Origin: a virus
DNA: 44,723 nt
Virus record (IMG/VR): IMGVR_UViG_3300045988_035831
Direction: 5' to 3' (one strand)
Shown here: positions 1 through 44,723 of the stretch, piece by piece
Position numbering within the stretch: position 1 is the first letter of the stretch
Layout of the letters: the number at the start of each line of letters is the position of its first letter
Translations under genes and position numbers: made by a program
The notes under the pieces: model-generated
What the model was told of the DNA's origin: nothing
The model's database searches: none
Seen by the model: only the letters and a program-made list of their open reading frames with translations

Positions 1-96
1 GCAGAGAACTACGAATTATATGACGGGATACTTATAAATAATGGTGGAGTTTATGTCGTGCATGACGAAAGCGGAGGAAAACCCACTAAGTATGTA
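1..96. repeat. Terminal direct repeat, copy 1, identical to 44628-44723. This is a circular-closure overlap; the unit genome is ~44,627 bp.
   Basis: Read by eye: gcagagaactacgaattatatgacggg...cccactaagtatgta occurs at both window ends, 96/96 identical. One ORF reads through the junction in frame. Confidence 0.95.
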
Positions 97-468
97 CATA
101 AGTATTGCAATATGTTTTTAGAATATAACACATTAGACCAGAGTGATGCTTTAAGAAAATGTGTCGGTGGTGGTACGGGGTTGTTTGGAGAATGTATATT
201 TGATAACTGTGTTTTTAAATCAGACTACAAACTTGATTTATCATTTCACGGAATAAGCCAAGGAAAAACAGATGAGGCACATTTTGATTTAAAAATTTCA
301 AACTGTTATTTTTCTAAAACAATTTCGCTCGACGCTCTTAGTTCTAACCAAACAGCAAATCTATATATGGTTGGTTGTTCTGCTGAGTCCATTCCCAATA
401 ATGTCACTGGCGAGAAGGGCAAATGGGGTGTCAATTCGTGGTGTAATGAAACTAGAAAAAGCATTTAA
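1..468 (+). CDS. C-terminal part of the fibre/tailspike-like protein that starts at 43641 (484 aa after removing the duplicated 96 bp). The domain looks like a parallel beta-helix.
   Basis: Frame 1 is open from base 1 to TAA at 466-468 and continues the frame of 43641-44723. Repeated NCxF-type rungs are present (FDNCVFKS, ISNCYFSK, MVGCSAES). The track ORF 58-468 is the same frame. Confidence 0.8.
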   Translation, partial: AENYELYDGILINNGGVYVVHDESGGKPTKYVHKYCNMFLEYNTLDQSDALRKCVGGGTGLFGECIFDNCVFKSDYKLDLSFHGISQGKTDEAHFDLKISNCYFSKTISLDALSSNQTANLYMVGCSAESIPNNVTGEKGKWGVNSWCNETRKSI

Positions 469-484
469 TTAACTAAAGTTGGCA

Positions 485-530
485 TTTCGGTATTACTAAT
501 ACATACCAGTATATATCAGTAACACCGGAA
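485..530. terminator. Long imperfect hairpin between convergent genes; putative bidirectional terminator.
   Basis: tttcggtattactaata / tatcagtaacaccggaa forms a ~17-bp stem. The two A-C mismatches become G-U pairs on the minus transcript. U-tracts are weak on both sides. Confidence 0.4.
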
Positions 531-540
531 TAAACAGGAA

Positions 541-705
541 TCAATTATGTTTCTCAAACCACTCAGCAAGAGCCTTGCGGATAACCCAAGATGCAGAACG
601 TTCTTCACGTTCGCAGTAAGAAATCATCTGTCTGTACTGCTCTGGCTCAAAGCTGATCGTGGTCTTGATATACTTGTCCTTATCGTCCTTTTTCTTGTTC
701 GCCAT
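541..705 (-). CDS. Ribbon-helix-helix (CopG/Arc/MetJ-like) DNA-binding protein, 54 aa. It is below the ORF-track length cutoff.
   Basis: Manual translation: MANKKKDDKDKYIKTTISFEPEQYRQMISYCEREERSASWVIRKALAEWFEKHN. It shows a beta-strand, helix, helix pattern. GGAGGTGG lies 6 nt before the ATG. The antisense track ORF 547-759 looks spurious. Confidence 0.75.
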   Translation of the reverse strand: MANKKKDDKDKYIKTTISFEPEQYRQMISYCEREERSASWVIRKALAEWFEKHN

Positions 706-727
706 GCTGCCACCTCCCATCTAGTTA

Positions 728-756
728 ACTATAGCAGATGGTGTTGGCAATGGCAA
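728..756 (-). promoter_or_regulatory. Sigma-70-like promoter for the RHH gene.
   Basis: On the minus strand: TTGCCA (within the duplicated TTGCCATTGCCA), a 17-nt spacer, then TATAGT, about 22 nt upstream of the SD. Confidence 0.5.
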
Positions 757-1001
757 TAGATACGAGGAAATCCCTGTAAATACAAGGGTTTACGGCTCAT
801 GGACTTTTGGGACGAGGGCTTTAGTTAATTAGACAAAAAATCTCTCATAAATTCGCTAAAATATCTAAATACTTAACTAAAGGAGACAAAAGCAACTGAA
901 AGAGGTGATATACTATACTTAGTCCAGAATATTTACGACAAATTACAGAGGGCAGTGAGCAGATTGCAGAAGAACTGCATCAGTATATCATCTCTGAGAT
1001 C

Positions 1002-2144
1002 GTGTCGCGAATGATGGCAAGAATCGGCAGAGGTGAGGATTATATTCTGACCAATGCGGATGCGTGGCGAATCAGAACATTGCAGGAATCTGGCGAATTG
1101 CTAGAGGACATTCTGGCAGAATTATCCAGATACACCAAGCGCGAACAACAGGAGCTTCTTGAAGCGTTTGAGGATGCCGGAATCACTGCAATGAACTACG
1201 ATGATAAGGTATACAAGGCGGCAGGATTAAGCCCTGTACCACTCGAACAGTCTCCGACTATGATAAGGCTCATGGAACGAAATATGCTTGCAACTATGGG
1301 CGATTGGAAGAATTTTACACGAACAACCGCAAGTGCTGCTCAAAGGCTCTATATCGAGCAATGCGACCTTGCATATAATCATGTGATGACTGGGGCGGTT
1401 GGATATACGCAAGCCATCAAAGAGGCAGTTAACAATGTTGTGAGTGATGGCGTGACTGTCACATATCCATCTGGCAGAAAAGACACGATTGAAACAGCGG
1501 TTGCACGTTCTGTCAGAACTGGCGTGGCTCAGGCTACGGGAGATATATCCCTAAAACGCATGGAAGAAATGGACTGGGATTTAATTCTAGTCAGTGCTCA
1601 CATAGGAGCCAGAACGGGTGATGGCGGCGAGAATCCCGGAAATCACTCATGGTGGCAAGGCAAGATATACTCTCGTTCTGGCAAGAGTAAGAAATTTCCG
1701 CCATTCTCATTGACCGGATACGGAACGGCAAGCGGACTGTCAGGGATCAACTGTCGGCATAGTTTTGGAGCCAGTGATGGAGAATTTAATCCTTATGCAG
1801 AACTATCAGCACAGGATAAAGCTGATAAAGGCAAACAGTACGAAAAGGAACAGAGACAACGTACTTATGAACGGAGAATCAGAAAGACAAAGAGAGAAGT
1901 TCTTGGAATGCAAGCAGGAGTTGACAATGCACCGAATGAAAAGGCAAAATTCGCATTACAGCAAGACCTTGACCGAAAGTCTTTTCTTCTCCAAAAGCAA
2001 AATGCTGCATATAAAGATTACTGCAAGCAGAACGACCTGAGAGAGCTGCAAGACCGGCTCATGATTGCTAAGTGGAACCGCCAGAACGCCGCAAAAGCCA
2101 GAGGAGCGGCGAAACGGTATAAAACAGCAAAGGGGATTGACTGA
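1002..2144 (+). CDS. Minor head / head-morphogenesis protein (SPP1 gp7 / Mu F-like).
   Basis: Position is close behind the portal. Motifs include GENPGNHSWWQGKIY and NCRHS, with a K/R-rich C-terminal tail. The frame is open back to 909 and reads ...SPEYLRQITEGSEQIAEELHQYIISEI, so the true start may be a non-ATG codon upstream (SD AGAGGTGA at 901-908). Confidence 0.85.
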   Translation: MSRMMARIGRGEDYILTNADAWRIRTLQESGELLEDILAELSRYTKREQQELLEAFEDAGITAMNYDDKVYKAAGLSPVPLEQSPTMIRLMERNMLATMGDWKNFTRTTASAAQRLYIEQCDLAYNHVMTGAVGYTQAIKEAVNNVVSDGVTVTYPSGRKDTIETAVARSVRTGVAQATGDISLKRMEEMDWDLILVSAHIGARTGDGGENPGNHSWWQGKIYSRSGKSKKFPPFSLTGYGTASGLSGINCRHSFGASDGEFNPYAELSAQDKADKGKQYEKEQRQRTYERRIRKTKREVLGMQAGVDNAPNEKAKFALQQDLDRKSFLLQKQNAAYKDYCKQNDLRELQDRLMIAKWNRQNAAKARGAAKRYKTAKGID

Positions 2145-2530
2145 TGGACAGATGGGAATATTACAATCCGAATCCTGCCGGGAATCGAGTCGGAGATTGT
2201 GCTGTCCGGGCAATATGTAAAGCAACCGGTTTTGACTGGGAAACGGTATTCACCGGACTGATGGTGCAGGCGTGTGCTCTGTCAGATATGCCAAGCGCAA
2301 ATTATGTCTGGGGAGCGTACCTCTATAAGCATGGATACAGGCGCAAGCTGATAGAACAATCAGAGCGATATATCTATACAGTCAACGACTTTTGCACAGA
2401 CCATCCGACAGGCACATATATTCTCTGCATAGATGGTCATGTGGTAACGGTACAAGGCGGAAAATATTTCGATACATGGGATAGCGGTAATGAGATCCCA
2501 GTATATTACTGGGAAAGGGAGAATAAATGA
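2144..2530 (+). CDS. Putative papain-fold cysteine peptidase/amidase-like protein (Cys-His-Asp candidates).
   Basis: ATGA overlap with the upstream gene. YNPNPAGNRVGDCAVRAI (Cys), then DGHVVTV (His) and DTWD (Asp), spaced as in NlpC/P60 or C39-like folds. The fold call is from memory only. Confidence 0.6.
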   Translation: MDRWEYYNPNPAGNRVGDCAVRAICKATGFDWETVFTGLMVQACALSDMPSANYVWGAYLYKHGYRRKLIEQSERYIYTVNDFCTDHPTGTYILCIDGHVVTVQGGKYFDTWDSGNEIPVYYWERENK

Positions 2531-2832
2531 GCATATCAGAATTTGTACAAATATTCCTTTCTATCTGTGGAGGGGTGTCCATTGTCGGAGGGGCGGCAGC
2601 TGTAATCTTTAAGTGGATTACACCGGCATTCCGACTTAATAAGCGAGTAGAGACACTGGAAGAACATGACAAACGAGATTACGAGAGTCTTCAAAGGATT
2701 GCAGAACGTGATTCATTGATTCTGGAAGTGTTGTCAACCATGCTGGACAGTCAGATTAGTGGGAATAATGTTGAGGAGTTAAAAAAAACAAAACAGAAGC
2801 TCACGGAGTATCTTGCACAGAATCAGCGTTAG
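2527..2832 (+). CDS. N-terminally membrane-anchored coiled-coil protein.
   Basis: Overlapping start (ATGA). The TM segment is FVQIFLSICGGVSIVGGAAAVIF, followed by a charged helical region. Confidence 0.7.
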   Translation: MSISEFVQIFLSICGGVSIVGGAAAVIFKWITPAFRLNKRVETLEEHDKRDYESLQRIAERDSLILEVLSTMLDSQISGNNVEELKKTKQKLTEYLAQNQR

Positions 2833-2852
2833 CATTAGTAAGGGGTATACTT

Positions 2853-3053
2853 ATGAAGTTATATGTGTTCACGAAGAAAGATATAGACAGGTTCTTAGCA
2901 GAGTGTAATTTTACACCGGACGAAGAAAAACTGTTCCGGCTGAGATGCAAGGAATATACACTCGAATACTGCGCTGAACAGATGAATGTGAGCATATCCA
3001 CGGCGAAACGGTTGAGCCGCCGGGTAAACAATAAAATAATTAAAGTATGCTAA
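2853..3053 (+). CDS. Small HTH protein, sigma-70 region-4-like.
   Basis: 66 aa. EEKLFRLRCKEYTLEYCAEQMNVSISTAKRLSRRVNNKI resembles a region-4/LuxR-type HTH. A terminator follows. Confidence 0.65.
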   Translation: MKLYVFTKKDIDRFLAECNFTPDEEKLFRLRCKEYTLEYCAEQMNVSISTAKRLSRRVNNKIIKVC

Positions 3054-3096
3054 AAAAAGTAAGGAGAGGATATTTTTACCCTCTCCCATTTTTTAA
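3052..3096. terminator. Bidirectional rho-independent terminator.
   Basis: Stem ggagagg (3063-3069) / cctctcc (3080-3086), flanked by A7 on the left and T6 on the right. It sits between convergent genes ending at 3053 (+) and 3093 (-). Confidence 0.7.
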
Positions 3097-3824
3097 CAAA
3101 AATCTTCTTTTACAACCCTTTCAAGTAGTTTTATCACATATTCTGGTGGAGTTCGTTTGCCACCCTCCCAGTTTTCTATGCTCCTTTTAGGAATGCCATA
3201 TTTTTCAGAAAAAGCTTGCTGCGTAAGTCCAGATAACGTTCTAATTTCGTGAAAATCAAGAGGATCTGAAGGAACTTTTTCGGGAAATACATCCTCTTCT
3301 TTTACCTGATATGTGAAGAATCCCATTGAGGACGGAAGGATTCTGAAATAGAATACCTCATCCTCTTCTTCTATCCAGGTTTGCTGTAAAAATATTTTCG
3401 GACACCATTCATCTAATGCAAACTTTTCATCTGAATCAGAGTAAACAACATAAGAACATAAATTTCCTGTGTCGGATTTCATTCTCTTCATCTCGTTATA
3501 GATGAATCTGGTCCTGACATATCTAACTATACTATGCACTTGTTCTACTCTGAGTTCTGGAAATAAGGCTTCGATTTGCTTATAAATCTTATTCCACAGA
3601 CATGCATGGTACTTACTATCTAATTCAACCGGTATGTCGATATAACCGCTGCTACGAACTGACAAAAATCGGTACACTGCATCAATTATTTCCTCGTCTC
3701 TAACCGGAGAAATCAATTCTGCATCATCTGGAAAATCAAATGGCAAAAGGCTTGATTTCTCCTGATTCTCAAGATCCTGCTTTACCATGCTCAAGAATTT
3801 TTCGTATTCATATTTTTTCAACAT
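3093..3824 (-). CDS. Unknown N-terminal domain fused to a C-terminal XRE/MqsA-HigA-like HTH (moron gene B).
   Basis: 243 aa. The C-terminus IRTLSGLTQQAFSEKYGIPKRSIENWEGGKRTPPEYVIKLLERV is a classic XRE-type HTH. It starts 1 nt after gene A. Confidence 0.85.
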   Translation of the reverse strand: MLKKYEYEKFLSMVKQDLENQEKSSLLPFDFPDDAELISPVRDEEIIDAVYRFLSVRSSGYIDIPVELDSKYHACLWNKIYKQIEALFPELRVEQVHSIVRYVRTRFIYNEMKRMKSDTGNLCSYVVYSDSDEKFALDEWCPKIFLQQTWIEEEDEVFYFRILPSSMGFFTYQVKEEDVFPEKVPSDPLDFHEIRTLSGLTQQAFSEKYGIPKRSIENWEGGKRTPPEYVIKLLERVVKEDFC

Positions 3825-3825
3825 C

Positions 3826-4269
3826 TTATTTCCACTCCATCTTTTCTTTATAATCGTTCAAAGCTTCTTTAAATTTTCTTTCGCAAATATTGTTTTTACA
3901 ATCAATATCACTATTTAATTCAACGTCTAATTCTCTTGGACTGTAAGCATAATAACGGTTTTCGATAAACCATTTTGCTTCCTTGATCTCGTAAATAGTC
4001 TCCATGGCTTTTTTCATGCGCTCCGGCATTTTCTTTCTGCCTTTGGATTCATGAAAATTAATGCAACTGTTTCCATACTCGATCATTTTCTTGCGGATAT
4101 CCTCAGCCCAGGCGATCTGTTTTGGACTGCCAACCAGTTCCGGTAATTCTTTACACATACCTTTTGCTTCCCTCCATGCTTTCTTGAGACCAGAGGAAAT
4201 AGACATTCTCATTTTCTTGACTAACTCCCATGCTCTTTTCATTATTGCTGATAGATTATATTTCTTCAC
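3826..4269 (-). CDS. Helical K/E-rich protein of unknown function (moron gene A).
   Basis: 147 aa. GTG start with AAGGAGG 8 nt upstream. Motifs IMKRAWELVKK, LKKAWREAK and GSPKQIAWAEDIRKK. Confidence 0.85.
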   Translation of the reverse strand: MKKYNLSAIMKRAWELVKKMRMSISSGLKKAWREAKGMCKELPELVGSPKQIAWAEDIRKKMIEYGNSCINFHESKGRKKMPERMKKAMETIYEIKEAKWFIENRYYAYSPRELDVELNSDIDCKNNICERKFKEALNDYKEKMEWK

Positions 4270-4311
4270 GTCATTTTCCTCCTTAGTTTTCTTGCTCCTC
4301 TTTCTGATATT

Positions 4312-4340
4312 ATAATACCACTCGTTGAGTGATAAGTCAA
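4312..4340 (-). promoter_or_regulatory. Near-consensus sigma-70 promoter driving the antisense two-gene moron.
   Basis: On the minus strand: TTGACT (4340-4335), a 17-nt spacer, then TATTAT (4317-4312). Confidence 0.65.
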
Positions 4341-4406
4341 TACTTTTTTGAACTTTTTAGATTGATGCATCTATGCAAAAATATAATCAGAAAGGCGGTG
4401 TATAAG

Positions 4407-4874
4407 ATGGCATTATATAACAATCCTTATCAATATAGTTTTGGCGTTCCGGGGCAGATGAACCAGTTTCAGCAACAGCCTGTCCAGATGCCGGCTCAAC
4501 CAGTACAACAACCACAACAGAATAACAATGGTATCCTGTGGGTATCTGGCGAAGTAGGCGCAAAATCCTATCTGGTAGCGCCCGGGACAAGTGTCTTGCT
4601 GATGGATTCAGAATCAGAGAAATTCTATATAAAATCCACAGACGTTTCCGGTATGCCACAGCCATTACGGACGTTTGAATACCATGAGGTAGGCACTCAG
4701 ATGCCGCCTAAACAGCCTGTTCAGAACATGGACAAATATGTCACCAGACAGGAATATGACGATTTAAAGGGCAAATATGAAATTATCATAAACCGATTAA
4801 ATTCTTTTTCTGAACCTGTTAGGGTTAATACCACACAGGAATCAGCAGCCAAGGGAGGAAATGCAGATGAGTAA
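4407..4874 (+). CDS. Q/P-rich protein of unknown function.
   Basis: The start was moved to ATG 4407 (AGGCGGTG SD). MALYNNPYQ..QFQQQPVQMPAQPVQQPQQNNNGILWVSGEVGAKSYLVAPGTSVLLMDSESEKFYIKS. Confidence 0.8.
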   Translation: MALYNNPYQYSFGVPGQMNQFQQQPVQMPAQPVQQPQQNNNGILWVSGEVGAKSYLVAPGTSVLLMDSESEKFYIKSTDVSGMPQPLRTFEYHEVGTQMPPKQPVQNMDKYVTRQEYDDLKGKYEIIINRLNSFSEPVRVNTTQESAAKGGNADE

Positions 4875-5088
4875 TCCATTATTTAACGTGCTTGGTGGTG
4901 GGATGCCGCAGGGAAACGGACCAATGCAGATGATACAGCAGTTTATGCAGTTTAAGCAGAATTTCAAGGGAGACCCGAAGGAAGAAGTTCAGAAGATGTT
5001 ACAGTCTGGACGGATTTCTCAGCAGCAACTTAATCAAGTTCAACAGATGGCAGGACAATTCCAGCACATGTTGAAAAGAATGAAATAG
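4861..5088 (+). CDS. Small Q/M-rich protein.
   Basis: 75 aa, overlapping the upstream stop. GGGMPQGNGPMQMIQQFMQFKQNF...QQQLNQVQQMAGQFQ. Confidence 0.7.
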   Translation: MQMSNPLFNVLGGGMPQGNGPMQMIQQFMQFKQNFKGDPKEEVQKMLQSGRISQQQLNQVQQMAGQFQHMLKRMK

Positions 5089-5140
5089 TACATTACAATC
5101 TGGCCAGATTGATGTAAATACACAAAAAGGAGATTATATT

Positions 5141-5920
5141 ATGGATGGAAATTATAGCTTAGCAGATATTGCCGCTGCTACTGGAAACGGTAGAAATAAT
5201 GACGGCATGTTTGGCGGAGATGGTAGCTGGTGGATTATTGTTTTATTCATTTTTGCTTTCTTCGGATGGGGAAACAACGGATGGGGCAATAACGGCAATG
5301 GCGGCGGATATGCAGCCACAGCAGCTACTCAGGCAGATATCCAGAGAGGATTTGACAATTCCGCGGTAATCAGCAAGCTTGACGGAATCAACAGCGGCCT
5401 GTGCGACGGCTTTTATGCCATGAATAATGGTATGCTTACCGGATTTAATGGAATCAACACAAACATCATGCAGACTGGCTTCGGAATCCAGCAGGCAATT
5501 AATGCTGATACTGTAGCGAACATGCGGAACACCAATGATTTACAGGCACAGCTTGCGAACTGCTGTTGTGAAACCAGAGAAGCTATCCAGGGTGTAAATT
5601 ACAATATGGCGCAGAACACCTGTGCATTGCAGAATACGATGAACAGCAACACAAGAGACATTATTGACAGCCAGAATGCAGGAACAAGAGCGATTCTTGA
5701 TTATCTCTGCAATGAAAAAATTTCTAACCTTCAGGCTGAAAACAATGACCTCAGACGTGCTGCATCTCAGGACCGTCAGAGTGCATTGCTCACAACTGCA
5801 ATGGCTTCTCAGACACAGCAGCTTATTAATGCGATTAATCCAGCACCGATCCCGGCATATCAGGTTCCTAACCCGAACACATTTTATGGATGCGGATGCA
5901 ACACCGGATGCAATTGCTGA
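5141..5920 (+). CDS. Membrane-anchored G/N/W-, N/Q- and Cys-rich protein.
   Basis: SD AAAGGAG. TM segment WWIIVLFIFAFFGW, then GNNGWGNNGNGGG, an internal CCC, and the C-terminus YGCGCNTGCNC. Confidence 0.8.
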   Translation: MDGNYSLADIAAATGNGRNNDGMFGGDGSWWIIVLFIFAFFGWGNNGWGNNGNGGGYAATAATQADIQRGFDNSAVISKLDGINSGLCDGFYAMNNGMLTGFNGINTNIMQTGFGIQQAINADTVANMRNTNDLQAQLANCCCETREAIQGVNYNMAQNTCALQNTMNSNTRDIIDSQNAGTRAILDYLCNEKISNLQAENNDLRRAASQDRQSALLTTAMASQTQQLINAINPAPIPAYQVPNPNTFYGCGCNTGCNC

Positions 5921-5984
5921 TAACTTCATATTGAGAGTATCTTTCGATTGATTCGGATGTCGGCTTATGCCGTATTACACAGAG

Positions 5985-6008
5985 GGGCAGGCTGAGACCT
6001 GTCCTTTT
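5985..6008 (+). terminator. Rho-independent terminator.
   Basis: gggcagg-ctgaga-cctgtcc forms a 7-bp stem with one G-U pair, followed by TTTT. Confidence 0.55.
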
Positions 6009-6030
6009 GTGATATGAAAGGAGTATTTTT

Positions 6031-6453
6031 ATGGCAGAATTTACAAGCGTAGCTGCTCAGACTGTAGCAGTAAATGGAAACGTAGTATTTTCAAACACAG
6101 CAGTTAAGGGTTCTAACTGCATTCAGCACAGAGAGGGAAGTGGAATTATTACACTGAGAGGACTGACTAATCAGTGTAAAGCAAGATTCTTCGTGGATTT
6201 TTCTGGTAATATCGCAATTCCAACAGGCGGTACTGTTGAAGCTATTTCTCTGGCTATTGCAATCTCTGGCGAACCGGTTCTTTCTTCTCAGATGATTTCC
6301 ACACCGGCAGCAGTAGACCAGTACAACAATGTGTCCTCTGGCATCTATATTGATGTGCCTCGCGGATGTTGCGTTAACATCGCAGTAGAGAACACAAGCG
6401 ATCAGGCAATTTCTGTTGCGAACGCAAATATTATCGTGACCAGAGAAGCGTAG
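6031..6453 (+). CDS. All-beta protein resembling C1q/TNF-like (BclA C-terminal-domain-like) knobs.
   Basis: 140 aa, SD AAAGGAG. Alternating beta pattern: VAVNGNVVFSN..GIITLRG..ARFFVDFSGNIAIP..ISLAIAISGEPV..IYIDVPRGCCVNIAVEN..NANIIVT. The family call is from memory. Confidence 0.75.
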   Translation: MAEFTSVAAQTVAVNGNVVFSNTAVKGSNCIQHREGSGIITLRGLTNQCKARFFVDFSGNIAIPTGGTVEAISLAIAISGEPVLSSQMISTPAAVDQYNNVSSGIYIDVPRGCCVNIAVENTSDQAISVANANIIVTREA

Positions 6454-6464
6454 GAGGTGTGATT

Positions 6465-7019
6465 ATGAGAGATATTAAAGACTTATGCGCAAGAATCGAA
6501 GATGAACTGTCCAAAATCGCTGATAATGGGCTAAACACTGGAAATCTGGAAATGACATACAAGCTGATTGATATGTACAAAGATATCAAGAATACGCAGT
6601 ACTGGGACAAAAAGGTGGAATATTACAACACTGTCCTTGATGAGATGCGTGGTGGATACAATGACGATTACAGCGAACGCGGAAGAAAGCGCGACAGCAT
6701 GGGGAGATACAGCTCAAATGACAGCAGAATGATGCCGGATTACGACCGGGGCAGTTCTTATGCCAGACGTGGTGAGCATTATGTTAGAGGGCATTACAGC
6801 CGTTCTGACGGACGAGACGCTTATGACGACTATATGACACAGAAACAGAGTTATCGTTCCGGCAAATCTGAGGACTGCAAGAGGAAGATGCTTGCCGCTC
6901 TGGAAGAACACCTTGACGAACTCACTACAGAGATGAGTGATATGTCCAAGGATGCAGAGTGCCGGGAAGAACGTGATCTTGTAAAGAGATACGTAGAAAA
7001 ACTCCGTGATATGCTCTAA
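6465..7019 (+). CDS. Protein with helical ends and an R/D/Y/S-rich low-complexity core.
   Basis: ATG 6465 lies 7 nt after GGAGG (the track started at GTG 6459). The core reads RGRKRDSMGRYSSNDSRMMPDYDRGSSYARRGEHYVRGHYSRSDGRDAYDDY. Confidence 0.8.
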   Translation: MRDIKDLCARIEDELSKIADNGLNTGNLEMTYKLIDMYKDIKNTQYWDKKVEYYNTVLDEMRGGYNDDYSERGRKRDSMGRYSSNDSRMMPDYDRGSSYARRGEHYVRGHYSRSDGRDAYDDYMTQKQSYRSGKSEDCKRKMLAALEEHLDELTTEMSDMSKDAECREERDLVKRYVEKLRDML

Positions 7020-7357
7020 TTAGCCAAAACATGTACCACAACTTTTTGAAGGTTCTGTGGTAAAATATATTCATAAGGAAGATTCGTAAGTGGTTACAGC
7101 CGCTTGACATAGACATTTTTCATTGATTCCTCCTTTCTTCGATACGTGTCCTTAATAGAAAATGCAGTGTTTAGCTAACACAAGACGCATGAGGTTGAAA
7201 AGCGGATGCAATTTCCGGCACGTATCATTACTGTCTATGCGATCATATAGACAGTACGCACCTCCTTGTAAAAGGTAAATGGGCGGACAGATGCCCGAAA
7301 CAACTCGTGGCAGGCATGACACGTTAAACACCTTGCTAACCCGGGAATCCGGGTTTA

Positions 7358-7429
7358 CGGAATGTGCAGCTAGTGGAAAGCTGATAGGGACGAGTAACCT
7401 AGTCTCCGGTTCGATTCCGGGCGTTCCGC
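7358..7429 (+). tRNA. tRNA-like element with canonical acceptor, D and T arms but an aberrant anticodon arm.
   Basis: Acceptor cggaatg/cgttccg, D arm cagc-tagtggaaa-gctg, T arm tccgg-ttcgatt-ccggg. The anticodon stem is only 4 bp plus a G-A mismatch. The loop ACGAGUA has C33 and U37, and the variable loop is 3 nt. A nominal GAG anticodon is not trustworthy. Confidence 0.4.
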
Positions 7430-7558
7430 TTTGATTTGGTTAGAATTATGCTGTTTGCTTGCAGGCGGTCTATGATTTGGCTGAATCACAACATCATGAT
7501 GCTGTAAAGGTTATGTCTTATCCTGTAGACTAATATTTGGTCCAAAAAGGCACTTCAA

Positions 7559-7642
7559 TGTGGCTTCGCCAAGCGGTAAGGCACCGGACTTTGACTCCGG
7601 GAGAGGAACACTCATTCATTGGTTCGAATTCAATAGCCACAG
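7559..7642 (+). tRNA. tRNA with a UUG (Gln) anticodon on a long-variable-arm (type II-like) scaffold.
   Basis: Acceptor tgtggct/agccaca (7 bp), D arm gcc-aagcggtaa-ggc, anticodon arm ccgga-CUUUGAC-tccgg, a 17-nt variable region, T arm attgg-ttcgaat-tcaat, discriminator G. No CCA is encoded. Confidence 0.65.
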
Positions 7643-7719
7643 TTACCCTGCCAGTGGTCTAACTGGCTTAATCCAATACCTGCGGCGGCAGGTCAATAAA
7701 CACGACCAGGAGGATGTAT

Positions 7720-8352
7720 ATGCAGAAACTTATTGACACATTAAAATCATTTGGAATTGAAATCCCGGAGGACAAACAGGCAGATGTTAAGAAAGCGCTC
7801 TCTGAGCATTACAAAAATGCGAAAGAAGTAGCAAAAACCCTGTCGAAAGTCGAGGGAGAACGTGATGACTGGAAAGAACGTGCTGAGACAGCAGAGGAAA
7901 CTTTAAAAGGTTTCGACGGTATCGACCCGGCGAACATTCAGACAGAGCTTGCTGGATGGAAGAAAAAAGCCGAGAATGCAGAGAGAGAATTCAATGAGAA
8001 AATCTACGACCGTGATTTCTCAGATGCTCTGAAAGCGGCACTCGATGATGTTAAATTTTCCAGTGAAGCTGCTAAGAAGTCAGTTATGGCAGACATTAAA
8101 GAAGCCGGATTGAAGCTGAAAGACGGTAAAATCCTTGGACTGAATGACCTGATTGAACAGATGAAGCAGTCTGACGCATCCGCTTTTGTGGACGAATCTC
8201 AGCAGCAGGCTCAGCAGAATCAGGCAAGATTTACCACTCACGTTGGACAACAGCAGACACCGGGAAGCATGACAAAGAAGGAAATCGAAGCAATCAAAGA
8301 CCCGTCCGAGAGACAGGCTGCAATTGCTCAGAATATCCAGTTATTCCAGTGA
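7720..8352 (+). CDS. Scaffolding protein (GP20-like).
   Basis: ATG 7720 lies 6 nt after AGGAGG (the track ATG 7714 abuts the SD). It is an acidic coiled-coil protein directly upstream of the capsid gene. Confidence 0.85.
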   Translation: MQKLIDTLKSFGIEIPEDKQADVKKALSEHYKNAKEVAKTLSKVEGERDDWKERAETAEETLKGFDGIDPANIQTELAGWKKKAENAEREFNEKIYDRDFSDALKAALDDVKFSSEAAKKSVMADIKEAGLKLKDGKILGLNDLIEQMKQSDASAFVDESQQQAQQNQARFTTHVGQQQTPGSMTKKEIEAIKDPSERQAAIAQNIQLFQ

Positions 8353-8433
8353 TTTTTTTTTACACCGACTATACACCAGAGTGTAGCCGCTAACCTAATA
8401 CCTTAACAATTATGGGTAGAAAGGATTTTTTAT

Positions 8434-9600
8434 ATGGCAGCAAAAGCTAATCTTATTATGACAAATGATATCCAGGTCACAGCACGTGAGATTGATTTTG
8501 TTACCAGATTCGAGAGAAACTGGCAGCACTTACGTGACATTCTGGGAATCATGAGACCTATCAAAAAACAGCCGGGCGCTGTACTCAAGTCTAAGTATGC
8601 AGAAGGTACTTTACAGAGCGGAAATGTTGGCGAGGGTGAAGAAATCCCTTACAGCAAGTTTACCGTAAAAGAAAAGAACTATGCGGAAATGACTATCGAA
8701 AAATACGCGAAGGCTGTATCTATCGAAGCAATCAAGGATCACGGTTATGAGAACGCTGTTCAGATGACTGATGACGAGTTCCTTTTTCAGCTTCAGACTG
8801 ATGTTACCGGCAGATTTTACGACTATCTAAAAACTGGTACACTTACTTCCACAGAAACCACATTCCAGATGGCTCTGGCGATGGCTAAGGGTCGTGTAGA
8901 GAACAAATTCAAACAGATGCACAGAAATGTGACTGGCGTTGTTGGATTTGTCAACATTCTGGACGTATATGAATATCTCGGAGCAGCTGAGATCACTATT
9001 CAGAATCAGTTCGGATTCCAGTATATGAAAGACTTTATGGGATTCAACACCATTTTCTTACTGTCTGACAGCGAAATCCCGAGAGGGCAGGTTATTGCAA
9101 CTCCTGTTGAGAACATCGTTCTGTACTATGTTGACCCGAATGAATCTGACTTTGCAAGAGCAGGTCTGGTGTATACCGTTTCCGGCGAGACAAACCTGAT
9201 CGGATTCCATACACAGGGCAACTACCACACAGCAGTTTCCGAGGCGTTTGCAGTTATGGGACTTACTCTTTTTGCGGAGTACATTGACGCAATCGCAGTA
9301 ATCACCATTGATGAGACACCAGCACTTGGTACTCTGACAGTAAATTCCGTGGCTGGAACAGCGAGTGGTGATACAAAAATCACTGTAAATCCGGCTAAGG
9401 AAAATGCTGGTAATGTGTATAAATACAAAGTTGCGGCAGACGCAGTAACTGTTGGATATGGACAGAACCTCAGAAATTGGACTTCTTGGGACGGAAAAGC
9501 TGACATCAAGGCAGCAACCGGACAGAAGATCACAGTGGTTGAGTGTGATGGAACATATAAAGCACTGAATGCCGGAAGCACAAGCGTAATAGCAAAATGA
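8434..9600 (+). CDS. Major capsid protein with a C-terminal Ig-like extension.
   Basis: 388 aa following the scaffold. The C-terminal ~90 aa (TLTVNSVAGTASGDTKITVNP...KITVVECDGTYKA) look like a Big_2-type domain. Confidence 0.9.
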   Translation: MAAKANLIMTNDIQVTAREIDFVTRFERNWQHLRDILGIMRPIKKQPGAVLKSKYAEGTLQSGNVGEGEEIPYSKFTVKEKNYAEMTIEKYAKAVSIEAIKDHGYENAVQMTDDEFLFQLQTDVTGRFYDYLKTGTLTSTETTFQMALAMAKGRVENKFKQMHRNVTGVVGFVNILDVYEYLGAAEITIQNQFGFQYMKDFMGFNTIFLLSDSEIPRGQVIATPVENIVLYYVDPNESDFARAGLVYTVSGETNLIGFHTQGNYHTAVSEAFAVMGLTLFAEYIDAIAVITIDETPALGTLTVNSVAGTASGDTKITVNPAKENAGNVYKYKVAADAVTVGYGQNLRNWTSWDGKADIKAATGQKITVVECDGTYKALNAGSTSVIAK

Positions 9601-9621
9601 TGAATCTGAGAGGTAACTGGC

Positions 9622-10116
9622 ATGGCTTATGCAGATTATGAATTTTACACAACTTCATATTTCGGTTCAGTCGTGCCAGAAGCCGACTTTCCACGACTGG
9701 CAGAAAAAGCCAGTGATTTTATAGACACGATGACATTTGACAGGTTGGTGGACGGACTGCCGGAAAGCGAACGCTCACAGAAGCGTATCAAAAAGGCAGT
9801 CTGTTCATTGGCTGAATTAATGTATCAGATTGAACTTGCTGAAAAGAATGCAATCAATCAGGCGTCAGCAAATGTGACCGACATAAATGTCGGGAACATC
9901 TCAACAAGCATTGTAACATCTGTATCATCCGGCAGTGAATCCATCTCTTACGCAACGCCTCAGCAGATTGGAGCAAGTGCAAAAGAATGGAGTGCGGTGT
10001 ATGCCGCCGCCGGAGATGTACAGAAAACGAACGACTTGCTTCTTAAGACAGCGTTACCGCTTCTGATGGGAGTAAGGACGGATGATGGAATACCAGTATT
10101 GTATGCAGGAGTGTAA
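9622..10116 (+). CDS. Head-tail connector/adaptor protein.
   Basis: Synteny after the MCP. The N-terminus YADYEFYTTSYFGSVVPEADFPRLAEKASDFIDTMTFDRL is typical of gp6/gp15-type adaptors. Confidence 0.7.
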   Translation: MAYADYEFYTTSYFGSVVPEADFPRLAEKASDFIDTMTFDRLVDGLPESERSQKRIKKAVCSLAELMYQIELAEKNAINQASANVTDINVGNISTSIVTSVSSGSESISYATPQQIGASAKEWSAVYAAAGDVQKTNDLLLKTALPLLMGVRTDDGIPVLYAGV

Positions 10117-10121
10117 TTGAG

Positions 10122-10295
10122 ATGAATAAAGTAATGTGTTTTTTGACTGGCGGGCATAAATTCAAAAGTCCTGCTGAATCAAAATGTAATGACAAAGAAA
10201 AGACTTGTACCATTACGGAAACTTGCTGTAAATGCGGGAAACAGTTTTCATTTACAGGTACATACAAACAGTTTGGTATTCCAGATGTGAGGTGA
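10122..10295 (+). CDS. Cys-rich miniprotein, 57 aa, below the track cutoff.
   Basis: Manual translation: MNKVMCFLTGGHKFKSPAESKCNDKEKTCTITETCCKCGKQFSFTGTYKQFGIPDVR. AGGAG lies 10 nt upstream, and the ORF fills the gap between annotated genes. Confidence 0.5.
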   Translation: MNKVMCFLTGGHKFKSPAESKCNDKEKTCTITETCCKCGKQFSFTGTYKQFGIPDVR

Positions 10296-10300
10296 AAATA

Positions 10301-10615
10301 ATGAAGAAGTTATTTATTTCTCAGCCCATGAGGGGCAAGACAGATGAGGAAATTCTTGCAGTAAGAGAAAAAGCAATTAAGAGTGCGGAGAAACAGGTCG
10401 GCGAGCCTGTAGAAGTAATTGATTCTTTCTTCCAGTCAGCACCAGTGGACGCAAAGCCACTCTGGTATCTGGGTGAATCCCTCAAGCTTCTGGCAGAAGC
10501 TGACGTGGCGTTTTTCGCTAAAGGATGGGACGAAGCCAGAGGATGCAAGATTGAGAATACTTGTGCTATCGAATATGGCATTGAGACCATTATCGAAGAT
10601 TATACGGAGGGTTAA
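10301..10615 (+). CDS. DUF4406-like protein (nucleoside 2-deoxyribosyltransferase fold).
   Basis: ATG 10301 follows GAGGTGA. MKKLFISQPMRGKT...EADVAFFAKGWDEARGCKIENTCAIEYGI matches the ISGPMTG...GWExSxGAxxE pattern of that family (from memory). Confidence 0.65.
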   Translation: MKKLFISQPMRGKTDEEILAVREKAIKSAEKQVGEPVEVIDSFFQSAPVDAKPLWYLGESLKLLAEADVAFFAKGWDEARGCKIENTCAIEYGIETIIEDYTEG

Positions 10616-10617
10616 AG

Positions 10618-10953
10618 ATGGAGGCATTATTTACAAATGTAACTCTGATTCTGGCAGTAATCAGCGTTCTGGCGTTTTGCGTATCTGTGATTACACAGGT
10701 GATTAAAAACGTTGGATTCTTGTCTAAAATTCCGACAGATGCCTTGGTGTTTGTACTGTCCATTGGAATTACTGTAGCCGCTTTTGTAGCGTATATGCAG
10801 TATATCCACGTGACAATATTGTGGTATATGATTTTAGCAGCTATCATGGCAGGATTTATTGTGGCATTTATTTCGATGTTCGGATGGGAGAAGATTACGG
10901 AATTGTGGAAACGAACGTCCAAGGTTGACGTGGATAAGCTGAAAAATAAATGA
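10618..10953 (+). CDS. Three-TM holin-like protein (A118 Hol118 type).
   Basis: Three hydrophobic helices and a K-rich C-terminal tail. TQVIKNVGFLSKIPTDALVFVLSIG resembles the QAIKKTELVPSKWLP region of Hol118. Confidence 0.6.
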   Translation: MEALFTNVTLILAVISVLAFCVSVITQVIKNVGFLSKIPTDALVFVLSIGITVAAFVAYMQYIHVTILWYMILAAIMAGFIVAFISMFGWEKITELWKRTSKVDVDKLKNK

Positions 10954-10969
10954 TTAAGGAGAGGGTATC

Positions 10970-11431
10970 ATGTATTCATCTAAAATTACACTTTTCAACT
11001 ATTACGAAAGTGCCACAACAGGAGATGCGTACTGGTATCCTCATGTTTTATCCGGCGTTGACCTCATTACAGACAAGGGAGCAATCCTTAAAAAGTACGG
11101 ACCAGACGCAACTGACAACGCACAGTTGCACGTTCGATACACTGTCCAGAACGGCGATATAGCCATTACTGACAGGGATGGTAAAATTCTCCCATGGGTA
11201 CCACCTAAGGAGTGGAAAAGGCAGATTAACAACGCTCTGGAAGACACTATCACATTCTCGGACGAATCGTTTTTCTGGGAAGGCGAGTGGACTAGCGGAA
11301 CGGTATCTGATGGTGATTATCGGAATGGATTCTACCAGTACATGAACGAGAACAGGGATAATGTGTTTAAGATTACCAGTGTTGGCGGTCCGTACGCACT
11401 GATTCCACATTTTGAAATTCTGGGTAAGTAA
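10970..11431 (+). CDS. Head-tail joining / head-closure protein (first of the 'minor capsid' trio).
   Basis: Synteny. ITLFNYY...YWYPHVLSGVDL...IPHFEILGK is typical of Firmicutes siphophage head-closure proteins. Confidence 0.7.
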   Translation: MYSSKITLFNYYESATTGDAYWYPHVLSGVDLITDKGAILKKYGPDATDNAQLHVRYTVQNGDIAITDRDGKILPWVPPKEWKRQINNALEDTITFSDESFFWEGEWTSGTVSDGDYRNGFYQYMNENRDNVFKITSVGGPYALIPHFEILGK

Positions 11432-11432
11432 T

Positions 11433-11924
11433 ATGAGTAAGATTCATCATTTCAAAGGTTTCTCTGTAGTCGACGGAGATATGAAAATAAAGCTGAATAT
11501 GAATAGATTCTCCAGGCAATACCAAGAAGCCCAATATCTCCTTGATGGAATGGTTATGGACAGTATGGTTCCGTTTATGCCGATGATTACTGGAAATTTC
11601 ATCAACCGGACAAGAATCGAAAGCACATCATTGCAAGGAACTGGACTTGTGTGCGCTGCGGCTGCTCCTTATGGACGTTTTTTGTATGAGGGAAAAGGAA
11701 TGGTTGATGAGTTGACCGGAAGCCCTTATGCAAGACGTGGAGCAAAGAAAGTCCTTGTCAGCCAGTTCTCTGGTAAGACAGCCGCAAATGAAAATCTTGA
11801 ATACACCAAACAAGCTCACCCACGGGCACAGGCAAAGTGGTTTGATGCCGCTAAACGACAATACGGCAGCACATGGATTCGCAAAGTAAAAGCACAGGCA
11901 GGAGGTGGCAGACATGGCGGATAA
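11433..11924 (+). CDS. Head-tail joining protein (gp10-like 'minor capsid protein').
   Basis: ATG 11433 lies directly after the upstream stop. MVPFMPMITGNFINRT...APYGRFLYEG...AQAKWFDAAKRQYG. Confidence 0.7.
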   Translation: MSKIHHFKGFSVVDGDMKIKLNMNRFSRQYQEAQYLLDGMVMDSMVPFMPMITGNFINRTRIESTSLQGTGLVCAAAAPYGRFLYEGKGMVDELTGSPYARRGAKKVLVSQFSGKTAANENLEYTKQAHPRAQAKWFDAAKRQYGSTWIRKVKAQAGGGRHGG

Positions 11925-12414
11925 GCCTATCGGTAAAGACGCAACTGGATACGAGATTCTGACAGATGCTATGAAAGCACTTCTGAACCAGTATCCGGGA
12001 CTGTACGAAAATAAAACAATCAAATTCGAGGAACTTGGTAAGGAATCAGGAATTGCGTTCTCGGCAGACAACGGGGCGTTGATCTATTCAGAAAAAGAAG
12101 ACGTTTGTGGTGTGATGCACCAGATATGCCAGTATCCATTTTACGTGGTATACCGAACAGCATCCGACAAGGAACGACAGAAGCTATCTGTTCAGAAGTT
12201 CCTTGACAATCTCGGTAAATGGATATGTCGAGAACCAGTTGTCATAAATGGCTCTGAGACACGCTTAAATGCGTTTCCTGAACTTTCGCAGGGACGAGTG
12301 ATAAAACGTATCACCCGTGACAACTCCTATGGTTTAGAACCGCAGGAGAGTGGAGTACAGGATTGGCTATTGCCATTATCAGTGCGCTATGAAAACGCTT
12401 ATGAAGTAATATAA
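11914..12414 (+). CDS. Tail terminator/completion-like protein.
   Basis: ATG 11914 lies 8 nt after GGAGG. Position is immediately upstream of the major tail gene. Confidence 0.7.
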   Translation: MADKPIGKDATGYEILTDAMKALLNQYPGLYENKTIKFEELGKESGIAFSADNGALIYSEKEDVCGVMHQICQYPFYVVYRTASDKERQKLSVQKFLDNLGKWICREPVVINGSETRLNAFPELSQGRVIKRITRDNSYGLEPQESGVQDWLLPLSVRYENAYEVI

Positions 12415-12495
12415 CAAGTAACAACCGGCTATCAATTGGAGATAGTTGCTAACCTACACAGCCTTTTAAAAGTTATAGGCAGAAAGGACATTTCT

Positions 12496-12996
12496 ATGGC
12501 AGTTACAGGCAAGATTGACCGTAAATATATGGCTCATTATATTGATGCAGGTTCCCTCTGTGGAGGACTGACACCGAAATATGAGCGTCTTGGCAAGGAT
12601 CTGGAAGAGTACAATGTAGAACTCAATCCAGATACTGAAACATCTAAAAACATTCTTGGAGAATCCACATTCAAGCATAACGGCTACGAAGTTTCTTCTG
12701 ACGCTGATCCGTTCTATGCAGACACTACTTCTGATCTGTTTGGAGCATTACAGAAGATCGTAGACAACAGATACAAAGACGACAACCTCAAGACAAAAGC
12801 AGTCGAGGTTCACCTTTGGACAGAAGCTACGGCAGGCAAATACGAAGCATATCAGCAGGAATGTTACGTTGTGCCGACATCCTACGGCGGCAATACATCC
12901 GGCTATCAGATTCCATTTACCGTCAACTATACTGGCGAACGTGTCAAAGGAAAATTTGATATCAGTTCCGGTACATTCACAGCCGACAGCGAATAA
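12496..12996 (+). CDS. Major tail protein.
   Basis: ATG 12496 (AAAGGA SD). MAVTGKIDRKYMAHYIDAG...YERLGKDLEEYNVELNPDTETSKNILGE. Synteny upstream of the chaperones and tape measure gene. Confidence 0.8.
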   Translation: MAVTGKIDRKYMAHYIDAGSLCGGLTPKYERLGKDLEEYNVELNPDTETSKNILGESTFKHNGYEVSSDADPFYADTTSDLFGALQKIVDNRYKDDNLKTKAVEVHLWTEATAGKYEAYQQECYVVPTSYGGNTSGYQIPFTVNYTGERVKGKFDISSGTFTADSE

Positions 12997-13022
12997 GCAC
13001 ATATACAAGGAGGATACGCCAA

Positions 13023-13448
13023 ATGGCAAAAGTAATTAACACCAAAATTGATGATGGAATTCTCATTTTTACATTTACCAATAACGAAGACGAGGTTTTT
13101 TCTTCTTTCAAGCTTAATCCAACGGACATTAATGTAGCAGCACGTGCAGAGGAACTGACAGAATACTTTGAACAGCTCAAAGATTCTATTCAGAAAGTTA
13201 CTTCCGGCAAGGAAATGGCGGAGCTGAACAGACAGATCGAAGACAAAATCAACTATCTGCTCGGATATGAAGCATCAAAAGACCTGTTTAAGGAGCCGAT
13301 CACAGCAACTACTGTATTCGGCAATGGTCAGGTATTCGCTTATATCGTACTTGATAAGATTGCAGAAGCAATCGCGCCAGAAATCGAAAAGAGAAAAAAG
13401 AAAATGCAGGCAGCAGTCAATAAGTATACGGAGAAGTATACAAAATGA
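13023..13448 (+). CDS. Tail assembly chaperone.
   Basis: Acidic 141-aa protein between the major tail protein and the tape measure gene. Confidence 0.7.
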   Translation: MAKVINTKIDDGILIFTFTNNEDEVFSSFKLNPTDINVAARAEELTEYFEQLKDSIQKVTSGKEMAELNRQIEDKINYLLGYEASKDLFKEPITATTVFGNGQVFAYIVLDKIAEAIAPEIEKRKKKMQAAVNKYTEKYTK

Positions 13449-14017
13449 CCGCCTATGAGCTTCCCACCTCACTAAACATAAGTGGGGTGGATTTTTCTAT
13501 TAGAACGGATTTTCGCGCGATTATAGATATTCTGATTGCCATGAATGACCCGGAGTTGGATGAACAGGCAAAAGCAGTCGTTATGTTACAGATTCTGTTC
13601 GAGGACTGGCAGAGTATACCGGCTGAGTGCCTGGATGAAGCTTGTCAGAAAGCATCGGAGTTTATCGACTGCGGACAGTCGGACGATAATCCGAACCACC
13701 CAAAGCCCCGTTTGATGGACTGGGAACAGGATGGAGATATGATCGTTCCGGCTGTGAACAAAGTTGCCGGTAAAGAAATCAGAGCCGTTCCATACATGCA
13801 CTGGTGGACGTTCTTCGGATATTTTATGGAGTCTGGCGAGTGTCTGTTCAACACGGTTGTTGGAATCCGGTCAAAAAAGGCAAAAGGTGAACGCCTGGAT
13901 AAATGGGAAAAGAAATTCTATCAGGAAAACAAGAATATTATTGACATAAAAACACGTCTCAGCGAAGAAGAGCAAGCGTATAAAGATGCGCTGAATGAGA
14001 TGTTGAACCTCAAATAA
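13445..14017 (+). CDS. Gp15-like tail assembly protein.
   Basis: ATGA overlap with the upstream gene. LPTSLNISGVDFSIRTDFRAIIDILIAMNDPELD resembles the A118 Gp15 family. No obvious slippery heptamer was seen. Confidence 0.65.
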   Translation: MTAYELPTSLNISGVDFSIRTDFRAIIDILIAMNDPELDEQAKAVVMLQILFEDWQSIPAECLDEACQKASEFIDCGQSDDNPNHPKPRLMDWEQDGDMIVPAVNKVAGKEIRAVPYMHWWTFFGYFMESGECLFNTVVGIRSKKAKGERLDKWEKKFYQENKNIIDIKTRLSEEEQAYKDALNEMLNLK

Positions 14018-14032
14018 TTAGGAGGTGAACGC

Positions 14033-17000
14033 ATGGCTGCTGATGGCTCAGTCATTATTGATACCAGGATGGACACGTCAGGTGTTCAAAAAGGCGTATC
14101 AGCTATAAAACAGTCATTTAACGGCCTTGGGAGTGCTGTAAAAAAAATCGGTCTGCTAATTGGCGGAGCTTTTGCTGTCGGTAAATTGGTACAGTTTGGC
14201 AAAGAGTGCGTGGAACTTGGCTCTGATCTGGCAGAAGTACAGAACGTGGTCGATGTTACATTTACAACCATGTCTGACAAGGTAAATGAATTTGCGAAGA
14301 ATGCCATGACATCTGCCGGCCTGTCAGAAACGATGGCAAAACGGTATGTCGGCACGTTCGGAGCAATGTCCAAGTCGTTCGGATTCTCGGAACAGCAGGC
14401 TTACGATATGTCAACGGCTCTGACACAGCTGACTGGTGATGTGGCATCATTCTATAACATCAGTCAGGACTTGGCTTACATCAAGCTGAAATCAGTGTTT
14501 ACAGGTGAGACCGAGACATTGAAAGATCTCGGCGTGGTAATGACCCAGACTGCTCTCGACCAGTATGCGCTTGCAAACGGCTATGGCAAAACCACGTCTG
14601 AAATGACTGAACAGGAGAAAGTTGCTCTCCGCCTGGCTTTTGTACAGAAACAGTTATCGGCTGCATCTGGAGACTTCATTCGTACTTCTGGTAGCTGGGC
14701 GAATCAGGTAAGAGTTATGCAGTTGCAGTTGCAGTCTCTCAAGGCAACAGTCGGACAGGGGCTGATTAATATTTTCACACCTATTCTGAAAGTTATTAAT
14801 ATCTTGCTAGGTAAACTGGCAACTCTGGCGAATGCTTTCAAAAGTTTCACGGAGCTTATTACTGGAAAGAAATCATCAGGCCAGACAAGCGGAAGCGGCG
14901 CAGGTCTCACAGGCGATGCAAGTGGCGTGCAGGATACGGCAGATGCTTACGGAGAAGCGGCAGATAACGCTAGTAAGTTAGCGGATTCTACGGAAGATGT
15001 TGCCGATGCCACAAAAGATGCGGCGAAAGCGGCGAATGGATATCTTAATCCGCTCGATGAGATTAGCAGATATTCTTCTCAGACTGCAACTTCTACTTCC
15101 TCTCCATCTGCCGGAAAAGGAACTGGAGAAACATCCGGCGGCCTTGGTGGAACCGTTGGGAATGTAGACTATGGAAATCTGGCAAAAGGTGAAGATACTC
15201 TCTCAAAAATGAGTCCGGTTCTTGATGGAATCGTTAAGCGTTTTAAAGAACTTGCAGACCTTTTCAAAAAAGGCTTCTGGGAGGGCCTTGGCGATTATAA
15301 GCCTATGCTGAAAGATCTTAAAAAGAACATAAATTCGATAAAAAAGTCTTTAAAGAACATATTCACTGATCCGGCTGTTTTAAATGCATCAAGCAAGTTT
15401 GCTGATTCGTTAGCATTGAATTTGGGAAAAATAACCGGTTCTATAGCAAGAATTGGGCTGACTATAGCGCAGAACCTTGTCGGTGGAATAGCAAAATACT
15501 TATCTCAAAATACGGACAGGATAAAAAAATATATCGTTGATATGTTTAACATCGGAACGGATATCTCAGATATCATCGGAAACTTTTCAGTTGCTTTTGC
15601 AGATGTTTTTTCTGTTTTTGGAGGAGAGACGGCGCAACAGCTGACAGCTGACATTATCGGAATTTTCGCTGAGATTGAAATGACCGCTACAGAGCTTTGT
15701 GCTAAGTTAGGCCGGGATATGCTGAACATGATTGCAAAACCGTTCATCGATAACAAAGATCTCTTGAAAAGTGCTATCGAAGGATCACTGAAAGTCATTG
15801 AAACCGTAACAAGCGGCATCCTTTCAACGATACAGACGCTTGGCGATCTGATACAGAAACTCTATGACGAGCATTTAAAACCGTTTTTTGACTCAATTGC
15901 AAACGGAATCTCAAGCATATCAAAAACAACGCTGACTGTATATAACACATACATTCTTCCGGTTTTACAAGGATTAGCGGACAAGCTGAAAGGCTTAATG
16001 ACAGGTACACTCGGCGAAACGCTTGCAAAAATTGAAACATTCTTGGGGAAAATTATTGATGTTCTTAAACTCCTCTGGGAAAACATATTAGTACCGCTTA
16101 TAAACTGGATTATAGCAAATGTCGTTCCGGTACTTGCTAAGATTGCAGATATGATAGGCACAAAAGTCATAAACATCGTAAAAACGCTCATAAAAGTGAT
16201 CGGCGACATAGTTGACGTGTTGAGCGGAGTAATTGACTTTATAGTCGGCGTATATACGGGAGATTGGGAAAAAGCATGGAACGGTGTAAAAGGCATCGCA
16301 GAAGGAGCCTGGAACCTGATTAAGGACATCATTCTTGGTGTTTGGGAAACTATCAAATCAGAGACACAGGGTGCGTTAGACATTGTAAAAGGTGTTATCG
16401 AACTTGTATTTAATGCAATTAAGTCAATAGTGTTTACAGCTTGGGACTACATCAAAACTTGCACTACAAACGCTCTGAGTGCATTAAAAACTACGGTATC
16501 AACTGGATTTAATGCGATTAAATCTAAAATTTCAAAAACATGGAGCAGTGTAAAAACTAAAACAGCTCGAATCTGGGATAGTATATCTACGGTTCTTTTT
16601 GGAAAATTGGAAAAAATAAAAAGTGCTATAGTTGATAAATTTACGTCGGCAAGGGATACCGTTGTATCCGTTTTTGAAGGAATAAAAGATACTATTAAAA
16701 GCACACTTAACAGTGTAATTGAGATCGTTAATGGAGCAATCGGAACTGTAAACAGTGCCATTGGTGGAATTGAATCGGCATTTTCATTTGGACCGTGGAA
16801 AGTGCCGACTCCGTTTGGCTCAAAGACCATAGGGTTCAGTGCACACTTTCCACGAGTACCGACAGTTCCGTACTTAGCAAAAGGGGCAGTCATTCCACCG
16901 AGATCAGAGTTCCTTGCAGTCTTGGGCGATCAGAAGCAGGGCAACAACATCGAAACACCGGAAGCTTTGCTTAGAAAAATCGTCCGTGAAGAAACAGCAG

Positions 17001-17131
17001 GACGGCAGTCAGGCGGCGGGAACTACAGATTTACAGCTCAGATCAATCGCAGAACCCTGTTTGACGAGATGATGAAAGAAGCACAGATGAGGCGAGACAC
17101 AAGCGGTAGAAACCCGTTTGAGATGGCATAA
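14033..17131 (+). CDS. Tape measure protein.
   Basis: 1032 aa, helical and repeat-rich, with a G/S/T-rich linker. Canonical position. Confidence 0.95.
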   Translation: MAADGSVIIDTRMDTSGVQKGVSAIKQSFNGLGSAVKKIGLLIGGAFAVGKLVQFGKECVELGSDLAEVQNVVDVTFTTMSDKVNEFAKNAMTSAGLSETMAKRYVGTFGAMSKSFGFSEQQAYDMSTALTQLTGDVASFYNISQDLAYIKLKSVFTGETETLKDLGVVMTQTALDQYALANGYGKTTSEMTEQEKVALRLAFVQKQLSAASGDFIRTSGSWANQVRVMQLQLQSLKATVGQGLINIFTPILKVINILLGKLATLANAFKSFTELITGKKSSGQTSGSGAGLTGDASGVQDTADAYGEAADNASKLADSTEDVADATKDAAKAANGYLNPLDEISRYSSQTATSTSSPSAGKGTGETSGGLGGTVGNVDYGNLAKGEDTLSKMSPVLDGIVKRFKELADLFKKGFWEGLGDYKPMLKDLKKNINSIKKSLKNIFTDPAVLNASSKFADSLALNLGKITGSIARIGLTIAQNLVGGIAKYLSQNTDRIKKYIVDMFNIGTDISDIIGNFSVAFADVFSVFGGETAQQLTADIIGIFAEIEMTATELCAKLGRDMLNMIAKPFIDNKDLLKSAIEGSLKVIETVTSGILSTIQTLGDLIQKLYDEHLKPFFDSIANGISSISKTTLTVYNTYILPVLQGLADKLKGLMTGTLGETLAKIETFLGKIIDVLKLLWENILVPLINWIIANVVPVLAKIADMIGTKVINIVKTLIKVIGDIVDVLSGVIDFIVGVYTGDWEKAWNGVKGIAEGAWNLIKDIILGVWETIKSETQGALDIVKGVIELVFNAIKSIVFTAWDYIKTCTTNALSALKTTVSTGFNAIKSKISKTWSSVKTKTARIWDSISTVLFGKLEKIKSAIVDKFTSARDTVVSVFEGIKDTIKSTLNSVIEIVNGAIGTVNSAIGGIESAFSFGPWKVPTPFGSKTIGFSAHFPRVPTVPYLAKGAVIPPRSEFLAVLGDQKQGNNIETPEALLRKIVREETAGRQSGGGNYRFTAQINRRTLFDEMMKEAQMRRDTSGRNPFEMA

Positions 17132-17144
17132 AAAGGAGGACGTT

Positions 17145-17519
17145 ATGGATAGATACAAAATCAACGGCACAGACATCTGGCAGCCGGATAAAGACCTTGC
17201 GCTCTCCTTTGCCACGACTTACACGGAATCAAGTCAGAGGACGCAGTACGGTGTAGGTTACTTTACGCCGATGTTTACTGTTGAGCAGTATACATACAAG
17301 GCCAGTGATATCCCGATGACGGAAGCGACTAAAATCTTACAGACGATAGCGAAAGGATATAAATTTACACTTCATTACTTCTCACCATATTACGGTGTTT
17401 GGAGAGATGCTCCGTTTTATGTCGGCCAGACGCAAAACATATCTATCGGAGAATTATCAGATGATAGAAAAATACTATCATCGTTAGAATTTAACATGAC
17501 GGGGGTGGATCCACTATGA
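17145..17519 (+). CDS. Small distal-tail (Dit-like) protein.
   Basis: ATG 17145 follows AAAGGAGG. It follows the tape measure gene and overlaps the next gene. Confidence 0.6.
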   Translation: MDRYKINGTDIWQPDKDLALSFATTYTESSQRTQYGVGYFTPMFTVEQYTYKASDIPMTEATKILQTIAKGYKFTLHYFSPYYGVWRDAPFYVGQTQNISIGELSDDRKILSSLEFNMTGVDPL

Positions 17520-20500
17520 TTAGCGTAAGCAATGCATTTAGAGAAAAACTAGAAGCTGGTGAACCGGTCAGAATGGTAGTGGATATCACTTTTCCTGACG
17601 GAACGAAAAAGACTATTGATGAAGAGATCATGAACGGCGACAACGGGTTTACTGACTGTGCAGAAAGTAGTAGCTTTCCAGTTGGAACATCTGTTTGTAA
17701 AACGCTGACATTGAACATTAATAACTATGAAGAGCAGTGGAAAGAATATGAATTTTACAGTGCAAAAATTCATGCATATCTAAAAATCAATAGTCTTGCA
17801 GAAAAGATTGACAAAGGAATCTATACAGTAACTACGCCGGAGCAATATTCAGACATCATCACTATCACGGCTCTGGACGATATGTACAAAGCAAATAAAG
17901 CGTATACCAGCGGCCTTAAGCTCCCTCAGTCCCTTATAAACCTTGTCAGGGACGCCTGTGAGACTATCGGAATAGGTATGAATCTAACTATGTCACATGG
18001 CGATATTATAATAAGAAGCATTCCGGATAACATGACATTCCGCCAACTGTTTGGGTATGCAGCTATGGTTGAATCTGCAAACGCCAGAATTGACTATTCT
18101 GGAAATCTCGGATTCATAAAATGGGATTTTGAAAAAGCAGATATTCCTGATTTGAAAAACTATGGAAACCCACCTGTGCTTTCCAGTGACGATATTATTA
18201 TTACCGGAATCAGAGTCAAAAACGGACAGTCCAATGATGATACAGATTCTGAATATTCTGGAATGTACGGAAAAGAGGGGTATCTTCTTGAACTTGAGAA
18301 CGAACTGATTGATTCTGACCAGCTCGAAACAGTAGCAAGCATCATCGGTGAACAGATCGTAGGAGCGCGATTCCGAAATCTCGAGGGTGATCTGGTATAC
18401 AACCCGTTGGTTGAATTCGGAGATATGGTATATACTTATGACCGCTTAGGCAACAAGTACCTTACTCCGCTGACGGATGTATCTGGCAACGTGGGCGGTC
18501 TGACTACAGTTAAGACTCAGGCTGATGATCCGATTCGGGGCAGCAGTGACTACTACAGCGAAGGAACGAAGGCTATAGTGGCAGCACGTCAGATGGTGAA
18601 AAAAGAAACATCTGCAAGGGAAGAAGCTGTTAAACGATTGGAACAAAAGATAAGCGATACAAATGCAAGTGGAATGTTCTGTACAGATGTTAGACAAGAA
18701 GATGGAAGCACTATTCGGTATCTGCACGACAAGCCTACACTAAAAGAATCATCTAACGTTATTAAAGTTACATCAGAAGCGATCGGAATCAGCAATGATG
18801 GAGGCAAAACATATCCATACGGTATAACCCTTGACGGAGAGACTATCACGAGACTTTTATATGCGGAGGGTATTAACGCTGACTATATTAATGCCGGAAC
18901 GATCCTGGTAAAAGATAAAGATAAAAATGTAATTTTTGAAGCTGACATGGACGCCGGATCAGTATATATCAGCGGAAACGTGCAGATCGGCGGTGGAAAA
19001 ACACTCGATGAGACATTAAAAGAGTTCTCTGCTTCTGCGAAGAACATGACTATTCAGCTGAGTAATGAGTACCAGGGGATTCCTGTTGATTCTAATGGGA
19101 ATTATAGTAGCTTTCCAGAATGCTCAACTCAGGTTACGGTGATGTACGGTGCACAGGATATCACGGAGAACTGTTCGTACACTATAACCGAATCTCAGAA
19201 CATCTCGGGATCCTGGGACGAAGTTGAACACATGTATACAGTTGGAAGCTTAACTGCCGACAGTGGCTGGATTGATATAAGAGCTACTTATCTTGAGAAC
19301 CTGTCAGTATTGAAACGATTCACGATAGCTAAGCAGTATGCCGGAGAACAGGGTACAGCCGGAAGAACATATTTTATGCGGGCCGATGCTGACATTTTGC
19401 TAATGGGGGCTGACAAGAAGATTACTCCGAATATTCTGAACTTGAGGCCTTACTATAGAGATGGTCAGGAAGATGCTAAAAACTTTTACGCCTGGTGGAC
19501 TATCGAAAAAAGTGTTGATAATGGCTCTTCCTGGGAAGATATAAGCACATACAGCACCTCGATGAAACTGATTCAGATTCAGCTGAATACACTGTCTCTT
19601 GAAGCACATGACATGATAAGGGCCAGCGCTTATGCCGACAAAGAAAAAACTATACTGTGTGATCAGCAGACGTTCCCGGTAGCACTTGACGTTTCTGCTT
19701 TATCTCAGAAAGATATAGTAGAAATTCTGTCTAATAACGGAACGTGGAAAGGATTATACTATCTTAATAATCATTTATATATTTCGTTTGACGCAGCAAA
19801 AGGCGGAACGCTTGCACTTGGAGGAGTGAACAATGGTGATGGCCAGCTAAAGATATATGATGAAAATGGTAATGAAGTCCTCAGGCTGAATAACGGCGGC
19901 CTGGCAATGAACAGTGCTTCTGATGCTGCTATAACTATTTTCAGACTTCTGCGGACGGGACTGTTTTATTATGACTCGACCGGGAAAAAGAGAAAAGTGA
20001 GCATCGACACAGGCGGCTTGGCTGTATATGTAGATTACACTAATGCAAATAACTATAAAATGTTGAAACTGGGGAAATATGGCCTGTATGCAGCAAAAAA
20101 AACAAGCGGCGTAGAAGAATTGTGGATGGAAGGTGATACAAGTCATAAATGGGATGGCTATATCATCCGCTACTTAAACGACTTGGTTCGCATAACTGCT
20201 AACGCTATATATACAGATGGATGCTCGATAGGGAATAACTTAGCTACAAGCGGAACCCTTTCAGTAGCAAAAACCGCTGGATTGAAAGGCGGCGCATATG
20301 TACAAGGGAGTTTTTCGTTTGAGGATGCGGAACAAACTGCAGCTTCGTCACCTGTTAGAAGAAGACCGATAGCTACATCTGGAACTGAAGGAAAGAAGAT
20401 AGCCTACATTGCATCAGGCACCACGATGTCTAGTGATGGGTTTGAAGTTGATCATTTAGAAATTAGAGGACAATTTACAACAAAAAGTTATTACACAAGA

Positions 20501-20839
20501 AAATTCTATTCTGGATCAGCTCCGTCCGACGTTCGCTTAAAAGAGAATGTTAAGGATAGTGAGGTAAACGCTCTTGAATTAGTGAACTGGATGCAAGTCC
20601 GACAATTCGATTGGAAAAAAGGCGGACATCAAAACATCGGCTTTGTGGCTGATGAATTGGAAAAAATCGACCCGAAATTGGCTCTGGGCGGTGGGTATGA
20701 TGAAAACGGCAAAATGGATGTTAAGCAGATTAACAGCCCGTATCTTCTCAACTACGCCATCAAAGCTATACAGGAACTTAACGCAAAGGTTGATGAGCAA
20801 GAAAAACGTATCAAGAAATTAGAAAGGAGATTACAGTAA
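17516..20839 (+). CDS. Tail-associated / tail fibre protein with a C-terminal S74 intramolecular chaperone domain.
   Basis: 1107 aa. The N-terminus is prophage-tail-like. The C-terminus SDVRLKENVKD...VRQFDWKKGGHQNIGFVADELEKIDP...AIQELNAKV is the autoproteolytic chaperone signature. Confidence 0.9.
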   Translation: MISVSNAFREKLEAGEPVRMVVDITFPDGTKKTIDEEIMNGDNGFTDCAESSSFPVGTSVCKTLTLNINNYEEQWKEYEFYSAKIHAYLKINSLAEKIDKGIYTVTTPEQYSDIITITALDDMYKANKAYTSGLKLPQSLINLVRDACETIGIGMNLTMSHGDIIIRSIPDNMTFRQLFGYAAMVESANARIDYSGNLGFIKWDFEKADIPDLKNYGNPPVLSSDDIIITGIRVKNGQSNDDTDSEYSGMYGKEGYLLELENELIDSDQLETVASIIGEQIVGARFRNLEGDLVYNPLVEFGDMVYTYDRLGNKYLTPLTDVSGNVGGLTTVKTQADDPIRGSSDYYSEGTKAIVAARQMVKKETSAREEAVKRLEQKISDTNASGMFCTDVRQEDGSTIRYLHDKPTLKESSNVIKVTSEAIGISNDGGKTYPYGITLDGETITRLLYAEGINADYINAGTILVKDKDKNVIFEADMDAGSVYISGNVQIGGGKTLDETLKEFSASAKNMTIQLSNEYQGIPVDSNGNYSSFPECSTQVTVMYGAQDITENCSYTITESQNISGSWDEVEHMYTVGSLTADSGWIDIRATYLENLSVLKRFTIAKQYAGEQGTAGRTYFMRADADILLMGADKKITPNILNLRPYYRDGQEDAKNFYAWWTIEKSVDNGSSWEDISTYSTSMKLIQIQLNTLSLEAHDMIRASAYADKEKTILCDQQTFPVALDVSALSQKDIVEILSNNGTWKGLYYLNNHLYISFDAAKGGTLALGGVNNGDGQLKIYDENGNEVLRLNNGGLAMNSASDAAITIFRLLRTGLFYYDSTGKKRKVSIDTGGLAVYVDYTNANNYKMLKLGKYGLYAAKKTSGVEELWMEGDTSHKWDGYIIRYLNDLVRITANAIYTDGCSIGNNLATSGTLSVAKTAGLKGGAYVQGSFSFEDAEQTAASSPVRRRPIATSGTEGKKIAYIASGTTMSSDGFEVDHLEIRGQFTTKSYYTRKFYSGSAPSDVRLKENVKDSEVNALELVNWMQVRQFDWKKGGHQNIGFVADELEKIDPKLALGGGYDENGKMDVKQINSPYLLNYAIKAIQELNAKVDEQEKRIKKLERRLQ

Positions 20840-20982
20840 TGGGAAAATTTAATGAGTATTCACAGAAAGTAACACCGGTCGGTGTAGGCTGACAGTGTTT
20901 CAGCAAAAGAAAAGTATCCGGTATCAGCGGCAACGTGGACATGGATGTATTCTATAAAAATTATAAAGAGGAGGTTTCTGTA

Positions 20983-21765
20983 ATGAACAAAGCCATTAAA
21001 AAAGTGATTCTCATTGCTAAAAACGAAATTGGGTATCTCGAGAAGAAAAGCAACAGCCAGCTCGACAGCAAGACTGCAAATTCGGGAAGTGCGAACTACA
21101 CAAAATACTGGCGTGATGTGAAACCATCTTATCAGGGGCAGCCCTGGTGCGCTTGTTTCGTGAGCTGGTGCTTCATGAAAGCGTTCGGGCTTGAGACAGC
21201 CAAGAAACTCTTGAAGCACTGGCCTTATGTGTACTGTCCGACTATGAGCGGCTTATTTACGCTTAACGCTAACCCGAAGGTTGGCGATATCGTGATATTT
21301 AAGCACAATGGCACATTTACCCACACCGGATTAGTCACGGCGGTTGTTGGCGACCGTTTTTATACCATCGAGGGCAATACCTCCGGTGCATCCGGCATTA
21401 TCGCAAACGGCGGTGGTGTTTGTGCAAAAAGCTATCTTAACAGTCAGATGCCCGGAACAAAATTCTGTACGCCGGATTGGAAACTCGTAAAAGGAACGTC
21501 AACCAACGCATCAACTACAGGAGGAAAGAAATATATGTTCACAACAGAAACGGTAAAAAACGGAAGTAATGGGCTTTCAGTTCTTCTCTTGCAGGAAATT
21601 CTTGTGGCCCGGGGATTCAAGGGAAAAGACGGAAAAGCACTCACTCTTGACCGATCCGCAGGCACAAACACAATTTATGCCTTGAACGCTTACAAGAAAT
21701 CCAGAGGCATGAAACAGGACGGAATCTGTGATGAAACCGTCTGGAAAGATTTGATTGCACTTTGA
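20983..21765 (+). CDS. Endolysin: CHAP amidase/peptidase plus a PG_binding_1 domain.
   Basis: ATG 20983 follows AAGAGGAGG. CHAP Cys in GQPWCACFVSWC and His in FTHTGLV. The C-terminus SVLLLQEILVARGFKGKDG...ALNAYKKSRGMKQDGICDETVWKDL is a PG-binding repeat. Confidence 0.9.
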   Translation: MNKAIKKVILIAKNEIGYLEKKSNSQLDSKTANSGSANYTKYWRDVKPSYQGQPWCACFVSWCFMKAFGLETAKKLLKHWPYVYCPTMSGLFTLNANPKVGDIVIFKHNGTFTHTGLVTAVVGDRFYTIEGNTSGASGIIANGGGVCAKSYLNSQMPGTKFCTPDWKLVKGTSTNASTTGGKKYMFTTETVKNGSNGLSVLLLQEILVARGFKGKDGKALTLDRSAGTNTIYALNAYKKSRGMKQDGICDETVWKDLIAL

Positions 21766-21937
21766 CGCAGGATGAGGTATACTGTCAGTAGCCGCACAGG
21801 GGTTGAACTTATGATGTATAGTACCCTGTGTGGCTAGCACAAGTGAAGAGTGCAGACTGATTCCACCGTGCATGAACGGAAGAGCTGTATGTCCCAATTC
21901 GGGGCTGTTAGCAGCAGCACGAACGGACAGTCAGAAA

Positions 21938-21971
21938 AGAGTTGGGCCTAAAAACCCGACTCTCTTTTTTT
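21938..21971 (+). terminator. Rho-independent terminator at the end of the late operon.
   Basis: agagttggg-cctaaaaa-cccgactct forms a 9-bp stem, followed by a T7 run. Confidence 0.8.
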
Positions 21972-22030
21972 ACGTTAAATTACGATGTTGTGAACAGATA
22001 TAGATTTACACGGTTAGTCACAAATTGGTC

Positions 22031-22054
22031 ACAAATAAAGACTGAAAAGCCGCA
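22031..22054. repeat. Arm-type integrase-binding repeat pair (GTTAGTCACA / TTGGTCACA).
   Basis: ggttagtcacaaattggtcacaaa. The same decamer recurs twice at 22211-22230. Confidence 0.6.
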
Positions 22055-22081
22055 TAAACAAAGGATTCTTGGATATTTTCA

Positions 22082-22137
22082 TTAAAATTAGAATAATGAA
22101 AATGTCTTTGCAGAATCCCTTGTAAAATGCGGAAAAG
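22082..22137. other. Candidate attP core: a nested inverted repeat in the AT-rich spacer.
   Basis: GGATTCT...ATTTTCATTA-9 nt-TAATGAAAAT...AGAATCC, centred near 22108 and flanked by the arm repeats. Confidence 0.35.
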
Positions 22138-22210
22138 CCAGTAAAATCAAGGCTTTGTAGACTTTTGTTAGAGTGATTAAGACAGTTTAAAAGCGATAAA
22201 AATAGGAACG

Positions 22211-22230
22211 GTTAGTCACAGTTAGTCACA
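22211..22230. repeat. Tandem perfect arm-type repeats (GTTAGTCACA x2) overlapping the integrase stop.
   Basis: gttagtcacagttagtcaca read directly from the sequence. Confidence 0.6.
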
Positions 22231-23387
22231 AATGGGACTTTTATTTTCTCTATTTCTTCCCGGAGTTCTTCCAGTGTCCTGTGGCCGTACACAGCGTTCG
22301 TGACATCGTTTCCGAACGAATGTCCCAGCATCCTCTTCCGGTCGTTCTCCCGGACTCCGTATTTTTCGCACAAGGCAGAAAAGGTATGTCGGCAATCGTG
22401 CGGCGTGTGCTTCGGGTTGCCGGTTATATTCAAGCGTTCCAGTGTAGGGTAGAAGAGTTTATCCCTGTGATGCTTTTGCGTATACATTAGAAGCTTTCCT
22501 TGAGTTGCTAGTTTTGACTGGACAAAGCTATATACGGCTGAATGAATAGGTACAATCCTGTCTTTTCCGGCTTTTGTTTTAATACCGCCTTGATAATATT
22601 TTTCTTCGAGATTAATTGAAAGCTTTGATACTTCGCCGATTCTCCAGCCAGAATAACACATGATCAGAATGAGCTGTACTTCTGGATCATCGGTGTTATT
22701 CCAGAGGATTTGCAATTCCTCATCCGAAAAGGGCGTGCCGTGTTCCGTATCATGAGGTGCATTGTTCCGAACATAGAGAGCTTTGTTTTCCGTGACAATT
22801 TCAGCATACATGGCGTACTTGTACATCTGCTTAAACAGTGTCAGTATCATCATTACGCTTTCTCTTTTGAGTGGACAGGTGTCTAATACCTCCTGCATGT
22901 CAGGAGCCTTTAAATCCTCAAATACGCGGTTGTGGAGTACTGCGCAGTTTGAATATCCATTCCGGTATGCGCTCTTCGAGCTGTATGATAGTTTTGTTCC
23001 CTCAGGGAACTTCCATTTCATGAATTGCTCATATACCTCTGAGAACGTCAATTTGTGCGTTTCCGGGTGTCTTTCCTCTGCGCCCTTAAATGTATTGTAG
23101 TCTGACAGAATGCGTCCTATAAGGGCGTCTGCGTCCGTTGTAGGGGCAATCTCAAGCTCTTTTTCCATGCCTGGCTTGTACGTCCCGGCTTTGTAAGCTG
23201 TCAGAACGGCGAACCCTTTCAGATAGTCGTCAACGTAGCAGATCGCAGGCGGGCGGATCACTTTTCCTGTTATGCCGTCAATCGTTGCCGGTGGGTGCAC
23301 TGCATAGCAGTTTCTTCGACCTTTGCCGAGATAACGGATAGACCCGAAACTATTTGGCAATTTCGGGTACTTCTTTCTTTTTGCCAT
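22212..23387 (-). CDS. int: Tyrosine integrase.
   Basis: 391 aa. Catalytic motifs WRIGE (Arg), HDCRHT (His-x-x-Arg) and LGHS...VYGH (Tyr). SD AAGGAGGA. Confidence 0.95.
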   Translation of the reverse strand: MAKRKKYPKLPNSFGSIRYLGKGRRNCYAVHPPATIDGITGKVIRPPAICYVDDYLKGFAVLTAYKAGTYKPGMEKELEIAPTTDADALIGRILSDYNTFKGAEERHPETHKLTFSEVYEQFMKWKFPEGTKLSYSSKSAYRNGYSNCAVLHNRVFEDLKAPDMQEVLDTCPLKRESVMMILTLFKQMYKYAMYAEIVTENKALYVRNNAPHDTEHGTPFSDEELQILWNNTDDPEVQLILIMCYSGWRIGEVSKLSINLEEKYYQGGIKTKAGKDRIVPIHSAVYSFVQSKLATQGKLLMYTQKHHRDKLFYPTLERLNITGNPKHTPHDCRHTFSALCEKYGVRENDRKRMLGHSFGNDVTNAVYGHRTLEELREEIEKIKVPFVTNCD

Positions 23388-23402
23388 GATTTTCCTCCTT
23401 GT

Positions 23403-23432
23403 ATAAAAACAGCCCCTGCCGTTAAGCAGGAG
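23403..23432 (-). terminator. Rho-independent terminator (minus strand) between the OB-fold gene and int.
   Basis: On the minus strand: CTCCTGC-ttaacg-GCAGGGG followed by ctgTTTTTat. Confidence 0.6.
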
Positions 23433-23442
23433 CTAGTCTGGT

Positions 23443-24012
23443 TTACTCAATCTCGTCAATGTCAAAAGAATATCCAAGGACTTCTCCAACATCTGTGCAT
23501 TTTCCTTTTAATGTTACTTTATCGCCTTTGGTAAGAGATGCTGCCTTTGATTTTTGCTCGTCGTTTTTAATATTACACTGTACGCCGATGATTTCAAAAT
23601 CGCCGTCAGCTGTGAGGCTGATGTATTTTCCAGAGGCATCAATGTTGCTGAGATTTCCAGTGATCTCAAGATATTTGCCTTTGTATTTGTCAGATGCACC
23701 CATGGCGTTACTATCAAGATCGGACATCATATCATTAACAGAAACAGTAGTGTACTCGATTGGCGCAGCTTCTTCTTTTGGTTTAGTAGCAGTTTCTTTC
23801 TTTTCTGAAGAAGTAGCGGTTGCTGCGCTTTTATCTGATTCCGAATCACTTTCACCAGCTACAGCTCCGATGATAGCTCCGACAAGGATTATCAGCACAA
23901 CCCATTTGAGTTTTCCGCCTTTTAATTTCTTTCGGCATTGCGGGCAGACCTTAGCATCTGCCGGAATCTCTGTTTTACAATACTTGCATTTCTTTGTTTT
24001 TTCTTCGCTCAT
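23443..24012 (-). CDS. Zinc-ribbon, TM, S/T/E-rich linker and extracellular OB-fold-like domain protein.
   Basis: CKYCKTEIPADAKVCPQCRKK, TM segment WVVLIILVGAIIGAVAG, then AMGASDKYKGKYLEITGNLSNI (tRNA_anti-like OB pattern, from memory). Own SD; it starts 3 nt after the regulator gene. Confidence 0.85.
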   Translation of the reverse strand: MSEEKTKKCKYCKTEIPADAKVCPQCRKKLKGGKLKWVVLIILVGAIIGAVAGESDSESDKSAATATSSEKKETATKPKEEAAPIEYTTVSVNDMMSDLDSNAMGASDKYKGKYLEITGNLSNIDASGKYISLTADGDFEIIGVQCNIKNDEQKSKAASLTKGDKVTLKGKCTDVGEVLGYSFDIDEIE

Positions 24013-24015
24013 GCT

Positions 24016-24720
24016 TTATTTCCCTCCAATGACGTAGTTTTCATATTTTTCTCTTATTTTTGCAAGTTCTCTTTGCCTGATCGGGACGATCGCGCCAGAT
24101 ACCATCGTAAAAAAATGGCTTACTTCGCTTACCTCGTCCATATTAACTATATAGCTCTGGTGGCAGCGCAAAAATCTTCCGTCAAGACTCTTTTCGATAT
24201 CATTGAGCTTTCCTCGTTCCTTGTGCGATATTCCGCACGTGCAATGGATCATTATGTATTTGTTCTGGCTTTCGATGTATTCAATATGCCGGAATTCAGC
24301 TCTGTGAAAGTAGTCCTTGTTCTTGATAGTAAGCGTTTTTTCACGAATATTTTCAAGCGTCTGCTTAACAACTGAATACATTCTTCCATGCTCAGAGCCT
24401 TTAATGATGTAATGAACCGGCAGCACATCAAGTGCATCAAATACATATTCTTTGCGTTCTGTCCAAAAAGTGATATTTCCATAGTATCCGATTTTTCTTA
24501 ATCTTTTGGCAATCTCTATGCCATTTTCTCCGTTAATGGAGACATCAAGAATTATTATGTCATACCATTCACCATCTGAAACATCGTCGATCAAAGGCTT
24601 TCCGCTGGTGTAGGTGGTTAATGTATATCCACCATCACCATGCTCTTTTAGATATCGGTCAATGCTATTTTTGAAAATCTCAATCCGTAAATTATCATCG
24701 TCACAAATCGCAATTTTCAT
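24016..24720 (-). CDS. Orphan response regulator: receiver domain plus LytTR DNA-binding domain.
   Basis: MKIAICDDD (acidic pocket), IIILDVS (phospho-acceptor Asp), ITFWT, YIIKG (Lys). The LytTR part is HRAEFRHIEYIESQNKYIMIHC...FLRCHQSYIVNMDEV. The start was moved to ATG 24720. Confidence 0.9.
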   Translation of the reverse strand: MKIAICDDDNLRIEIFKNSIDRYLKEHGDGGYTLTTYTSGKPLIDDVSDGEWYDIIILDVSINGENGIEIAKRLRKIGYYGNITFWTERKEYVFDALDVLPVHYIIKGSEHGRMYSVVKQTLENIREKTLTIKNKDYFHRAEFRHIEYIESQNKYIMIHCTCGISHKERGKLNDIEKSLDGRFLRCHQSYIVNMDEVSEVSHFFTMVSGAIVPIRQRELAKIREKYENYVIGGK

Positions 24721-24842
24721 GTAAATCATTCCCTTGTAAACATTGTTTTCGACATTTGCAAAAAAAAGTGTTTAAATATGTTATTTTTATTATAGCATCG
24801 TTAAATTTAGTTGTAAATAGACGTTTTGAGGTGATTTATGAA

Positions 24843-25217
24843 ATGAAAATAATCAAAAATATTCTAATTATAATAGGAGCTGTGCTTTTGCTTAATTACA
24901 TTGTTTATTTACCAATGTGTGTAGACGATTATATCCGTGAAGAGTCAGAAGTGTATTCTGTCCAAAATGCGTACAGATCTTCTACCCTACATAAGAATAG
25001 CGCCCATGAAATAAAGCAGACCATGCTGCCGTTTTTATTCGCCCTGCCACTAAACAGAAAAGACTATATCTTTGATGTTACGAATAATTTCTATGCAATC
25101 ATAAACATATCGGTGTATATCTGGCAGTTGCCAAGGGCGAACATTAGTGATATAATAGCAAAAACGAACGAATGTTCGGTTATATTTCCCGCAAACCGGG
25201 CATATACTGTAATGTAG
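24843..25217 (+). CDS. Membrane-anchored protein of unknown function, in AT-rich DNA.
   Basis: ATG 24843 lies 7 nt after GAGGTGA. TM segment ILIIIGAVLLLNYIVYL. It is divergent from the LytTR gene. Confidence 0.65.
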   Translation: MKIIKNILIIIGAVLLLNYIVYLPMCVDDYIREESEVYSVQNAYRSSTLHKNSAHEIKQTMLPFLFALPLNRKDYIFDVTNNFYAIINISVYIWQLPRANISDIIAKTNECSVIFPANRAYTVM

Positions 25218-25245
25218 GTGGTAGTTGCGACAGGGAGGGTTATTT

Positions 25246-25344
25246 ATGGATTATAAAAAGGAAATTATTGAGATGGTTGAAAAATGCACGAATAATCATT
25301 GGATAGAAGTGATTTATATATTTGTGAAAAGGCTAATCGGATAA
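25246..25344 (+). CDS. 32-aa peptide.
   Basis: GGGAGGG lies 7 nt before the ATG. MDYKKEIIEMVEKCTNNHWIEVIYIFVKRLIG. A terminator follows. Confidence 0.5.
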   Translation: MDYKKEIIEMVEKCTNNHWIEVIYIFVKRLIG

Positions 25345-25348
25345 CATT

Positions 25349-25390
25349 AAAAAAGACAAGGGTTTGCGCATTGCCCTTGTCTTTCTTTTT
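25349..25390. terminator. Bidirectional rho-independent terminator.
   Basis: agacaaggg / cccttgtct forms a 9-bp stem, flanked by A6 on the left and TTTCTTTTT on the right. Confidence 0.8.
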
Positions 25391-25751
25391 ACTTATTAGA
25401 AATCATGTCAATAAGTTTTTCTAAATTGTCCCATCCCTCATCATCCAATCTGGCTAATGCAGACACGAGACGGTGTCGGAAAGAATCTTCTCCAGATTTC
25501 ATTACGTCTGCAAGCATGGCAGAAATTTGTTTGTCTTTAATTCCGGGTACAAACATATCTCCGTTTCCAGTTCTGAGCCATTCTTCACTCACTCCAAACT
25601 CTCTGCATATAGATTTGATAACAGCATCTGTTGGATTTCTTAAACCAGTTTCATAATTAGTAATGGTATTTCCCTTTACTCCAATTATGTCTCCAAATGC
25701 TGTCTGAGTGAGATTCTGGGATTTGCGCACTTGTTTGATTCTGTCTTTCAC
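25389..25751 (-). CDS. CI-like XRE-family repressor without a peptidase domain.
   Basis: HTH LTQTAFGDIIGVKGNTITNYETGLRNP. GTG start with GGAGGTG 7 nt upstream. Confidence 0.9.
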   Translation of the reverse strand: MKDRIKQVRKSQNLTQTAFGDIIGVKGNTITNYETGLRNPTDAVIKSICREFGVSEEWLRTGNGDMFVPGIKDKQISAMLADVMKSGEDSFRHRLVSALARLDDEGWDNLEKLIDMISNK

Positions 25752-25771
25752 TTTTCCTCACCTCCAATGAT

Positions 25772-25800
25772 AATATATCATAAAAAACTCACAAAGTCAA
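25772..25800 (-). promoter_or_regulatory. Leftward promoter for the repressor.
   Basis: On the minus strand: TTGACT, a 17-nt spacer, then TATATT. Confidence 0.65.
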
Positions 25801-25850
25801 TATTTAGTGTTGACATATAACTCACGTCGTGATATTATAAACTCACAAAG
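25785..25850. promoter_or_regulatory. Three operator-like repeats (AAACTCACAAAG, TAACTCACGTCG, AAACTCACAAAG).
   Basis: An exact 12-mer occurs at 25785-25796 and 25839-25850, with a variant at 25818-25829. They overlap the -35 of the leftward promoter, the rightward promoter spacer and its +1 region. Confidence 0.6.
25810..25838 (+). promoter_or_regulatory. Rightward early promoter.
   Basis: TTGACA (25810-25815), a 17-nt spacer, then TATTAT (25833-25838). Confidence 0.75.
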
Positions 25851-25865
25851 CAAGGAGGTGAAAAC

Positions 25866-26219
25866 ATGAAATACAGTCCGCTCGGCAGTAAAAAAATGAT
25901 ATCTCAAACTTTCAATGGTGATTGCTTGAAAACCACTTTTGAAAGAGAGAACGAATTGAAGTCCGAATATGAAATTTATGTAAACTGGATGAATCCGGAT
26001 CAGTTAGCAGAAGTTTCATTTCAGTTGCCATTCCACGATTGGCAGACACTTGAAAAGTCTGAGGTTTGGAAAAATCTGGATGAATTTCTTTCGGAAGTTC
26101 AAATCGAATATATTCCGAAGTACCGCCAAGTCCAACCAATTGTAGCGGAAAAGGTTGTGTATAGAAGTCTGTTAGGTTCTTTAGTTGCATTCTTTCGTGA
26201 TAAATTGATTCACCAATAG
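25866..26219 (+). CDS. First early ORF (117 aa) with no recognisable HTH. It overlaps a longer antisense ORF.
   Basis: AAGGAGGTGAAAAC-ATG lies directly downstream of the early promoter. The acidic, soluble-looking sequence overlaps 25912-26505(-) by 308 nt. Confidence 0.5.
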   Translation: MKYSPLGSKKMISQTFNGDCLKTTFERENELKSEYEIYVNWMNPDQLAEVSFQLPFHDWQTLEKSEVWKNLDEFLSEVQIEYIPKYRQVQPIVAEKVVYRSLLGSLVAFFRDKLIHQ

Positions 26220-26505
26220 CGCGCCCTTTTAAACATGAATAATGGGTTCCACTATACACGTAAGAAATATTTACGATTGATATGGCAATTCTGGAACGAT
26301 TGATAATTTCAAAATGAACAATCAACTCATTATTATCTTTCAACTTGAAACCAATAGGAATAAACTCTATTTTTTTTCGAGATTGGAATAAGTTCCATAC
26401 AGTTCCAGCAGACCCTATTAACCCAAGCATAAAGGAAACATTTTCAAACGTAATGATTTCTTTAGCCGATCTTAAAATTGAAACAATTTGATTTATTTTA
26501 ATCAC
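25912..26505 (-). CDS. 197-aa ORF with an N-terminal TM segment and a beta-rich domain. The coding status is unresolved.
   Basis: A 594-nt stop-free frame in ~35% GC DNA. TM segment VSFMLGLIGSAGTVWNLF. It is the only long ORF covering 26220-26505. GGAGGTG abuts the GTG start, so initiation geometry is poor. Confidence 0.45.
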   Translation of the reverse strand: MIKINQIVSILRSAKEIITFENVSFMLGLIGSAGTVWNLFQSRKKIEFIPIGFKLKDNNELIVHFEIINRSRIAISIVNISYVYSGTHYSCLKGRAIGESIYHERMQLKNLTDFYTQPFPLQLVGLGGTSEYIRFELPKEIHPDFSKPQTFQVSANRGMATEMKLLLTDPDSSSLHKFHIRTSIRSLFQKWFSSNHH

Positions 26506-26548
26506 CTCCCATATACAGGGAGTATATCACAAGAAAAGAGGTGAGTAT

Positions 26549-26704
26549 ATGTCTGAAAAAGAAAAAAGAATCATTGAAAAGCTGAAAGAAGCGATTCCTA
26601 ATATGTCAGAGTTTGACAAGGGATACATTCTCGGTAAGACGGAAAGTTTTTCTGAGAATAAGTCTGATGATTCTGACCAGAAAGAAAATAAGAAAGGAGC
26701 ATGA
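26549..26704 (+). CDS. 51-aa acidic early protein, below the track cutoff.
   Basis: AGAGGTGA lies 7 nt before the ATG. MSEKEKRIIEKLKEAIPNMSEFDKGYILGKTESFSENKSDDSDQKENKKGA. Confidence 0.6.
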   Translation: MSEKEKRIIEKLKEAIPNMSEFDKGYILGKTESFSENKSDDSDQKENKKGA

Positions 26705-26705
26705 A

Positions 26706-27035
26706 ATGAGTGAAGTTGATACTTACATCAAAGAAAATGCAGAAGTTCATCAGTTCGCCGCAGAGGTTGCGAGAATCATATCAGGCATTCCACAGATGCC
26801 GGAGTTCTCATCAGAGAGTATGAGCGTATCTGATGCGAGTCAACTGATCGGACTTCCTGTAACATCAATTAGAGCAGGAATTGTGTACGGATGGTTGCCG
26901 ATTGGTGTGGCTGTGCAGAATAATAAACCAGCAAAAAGCCTTTCCGGTGGCCGAATCACATACATCATAAGCCCTAGGAAAGTCTATGAAGTGACTGGTC
27001 ATGTCTGGAAAGGCAAGGCTGCTCTCAATAAGTGA
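26706..27035 (+). CDS. Excisionase/MerR-like HTH protein.
   Basis: ATG 26706 follows AAAGGAG. MSVSDASQLIGLPVTSIRAGIVYGWLP is an HTH_17-like motif. Confidence 0.75.
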   Translation: MSEVDTYIKENAEVHQFAAEVARIISGIPQMPEFSSESMSVSDASQLIGLPVTSIRAGIVYGWLPIGVAVQNNKPAKSLSGGRITYIISPRKVYEVTGHVWKGKAALNK

Positions 27036-27173
27036 GTGCCCCGGAGGGAGTCGACACCTCCACCCCGGAGCTTTGCACCCACTAAAGCACCTTAGTGGAT
27101 ACAGGTTAATTATAAGCCTCTATCTGCTAATTGTAAAGACAAATAAGAACAAATAAGGAGAAATTAGCACGAT

Positions 27174-27332
27174 ATGAGCGAAATTAGAAACGAAAATCAG
27201 CCAACATGGGCTGACATCGAAGTAGCACTTGCGACTGAAATTGTCGAGGAGAGCAAGAAGAAATCAAGGAAATGGTTTACAGCATGGATTGTGACGGCTG
27301 CCGCACTGGTAGCGAGCAACCTTCCCTTGTAG
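27174..27332 (+). CDS. 52-aa ORF with a C-terminal hydrophobic segment. It ends where a -1-frame ORF continues.
   Basis: MSEIRNENQPTWADIEVALATEIVEESKKKSRKWFTAWIVTAAALVASNLPL. The -1 frame (27272-27448) reads on as ...LVADNYIESSYKARTLASYVQALNGLLTAQKSYKEKNIGE. Confidence 0.4.
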   Translation: MSEIRNENQPTWADIEVALATEIVEESKKKSRKWFTAWIVTAAALVASNLPL

Positions 27333-27440
27333 CTGATAACTACATCGAGAGTTCATATAAGGCGAGGACGCTGGCGAGCTACGTACAGGCCTTAAATGGG
27401 CTTTTAACGGCTCAGAAATCATATAAGGAGAAAAATATCG

Positions 27441-27641
27441 GTGAGTGAATTTGAAATCCGTATTCCGGCAAGAAAGAAGCAGCCGGCAACCGATAAGGAC
27501 AATCCGGTTGTGAAAGTTTCACCAGGCGCATATAACGCACTGGTTGAAATCTATAATGAATCAACTTTATCCATGAAAGATATCGCAAGTTTACTGATCG
27601 TTGAGGGCAGCAAGCATGTGGTTTATGACAAGGAGGAATAG
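27441..27641 (+). CDS. Hypothetical early protein.
   Basis: GTG start 10 nt after AAGGAG; 66 aa. Confidence 0.6.
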   Translation: MSEFEIRIPARKKQPATDKDNPVVKVSPGAYNALVEIYNESTLSMKDIASLLIVEGSKHVVYDKEE

Positions 27642-27643
27642 CA

Positions 27644-28294
27644 ATGGCAACACCAGTATTAATTATTGGAAAATCTGGTTCTGGCAAGAGCACCAGTCTT
27701 AGAAACTGCCAGAATGAACACTGGAATCTTATTAGAGTATTAAATAAACCACTTCCGTTTAAAGGCAAGATTGACGGATGGTTTACAGATGATTACCAGC
27801 AGGTAATGAAGTGCCTGATCGCATCAAAAGCGGAGTCAATCGTAATTGATGATGCAGGTTATCTTATTACGAATCATTTCATGAAAGGACATGCTTCTGC
27901 CGGAAAAGGCAATGCAGTATTCGCTCTGTACAATGATATTGGAGACTATTTCTGGAATCTTATCCAGTTCATTGTAACAAAAGTACCGCAGAATAAAATT
28001 GTTTACCTTATGATGCATGAAGAAAAAGATGATTCCGGGGAAGTAAAACCTAAGACAATTGGTAAGCTTCTGGACGAAAAAGTTTGCATCGAGGGTATGT
28101 TTACCATCGTTCTTCGCTGCATCGAAGAGAGCGGCAAACACTTATTTGTCACTCAGTCCAGCCAGGGAGCAGTAAGTAAGTCCCCGATTGGAATGTTTGA
28201 CAGTTTAACTATTGGTAACGACCTTGCAGAGGTGGATAAGGTTATTAGAGATTATTATGAATTAGGGGGAACAGATAATGCAGAAACCAAATAA
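27644..28294 (+). CDS. P-loop NTPase (AAA_24/Sak4-like, recombination-associated).
   Basis: Walker A GKSGSGKST and Walker B SIVIDDAG. The next gene is a DUF669-type SSB, which is the usual pairing. Confidence 0.85.
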   Translation: MATPVLIIGKSGSGKSTSLRNCQNEHWNLIRVLNKPLPFKGKIDGWFTDDYQQVMKCLIASKAESIVIDDAGYLITNHFMKGHASAGKGNAVFALYNDIGDYFWNLIQFIVTKVPQNKIVYLMMHEEKDDSGEVKPKTIGKLLDEKVCIEGMFTIVLRCIEESGKHLFVTQSSQGAVSKSPIGMFDSLTIGNDLAEVDKVIRDYYELGGTDNAETK

Positions 28295-28886
28295 TTACGA
28301 TACTACACAGGCAGCAGGAAATTTTGAGCCGATTAAGCTCGGCGGACACAAAATGGTAATTAAGCAGGTATCAGAGAAAAAATCCCAGGGTGGGCTTGAT
28401 ATGCTTGTTATCTTGTTTGATTTCGCAGAAGGTGATGAACAGGCGGGGTACTTTATGAAGCAGTTCGAAAACGATATCCGTCCAGACAAGAAATATCCGA
28501 ACGCCGGCACTAACTATATGGTCATTGACGAGAGTGTAGATTATGGTGTCCGTAACCTTAAAACATTTATCACATGCGTAGAAAAGTCAAATCCGGGATT
28601 TGCCGTTAAGTGGGGCGATAATTTCAGGCAGCAGTTTAAGGGAAAACTGATCGGCGGCATCTTCCGTCTGGAGAGAGACTGGTACGACAATAAAGAAGTA
28701 AAACGTCACAAACTTGCATGGTTCCGCAGCGTGGAAGAAATCAAAGATGCAGATATTCCGGAAGAGCGTACCACAAAGGCCTATGACGATCATCTGAAGG
28801 AAGAAGCTATCATGGAAGCAAGTCCAGCAGGTACGGACTTTATGAGTATTCCAGACAGTGTACAGGAAGAACTTCCGTTCAATTAA
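28278..28886 (+). CDS. DUF669-type single-strand DNA-binding protein.
   Basis: 202 aa, ending in an acidic SSB-like tail EELPFN. Confidence 0.75.
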   Translation: MQKPNNYDTTQAAGNFEPIKLGGHKMVIKQVSEKKSQGGLDMLVILFDFAEGDEQAGYFMKQFENDIRPDKKYPNAGTNYMVIDESVDYGVRNLKTFITCVEKSNPGFAVKWGDNFRQQFKGKLIGGIFRLERDWYDNKEVKRHKLAWFRSVEEIKDADIPEERTTKAYDDHLKEEAIMEASPAGTDFMSIPDSVQEELPFN

Positions 28887-28901
28887 AAAGATGTGTTTTT
28901 A

Positions 28902-29399
28902 ATGGTTATACAAGTGGACACAAGGGAACATAAATCAGAATGGGGACGAATTCAGAGTCAGTTTGATAGCCTTGGAGTGCAGTATTTTCGCTCTAAATTG
29001 TATTGCGGTGATTATCAATCACTGGACAATGCAAAACTCTGTATTGACCGTAAAAAGGATTTGCAAGAGCTTTGCGGAAATGTCTGCCAGCAGCATGAAA
29101 GATTCAAAGCAGAGCTTATCAGAGCGCGTGAAGCAGGTATTCAGTTGATTATCCTATGTGAACATGGGCCAGATATTAAGTCCGTTGGTGATGTGTATTT
29201 TTGGGAGAACCCAAGAAAACACAAAGTTATCTGGAAGACGGTAAACGATAAGAGAGTAAAGACTGTAATCTCTGACAAGGCTGTTGATGGCTGCCAGTTG
29301 TATAAATCTCTCTGCACAATCAGAGATAGATACGGAGTCCGATTTGAATTCTGTACAAAAGAAGAAACCGGGCGGCAGATCGTGGAGCTGCTGTCATGA
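28902..29399 (+). CDS. ERCC4/Mus81-type nuclease.
   Basis: VDTRE...CGDYQ...CIDRKKDLQEL matches the GDxn-ERK-type catalytic signature. Confidence 0.8.
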   Translation: MVIQVDTREHKSEWGRIQSQFDSLGVQYFRSKLYCGDYQSLDNAKLCIDRKKDLQELCGNVCQQHERFKAELIRAREAGIQLIILCEHGPDIKSVGDVYFWENPRKHKVIWKTVNDKRVKTVISDKAVDGCQLYKSLCTIRDRYGVRFEFCTKEETGRQIVELLS

Positions 29400-29893
29400 C
29401 TAAGGAAGAAATCAAACAGTCAGTGAAAATGTCGGAAATTCTTTCCAGATACGGACTAAGGCCGAATAGAGCAGGATTTATATGTTGCCCTTTTCATAAG
29501 GAAAAGTCAGCATCCTGCAAAATCTACGATGATTCCTTTTACTGTTTCGGCTGTGGAACCGGTGGCGATGTGTTTGATTTCGTGATGCAATACGAATCCA
29601 TCCCTTTTAGCACTGCATTTATTGAGCTGGGCGGTACTTATATTTCAAAAAAAGGCAAAAGTCGTAACCAGATCAGGCATGAAGTGCGAGATATCAAAGC
29701 AAAAAGATACAATCCCGTTCAGGATCATAGTGAACTTGAACAGATAGAAAAGAATATACTTATGTACGAAACAGCACTAAAAACGTTCCCTCCTGATTCA
29801 GAAGAGTGGTATATGTGCCAATTTAATCTCGAGAAAGAAAAAAGCAGATATGAATTGCTGTCTGTTAAGTCAGGAGGTGAGAAAAATTCTTGA
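29396..29893 (+). CDS. DnaG-type CHC2 zinc-finger (primase N-terminal domain) protein.
   Basis: CPFHKEKSASCKIYDDSFYCFGCGTGGDVFDFV. Confidence 0.85.
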   Translation: MTKEEIKQSVKMSEILSRYGLRPNRAGFICCPFHKEKSASCKIYDDSFYCFGCGTGGDVFDFVMQYESIPFSTAFIELGGTYISKKGKSRNQIRHEVRDIKAKRYNPVQDHSELEQIEKNILMYETALKTFPPDSEEWYMCQFNLEKEKSRYELLSVKSGGEKNS

Positions 29894-31808
29894 AAATATT
29901 GAAAATTTACAGGCACAAGACTTTATGGAGAAGCAGTTGTATGAAGAGCTTTTTGCGATAAAAAGTAAAATCGACCGCTCAGAAATCAAATTCAAACTGA
30001 TGGACCGGGCAAAAAGTGTGAAAGCGAAACATATAGCAGAAGAGTTTATAAAGGAATTTCAAAAAGCAGAGCAGGAAAAAGAAAAAGAAGAAAAAGCAAA
30101 TCGTTCCATGCAGCTGGTTGAAAACATCACAAACTTTTATCCTGATTCTGTTGATAAGGAGTATCCTAATATGGCTTGTGGCAGCTGGATAGCTACAGAG
30201 AATGGAATATTTTCTTCTGAAACATCTAAGGCGAGAGAACTTGTATGTCACCACCCGATCATGCCGATACGCCGACTGAAAAACATTGAAACAGGTGAAG
30301 AACAGATCACAGTGGCTTTTAAAAGGGATGGATATTGGACGGAAATAACTGTTCCGAAAATCGACATTGTGACTTCCAGGGCAATAACTAATCTTGCAAG
30401 GTTCGGGGTGCAGGTCAATTCAGAGAATGCAAGGCTTCTCGTAAAGTATCTGGCAGATGTTGAAATGTACAATGCCGATATGATTGACATACAGCACTCT
30501 ACAAGCAAGTTAGGGTGGCATGGCGATGTGTTTGTACCTTACGACCTTTCGATCGTTTTTGACGGGGAATACCGCTTTAAAGCACTATTCCAGAGTATAC
30601 AGGAAAGCGGAGATTACTTCAAGTGGGTGACTCTAGCTAAACAGCTGCGGTCATGCGGACGATTAGAGCCACGAATAGCGCTGGCGGCATCTTTTGCAAG
30701 TGTTCTTATACAGCCACTTGATGTATTGCCGTTCATCGTAGATTTCTACGGGCAGACAGGCGGTGGAAAGACAGTAACGATCAATATAGCGGCATCGGTT
30801 TGGGGAAACCCGGCACCGGGAGCTTACGTTGGAAACTTTCGGTCAACAGATACATCATTGGAGACCAGGGCAGATATGCTCAATAACTTTCCGATGATTC
30901 TGGATGATTCAAAGAACGCTTCTCAGTATATCCGAGATAACTACGAAACGCTTATATATAACCTTTGTTCTGGTAAGGGAAAAGCACGTTCAAATAAGGA
31001 CCTCGGAGCAGCTAAGGAGAATATATGGAGCAATGTGACCATTTGCAATGGTGAGAACCCTATTTCGGAATTTGCAGATTCCGGCGGAGCAATCAACAGA
31101 ATTATTGAAATTGAGTGCTGCGAGGATATTTACGAGAATCCAGCAGAGATTAACGGCATTGTCGTGAAGAACTATGGTTTTGCCGGAAGAGTGTTTGTTG
31201 GAAATCTCAAGCAGTTCACGCCGGATCAGTTAAAAGAAATGAAATCTGAGATTGAAAAAGGGTTTGATGGTTTTGATTTTCCGGCAAAGCAAATCATGGC
31301 AATATCTACGCTTCTGCTGGCTGACAAATTAGCTACAGATTTCATATTTAAGGATGGACGTGAGCTGACGGTCGAGGACGTTGTGGACATACCTACACGT
31401 AAAAAAGACGTATCTGAGGGACAGAGGTGTTATGAATTCATTCTTGAAAGTCTTTCCGTGTACGGGCAGCACTTTGATGCTCAATTCAGTTGCGATCAAT
31501 GGGGATTCAAGGAAACGCCAGATGAGTATGAAGATGTATATGTATATTTTTATCCGAAACCTCTTGAAAACCTTTTGAAAAATAATGGATTCTCCAGAAA
31601 AGCCTTTTCTGCCTGGGCAATTAATCGAGAATTGATTAAGCATACAGGAAAGAGAGATACGGTGCTAAAAAGGGACGGAGGAAGCGTGATGAGGCTTATC
31701 GCAGTAAAAGTCATTAACATAAAGGACCTTGAGAGCGAGCAAGAAAATGGATCAGTTGAAGCTGATTTCGCACCCGCCAGCGAAGGAACGAATGTTCCAT
31801 TTTCATAA
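29850..31808 (+). CDS. Primase-associated SF3-type replicative helicase (DUF927/Cch-like).
   Basis: Walker A GQTGGGKT and Walker B MILDDS; 652 aa. The start is uncertain (ATG 29850 or ATG 29925). Confidence 0.8.
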   Translation: MNCCLLSQEVRKILENIENLQAQDFMEKQLYEELFAIKSKIDRSEIKFKLMDRAKSVKAKHIAEEFIKEFQKAEQEKEKEEKANRSMQLVENITNFYPDSVDKEYPNMACGSWIATENGIFSSETSKARELVCHHPIMPIRRLKNIETGEEQITVAFKRDGYWTEITVPKIDIVTSRAITNLARFGVQVNSENARLLVKYLADVEMYNADMIDIQHSTSKLGWHGDVFVPYDLSIVFDGEYRFKALFQSIQESGDYFKWVTLAKQLRSCGRLEPRIALAASFASVLIQPLDVLPFIVDFYGQTGGGKTVTINIAASVWGNPAPGAYVGNFRSTDTSLETRADMLNNFPMILDDSKNASQYIRDNYETLIYNLCSGKGKARSNKDLGAAKENIWSNVTICNGENPISEFADSGGAINRIIEIECCEDIYENPAEINGIVVKNYGFAGRVFVGNLKQFTPDQLKEMKSEIEKGFDGFDFPAKQIMAISTLLLADKLATDFIFKDGRELTVEDVVDIPTRKKDVSEGQRCYEFILESLSVYGQHFDAQFSCDQWGFKETPDEYEDVYVYFYPKPLENLLKNNGFSRKAFSAWAINRELIKHTGKRDTVLKRDGGSVMRLIAVKVINIKDLESEQENGSVEADFAPASEGTNVPFS

Positions 31809-31810
31809 TT

Positions 31811-32112
31811 TGTAACCATGTAACCGTTGTAACACGAAAAAAAACGTCCTATAGGAGAAAGTTTGAGAGTGTATAAAAAACATATACTCTAGTGATTCTC
31901 CTATATGAAAACCTTGGTTACATTGGTTACACGGTTACATACCTCTGAAACCCGCATAAAATAAGGGTTTTTGGCGTAACCAATAGGTCGAAAAAGTCGG
32001 TTACACGTTGGTTACAAAATTAAAAAGCATATACAATTAGATTTATTATAGCAAAATTAATTGAATATTACAAAAATATTTAGTTGACATAATTATTACA
32101 AGGAGTGGTTAC
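31811..32112. repeat. Iteron field (about 10 copies of GGTTAC/GTAACC) with a ~56-bp palindrome; putative replication origin.
   Basis: GTAACC at 31812, 31820 and 31976, plus GTAACA at 31829. GGTTAC at 31916, 31925, 31933, 31999, 32010 and 32107. Palindrome tataggagaa (31850-31859) / ttctcctata (31896-31905). Confidence 0.65.
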
Positions 32113-32115
32113 AAA

Positions 32116-33516
32116 ATGAAAAAAGACGATCTCAATAAAAAGCAGAGATATGCATTAGATACGATGCTGTCTGGCAGCAATGTTTTTCTGACAGGTGACG
32201 CAGGAACAGGCAAGACAACGGTTATTCAAACGTTCATCGATGAGGCGGAAAAAGCTGGTAAAAATGTTCTGGTATCCGCCACTACTGGAATTGCAGCGGA
32301 TAATATCGGATATGGGGCAACTACCGTACACCGGGCATTGAATATTTCAATTAAATTTGAGGACTATAAGAAAAAGGTGAAATCCAGAGCTGAACTTCTG
32401 AAAGAAGCAGATGTTCTTATCATTGATGAAATCAGCATGTGCCGGTTCGATTTGTTCAATATGATTGCAAAGACGATCATCACGGAGAATGAAGAGAGAG
32501 CAGTTGACAGACTTCTAATCGGAGAGGACAAAGAAGACATTCAGTTAATCGTGATAGGCGATTTCTACCAGCTTCCCCCAGTTATCACGACAGATGACCG
32601 CAAAATTCTCTGCCGGATGTATGGATCTGATTATGGAAAGGGCGGAAAGTACGAACACGGATATGCCTTCATGTCTGAATACTGGAAAGATATGTCATTC
32701 GAATATATTAAGCTTGATGAAGTATGCAGGCAGAATGATGAGGGATTTAAGTATGTGCTGAATGATATTAAATATGGCAACAATATTAGAAAATCCATTG
32801 CATATCTGGAGAACAACGAATCAGACAAGGTTATACCGGAAGCACCGTTCTTGGTTGGCACTAATGCAGAAGCTGACAGAATTAACAATACTTTCCTTGG
32901 CAAGTTGGATAAAAAGACCGAAAAAGTGTTTCATGCAGCAGTTGACGGCGAGCTAACATCTGCCGATATTAAGAACATTGCATTTGCCAGCGAGGACTTA
33001 ATTCTTAACATCGGTGCAAAAGTGATGATTACAGTCAATGATCTGTCTGGAAACTACGTTAATGGAACGATTGGCATCATTCAGAAAATTGTGGAAAACG
33101 GAGAATTTGAAGAATCTTATCTGGTTATCAAGACTGATAAGGGCAAAACAGTTAGCTTGTACAGATACAGCAAAGACATTGAGAAACAGGTTATTGAGGA
33201 ATCTGAACAGGAAAAAGACGGTCAGAAAATCGTAAAAGAGAAGATTGTCCGCAAAAAAGTAGGTTCTTTCTCTCAGTTCCCAGTGAAACTTGCCTGGGCG
33301 ATCAGTATTCATAAATCACAGGGACAGACATTCGAGAAAATCAACATTGATCCTTGCTGTTGGGATCCTGGGCAGTTCTATGTGGCTGTTTCCCGGGCAA
33401 AATCCGCTAATGGTATACATTTTATCAGACCGATAAAACAAAGCTATATTAAGGCGTTTAGTAAGGATAACGAGCGACTTCTTGAACAGAGTTTTGAGGT
33501 AGAAGAAGGTGTATAA
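32116..33516 (+). CDS. Pif1/RecD-like SF1 helicase.
   Basis: GDAGTGKTT, LIIDEISM, GDFYQLPPV, HKSQGQTF. Confidence 0.9.
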   Translation: MKKDDLNKKQRYALDTMLSGSNVFLTGDAGTGKTTVIQTFIDEAEKAGKNVLVSATTGIAADNIGYGATTVHRALNISIKFEDYKKKVKSRAELLKEADVLIIDEISMCRFDLFNMIAKTIITENEERAVDRLLIGEDKEDIQLIVIGDFYQLPPVITTDDRKILCRMYGSDYGKGGKYEHGYAFMSEYWKDMSFEYIKLDEVCRQNDEGFKYVLNDIKYGNNIRKSIAYLENNESDKVIPEAPFLVGTNAEADRINNTFLGKLDKKTEKVFHAAVDGELTSADIKNIAFASEDLILNIGAKVMITVNDLSGNYVNGTIGIIQKIVENGEFEESYLVIKTDKGKTVSLYRYSKDIEKQVIEESEQEKDGQKIVKEKIVRKKVGSFSQFPVKLAWAISIHKSQGQTFEKINIDPCCWDPGQFYVAVSRAKSANGIHFIRPIKQSYIKAFSKDNERLLEQSFEVEEGV

Positions 33517-33518
33517 GT

Positions 33519-33788
33519 ATGAGAGTGACACACGAGCAGATACCGAACACTATTAAGTTCTTGCAGATTGACTTCCCGGCACTGGTTCTCCAGACTGCCG
33601 GAATCGAAGAAAATGATGAATACTGGCAGCAGGTGACAGAACAGATTCATATCATGTCAGAAAAATATCGAAAAAACGGGTTTGTAGATCATATGCTATT
33701 GGCTTATGCGGACTATCTCGAAAAAATGTTTAAAAGAGCGCAGAAGATGAAAGAGGAGCGTGAGAAAAATGTACAAACAGAAGTATAA
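33519..33788 (+). CDS. Hypothetical protein.
   Basis: 89 aa with an SD-like GAAGGTG upstream. Confidence 0.65.
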   Translation: MRVTHEQIPNTIKFLQIDFPALVLQTAGIEENDEYWQQVTEQIHIMSEKYRKNGFVDHMLLAYADYLEKMFKRAQKMKEEREKNVQTEV

Positions 33789-34035
33789 AGAAGGTCAGCA
33801 GATCCACAAAGACATATATCTGTACATCTGCCGGTATATAAAAGAACATCGGTACGCACCGTCTTATAAAGAGATTGCCGATGGTGTCGGTGTGTCAAAT
33901 GCCACGGTGCTTCGTCACATGGACATGCTGCGAACTGATGGGCTGATCGAAACGGATCACCCGAAGACGCCGAGAGCGTTCCGGTTGACGGGATATGAGT
34001 TCGTGACAAGGAGGAAGAAGCATGAAACTGTATGA
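33769..34035 (+). CDS. LexA-N-terminal-like winged-helix DNA-binding protein without a peptidase domain.
   Basis: IYLYICRYIKEHRYAPSYKEIADGVGVSNATVLRHMDMLRTDGLIE...PRAFRL parallels the LexA DNA-binding domain. Only 88 aa. Confidence 0.7.
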   Translation: MYKQKYKEGQQIHKDIYLYICRYIKEHRYAPSYKEIADGVGVSNATVLRHMDMLRTDGLIETDHPKTPRAFRLTGYEFVTRRKKHETV

Positions 34036-34273
34036 GCTGTTCAAAGGTACTGAATACGTTGGAGAGTTCACCCTTGACGAGATCGCAAGTATCACAGGAG
34101 CACATCGGAGCGCACTACTCAACAGCGTGGCGCGCGGCGTTCTCGTAAATGGCTTGTGGGACGTCTCTCCGGCTTACGATCGGACTTTAAACCGGAATGA
34201 CGACAATTCATTGCTTAAGCAGTTTGAAGCCGTTACAGGGCAAATTAGGAGGTGTATGAAGCGTGAGCAGTAA
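34022..34273 (+). CDS. Hypothetical protein.
   Basis: AAGGAGGAAGAAGC-ATG; 83 aa. Confidence 0.7.
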   Translation: MKLYELFKGTEYVGEFTLDEIASITGAHRSALLNSVARGVLVNGLWDVSPAYDRTLNRNDDNSLLKQFEAVTGQIRRCMKREQ

Positions 34274-34649
34274 ACTTAAAGCAAAGCCACGAAAGCAGAG
34301 ACTTCCTCTAGCTCAGCCCAACCAGGCAGCCCAGGCGTTTGGGCGAGCTATGATTAACTGCCATAGCCAGATCAAAAGCATGGAGAGAGAAGCCTATGAG
34401 AATGGATTTAACGATGGAGAAGATTGGAGTGATACGATCAATGTCGTTACAACGATGATGGCCCTGAGACGTTTATATGGCTTTTCTACGAAACGTTTGC
34501 TCACAGTCATGCAGACTGCTAACGAGTACGTTAAAATGGCAAATAGGGGCGAAATGAGCGTTCTGAGTATGATGCAGGACATTGAAGAGAACACAGATGT
34601 AATATTTGACGAGATGAATAAGAATCTGGTTAAGAAGATGGGAGTTTAA
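34263..34649 (+). CDS. Hypothetical protein.
   Basis: GTG start 8 nt after AGGAGGTG; 128 aa. Confidence 0.6.
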   Translation: MSSKLKAKPRKQRLPLAQPNQAAQAFGRAMINCHSQIKSMEREAYENGFNDGEDWSDTINVVTTMMALRRLYGFSTKRLLTVMQTANEYVKMANRGEMSVLSMMQDIEENTDVIFDEMNKNLVKKMGV

Positions 34650-34710
34650 AATCATGTACTAACTGCACAATAGCGTGCCAGTTGCTTACATGGGGAAAGC
34701 GAGGATGAAA

Positions 34711-34899
34711 ATGGATTATAAGCACTGTAGATGTGGATGTGGTGGAATTATAGGGCGATACAGTAAAGTGAAAGGATTCACCTGCGAAAGATGCAATAAA
34801 GAGTATCAATTATCAGAGCTGAATTTTGATTGGATTGCATTGAACGAAAAGACAGGATGGCTGTTTCCGATGTTGAATAAGGAGGACACAAAATGTTAA
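34711..34899 (+). CDS. Small zinc-ribbon protein.
   Basis: CRCGCGG...CERCNK. The ATG at 34711 (or 34705) follows GCGAGG. Confidence 0.6.
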   Translation: MDYKHCRCGCGGIIGRYSKVKGFTCERCNKEYQLSELNFDWIALNEKTGWLFPMLNKEDTKC

Positions 34900-35255
34900 T
34901 CAGAAGTCAGGACAAAAGAATGATTGTAAATTTTGACAATATTTGCACAGTATCAGCCTTTCCTGAAAAGGATAGTGAGGATATCTATGTCGAAGATGGC
35001 ACAGGCTCGCTCATGGTCGGAAGATACTCCACCAAAGAAAAAGCCATGAAAGTACTGGATATGATTCAGGAAGCATACATGGAATACAAATGTGGTGAAA
35101 TTGTTGGCAATGGGCTGTCAGGATCAGCATACACAGGAAGCTATGATACAAAAGAAAGTGTGGCGCATGGAATTGCTGTATTAAAAGGCTATGGAAATGA
35201 GATAAGAAAATCAATCCTGTTTCAGATGCCAGAAGACAGTGAGGTGGAAGTATGA
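34893..35255 (+). CDS. Hypothetical protein.
   Basis: AAGGAGG SD; 120 aa. Confidence 0.75.
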   Translation: MLIRSQDKRMIVNFDNICTVSAFPEKDSEDIYVEDGTGSLMVGRYSTKEKAMKVLDMIQEAYMEYKCGEIVGNGLSGSAYTGSYDTKESVAHGIAVLKGYGNEIRKSILFQMPEDSEVEV

Positions 35256-35818
35256 AAAGATCTGAAATAACAAAATTTCTTAGCAGATTGTTGGAAAAAA
35301 GCCGTTTTTCTGGTCCAGGTAAATACTGGGCTAGAGAAGTAAGCCTTGATTATGGCTACGCAGCAGGAAAGCCAAGAAGAGTAGATTACATGCAGTTTAT
35401 TCCGGAAAATCAGTGTTCTATCTCAGCAATCGAAAAAGGAATATTTACATGCTATGAAATCAAAAGCTGCAAAGAGGATATTTACAGCGGAAATGGATTA
35501 AATTTTATTGGCGAAAAAAACTATCTTATAACAACAATGGAGTGCTACAAAGAGATTTTACCTGATTTAAAAAATGGAAAATTTGCCCAACATATACGTG
35601 AGAATTTTCCGGAATGTTACGCGGAAATAGGTAACATGGGAGTAATGGTTGCAGTTCCGTATCAGAGAGATGCTGCCGAAGAATTTGAAAACCCAACACC
35701 ACTAGGTGGAGATGTGGAAAAATGGAGATTATCAGTTGTTTTGAAGTGTGGGAACAATGGACCAAGAAAAAGATCCATGACAGAACTGTTGTTTTCCATG
35801 GTGAGAAGCGGGCATTGA
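35252..35818 (+). CDS. PD-(D/E)XK-like nuclease-fold protein, paralog 1.
   Basis: RRVDYMQF...CYEIKSCKEDIYSGNGLNFIG. Clear homology to 38989-39546 (RVDYMRF...CYEVKSSAEDFRSGHGLNFIG). Confidence 0.75.
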   Translation: MKRSEITKFLSRLLEKSRFSGPGKYWAREVSLDYGYAAGKPRRVDYMQFIPENQCSISAIEKGIFTCYEIKSCKEDIYSGNGLNFIGEKNYLITTMECYKEILPDLKNGKFAQHIRENFPECYAEIGNMGVMVAVPYQRDAAEEFENPTPLGGDVEKWRLSVVLKCGNNGPRKRSMTELLFSMVRSGH

Positions 35819-35834
35819 GAAAGGATGGAATAAT

Positions 35835-36233
35835 ATGATACATATCAAAGACAGATTAAAGCAGTACAAGGATAAATATTCGGACTGCTACAAATACGCT
35901 GGGGTACATGTCAAAGTTATTCAAGATATGATTGAGCAGCTTCTGGCTGATCTGGAACAGGATGAGAAAGAAAATGGTTGGATTCCTGTCAGTGAGAGAT
36001 TACCGGAAGATGAAAAAGAGTATCTTGTAACGCTTGAAAAAGTCTATGGAACACCTGAAAAGCTTTATGGAATTGCGAATTATTTAAAATTTGGAGATGC
36101 CGGATATTGGAACGAAAAGAAATATGGATATCTTGAATGGGATAAATATTCAGATGGGCATGGAGGAACAAAGATGTATAAAGTTATTGCCTGGATGCCA
36201 CTTCCAGAACCATACAAGGAGGATGAGCTATGA
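35835..36233 (+). CDS. DUF551-like protein.
   Basis: GWIPVSERLPEDEKEYLV...VIAWMPLPEPYKE. Confidence 0.8.
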   Translation: MIHIKDRLKQYKDKYSDCYKYAGVHVKVIQDMIEQLLADLEQDEKENGWIPVSERLPEDEKEYLVTLEKVYGTPEKLYGIANYLKFGDAGYWNEKKYGYLEWDKYSDGHGGTKMYKVIAWMPLPEPYKEDEL

Positions 36234-36331
36234 TTACATTCATATTAGGATTCACCCTTGGAACCATAGTCGGAGTAGTTGGTCTTGTATGTGTAGCGAT
36301 CATGTACGATAAGCACCACCCAGACAAATAG
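36230..36331 (+). CDS. 33-aa single-TM peptide.
   Basis: ATGA overlap, AAGGAGGA 6 nt upstream. MITFILGFTLGTIVGVVGLVCVAIMYDKHHPDK. Confidence 0.5.
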   Translation: MITFILGFTLGTIVGVVGLVCVAIMYDKHHPDK

Positions 36332-36344
36332 AAAGGAAAACGGT

Positions 36345-36665
36345 ATGCTGACAAGGAATAAAAAGCTGAAAGACTATGGTATTCCGGCAGAGGACATAGA
36401 AAAACTGAATACGATGCTGAAAGACTTCCCGGCAGAGTACGGATACCTGCTTTCCGGTGCCGCCTTGTCAGCTTGCCCGAAGAACACGGTGATAGCGGAT
36501 ATGGTTATCGAGAATATCTTGCACCGGAAAAGTTACAGGAAGATCAGCAGAGAAAGATATATCCCGATGAATCCGAAAGACTTTTACGGATACAGACGCA
36601 AGACCGTCGCTGTACTGTATGAGAGGATGCGGTTGTTGGGAGTGTGGGAGGATGAAAAACAATGA
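36345..36665 (+). CDS. Hypothetical protein with DYGIP...FYGYRRK motifs, paralog 1.
   Basis: Homologous to 39871-40167 (DYGVP...FYGYKRK). Confidence 0.75.
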   Translation: MLTRNKKLKDYGIPAEDIEKLNTMLKDFPAEYGYLLSGAALSACPKNTVIADMVIENILHRKSYRKISRERYIPMNPKDFYGYRRKTVAVLYERMRLLGVWEDEKQ

Positions 36666-36802
36666 AAAAATATCTTTCGTTAACTTTAGGCGTTGTGAAT
36701 TTTGCATGTATTGTTGTGAATATAATCAATCAAAAATGGGATATTCTGGTGATTAATATCATAGCATGCGTGTTGGTTCTTGATAATTTCATTAACGATT
36801 GA
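36662..36802 (+). CDS. 46-aa two-TM peptide.
   Basis: ATGA overlap. MKKYLSLTLGVVNFACIVVNIINQKWDILVINIIACVLVLDNFIND. The antisense track ORFs here look spurious. Confidence 0.5.
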   Translation: MKKYLSLTLGVVNFACIVVNIINQKWDILVINIIACVLVLDNFIND

Positions 36803-36818
36803 AAAGGAGAAATGAAAA

Positions 36819-37049
36819 ATGCGGTTAATTGATGCAGATAAGTTAAAAGAGGCAATAATAAAAGAGTACTTGCGAGGAAAGAAAACGCTCATGGAAGTGA
36901 TTGACGAGCAGCCGACAGCTTTTGATGCGGAAAAAATTACGGAATCGCTTATGAACAGATTTCGTGTTGTTTCCAATGACGAGGACTTGGAATGGAACAG
37001 AGCTATAGATTATGCTATTAAAATCTTAGAAGGCGGTGGAACTGAATGA
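36819..37049 (+). CDS. 'RLIDAD' family protein, tandem copy 1.
   Basis: MRLIDADKLKE...QPTAFDAEKI...ILEGGGTE. Confidence 0.75.
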   Translation: MRLIDADKLKEAIIKEYLRGKKTLMEVIDEQPTAFDAEKITESLMNRFRVVSNDEDLEWNRAIDYAIKILEGGGTE

Positions 37050-37276
37050 GTAGATTAATAGATGCGGACGACTTAATTGAATATATTAAAATATGGGATA
37101 TTGGTATGAGTATTGATTCTGACCAAAAAGAATTTATTAATTGTATTAATAGACAGCTGACAGTTTTTGATGTGGAGAAGGTTATTGAGCAATTAGAGAA
37201 TTATTTATTTGAAAAATATTGCATAGAAGGAGATACAACAATTGATGAAATTGTGAAAGGCGGTGGAGTTGAATGA
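37046..37276 (+). CDS. 'RLIDAD' family protein, tandem copy 2.
   Basis: MSRLIDADDLIE...QLTVFDVEKV...IVKGGGVE. Same length (76 aa) as copy 1. Confidence 0.75.
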   Translation: MSRLIDADDLIEYIKIWDIGMSIDSDQKEFINCINRQLTVFDVEKVIEQLENYLFEKYCIEGDTTIDEIVKGGGVE

Positions 37277-37701
37277 GAGAAATTCTTTTCAAGGCGAAGC
37301 GGATTGATAATGGTGAATGGATAGAGGGGAGCCTCATAGATTTAGATATTGACAGCGGATATTGTTATATTGTTCAGCCGTATAAAAAAGCGAGTATATT
37401 GCCAATCATCTTTTTAATAACAGACAGAATGAAATTGGTTGATCCAGAAACCGTCTGCCAGTTCACGGGGCTTTGTGACAAGAACGGTAAGAAGATTTGG
37501 GAAAATGACATTCTGATGGCAAACTTGGACGAATCCTACCCAGAGGATGTGACATATAAAACTGTTGAATGGGGTGTTGCAGGATGGGTAACACATGAAG
37601 CTAATAGCATAGACAGACAGTATCTTGATGAGTTTGATCTGGAACATTTTGAAGTGGTTGGCAATATCTTCGACAATCCAGAATTATTACAGGAGGAATG
37701 A
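37273..37701 (+). CDS. YopX-family protein.
   Basis: ILFKAKRIDNGEWIEG...CQFTGLCDKNGKKIWENDIL...GNIFDNPELL. Confidence 0.85.
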   Translation: MREILFKAKRIDNGEWIEGSLIDLDIDSGYCYIVQPYKKASILPIIFLITDRMKLVDPETVCQFTGLCDKNGKKIWENDILMANLDESYPEDVTYKTVEWGVAGWVTHEANSIDRQYLDEFDLEHFEVVGNIFDNPELLQEE

Positions 37702-37702
37702 G

Positions 37703-37888
37703 ATGAGTAAATGGTATGTAAGCGTCGGAATGAGCTTATCAATTGATTATGACGATATTGAAGCCGATACAAAAGAAAAAGCCGAGGAAATAGCAAAAAG
37801 TAAAGCATTGGAAGACATTGATTATAACAATTGTGATTGTGATACTGGCTATCCAATAGTGTATTGTTGTCTTGAGGAGGAATCATGA
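37703..37888 (+). CDS. Hypothetical acidic Cys-rich protein.
   Basis: ATG 37703 follows AGGAGGA; 61 aa. Confidence 0.65.
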   Translation: MSKWYVSVGMSLSIDYDDIEADTKEKAEEIAKSKALEDIDYNNCDCDTGYPIVYCCLEEES

Positions 37889-38159
37889 GTAAATCAGTAT
37901 TAGTGATAGATACACCAAAATATTGTGCTTTATGCGTTTTACGCAGCGGAGTGCTTCATAACCGTTCTGTGGAGTAAACAATAGAGATATTACAGATTTG
38001 AGTATTAGACCTGATTGGTGCCCACTGAAGCCATTGCCGGAGAAAATGAAAGTAACTGGGTTTTATAACGGCGAGTATTTTAAAGTAGGAGGCAAACCGC
38101 CGAGCTATAAAATCGGCTGGAATAAATGTATTGATGAGATCACAGGAGAGGTGAAATAG
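37885..38159 (+). pseudogene. Cys-rich 'RPDWCPL' family gene split by a -1 frame change.
   Basis: Frame a: MSKSVLVIDTPKYCALCVLRSGVLHNRSVE*. The -1 frame, open from 37962, reads PFCGVNNRDITDLSIRPDWCPLKPLPEKMKVTGFYNGEYFKVGGKPPSYKIGWNKCIDEITGEVK*. The junction must lie within 37960-37975. Confidence 0.45.
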
Positions 38160-38525
38160 ATGATTGATCTAGCGAATAAATGCGTATTAATCAGAACACA
38201 TGAAGAGTATGAAAATATTCTGAAAGTAGCAAAAAAACAAGGATATAGATGGTACGGCGGAAAAGAAGTGTATCCATATCCCTTTGAAAAACAGCAGATC
38301 CCGGATATATTAAAGTTCGATAGCAATAAAGAACTAACAAGAAATGCCAGTCTTGCACCGGGATATGAATTAGTAGAAGCATCAGACGTAATTGAATATG
38401 AGAAGAAGATCAAAGATGCTATAAACCTTGTCAGAGCATTTGCTAAAAACCCAGACAGAACATTGATTGACTCGCTTATTAAGTCCTTGAAGTTACTTGC
38501 AGATACTATAGAAAGTCAGATGTAA
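38160..38525 (+). CDS. Hypothetical protein.
   Basis: 121 aa; GGAGAGGTGA lies upstream. Confidence 0.75.
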   Translation: MIDLANKCVLIRTHEEYENILKVAKKQGYRWYGGKEVYPYPFEKQQIPDILKFDSNKELTRNASLAPGYELVEASDVIEYEKKIKDAINLVRAFAKNPDRTLIDSLIKSLKLLADTIESQM

Positions 38526-38537
38526 GAGGTGAAGTAG

Positions 38538-39002
38538 ATGGAGAGATTAACGAAATTGAAAAATGGAAGGATTACTTATAACGAAAAAAGAGATCCTGTG
38601 TTTGAATGTGGTGAATTTTGCGATAACTGTCCAACTGGTACAGCATATTGTAGGACTATGAAAGAAATGATTCGTAAACTTGCTACTTACGAAGACTTAG
38701 AAGAACAGGGCTTGCTTGTGAGATTACCGTGTAAGGTTGGAGACACGGTTTGGGTGGTAACATCGCCAATTAATGTGTTTGGTTATGATGAATATGATGG
38801 AGATGCGGAATATGAAGTATATGAATCTTTTTTATCAAGCGTATCTTATTATGCGTCTGGAGAACAATTCAGAATTTACGCAAAAGTAACGAATAGTTTT
38901 ATTGCGGCATACTTTAGAAAATGTGATTTTGGAGAATCTATATTCCTCACCCGCGAAGATGCTGAGAAGAAGTTGGAGGAGATTCAAAATGACAAGGCCT
39001 GA
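38538..39002 (+). CDS. Hypothetical Cys-rich phage protein.
   Basis: CGEFCDNCPTGTAYC...KLATYEDLEEQGLLVRLPCKVGDTVW. Confidence 0.8.
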   Translation: MERLTKLKNGRITYNEKRDPVFECGEFCDNCPTGTAYCRTMKEMIRKLATYEDLEEQGLLVRLPCKVGDTVWVVTSPINVFGYDEYDGDAEYEVYESFLSSVSYYASGEQFRIYAKVTNSFIAAYFRKCDFGESIFLTREDAEKKLEEIQNDKA

Positions 39003-39546
39003 GATTACAGCAGAATTATCAGCCATGCTTGAAAAGAAAATAAATCCTCACAATGATCCACGTATTTATTGGGCGAAAGAAGTGACATTCGATTATTCGA
39101 CAGATCATGCGGTCAGAGTGGATTATATGCGGTTCGTGCCAGCAAATAATAGTGTGTCCGGGATAGAAAAAGGTGACTGCTATTGTTATGAGGTTAAATC
39201 ATCAGCTGAAGATTTTCGTTCTGGTCATGGGTTGAATTTTATTGGTGATTATAACTACCTGGTTATGCCGACAGATGTATGTGCTGCGGTATCCCTTGAA
39301 ATTCCACATTATGTAGGAATATATGTACCAGAAGCAAATGATCTTACATGCATTAAAAAAGCAAAGCGAAGAAATCGGACAAGGCCTGTGTCTGAAATAC
39401 TTTTGATGATGTTCCGGTCTGCGAATAGAGATTATAGAAAAACAGTAAAACAGTTGGAGGAGATGAAGAAAAATAGAAAGACTTACAAAAATAGAAAAAA
39501 TATTGATGGCACAGGATATGTAGTTACCGGTGTGGACAGAGAGTAG
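38989..39546 (+). CDS. PD-(D/E)XK-like nuclease-fold protein, paralog 2.
   Basis: ATG 38989 lies 8 nt after GGAGGA. See 35252-35818 for the shared motifs. Confidence 0.75.
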   Translation: MTRPEITAELSAMLEKKINPHNDPRIYWAKEVTFDYSTDHAVRVDYMRFVPANNSVSGIEKGDCYCYEVKSSAEDFRSGHGLNFIGDYNYLVMPTDVCAAVSLEIPHYVGIYVPEANDLTCIKKAKRRNRTRPVSEILLMMFRSANRDYRKTVKQLEEMKKNRKTYKNRKNIDGTGYVVTGVDRE

Positions 39547-39647
39547 CTGAGTACAATGGATAGATGGACAGAAATCCTTAAAAAGTGTAAAGTATATGTA
39601 TCATCTTCCAGTACAAAAAGAAAAGTAAAAAGAAAGGATGAATAATA

Positions 39648-39812
39648 ATGAGCAAATTTAGAGAAATTGAAAAGGTATTCAGAAAAGTAGCAGACAAGGC
39701 AGCAATTTGCGCGGAATTAGAAGAAAAAGAGGATACGACCCCAGAAGAAATGGAAGAAGCAGGTAAAAACCTTATGTGGGCCATAATGCAGATTCAAAAG
39801 ATACAGCAATAA
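39648..39812 (+). CDS. 54-aa helical protein, below the track cutoff.
   Basis: MSKFREIEKVFRKVADKAAICAELEEKEDTTPEEMEEAGKNLMWAIMQIQKIQQ, with an AAAGGA SD. The antisense track ORF 39578-39784 was rejected. Confidence 0.55.
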   Translation: MSKFREIEKVFRKVADKAAICAELEEKEDTTPEEMEEAGKNLMWAIMQIQKIQQ

Positions 39813-39870
39813 AACAGAATTCGGCAGACGGCAGATGTAAGTAAAGAATTAAATTTGGGAGATGAAATAA

Positions 39871-40167
39871 ATGAAGTTGAGAAAGGCAACACTAACTGAT
39901 TACGGAGTGCCGCCGGATGACATACCGACATTACAAAGCCACTTGCGGAATCTTAGTGAGAGCGACAAATACAATCTATTGCAGGTATCTATCAAATATG
40001 CACCCGGCATTGAATCGCAAATCTATGACAGTATTGTGAACAGTATCGGCTATCGAACAATGGAAAAGATCAGAACGGTTCCTGCAACGGAGAATGACTT
40101 CTATGGCTACAAGCGCAAGGTCATGGCGGAATATTATCATCTGGCCAAATTGATTGGCAGACTTTAA
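39871..40167 (+). CDS. Hypothetical protein with DYGVP...FYGYKRK motifs, paralog 2. It is the last gene before the late terminator.
   Basis: 98 aa, homologous to 36345-36665. Confidence 0.75.
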   Translation: MKLRKATLTDYGVPPDDIPTLQSHLRNLSESDKYNLLQVSIKYAPGIESQIYDSIVNSIGYRTMEKIRTVPATENDFYGYKRKVMAEYYHLAKLIGRL

Positions 40168-40206
40168 AAAACTTAAAAATTTATAAAAGTGGTAGAGAGC
40201 TAAAAC

Positions 40207-40258
40207 TCCCCAGTGTGGTATTATATTTGTATATAACTGCTATACTGGGGACTTTTTT
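40207..40258 (+). terminator. Rho-independent terminator upstream of the packaging/late operon.
   Basis: tccccagt / actgggga forms an 8-bp stem with a large AT-rich loop, followed by cTTTTTT. Confidence 0.7.
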
Positions 40259-40274
40259 GAATTGAGGTGATAAT

Positions 40275-40532
40275 ATGGTGAACTTAAAAGCAGTTACGAG
40301 AAAACTCCAAAAAGCTATATTATCCACCGGATTAATCATAAAAATCGGAACATCGCAATTCTACAGCCATGAGCAGGAACGATTGATAACAGTAATAATT
40401 ATATCAACACCTACACTTCACCTCACAAAAAGGGGTGAATGGAAAGATTGTGATTATGAAATATTACGAACTGCATCCCAGTATGATGTGGTCATGTGCC
40501 TAAAAGAAATATGGGAGGCAGTCAGAAAATGA
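40275..40532 (+). CDS. Hypothetical protein, first gene of the late operon.
   Basis: TGAGGTGA SD; 85 aa. Confidence 0.65.
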   Translation: MVNLKAVTRKLQKAILSTGLIIKIGTSQFYSHEQERLITVIIISTPTLHLTKRGEWKDCDYEILRTASQYDVVMCLKEIWEAVRK

Positions 40533-40552
40533 GGATAGACAGAGGTGATTAG

Positions 40553-42190
40553 ATGGACTTAACGCCTAAGCAGAAAGCGTTTGCAGATGAATATATAAAG
40601 AATGGCGGAAATGCATCTGATGCCGCAATGAAAGCCGGATATTCAGCAACAGTTGCCAAGAATGCAAAGAAAAACATCTTGGAAAAACGTGGAGTTTTTG
40701 AATATATAGCAGAAAAACAAACTCTTCTGGAAAAACAAAAAGGCACTGATATCATGTCTCTGGCAGAAATCCAGCAACGCCGCTCTATGATTGCAAGGGG
40801 CGAACTGACTGATTCATTCGGATTTGCTCCGGATTTCTCCGATCAGCTAAAATCTATGAATGATTTGGAAAAAACGCTTGCTATAAAAGAAGCCAGAGAA
40901 GAAAAGCGGAAAGCAGAAGAAAAAGCCAGATTACAAAGTGAATATCATATTGATCTGGACATTGTCCCGGACGTATTTCATAAAATGATTAGAGATATCC
41001 GGAAAAAGAAACATAGCGAATACATTCTCCCTGGCGGACGTGGTTCCATGAAGTCCTCAACTATATCTCTAATTATACCGGAACTGCTGAAGAATAATCC
41101 GAACATGCACGCCCTGATTCTGCGAAAAGTCGGAAACACCATCAAAGATTCGGTTTATGCTCAGATGAAATGGGCTATTGATAAATTAAATCTAAATGAG
41201 GAATTTGTGTGCAAGGTATCTCCTATGGAGATTACGTATAAGCCTACTGGACAGAAGATTTACTTTCGTGGTGCTGACGATCCATTAAAGATTAAGTCTA
41301 TCAAACCAGAGTTTGGATATATAGGTATCGTCTGGTTCGAGGAGTTAGATCAGTTTTCTAATCCAGAAGAAATCCGAAACATTCAGCAGTCTGCTATTCG
41401 TGGTGGCAATGAAGCGTATAAATTCAAGTCATTCAATCCGCCTAGGAGTAAGAATAACTGGGCGAATGAATATACGGCAGAAGCAGAAGAAAAAGATAAA
41501 AATGTAATGGTTGTGCATAGCACATACCTTGATTTAGGGATTGAACAAGAGTGGCTTGGCGACGTATTTCTTGCAGATGCCGAACATCTGAAAGAAGTAA
41601 ATCCAGATGCTTACGACAACGAGTATTTAGGATATGCCAACGGAAATGGTGGAAATATCTTTGAGTATATCGAAGAAAGAACTATCACAGACGAAGAGAT
41701 TAGCCATTTTGATAGAATTTATCAGGGGGTTGACTGGGGCTGGTATCCGGACAAATATGCTTTCTCCAGAATCTATTATGATTCAGCTAGAGAAACAATC
41801 TATTTCATTGATGAGATTTATGAAAACAAAAAATCAAATGAATGGACTGCGAATGAAATCAAGCGAAGACAGTATGATGATTACGAAATTACTTGTGATT
41901 CTGCCGAACCTAAATCAATCAATGATTATAGAGACTTAGGACTTCCGGCAAGAGGGGCAATCAAAGGACCTGGAAGCATTGAGTATTCTATGAAGTGGCT
42001 GCAAAGAAGAAAGCTTGTGTTTGATCCAAAAAGAACACCAAATGCTTGCAAAGAGTTCAAAAAGTACGAATACGAACGCGACAAAGACGGAAATATTTGC
42101 AGCGGATATCCGGATAAGGATAATCATTTAATAGATTCCGTTCGGTATGGCTCAGAATCATTGTGGAGAAGACGAGGTAACAGTGCATAA
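40553..42190 (+). CDS. Terminase: a small-subunit (Terminase_2-like) N-terminal domain fused to a PBSX-type large subunit.
   Basis: aa 1-~130: LTPKQKAFADEYIKNGGNASDAAMKAGYSATVAKNAKKNILEK...SLAEIQQRRSMIARGEL. aa ~150-545: PGGRGSMKSS (Walker A), IVWFEELDQF (Walker B), FNPP. It is one uninterrupted ORF. Confidence 0.9.
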   Translation: MDLTPKQKAFADEYIKNGGNASDAAMKAGYSATVAKNAKKNILEKRGVFEYIAEKQTLLEKQKGTDIMSLAEIQQRRSMIARGELTDSFGFAPDFSDQLKSMNDLEKTLAIKEAREEKRKAEEKARLQSEYHIDLDIVPDVFHKMIRDIRKKKHSEYILPGGRGSMKSSTISLIIPELLKNNPNMHALILRKVGNTIKDSVYAQMKWAIDKLNLNEEFVCKVSPMEITYKPTGQKIYFRGADDPLKIKSIKPEFGYIGIVWFEELDQFSNPEEIRNIQQSAIRGGNEAYKFKSFNPPRSKNNWANEYTAEAEEKDKNVMVVHSTYLDLGIEQEWLGDVFLADAEHLKEVNPDAYDNEYLGYANGNGGNIFEYIEERTITDEEISHFDRIYQGVDWGWYPDKYAFSRIYYDSARETIYFIDEIYENKKSNEWTANEIKRRQYDDYEITCDSAEPKSINDYRDLGLPARGAIKGPGSIEYSMKWLQRRKLVFDPKRTPNACKEFKKYEYERDKDGNICSGYPDKDNHLIDSVRYGSESLWRRRGNSA

Positions 42191-43635
42191 TGGGACTTAT
42201 AACAACACTAAAAAGGTGGTTTAACATGATTTTTAAAAAACAAGCCGAAGAGGACTTTAATATCCAGGCGGCAGAATTTCCAGAGATGGAATCACTGATT
42301 AACCGGTGCGCGAACATCTACAGAGGCGTACCGGAATGGTTAGATGATAAGGACAATATCAAGACGATTAATTTTGCGAAATCTGTCTGCTCAGAAACAG
42401 CTCGGCTCGCAACATTGGCGATCGGCATTCAGATAGACGGTTCCACAAGGGCTACGTGGCTACAGAAGCAGATTGACAAGGTATATTTCCAAATTCGTCA
42501 CTGGGTAGAATATGGCTGTGCTTATGGAACAGTTTTTATTAAGCCGAACGGCGAGAGCCTTGATGTATTTACTCCGGCAGATGTGATAATTGTGGATTAT
42601 GATAACCAGAAGATCAAAGGGATTATATTTAAAGATTCCTATACTGTTGGACGGAAATACTACACACGGCTTGAATATCACAGGTTTGTTGAGACTACCG
42701 TGGACGGTGTGACAACTTATCCGTATTATGTTTCTAATAGAGCCTATGTGTCAAAATCCCCTCAAAGCATTGGAGATAAGATTGACCTTAAACAGACCAA
42801 ATGGGCTGACCTTATGGCAGATACACCACCGATTCTTAAAGCAAACGGTGAGAAACTGGACGGGCCGTTGTACGGAGTATTTCGGACACCGCAGGCGAAT
42901 AATGTGGATATCAGTACACCACTGGGCTTACCGATATTTTCCGAAGCCATCGAGGAGTTGGGGGATCTTGATGTTGCGTATAGTCGGAACGTGGGGGAAA
43001 TTAATGACTCTCAGAAGATTGCTCTGTTAGATGATAGACTGCTGATGCCAAGCGGTACACCTGTTTCAGCCATGTCACCACGGGGTATGGAGAACAGGCG
43101 AAATGAGATGAAATTGCCACATTATGTCAAGAACGTGTTTGGACAGGATGAGAAAGAATTTTATCAAGAAATCAATCCGCAACTCAACACAGATATCCGT
43201 ATAGTCGGTATAAATGCCCTTTTAAACCAGATGGGATATAAGATTGGATTCTCCAACGGATATTTCGTTTTTAATGAAAAAACCGGTATGGTGACGGCTA
43301 CGCAGGTAGAAGCAGACGACCGAAGGACAATTCAGTTTATCAAAGACATCCGGGATAAGCTGGAGGATTGTCTGAATGGCGTAATCTATGCGCTCAATGT
43401 TTTTGCCGATCTGTACGGCCTGGCTCCGGTTGGTGTGTATAAAGTAACATACGACTTCGGAGACATAACTTACAACAGAGAAGAAGACCGTGCAAGATGG
43501 TGGCAGTATGTTGTACAGGGCAAGGTTCCGGCATGGATGTATTTTGTAAAATTCGAAGGAATGACGGAAAGCGATGCGAAAGCAATGGTCAAAGAAGCTC
43601 AGCCAGACGAGCCAAAACTATTCGGAGAGGAGTAA
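42190..43635 (+). CDS. Portal protein (SPP1 gp6-like).
   Basis: 481 aa; ATGA-type overlap with the terminase gene; canonical position. Confidence 0.9.
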   Translation: MGLITTLKRWFNMIFKKQAEEDFNIQAAEFPEMESLINRCANIYRGVPEWLDDKDNIKTINFAKSVCSETARLATLAIGIQIDGSTRATWLQKQIDKVYFQIRHWVEYGCAYGTVFIKPNGESLDVFTPADVIIVDYDNQKIKGIIFKDSYTVGRKYYTRLEYHRFVETTVDGVTTYPYYVSNRAYVSKSPQSIGDKIDLKQTKWADLMADTPPILKANGEKLDGPLYGVFRTPQANNVDISTPLGLPIFSEAIEELGDLDVAYSRNVGEINDSQKIALLDDRLLMPSGTPVSAMSPRGMENRRNEMKLPHYVKNVFGQDEKEFYQEINPQLNTDIRIVGINALLNQMGYKIGFSNGYFVFNEKTGMVTATQVEADDRRTIQFIKDIRDKLEDCLNGVIYALNVFADLYGLAPVGVYKVTYDFGDITYNREEDRARWWQYVVQGKVPAWMYFVKFEGMTESDAKAMVKEAQPDEPKLFGEE

Positions 43636-43640
43636 AAAAA

Positions 43641-44723
43641 ATGGCAGATAAACCAGTAACAAGGGAAGAAAAATATCTTGCGTACTTGACAGGTGATTAC
43701 AATGGCGAACTCCCGAAACCAATCACGAGAAAAGAGAAGTATTTATACGAATTATGTTTGAAAGGAATAGGCGGTGAAATCTCGCCGGAAGAAATCAAAG
43801 CCGCAGTAAATGAGTACCTTGAAAAGAATCCGGTCAAGCCCGGAGCCACGGCAGAACAGGTACAGCAGATCGAGCAGAATAAGACGGACATTGGTTCACT
43901 GAAAGAGGAAACTGGTTCGCTAAAGGAAGAAATAGTTGATTTAAAGAAAAAGTATGAAATGACAAACTATATGTTATTTGCTGATGAATATTCGAAAAAA
44001 AAATATATAAATGGCGTATTAACAAACATGAACTTTTGGAAATCAACTAATATACTAAAACTTGACAAGCTATATGATATGTATTCTCCCGCAGTAAATG
44101 GAATTGCTGTATTTTTTGACAAAAATGAAGAATATATATCAGACGTTGAATTTAAGTATAATCTTCCTGTTTTAAAAGCATCATATCCCGCTAATGCCGT
44201 GTACGTTGCGTTTTCATATCAGCAAGATTATATGGAATCATACAATAATATGATGTATGTGATAAGAACAAACAATTATAATGTAAGAACGAGAAGCTTT
44301 TACCCGACAACAAAAAAAGAAGTTGGTAAAAGACCTAGTATTTATATCTATGCAAATGATACGCAAGATGAAATTTTATGGAAACTCGTAGATGCATTTT
44401 TAACAAGAGATTGTGACGTTTATTTTGAGTCTTCTACGTATGTTTTTGATGATGTTTTCGTGGATTTGTACGAAAAATACAAATATAGGCAGTATGCAGA
44501 ATTGCCAATTGGGGGCGGCTGTAGATATTATTTTAACGGCTCAACATTAATCGCAAATGTAGATAAAATGAGAGAAAAGGGTTACGAAGCAACTATTGAT
44601 TTATTGTCATGTATAGAAAGCTTGAATGCAGAGAACTACGAATTATATGACGGGATACTTATAAATAATGGTGGAGTTTATGTCGTGCATGACGAAAGCG
44701 GAGGAAAACCCACTAAGTATGTA
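43641..44723 (+). CDS. Fibre/tailspike-like protein, N-terminal 361 codons. The ORF runs off the window end and continues in frame at 1-468.
   Basis: Manual translation with no stops: MADKPVTREEKYLAYLTGDYNGELPKPITRKEKYLYELCLKG (duplicated TRxEKYL motif), then coiled coil QIEQNKTDIGSLKEETGSLKEEIVDLKKKYE, then an AT-rich C-terminal domain. It is absent from the ORF track because no stop lies before the window end. Confidence 0.8.
   Translation, partial: MADKPVTREEKYLAYLTGDYNGELPKPITRKEKYLYELCLKGIGGEISPEEIKAAVNEYLEKNPVKPGATAEQVQQIEQNKTDIGSLKEETGSLKEEIVDLKKKYEMTNYMLFADEYSKKKYINGVLTNMNFWKSTNILKLDKLYDMYSPAVNGIAVFFDKNEEYISDVEFKYNLPVLKASYPANAVYVAFSYQQDYMESYNNMMYVIRTNNYNVRTRSFYPTTKKEVGKRPSIYIYANDTQDEILWKLVDAFLTRDCDVYFESSTYVFDDVFVDLYEKYKYRQYAELPIGGGCRYYFNGSTLIANVDKMREKGYEATIDLLSCIESLNAENYELYDGILINNGGVYVVHDESGGKPTKYV
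44628..44723. repeat. Terminal direct repeat, copy 2 (identical to 1-96).
   Basis: See copy 1. Confidence 0.95.

Follow-up and report, generated by a model that had tools for sequence, protein, structure and literature searches.

Gene content and boundaries of the antisense insert

We analyzed a virus genome record, IMGVR_UViG_3300045988_035831, of 44,723 nucleotides (the whole stretch of DNA analyzed, hereafter the window). At positions 3052-4371, it carries an insert on the minus strand (hereafter the cassette), whose direction is opposite to that of the surrounding head and late genes. The cassette comprises gene A (3826-4269, minus strand), encoding a predicted helical protein of 147 aa with a GTG start that is a candidate anti-defence (anti-CRISPR-like) protein, and gene B (3093-3824, minus strand), encoding a protein of 243 aa with an ATG start. 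Base 3825 alone lies between the stop codon of A and the start codon of B, which is the 1-nt spacing given in an earlier note on this DNA. The same note had described the two minus-strand genes as an antisense moron, and this was borne out by the empty site of a related phage, MT835739.1 (L052), against which the cassette was defined. This phage aligned with window positions 1019-3051 and 4372-6496 at 87-88% identity, and positions 3052-4371 were replaced there by 55 bp with its own plus-strand terminator. Thus, the cassette is a true insertion, with its terminator standing in place of the plus-strand terminator of the empty site. The G+C content was 34-37% in the cassette and 43-48% in its flanks. 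The plus-strand gene downstream of the cassette probably starts at ATG 4407 and not at GTG 4329, and the cassette promoter would therefore lie in intergenic DNA. A sigma-70 region-4-like gene adjoins the cassette. No RNA family was found in the cassette using Rfam.

The phage with the cassette is a temperate gut-bacterial phage and encodes an integrase and a repressor. In many related phages the position of the cassette was unchanged. The same A+B pair was also found at a prophage end of Blautia massiliensis, adjoining lysis genes, and, in other elements, within series of small genes on the same strand, while copies devoid of the helix-turn-helix (HTH) domain of B were located among many small same-strand genes adjoining an antirepressor gene (P22_AR_N). 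A scan of representative genomes yielded one species only, Ruminococcus sp. AM36-2AA.

The operon is headed by a sigma-70-type promoter (4312-4340, minus strand), which consists of a -35 element TTGACT (4340-4335), a 17-nt spacer and a TG-extended -10 element TATTAT (4317-4312), just as the earlier note had read it. The match to consensus extends to 10 of 12 positions, and TG precedes the -10 element. Within 10 kb, 17 promoter-like sites were observed and 23 were expected, and the count alone is thus not above chance. The promoter was taken as real because the block of promoter, operator and 5'UTR has been retained in over 40 related loci, among them loci of Blautia prophages at another place in the genome.

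A predicted operator (4316-4334, minus strand), the dyad TATCACTC-AAC-GAGTGGTA, fills the promoter spacer and overlaps the -10 element. This 19-bp dyad (TATCACTCAACGAGTGGTA; TCACTC-AAC-GAGTGG between -35 and -10) was found at a single place in the genome, the promoter of the cassette. Its core, TCACTCAACGAGTGG (4318-4332), was the sole window match to the generalised pattern TCACNCNNNGNGTGR, for which 0.11 matches were expected and at least one match appeared in 7 of 100 shuffles. In HTH-bearing loci, the dyad took the forms CACTC/GAGTG, CACCC/GGGTG, CACGC/GCGTG or mixtures of these, and the best example had 8-bp arms (TATCACTC-AAT-GAGTGATA). Symmetry was maintained through changes in both arms in several lineages. 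Clean compensatory covariation of the promoter dyad was considered and rejected. As mixed half-sites (CACCC...GAGTG) were common, the variable dyad position is probably just weakly specified.

Between promoter and gene A lies a conserved 5' leader (4270-4311, minus strand), in which the ribosome-binding site AAGGAGG (4284-4278) is separated from the GTG by 8 nt, in agreement with the start signal proposed earlier. The leader, AATATCAGAAAGAGGA(A/G)CAAGAAA...AAGGAGG, recurs together with the promoter before different cargo genes. At the other end, an intrinsic terminator (3052-3087, stem GGGAGAGGGTA/TATCCTCTCCT) has T-runs on both strands. Its stem (3087-3062) has 11 pairs followed by a T-run, and the predicted folding energy is -17.5 kcal/mol on the minus strand (z -4.7) and -14.4 kcal/mol on the plus strand (z -3.8). 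Since it folds on both strands, it was called bidirectional, and the description of the insert as an antisense moron that is autonomous, having a promoter of its own and a clean bidirectional terminator, is upheld.

Sequence and structural relatives of the two proteins

We found 332 homologues of gene A. Its N-terminal module (aa 1-37, 4159-4269, minus strand; MKKYNLSAIMKRAWELVKK..ISSGLKKAWREAK) is a conserved AcrIIA3-like block that was near-invariant among the 120 relatives listed, whereas the C-terminal parts of these relatives differed. Natural variants starting with MCKELPEL have this module missing or deleted. The core (aa 38-147, 3829-4158, minus strand) carries the motifs GSPKQIAWAEDIR and AKWFIENR of an AcrIE7/AcrIF23-like module and also exists as free-standing proteins of 110-116 aa. 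All the motifs quoted in the earlier note (KRAWE, KKAWREAK, GSPKQIAWAEDIR and NWEGGKRTPPEY) are present in the A and B translations. Searches of gene A against Pfam, PHROG and NCBIfam gave only sub-threshold matches, and PADLOC-DB v2 gave none. Its AlphaFold2 model was all-helical (pLDDT 79), as had been anticipated, with no significant PDB match and no named BFVD match.

Among natural proteins in the PDB, the A-family profile matched only AcrIE7 (E 1.1e-4) and AcrIF23 (E 0.077). The bit scores (25.4 and 17.6, respectively) were above those of all 5000 shuffles (maxima 12.8 and 11.8). This shuffle test was used because no AcrIE7 homologues for a profile-profile test were found, either by tblastn against phages or by a protein search with a 51-aa fragment. 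The similarity is partial: residues 1-52 of AcrIE7 aligned with residues ~45-106 of A, which falls short of full-length homology, and with a narrow profile built from core-only A proteins the AcrIE7 match weakened to E 0.44, only the diverse profile giving 1e-4. Within the aligned part, K50 and R105 of A correspond to K6 and R49 of AcrIE7; position 50 was K in 46 of the 48 family members, and position 105 was R or K in 43. Mutation of K6 or R49 in AcrIE7 abolished or reduced ssDNA binding and Cas3 inhibition (PMC12002350). AcrIE7 (PDB 9KJB, 9L2Q, 9LA6 and 9N3X; PMC12002350) is similar in size to the A core (106 and 110 aa, respectively), and its gene also lies upstream of an aca gene. On the other hand, the C-terminal halves of the two proteins do not align, and A has an extra N-module of 37 aa. 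When the A model was searched with Foldseek, AcrIE7, a seven-helix bundle, ranked second and third (E ~1, TM 0.33-0.44); according to the AcrIE7 authors, AlphaFold mispredicts this protein, its prediction deviating from the crystal structure (PMC12002350).

AcrIF23 carries GTARQKEWAEKIR and AKFWIENR, and its residues 58-134, in which both motifs are present, aligned weakly with the A family (E 0.077). AcrIF23 (PDB 7FIA) blocks ssDNA cleavage by Cas2/3 (PMC9270243); no counterpart of its Cas2/3-binding loop (residues 17-28) was found in A. The N-terminal part of the A family resembled the NCBIfam AcrIIA3 model (NF033948), which was matched by 39 of 48 members (best E 3.6e-4), the next most frequent model being matched by five. 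These matches covered model positions 1 to 50-76, reaching in some members into the GSxKQ helix, and stayed below the cut-off of 70 bits (window protein 9.7, best relative 21.6). In addition, 32 of 48 relatives matched PF07410 (Phage_Gp111) at E up to 1 (best E 2.2e-4), some nearly over the full length. The window protein scored 11.9 bits against a gathering score of 27.1, and every relative for which a score was read fell short of it. At the sequence level, gene A is a mosaic, with an AcrIIA3-like N-module and the core motifs GSxKQxxWA and IENR common to AcrIE7 and AcrIF23.

Gene B consists of an N-terminal alpha/beta domain (aa 1-185, 3270-3824, minus strand) and a C-terminal XRE HTH (aa 186-243, 3096-3269, minus strand), predicted to be an Aca-like autorepressor domain. 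The N-domain has no known relatives: Pfam, PHROG, PADLOC and NCBIfam gave no match, the PDB gave no credible match, and neither a profile including remote homologues searched against the PDB nor a Pfam search with the remote relatives returned anything. An exhaustive HMM search with an HTH-less B profile found it in 15 clusters among 1.84 billion representative proteins, and it also occurs without the HTH, as natural proteins of 176-186 aa. The AlphaFold2 model of B had a pLDDT of 65, with low confidence in the N-domain (~60), for which a Foldseek search of the PDB gave no credible match.

The HTH matched PF01381 (HTH_3) above the cut-off (E 2.8e-6), and over ~50 residues its fold was like those of HigA2, ImmR, P2 C, Aca10 and C.Kpn2I in Foldseek. 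Its nearest sequence models were MqsA and HigA-type antitoxins, all below cut-offs: PF15731 (MqsA) gave E 0.028 and 15 bits compared with a required 30, and TIGR03830 gave 24.5 bits compared with 61.8. Only the HTH part of the MqsA models aligned to B (model positions 69-119 and 70-116), and the N-terminal CxxCG zinc ribbon of MqsA is absent from B. Thus, of the earlier description of B as a ~190-aa unknown domain joined to an MqsA/HigA-like XRE HTH, a domain of ~185 aa and the HTH can be retained, the likeness to MqsA/HigA being confined to the HTH and below cut-offs. It had also been held that neither protein belongs to a nameable family, which still applies to the N-domain of B but not to gene A, whose modules recur in AcrIE7, AcrIF23 and AcrIIA3. 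The HTH was 75-76% identical to free HTH proteins of 54-55 aa that end neighboring cassettes, and fusions of this HTH subtype to a large number of unrelated small domains were also seen. B had no detectable sequence similarity to AcrIF24 or any other Acr; neither its PDB sequence search (E up to 10) nor its 50 best Foldseek matches included AcrIF24. A DefenseFinder/PADLOC check had been suggested, and in its PADLOC part (PADLOC-DB v2) B gave nothing beyond weak matches confined to the HTH (HTH_VI and RmrA; E 2e-4 or weaker).

Possible roles of the cassette

Comparison of related loci revealed that the operator dyad was present in all HTH-bearing B loci checked and in none of the seven HTH-less loci (within 330 nt upstream). 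The A core lay directly upstream of B in all 44 loci that had both a close B homologue and upstream sequence, and the pair persisted where the HTH of B was lost. The question of whether A and B are conserved as a unit therefore has a divided answer: close B homologues were always accompanied by an A core, but A-family genes also occurred without B, either alone at prophage ends or with other partners, and remote homologues of the B N-domain were found in operons without A, with CCAC...GTGG dyads in the promoter spacer. In five loci (L022, L028, L035, L054 and L056), the same promoter, operator and HTH accompanied unrelated cargo. Second cassettes of related phages, with the same promoter, operator and leader but unrelated cargo, ended in a free HTH of 54-55 aa, and every cargo set had this HTH at its end, either free or fused.

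Some of these observations could suggest a type II toxin-antitoxin pair of the HigBA/MqsRA order, in which A would be the toxin and B an antitoxin that neutralises it through the N-domain and autoregulates the operon through the HTH. The putative toxin comes first and is followed by a translationally coupled HTH protein whose nearest models are antitoxins, the operator lies inside the promoter, and the phage is temperate; the constant position of A before close B homologues, even where the HTH is lost, could be read in the same way. However, a true toxin could not be kept without its partner, and the toxin reading is weakened by the A genes that lack B, as it is by the remote N-domain homologues that lack A; the pairing of the families is not obligate. 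Moreover, the same promoter and HTH accompany unrelated cargo, gene A matched no toxin or nuclease family in Pfam, PHROG, PADLOC or NCBIfam, the MqsA models scored under their cut-offs with the zinc ribbon missing, and the sole characterised proteins sharing parts of A are anti-CRISPR inhibitors. We therefore consider a toxin-antitoxin pair unlikely.

It is also improbable, in our judgement, that the cassette serves prophage defence or superinfection exclusion, being expressed in the lysogen against other phages. Such a role would fit the independent promoter and terminator of the moron, its residence in a temperate phage with integrase and repressor, its low G+C content, its presence or absence among close relatives, and the Blautia copy near lysis genes at a prophage end, a classic site of lysogenic conversion. 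Yet the PADLOC matches were generic HTH only, A and B contain no ATPase, nuclease, membrane or sensor domain, and the detectable relatives of A are counter-defence proteins; variable cargo combined with a conserved small HTH repressor is the acr-aca design, and the HTH-less copies near P22_AR_N lie in an early or accessory-like region. An ordinary developmental regulator, with B controlling phage genes, A as its cofactor and neither having a role in host-phage conflict, would account for the real XRE HTH, the adjoining sigma-70 region-4-like gene and the same position in many related phages. This appears very improbable given that an 87%-identical phage does without the cassette, that no copy of the operator was detected in the genome other than the one in the cassette promoter, that unrelated elements carry the A+B pair at different sites, and that the B N-domain is very rare.

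Taken together, the evidence points to counter-defence, not defence. Because PADLOC gave generic HTH matches only, A and B are separable (A without B, remote N-domains without A), unrelated cargo shares one promoter, operator and HTH, and modules of A recur in AcrIE7, AcrIF23 and AcrIIA3, defence, exclusion or toxin-antitoxin function, favoured in the earlier note, is no longer the leading reading. We lean, with some reserve, towards reading the cassette as an acr-aca-type operon that is mobile, regulates itself and serves counter-defence, its inhibition of a host defence being predicted from sequence. As in acr-aca operons, a small gene directly precedes an HTH gene of the same orientation in a mobile element, a strong promoter contains an inverted-repeat operator between -35 and -10, and a conserved HTH is combined with variable upstream cargo. 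The regulatory half of the acr-aca reading is better supported than the inhibition half. The similarity of A to Acrs is partial (in AcrIE7 ~50 residues, in AcrIF23 two motifs), the AcrIIA3 and PF07410 matches are below cut-offs, A has nothing corresponding to the Cas2/3-binding loop of AcrIF23 (residues 17-28), and the comparison of the A model with the AcrIE7 fold is not significant (E ~1, TM 0.33-0.44). Furthermore, B shows no detectable sequence similarity to any Acr and was modelled poorly, the shared module could have other uses as a general nucleic-acid-binding element, toxin-antitoxin pairs and many morons of prophages typically have autoregulated HTH operons as well, and mixed forms (CACCC...GAGTG) are frequent at the variable dyad position.

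If the acr-aca reading is correct, the cassette might work as follows. After phage DNA enters the cell, host RNA polymerase would use the near-consensus promoter, and A would be made, its core carrying the GSxKQ-WA...IENR module of AcrIE7 and AcrIF23. These two proteins stop Cas3-type helicase-nucleases from cutting ssDNA, AcrIE7 using Lys and Arg residues that bind ssDNA. Because of this module, A is predicted to shield ssDNA or R-loop intermediates, or to block a host nuclease; judging from the partial homology, the most likely target would be type I CRISPR-Cas in the Lachnospiraceae host. B, translationally coupled to A, would bring in its N-domain as a second cargo, either as a second inhibitor or as a partner of A. 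Once enough protein is present, a dimer of the B HTH would bind the spacer dyad and switch the operon off, so that the head genes would be spared strong antisense transcription; the strict comparative pattern and the precedent of AcrIF24 are consistent with this last step. The bidirectional terminator would insulate the insert from the late operon.

A broader scheme is conceivable, although we regard it as speculative and rather doubtful. The GSxKQ-WA...IENR proteins might form one cross-phylum, ssDNA-shielding superfamily including AcrIE7 (I-E), AcrIF23 (I-F), probably AcrIIA3 (II-A), PF07410 and hundreds of Firmicute phage proteins, in which the module would bind and shield ssDNA laid bare by host nucleases, with specificity coming from add-ons; the antisense island might then be a rack of interchangeable counter-defence cassettes with one operator and one HTH, and the N-domain of B a new inhibitor fold.

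To our knowledge, based on a limited literature search, phages of the dominant gut Firmicutes have yielded few anti-CRISPR or other counter-defence genes so far, and searches for such genes depend on markers such as aca. If the acr-aca reading holds, the HTH and its operator (CCAC/TCAC...GTGG/GTGA) would be a new aca-like marker for Lachnospiraceae phages, pointing to candidate inhibitors in the A family, in the N-domain of B and among the cargo of neighboring cassettes. Our comparison suggests that a small module with conserved, ssDNA-binding Lys and Arg residues is common to three anti-CRISPRs described as unrelated or as novel folds, and a module shared by AcrIE7, AcrIF23 and AcrIIA3 would make a common mechanism testable. 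Ready-made controls exist in nature, namely phages that carry or lack the cassette and B proteins that carry or lack the HTH.

Comparison with known systems

In MqsA and HigA2, an N-terminal partner-binding region precedes a C-terminal XRE HTH, and the gene is the second in an autoregulated operon, an order like that of B. In contrast with these systems, B lacks the zinc ribbon, no known toxin family is encoded upstream, and the families of A and the B N-domain are not restricted to pairing with each other.

Acr-Aca fusions such as AcrIIA1, AcrIIA13-15 and AcrIIA24/29/31/32 join a cargo domain to the HTH repressor of their operon, which is the arrangement predicted for B, although B has no sequence relationship with them. 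In AcrIIA1 the HTH is located at the N-terminus. Such fusions are documented to exist also in unfused form (PMC8934645): AcrIIA32 is fused and AcrIIA32.1 is not, and B likewise occurs as a protein of 243 aa and in forms of 176-186 aa.

In a Pseudomonas aeruginosa prophage, the acrIF23-acrIF24 operon is driven by a strong promoter whose -35 and -10 elements flank an inverted repeat (PMC9638941); the first gene of the operon, AcrIF23, has the module, and AcrIF24, with N-terminal domains and a C-terminal HTH, acts as both Acr and Aca (PMC9638941). The host is a Proteobacterium there and a Firmicute here, and, unlike that operon, the cassette is antisense to late genes and has its own bidirectional terminator. 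A also differs from AcrIF23 in its N-terminus and in lacking the Cas2/3-binding loop (17-28). The HTH of AcrIF24 binds the repeat and represses the operon, and only the domain order, without sequence similarity, is common to B. Nevertheless, both systems have two genes and an inverted repeat in a 17-nt spacer (PMC9270243, PMC9638941). The first gene in both encodes a small helical protein (161 aa in AcrIF23 and 147 aa in A) with G[ST]xxQxxWAxxIR and FWIENR/WFIENR, and the second (228 aa in AcrIF24 and 243 aa in B) combines N-terminal domains that do not bind DNA with a C-terminal HTH.

Insertion of an antisense cassette among the head genes

The gene content of the window indicates a temperate siphovirus-like phage and includes genes for minor capsid protein 2 (1002-2144), an integrase (22212-23387, minus strand), a CHAP endolysin and an XRE repressor. 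Surrounded by plus-strand head genes are two minus-strand genes, gene A (3826-4269; 147 aa, GTG start) and gene B (3093-3824; 243 aa), which are 1 base apart. They are preceded by a TG-extended promoter (TTGACT at 4340-4335, a 17-nt spacer and TATTAT at 4317-4312, minus strand), with AAGGAGG 8 nt ahead of the gene A GTG, and are followed by a terminator with an 11-bp stem and T-runs on both strands (folding energies: minus strand, -17.5 kcal/mol, z -4.7; plus strand, -14.4 kcal/mol, z -3.8). Thus, the antisense two-gene moron with a bidirectional terminator described in the earlier note was confirmed in position, element by element. Since promoter-like hexamers were not enriched relative to shuffled sequence (17 observed vs 23), the case for the promoter comes from its conservation across loci.

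The cassette (3052-4371) is an insertion. The GenBank phage MT835739.1, from human faeces, was 87-88% identical to window positions 1019-3051 and 4372-6496 and had only 55 bp, including its own plus-strand terminator, in place of 3052-4371. The role of this displaced terminator is taken over by the bidirectional terminator of the cassette. The G+C content was 34-37% in the cassette vs 43-48% in the flanks. The same alignment points to ATG 4407, and not GTG 4329, as the most likely start of the following plus-strand gene.

Homologues of gene B (57) and gene A (332) were mainly found in human-gut metagenomes, and the named sources included Blautia massiliensis MAGs and Hungatella hathewayi. Three kinds of location were seen for the pair: the window's antisense site in related phages, flanked by the minor capsid and scaffold genes (L010-L012 and 32 IMG/VR loci); the end of a Blautia massiliensis prophage, where it adjoins endolysin and holin genes and abuts host genes; and, as the core of A (residues 38-147) with an HTH-less B (176-186 aa), long runs of small genes in the same direction, beside a P22-type antirepressor gene and integrases. 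The HTH-less form was also that of Ruminococcus sp. AM36-2AA, the sole match among representative genomes. Wherever a close B homologue came with sequence on its upstream side, the A core lay ~625 nt upstream of B (44/44 loci).

Several other features of the window were recorded. Directly abutting the cassette, a 66-aa sigma-70 region 4-like protein (2853-3053, plus strand) matched phrog_1190 (sigma factor) and, below the cut-off, TIGR02937 (E 3e-5); its gene is kept in related phages, the empty-site phage included. A 259-aa protein without a Pfam match (5141-5920, plus strand), which combines a Gly/Asn/Trp-rich stretch (WGNNGWGNNGNGGG) with a tail rich in Cys (GCGCNTGCNC), is encoded in the variable region that separates the cassette from the scaffold gene. 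Another short gene running antisense (541-720, minus strand) lies upstream of the minor capsid gene; it encodes a 59-aa Arc-like protein of the ribbon-helix-helix type and is served by a TG-extended promoter of its own (TTGCCA-17-TATAGT, 756-728). This unit (541-756) looks like a further moron or regulator. Two RNAs encoded on the plus strand occupy the gap between two head-region ORFs (end 7019, start 7714): a RAGATH-21 RNA (7141-7226), which scored 78.5 bits against Rfam RF03097 and exceeded the gathering score, and a tRNA-Gln with anticodon ttg (7559-7642). A LytTR-type response regulator in the lysogeny region (24016-24729, minus strand) and a zinc-ribbon and tRNA_anti-like OB-fold protein adjoining the integrase (23443-24012, minus strand) are unusual phage cargo.

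Predicted operator and gene B

Within the 17-nt promoter spacer lies an inverted repeat, TCACTC-AAC-GAGTGG (4318-4332, minus strand), which is the predicted operator. Its generalised pattern, TCACNCNNNGNGTGR, had this dyad as the single match in the 44.7-kb window (0.11 expected), and at least one match was obtained in 7 of 100 shuffles. Promoter, dyad and leader (the 5'UTR) were conserved as one block across loci, with dyad arms of CACTC/GAGTG, CACCC/GGGTG, CACGC/GCGTG and mixed forms, and with 8-bp arms in the best example (TATCACTC-AAT-GAGTGATA). The dyad was present at every checked locus with an HTH-bearing B and at none of the seven loci with an HTH-less B (searched within 330 nt upstream). 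Remote relatives of the B N-domain (~25-28% identity) had operon promoters with related dyads in the same place. The promoter dyad was CCACCGA-T-TCGGTGG at L056 and CCACCC-ATT-GAGTGG at L054, where the last gene, for a 468-aa protein, ends in a fused HTH of the same subtype. These sequence comparisons make it quite likely that the operon is autorepressed by B, whose HTH would act on the dyad as a dimer. Promoter dyads in or near the spacer were also observed at distant A-family genes without B (L045-L048, 3330-3500; L049-L051, 3400-3500), including ATTCGT-T-ACGAAT between TTGACT and TATAAT in L049-L051; L045-L047 had three TAG[CTG]GCGCTA repeats adjacent to a divergent RHH gene.

The earlier note had described B as a ~190-aa domain of no named family joined to an MqsA/HigA-like XRE HTH. 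The HTH was supported (residues 186-243; PF01381, E 2.8e-6), and its nearest models were MqsA and HigA-type antitoxins, ImmR, P2 C, Aca10 and C.Kpn2I; however, the likeness stopped at the HTH, and the MqsA zinc ribbon was absent from B. None of Pfam, PHROG, PADLOC, NCBIfam and PDB yielded a match to residues 1-185, and the N-domain family is very small, with 15 clusters in a set of 1.84 billion representative proteins. The structural model of B was poor (pLDDT 65). Given the translational coupling of the two genes and the A core that always comes with close homologues, the N-domain may act with A.

Modules of gene A and likeness to anti-CRISPRs

Gene A, predicted to be all-helical (pLDDT 79), is modular. 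Its N-module (residues 1-37, MKKYNLSAIMKRAWELVKK..ISSGLKKAWREAK) was nearly unchanged among the 120 relatives listed, in which the rest of the sequence was divergent or unrelated, so that the module is strongly conserved while its fused partners vary. Many natural variants lack it and start at MCKELPEL, and its deletion in L023, L026, L037 and L042 left exactly this Met38 start. Inside gene A, the Met38 ATG has a Shine-Dalgarno-like GGAGGG 11 nt ahead of it (4158-4200, minus strand), so the core could also be translatable on its own. In some A-family proteins (P0163, P0165, P0168, P0171, P0173 and P0177; L035 4919-5218), the GSxKQ core is replaced by a very different domain with a W-x-K-x-G-K-x-R-x-Y motif (e.g. 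WEKYGKSRTYFK) fused to the N-module.

Comparison of a diverse 48-member A profile with all PDB sequences yielded two anti-CRISPRs, AcrIE7 (E 1.1e-4) and AcrIF23 (E 0.077), as the only natural proteins matched. The E-values were 0.013 and 0.67, respectively, with an earlier profile, and 0.44 for AcrIE7 with a narrow one. The two motifs read GSPKQIAWAEDIR and AKWFIENR in gene A, GSEKQVNWAKSII and ARVIIDNR in AcrIE7, and GTARQKEWAEKIR and AKFWIENR in AcrIF23. Bit scores (25.4 for AcrIE7 and 17.6 for AcrIF23) exceeded those of all 5000 composition-matched shuffles (maxima 12.8 and 11.8). AcrIE7 mutated at K6 or R49 lost, wholly or in part, both ssDNA binding and the inhibition of Cas3 cleavage (PMC12002350); the counterparts of these residues in the alignment with gene A are K50 (K in 46/48 members) and R105 (R or K in 43/48). 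AcrIF23 also blocks Cas2/3 ssDNA cleavage, via a different loop (PMC9270243). Fold comparison of the gene A model ranked AcrIE7 second and third, but at an E-value (about 1) that is not significant.

In 39 of the 48 members, the N-module, extended in some of them into the first motif, matched the NCBIfam AcrIIA3 model over its initial 50-76 positions (best E 3.6e-4); the next most frequent family was matched by five members. Cargo of neighbouring cassettes matched the AcrIIA3 model as well. Pfam PF07410 (Phage_Gp111, function unknown) was matched by two-thirds of the members (32/48), some over nearly the full length. All AcrIIA3 and PF07410 scores were below the curated cut-offs, and thus gene A is no member of these families; judged by the profile matches, it shares modules with both. 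No report of an AcrIE7-AcrIF23 relationship was found in the literature searched, where the proposed wider link, joining these two with AcrIIA3, PF07410 and a large family of Firmicute phage proteins, also appears to be unreported.

Cassette diversity and comparison with acr-aca operons

Many related phages repeat the promoter, operator and leader ~125 nt after B, where they drive other genes: a 106-aa protein with an A-like N-module and a different C-terminus, then a 97-aa protein (L022, 4855-5559); a 45-aa protein, then a free 54-aa HTH (L028, 4855-5357); or 98-, 179- and 97-aa proteins, then a free 55-aa HTH (L035, 4853-6230). The free HTH proteins were 75-76% identical to B residues 186-243, and HTHs of the same subtype also occur as N- or C-terminal fusions with numerous unrelated small domains (P0043-P0057). 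The antisense site is a variable island of cassettes. Anti-CRISPR/Aca loci follow this logic of varied cargo and then a conserved small repressor, free or fused, and Acr-Aca fusions with unfused counterparts have been documented (PMC8934645). The related phage L010 has a Pfam PF11195 gene (579-1094; Tad2-like, Thoeris anti-defence family) beside its holin gene, which suggests further counter-defence genes in this phage group.

We favor, with moderate confidence, an acr-aca-like counter-defence operon; that A acts by shielding ssDNA, as a specific block to a type I Cas3-type nuclease, is a more tentative proposal. A toxin-antitoxin module would agree with the gene order, coupling and HTH type and with the strict pairing of close homologues. 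However, A relatives occur alone at Hungatella prophage ends or within other operons without B, relatives of the B N-domain occur without A (the remote ones with other cargo), and the same regulatory parts serve unrelated cargo, which makes this reading improbable. We give as little weight to the defence cassette suggested by the earlier note, for which nothing positive emerged beyond its being a moron of a temperate phage. A developmental regulator is unlikely, because an 87-88%-identical phage lacks the cassette and the predicted operator is unique in the genome.

As an acr-aca-like operon, the cassette is of a kind already known (acr-aca operons and Acr-Aca fusions), with new and uncharacterised members. 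Its closest precedent is the acrIF23-acrIF24 operon from a Pseudomonas aeruginosa prophage, which has a strong promoter whose -35 and -10 elements flank an inverted repeat. Its second gene product, AcrIF24, has N-terminal domains and a C-terminal HTH that binds this repeat and represses the operon, and also inhibits Cascade (PMC9638941). Although gene B has no detectable homology to AcrIF24, the first gene product, AcrIF23, carries the module found in gene A, and the two operons share the same plan, part for part.

Follow-up and report, generated by a model that had tools for sequence, protein, structure and literature searches.

Why would a temperate phage keep a complete response regulator (RR) next to its CI repressor gene when it encodes no kinase to phosphorylate it? 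The window, which is the whole stretch of DNA analyzed here (44,723 nt), has ends that carry the same 96-nt repeat and is therefore a whole circular phage genome of 44,627 bp. Between int and the gene for a CI-like HTH protein lie an operon of the regulator and a Sie-like gene and, divergent from it, genes for a single-pass membrane protein and a 32-aa peptide (Table 1). The layout drawn in the earlier note, with a 124-aa membrane-protein gene and a strongly initiated small peptide divergent from the regulator, is borne out by the open reading frames, the Shine-Dalgarno (SD) sequence, and the flanking genes. In temperate Blautia phages the regulator is an optional cassette at the edge of the lysogeny module nearest CI, and it belongs to a clade of its own, specific to phages, with members in hundreds of gut phage contigs. 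Members of this clade (at least 52% identity) occur only in phage or prophage contexts, except for one short MAG contig whose context is ambiguous (L012). Those contexts vary in genome size (44 kb versus about 80 kb), in the replication modules, and in the integrase, which is a Tyr recombinase, a Ser recombinase, or missing from the vicinity; the regulator gene is kept in at least four clades, adjoining the CI cassette in every one.

Table 1. Features of the regulator locus in the window (RR, response regulator; TM, transmembrane; OB, OB fold).
Feature	Position	Strand	Description
int	22212-23387		
Intrinsic-terminator-like hairpin	23410-23435	-	11 pairs plus T-run; ends the RR-Sie operon before int
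Sie-like cargo gene, 189 aa	23443-24012	-	N-terminal zinc ribbon, one TM segment, extracytoplasmic tRNA_anti-like (OB) domain
Orphan response regulator, 234 aa	24016-24720	-	Receiver, residues ~1-125; LytTR, residues ~129-230
Conserved box ATG(G>T)CGAAAA, candidate LytTR half-site	24746-24755	-	In leader; conserved block 24745-24759
P_div, predicted, toward the TM gene	24756-24787	+	-35-like TTGCAA (24756-24761) plus TG-extended -10
P_RR	24789-24817	-	TTTACA-17 nt-TATAAT plus upstream TG; 11/12 consensus matches
Single-pass membrane protein, 124 aa	24843-25217	+	No known family; candidate regulator output
32-aa ORF	25246-25344	+	SD GGGAGGG
CI-like HTH	25389-25751		

The regulator is a real, intact receiver-LytTR protein in the lysogeny region. 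Both domains exceed their Pfam cut-offs (Response_reg PF00072, 40.4 bits versus 30.2; LytTR PF04397, 57.2 bits versus 22.6), and the protein matches phrog_8810 (E 7.6e-37). In an alignment of 27 relatives, down to 28% identity, the phospho-residues D7, D8, D59, and K107 never vary and T87 is kept in at least 90%, which confirms the earlier reading of a full receiver with its DDD pocket, LD acceptor, threonine, and lysine intact. The AlphaFold model (pLDDT 84.9) has a (beta-alpha)5 receiver and a beta-rich C-terminal domain and places the phospho-residues at the C-terminal ends of strands beta1, beta3, beta4, and beta5. Among PDB structures, Foldseek ranks full-length ComE (4CBV) and the LytTR domain of AgrA (3BS1/4XQJ) highest, with TM 0.81 to 0.85 and rmsd 1.4 to 1.7 Å. 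The protein has both the receiver and the LytTR domain of two-component regulators of the LytTR (LytR/AlgR/AgrA) family, and the linked kinase that is typical of that family, though not obligatory, is absent. Named identities as AgrA, LytR, or BtsR were rejected on NCBIfam scores far below the cut-offs (AgrA, 38.9 versus 400; LytR, 57.8 versus 375). The median dN/dS of 0.13 in the window-type clade indicates purifying selection on both domains, between which dN is equal (0.22 and 0.25); the DNA-binding domain matches the receiver in conservation, and its LytTR residues are nearly invariant. Among 87 full-length regulator genes from the 44-kb phage groups (window-type plus B. obeum-type), 67 alleles are distinct.

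The claim that the genome encodes no histidine kinase holds for the complete circle: Pfam finds no HisKA or HATPase domain in the window's 20 largest ORFs, and a HATPase_c_5 profile built from 26 neighboring kinases finds nothing in the six-frame translation of the window (best E 0.05, 7 bits). An AgrC-type kinase is present at 70 of the 79 loci of chromosomal relatives (25 to 37% identity) and at 0 of the 182 phage or prophage loci of the regulator clade (2.4 Mb; profile search). HATPase_c_5 kinases are 26 of the immediate neighbors of 40 chromosomal relatives, as in P0053 (37% identical), where one follows directly downstream. Kinase fragments are absent in every frame of the window and from all 182 phage-clade loci. 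The earlier note had reasoned that an adjacent kinase in every related prophage would make this copy a truncated remnant, and all 182 loci speak against that. A truncated two-component operon is thus rejected on the missing kinases, the missing fragments, and purifying selection, and by comparison of these loci the kinase-less state is a conserved property of the phage-specific clade. Since the phage carries no kinase, any phosphorylation must come from the host, and the kinases paired with chromosomal relatives are of the AgrC/ComD type (HATPase_c_5), which makes a host donor of the phosphoryl group the natural expectation. No host relative of the regulator closer than about 40% identity was seen, and for that reason no specific donor kinase can be named. 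AgrB and ABC-transporter matches are likewise absent among the 20 largest ORFs (at least 130 aa) and the module genes, and the window does not hold a peptide quorum-sensing set of the Agr/Com/Blp type, which comprises a precursor, processing or export, an HPK10 kinase, and a regulator.

The gene downstream of the regulator is, by its sequence and distribution, optional Sie-like cargo and not a fixed partner of the regulator. Its product matches tRNA_anti-like PF12869 (E 1.7e-22), a DZR zinc ribbon, and phrog_8545, annotated as superinfection exclusion Sie-like (E 6.4e-21); the profile match, the TM segment, and the location between int and CI place it in the Sie-like family with a predicted role in exclusion. 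PADLOC defense-system profiles match none of the module's proteins. The operon arrangement proposed earlier stands, with the regulator stop codon TAA (24016-24018) followed after a 3-nt gap by an ATG at 24012 that has its own SD (GGAGGG) upstream, but the pairing is not fixed: among 176 loci, the gene downstream of the regulator is Zn-ribbon/Sie-like in 82, SHOCT-type in 8, and absent in 86, which amounts to replacement or absence in 94. The Sie-like gene also occurs without the regulator, in L179.

The divergent genes are likewise separable from the regulator. Homologues of the membrane protein are found only in these phages (70 to 173 aa; one carries a DUF3139 label), its C-terminal end is unstable among close relatives, and sister clades encode a nonhomologous membrane protein at the same place, giving two unrelated families in total. 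The gene is also present in the regulator-less L179 and therefore has no strict need for the regulator. The 32-aa peptide begins with a charged stretch (MDYKKEIIEM) and has no hydrophobic signal-like N terminus; changes in its variable C terminus go along with those in the CI allele (Spearman 0.41, p 5e-50) and not with those in the regulator (0.08). Peptide and membrane-protein gene occur together in the regulator-less MT835739. By these comparisons, the peptide belongs to the CI immunity cassette, and its earlier portrayal as a regulator-linked part does not hold up. A three-gene signaling module of regulator, membrane protein, and peptide was rejected because the peptide tracks CI, MT835739 lacks the regulator, and the membrane proteins fall into two families.

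The -35 and -10 of P_RR are kept in all clades. In an alignment of four clades, the best-conserved element of the regulator leader is AATGGCGAAA, whose box motif carries G in 176 of the 177 phage-clade loci examined and T in the window alone (a unique G>T in the core). The window clade has a single copy; in sister clades, the box forms a direct repeat, 9-N12-9, whose period is 21 bp (TGGCGAAAT-N12-YGRCGAAWT; 87 loci, one site per locus) that adjoins the predicted promoter of the divergent membrane-protein gene in a geometry typical of LytTR sites. LytTR sites defined by experiment have this 9-N12-9 spacing and likewise lie just upstream of a -35 (PMC6193735); the sequence of the box itself is unlike published LytTR consensus sequences. 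When viral contigs were scanned for the double box, 82 of 115 evaluable matches lay directly upstream of this regulator family; 25 of the other 33 were inspected and sat in unrelated contexts, mostly GC-rich, coding-looking stretches from other samples, consistent with chance. One-mismatch matches number 24 in the window versus 18.9 expected, none of them paired, and no box lies near the CI or early promoters in the window or in 8- to 10-kb flanks of sister phages. P_div is a weak prediction, read from the sequence and not returned by a consensus promoter scan. Its -35-like hexamer abuts the box, and its TG-extended -10, TGTTATTTT (24779-24787), would sit 1 nt from the -10 of P_RR on the opposite strand, so that the two promoters overlap face to face; four clades have a TG-extended -10 in the corresponding position (TGTTATAGT, TGATACAAT, TGCTATAAT). 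The sites suggested earlier fared differently from the box. TTGTAAA-N3-4-GTTTT is literally present twice, with spacers of N4 and N5, and the motif is not conserved; the copy at 24811 was rejected as a binding site because its TTGTAAA is the -35 TTTACA of P_RR, and the copy at 24734 because it is replaced even in phages 97 to 99% identical. The two ACATT(T)G occurrences are trivial and were discarded as a binding motif. Inverted repeats are also seen in the leader and are not conserved between clades.

The locus therefore holds an intact regulator under purifying selection, with its own near-consensus promoter, an operon terminator, and no kinase beside it. From sequence comparison, we infer its expression, phosphorylation, and DNA binding as follows. 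The regulator would be made constitutively in the lysogen and phosphorylated at D59 by a host donor, most likely a noncognate AgrC/ComD-type (HATPase_c_5) kinase or possibly acetyl phosphate. It would then bind the conserved TGGCGAAA(A/T) box or boxes about 30 to 60 nt downstream of its own promoter, where the bound box would adjoin the -35 position of the promoter that overlaps P_RR on the opposite strand. In this way the regulator would switch on the divergent membrane-protein gene and dampen its own operon, including the Sie-like protein where present, such that surface or exclusion proteins of the prophage would track a host signal; promoters of the host could be targets as well. As a whole, this account of a kinase-less optional cassette that is phosphorylated by the host, binds the box, turns the membrane-protein gene up, and turns its own operon down is the best explanation we have, and we hold its chances of being right to be about even. 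Listening to a host signal is plausible on these comparisons; that an AgrC/ComD-type host kinase, responding to peptide quorum sensing or envelope stress, phosphorylates the regulator and makes prophage expression follow host signaling is a specific proposal that we regard as rather doubtful.

The chief targets of the regulator could instead be host promoters, with the local site serving only autoregulation: by competing with or replacing a host LytTR regulator, the phage protein would rewire bacteriocins, autolysis, or competence-like functions as a form of lysogenic conversion. A DNA-binding domain as conserved as the receiver and the status of an optional moron with its own promoter fit this idea, as does the reported effect of phage-borne CdtR on host toxin genes (PMC4944984; PMC6127314). 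The only conserved box site found is nevertheless local, and there is no close host paralogue whose sites could be shared, and we consider regulon capture unlikely. An improbable alternative is that the phosphorylated regulator tunes induction or the lysogeny decision by host density. The regulator adjoins the CI cassette in every clade, and phage-encoded quorum-sensing receptors offer precedents (PMC11945551), but the CI cassette changes freely while the regulator beside it stays the same, and a regulator-less relative has the same layout (Sie-like, TM, peptide, and CI-like genes) with a different recombinase and CI allele. The missing site at the CI/early switch and the absence of the regulator from otherwise similar phages argue against a core role in lysogeny maintenance, to which the earlier note had coupled it.

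We rate three further explanations lower still. In a partner switch like that of the LRS systems, the Zn-ribbon/TM/OB protein would sense or inhibit and would hold the regulator at the membrane, with no kinase needed; the two-gene operon of a LytTR regulator and a membrane protein with a cytoplasmic zinc ribbon does resemble HdrRM/BrsRM. Such a switch is hard to reconcile with a downstream gene that is nonhomologously replaced or missing at so many loci where the regulator stays 62 to 100% identical, with a membrane protein that occurs without the regulator and matches a Sie-like phage family, with repeats downstream rather than upstream of the operon promoter, and with strict conservation of a receiver pocket that a kinase-free mechanism would not need, and we think it quite improbable. 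An orphan receiver behind a predicted strong constitutive promoter could also act as a phosphate sink, draining phosphoryl groups from a host kinase and silencing a host pathway, with DNA binding irrelevant. We judge this very unlikely, given the nearly invariant LytTR residues, the equal dN of the two domains, and the fact that a receiver-only protein would suffice. That the gene is the decaying remnant of a captured two-component operon is scarcely credible: the missing kinase, and nothing else, speaks for it, whereas the low dN/dS, the many distinct alleles, the spread over at least four clades and two genome sizes, and the lack of any kinase fragment speak against it.

Among the closest known systems, CdtR of Clostridioides difficile has a receiver, a LytTR domain, and no adjacent kinase, and the window regulator shares the orphan status and intact pocket of that class. 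CdtR needs its phospho-acceptor Asp (D61A is dead and D61E partly active; the donor is unknown; PMC6699598). CdtR adjoins cargo genes that it controls, and the whole of CdtLoc is carried by the temperate phage phiSemix9P1 and transcribed from the prophage (PMC6127314). CdtR, however, governs toxin genes and lies on the chromosome in nearly all strains, the phage copy being described as an isolated case, whereas the window regulator belongs to a phage clade that sits beside CI and has membrane-protein genes as neighbors. The similarity of the two is at family level only; phiSemix9P1 is not among 59 phage records matched at E<=1e-5 in a collection that may not include it. Regulators of the AgrA/ComE/PlnC type share the two-domain fold, HATPase_c_5 kinases among the relatives, and a site like the sister-clade candidate of two 9-bp direct repeats 12 bp apart; unlike them, the window phage has no kinase, peptide-precursor gene, AgrB, or ABC exporter, and the box departs from their consensus. 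The C. difficile phage phiCDHM1, whose agrB-agrD-agrC is an incomplete Agr-type set that must cooperate with host components (PMC6127314), is the mirror image: it has kinase and peptide genes and no regulator, whereas the window phage has only the regulator. The LRS pairs HdrRM and BrsRM resemble the locus in the order of a LytTR regulator gene and then one for a membrane protein, in 9-bp repeats 12 bp apart, and in an extended -10. LRS regulators are not reported with a receiver, their membrane inhibitor is obligatory, and their repeats lie upstream of the operon -35 in positive feedback (PMC6193735). Assignment of the window locus to this type was rejected, as the regulator has a receiver, its partner is variable or absent, and the box is downstream of P_RR. 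VqmA-Phi of VP882, LuxR-type proteins, and AimR are phage-encoded transcription factors that read a density-related signal (PMC11945551); these are one-component, ligand-binding receptors acting on the lysis-lysogeny switch, whereas the window regulator is by its sequence a two-component module of the phospho-dependent type that lacks a ligand-binding domain, and nothing points to its acting on the switch.

If a host kinase does feed the phage regulator, the wiring would be unlike this one-component listening and would give host signaling a direct route for steering prophage genes. A virus that eavesdrops with nothing borrowed but the kinase would then be the first of its kind, and in a widespread human-gut phage family; the literature searched holds only brief mentions of a characterized phage-encoded orphan LytTR regulator. 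Should the regulator do no more than tune an exclusion gene nearby, the cassette would be an ordinary moron with an unusual regulator. Its carrier is a very common temperate phage of human-gut Blautia: the regulator family was counted in 219 and 164 IMG/VR stretches, and its B. obeum variant in 1,556 indexed blocks of an assembly collection. Lysogens are available in culture (Blautia fusiformis CLA-AA-H217, plus two genome assemblies with the B. obeum-type variant), which makes the host-signal idea testable.

The regulator, a 234-aa protein, is a true member of the LytTR response-regulator family. Its clade of orphan LytTR regulators is phage-specific and widespread and has a candidate operator that is conserved. 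In its AlphaFold model (pLDDT 84.9), a (beta-alpha)5 receiver precedes a beta-rich domain, and the best PDB hits are to full-length ComE (4CBV) and to LytTR domains of AgrA (TM 0.81 to 0.85). In an alignment with 27 relatives, down to 28% identity, D7, D8, D59, and K107 never vary and T87 hardly does; they correspond to the acidic pocket, phospho-acceptor, Thr, and Lys of classical receivers, and the model puts them where strands 1, 3, 4, and 5 end. The anatomy described in the earlier note (regulator domains and residues, 3-nt gap, Shine-Dalgarno sequence, and zinc-ribbon/TM/OB ORF) is right. The protein is not an AgrA, LytR, or BtsR equivalog, part of an Agr/Com-type system, or an LRS, and its PHROGs family, phrog_8810, is annotated as "unknown function." The gene is not decaying: 87 full-length genes from the 44-kb groups (window-type and B. 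obeum-type) include 67 distinct alleles, median pairwise dN/dS within the window-type clade is 0.13, and the receiver and LytTR halves have similar dN between clades (0.22 and 0.25). We thus show that this is an intact, kinase-less receiver-LytTR protein, under selection and with its own strong promoter.

Features of the regulator region in the window
Feature	Coordinates	Strand	Details
int	22212-23387	minus	
Terminator-like hairpin	23435-23410	minus	strong; 3' of 189-aa ORF
189-aa ORF	23443-24012	minus	3 nt past regulator; own GGAGGG Shine-Dalgarno; zinc ribbon, one TM, tRNA_anti-like/OB
Regulator (234 aa)	24016-24720	minus	between int and CI-like gene; Pfam Response_reg and LytTR, both over curated cut-offs
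P_div (predicted)	-35 24756-24761; -10 24779-24787	plus	TTGCAA; TG-extended -10; window sequence
P_RR	24817-24789	minus	TTTACA-17-TATAAT with upstream TG; 11/12 consensus matches
Divergent TM-protein gene	24843-25217	plus	
32-aa ORF promoter	25128-25156	plus	TTGCCA-17-TATAAT with TG, near-consensus; inside TM gene 3' end
32-aa ORF	25246-25344	plus	MDYKKEIIEM N-terminus, variable C-terminus; strong Shine-Dalgarno; real, conserved
CI-like gene	25389-25751	minus	

Pfam scans found no kinase domain in the 20 largest ORFs of the window, and a profile built from 26 HATPase_c_5 kinases flanking chromosomal relatives of the regulator had no match in its six frames (best E, 0.05). A 96-nt direct repeat at the ends (1-96 and 44628-44723) shows that the contig was assembled as a circle and is a complete genome, 44,627 bp long when the repeat is counted once; neither search found a histidine kinase in it. 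The same profile matched 0 of 182 phage-clade loci (2.39 Mb) versus 70 of 79 chromosomal loci, whose regulators are 25 to 36% identical, so the idea that relatives always carry a kinase, which would make the window's copy a truncated remnant, clearly fails. Among 40 of these chromosomal loci, 26 immediate neighbors are HATPase_c_5 proteins, and P0053, a 37%-identical regulator, has such a kinase directly downstream. Kinase-lessness is the conserved state of the phage clade, which descends from an AgrC/ComD-type two-component family and now lives as an orphan.

Regulators at least 52% identical were found only in phage or prophage contexts, except for L012, one short MAG contig whose context is unsettled. 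Prophages of Blautia carry relatives, at 99% identity in B. fusiformis and 70% in B. obeum, and others lie in 219 and 164 IMG/VR stretches that come from phages of 44 kb and ~80 kb. Their surroundings vary, with a tyrosine or serine recombinase or no integrase nearby, and replication modules differ. The closest non-phage relatives (35 to 40% identity) include P0048, P0050, P0054, and P0068 (loci L263 and L264), proteins of 350 to 365 aa with an unusual architecture in which a C-terminal extension runs ~120 residues past LytTR; P0068 has a precomputed Hpt match (PF01627), and the four genes adjoin a MatE transporter without an adjacent kinase.

The regulator operon promoter, P_RR, is kept in all clades. 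A repeated TTGTAAA had previously been put forward as a motif, but its second copy is the P_RR -35 and the copy at 24734 is replaced in phages that are 97 to 99% identical. Alignment of leaders from four clades (A3), which have otherwise diverged, yielded the conserved element AATGGCGAAA, located 32 to 55 nt upstream of the regulator start codon. A box motif is found in 176 of 177 phage-clade loci examined. The window alone carries ATGTCGAAAA, at 24746-24755, where those 176 loci have the motif with G; its unique G>T hits the core of the candidate operator, where conservation is highest, and could be a regulatory mutation or an assembly or sequencing error. The window clade has one box only, and three sister clades (87 loci) have the direct repeat TGGCGAAAT-N12-(T/C)G(G/A)CGAA(A/T)T, at one site per locus, with a start-to-start distance of 21 bp; the boxes are kept and the spacer varies. 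When all viral contigs were scanned, 82 of the 115 evaluable double-box matches proved to be immediately upstream of a member of this family. Of the other 33, the 25 inspected come from other samples and lie in unrelated sequence, which is often GC-rich and looks coding, as expected of chance matches.

The 9-bp repeats and 12-bp spacing in the sister clades match the experimentally established layout of LytTR sites, in which two 9-bp repeats 12 bp apart lie a few bp upstream of the -35, often paired with extended -10 promoters (PMC6193735). The box sequence is unlike published LytTR consensus sequences, and the repeats are downstream of P_RR, abutting the -35 position of P_div, a predicted opposite promoter toward the TM gene. 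P_div was not returned by the consensus promoter scan and is a prediction only; other clades have TGTTATAGT, TGATACAAT, or TGCTATAAT at the place of its TG-extended -10. The -10 elements of P_RR and P_div are 1 to 3 nt apart on opposite strands, and the two promoters would therefore overlap face to face.

The genes around the regulator are less constant. The 189-aa protein matches phrog_8545, "superinfection exclusion Sie-like" (E = 6.4e-21), and had been suggested as a fixed membrane partner. Across phage-clade loci, the next gene encodes the Zn-ribbon protein in 82 cases, in 8 it encodes a membrane protein of SHOCT type that is unrelated, and 86 loci have no co-oriented gene there but a convergent endolysin. 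MT835739 (L179), a relative in which the regulator is absent, retains the Sie-like gene, divergent TM gene, and small peptide, along with a CI-like repressor of another allele. Because the downstream gene varies and L179 does without the regulator, the regulator cassette is optional, and the Sie-like protein counts as cargo and not as a dedicated signaling partner. The divergent TM protein stays beside the regulator, as one of two unrelated families split by clade, and its gene also occurs without it in L179; database and profile searches gave no homologs outside these phages and no family assignment. Its length ranges from 70 to 173 aa among largely 83 to 98% identical relatives (P0115 to P0223) that differ at the C-terminal end, a sign that the 3' end of the gene, which overlaps the peptide promoter, often undergoes frameshifts or indels; constraint appears limited to the first ~100 residues.

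The 32-aa ORF converges with CI on a shared terminator-like hairpin. Its C-terminal type tracks CI allele (Spearman 0.41, P = 5e-50, 50 distinct pairs) and is independent of regulator clade (Spearman 0.08). Since it covaries with CI, and identical peptide/CI pairs recur beside different regulator clades, the peptide belongs to a swappable immunity cassette rather than to the regulator system, and it may act as a small, immunity-specific modulator of CI. Phages that are otherwise near-identical have swapped at least 10 peptide/CI types.

In the mechanism we propose, a host donor would phosphorylate the regulator on D59; from the regulator's ancestry, this donor is most likely a HATPase_c_5 kinase. 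It could instead be acetyl phosphate, since orphan receivers can use this and Blautia are acetogens. The phosphorylated regulator would bind the candidate box(es), activate the divergent TM-protein gene, and damp its own operon, both by occupying +30 to +60 relative to the transcript start and by keeping RNA polymerase off the overlapping promoter. The predicted output is expression of prophage membrane or exclusion proteins according to signal.

Other roles fit less well. Action in the lysis-lysogeny switch is disfavored, given that no box lies near CI or early promoters in the window and sister-phage flanks, that L179 dispenses with the regulator cassette, and that CI cassettes are swapped beside an unchanged regulator. 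The regulator may instead rewire the host regulon, which we consider less likely than the proposed mechanism. Conservation of the LytTR domain speaks against a pure phosphate sink. An LRS-like membrane-inhibitor mechanism fails on the variable partner and conserved phospho-pocket, and a decaying remnant is contradicted by selection on the gene. The observation in the earlier note is confirmed and its interpretation partly supported: the architecture and orphan status stand, and the peptide, fixed membrane partner, and motif drop out as components; "listening" to a host signal is a plausible hypothesis.

CdtR of C. difficile comes closest in function: it is an orphan LytTR regulator whose phospho-acceptor Asp is required (PMC6699598) and which has been found once, with its cargo, on a phage (PMC6127314). 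phiCDHM1 is the mirror image, carrying agrB, agrD, and agrC without a regulator, whereas the window phage has the regulator alone. Phages with LytTR proteins receive no more than passing mention in reviews (PMC11945551), and our literature search found no paper on a characterized phage regulator of this kind.

The remainder of the window is that of a temperate phage, with terminase, portal, capsid, tail, CHAP endolysin, and tyrosine integrase genes, a CI-like HTH repressor, and a DUF927 primase/PIF1 helicase replication module. A single 545-aa terminase ORF (40553-42190, plus strand) combines small-subunit Terminase_2 (residues 3-111) with a Terminase_3/Terminase_3C large-subunit ATPase/nuclease. 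Within the plus-strand head-morphogenesis module, a minus-strand cassette (3093-4269) encodes 147 aa and then 243 aa with a C-terminal HTH_3; PADLOC matches are weak (HTH_VI/RmrA only), and the cassette may represent another moron or else a pair of regulator and toxin. Between CI and the early genes (25866-26505), a minus-strand 197-aa ORF with a TM segment and a weak phrog_17486 match overlaps a plus-strand 117-aa ORF, and promoter-like sites lie on both strands at 25772-25862. L009, whose regulator is 98% identical, encodes an RVT_1 reverse transcriptase (14412-15760, 369 aa) beside a 79-aa ORF and near tail-fiber genes, which suggests a diversity-generating retroelement; the window has no reverse transcriptase gene at the equivalent place.
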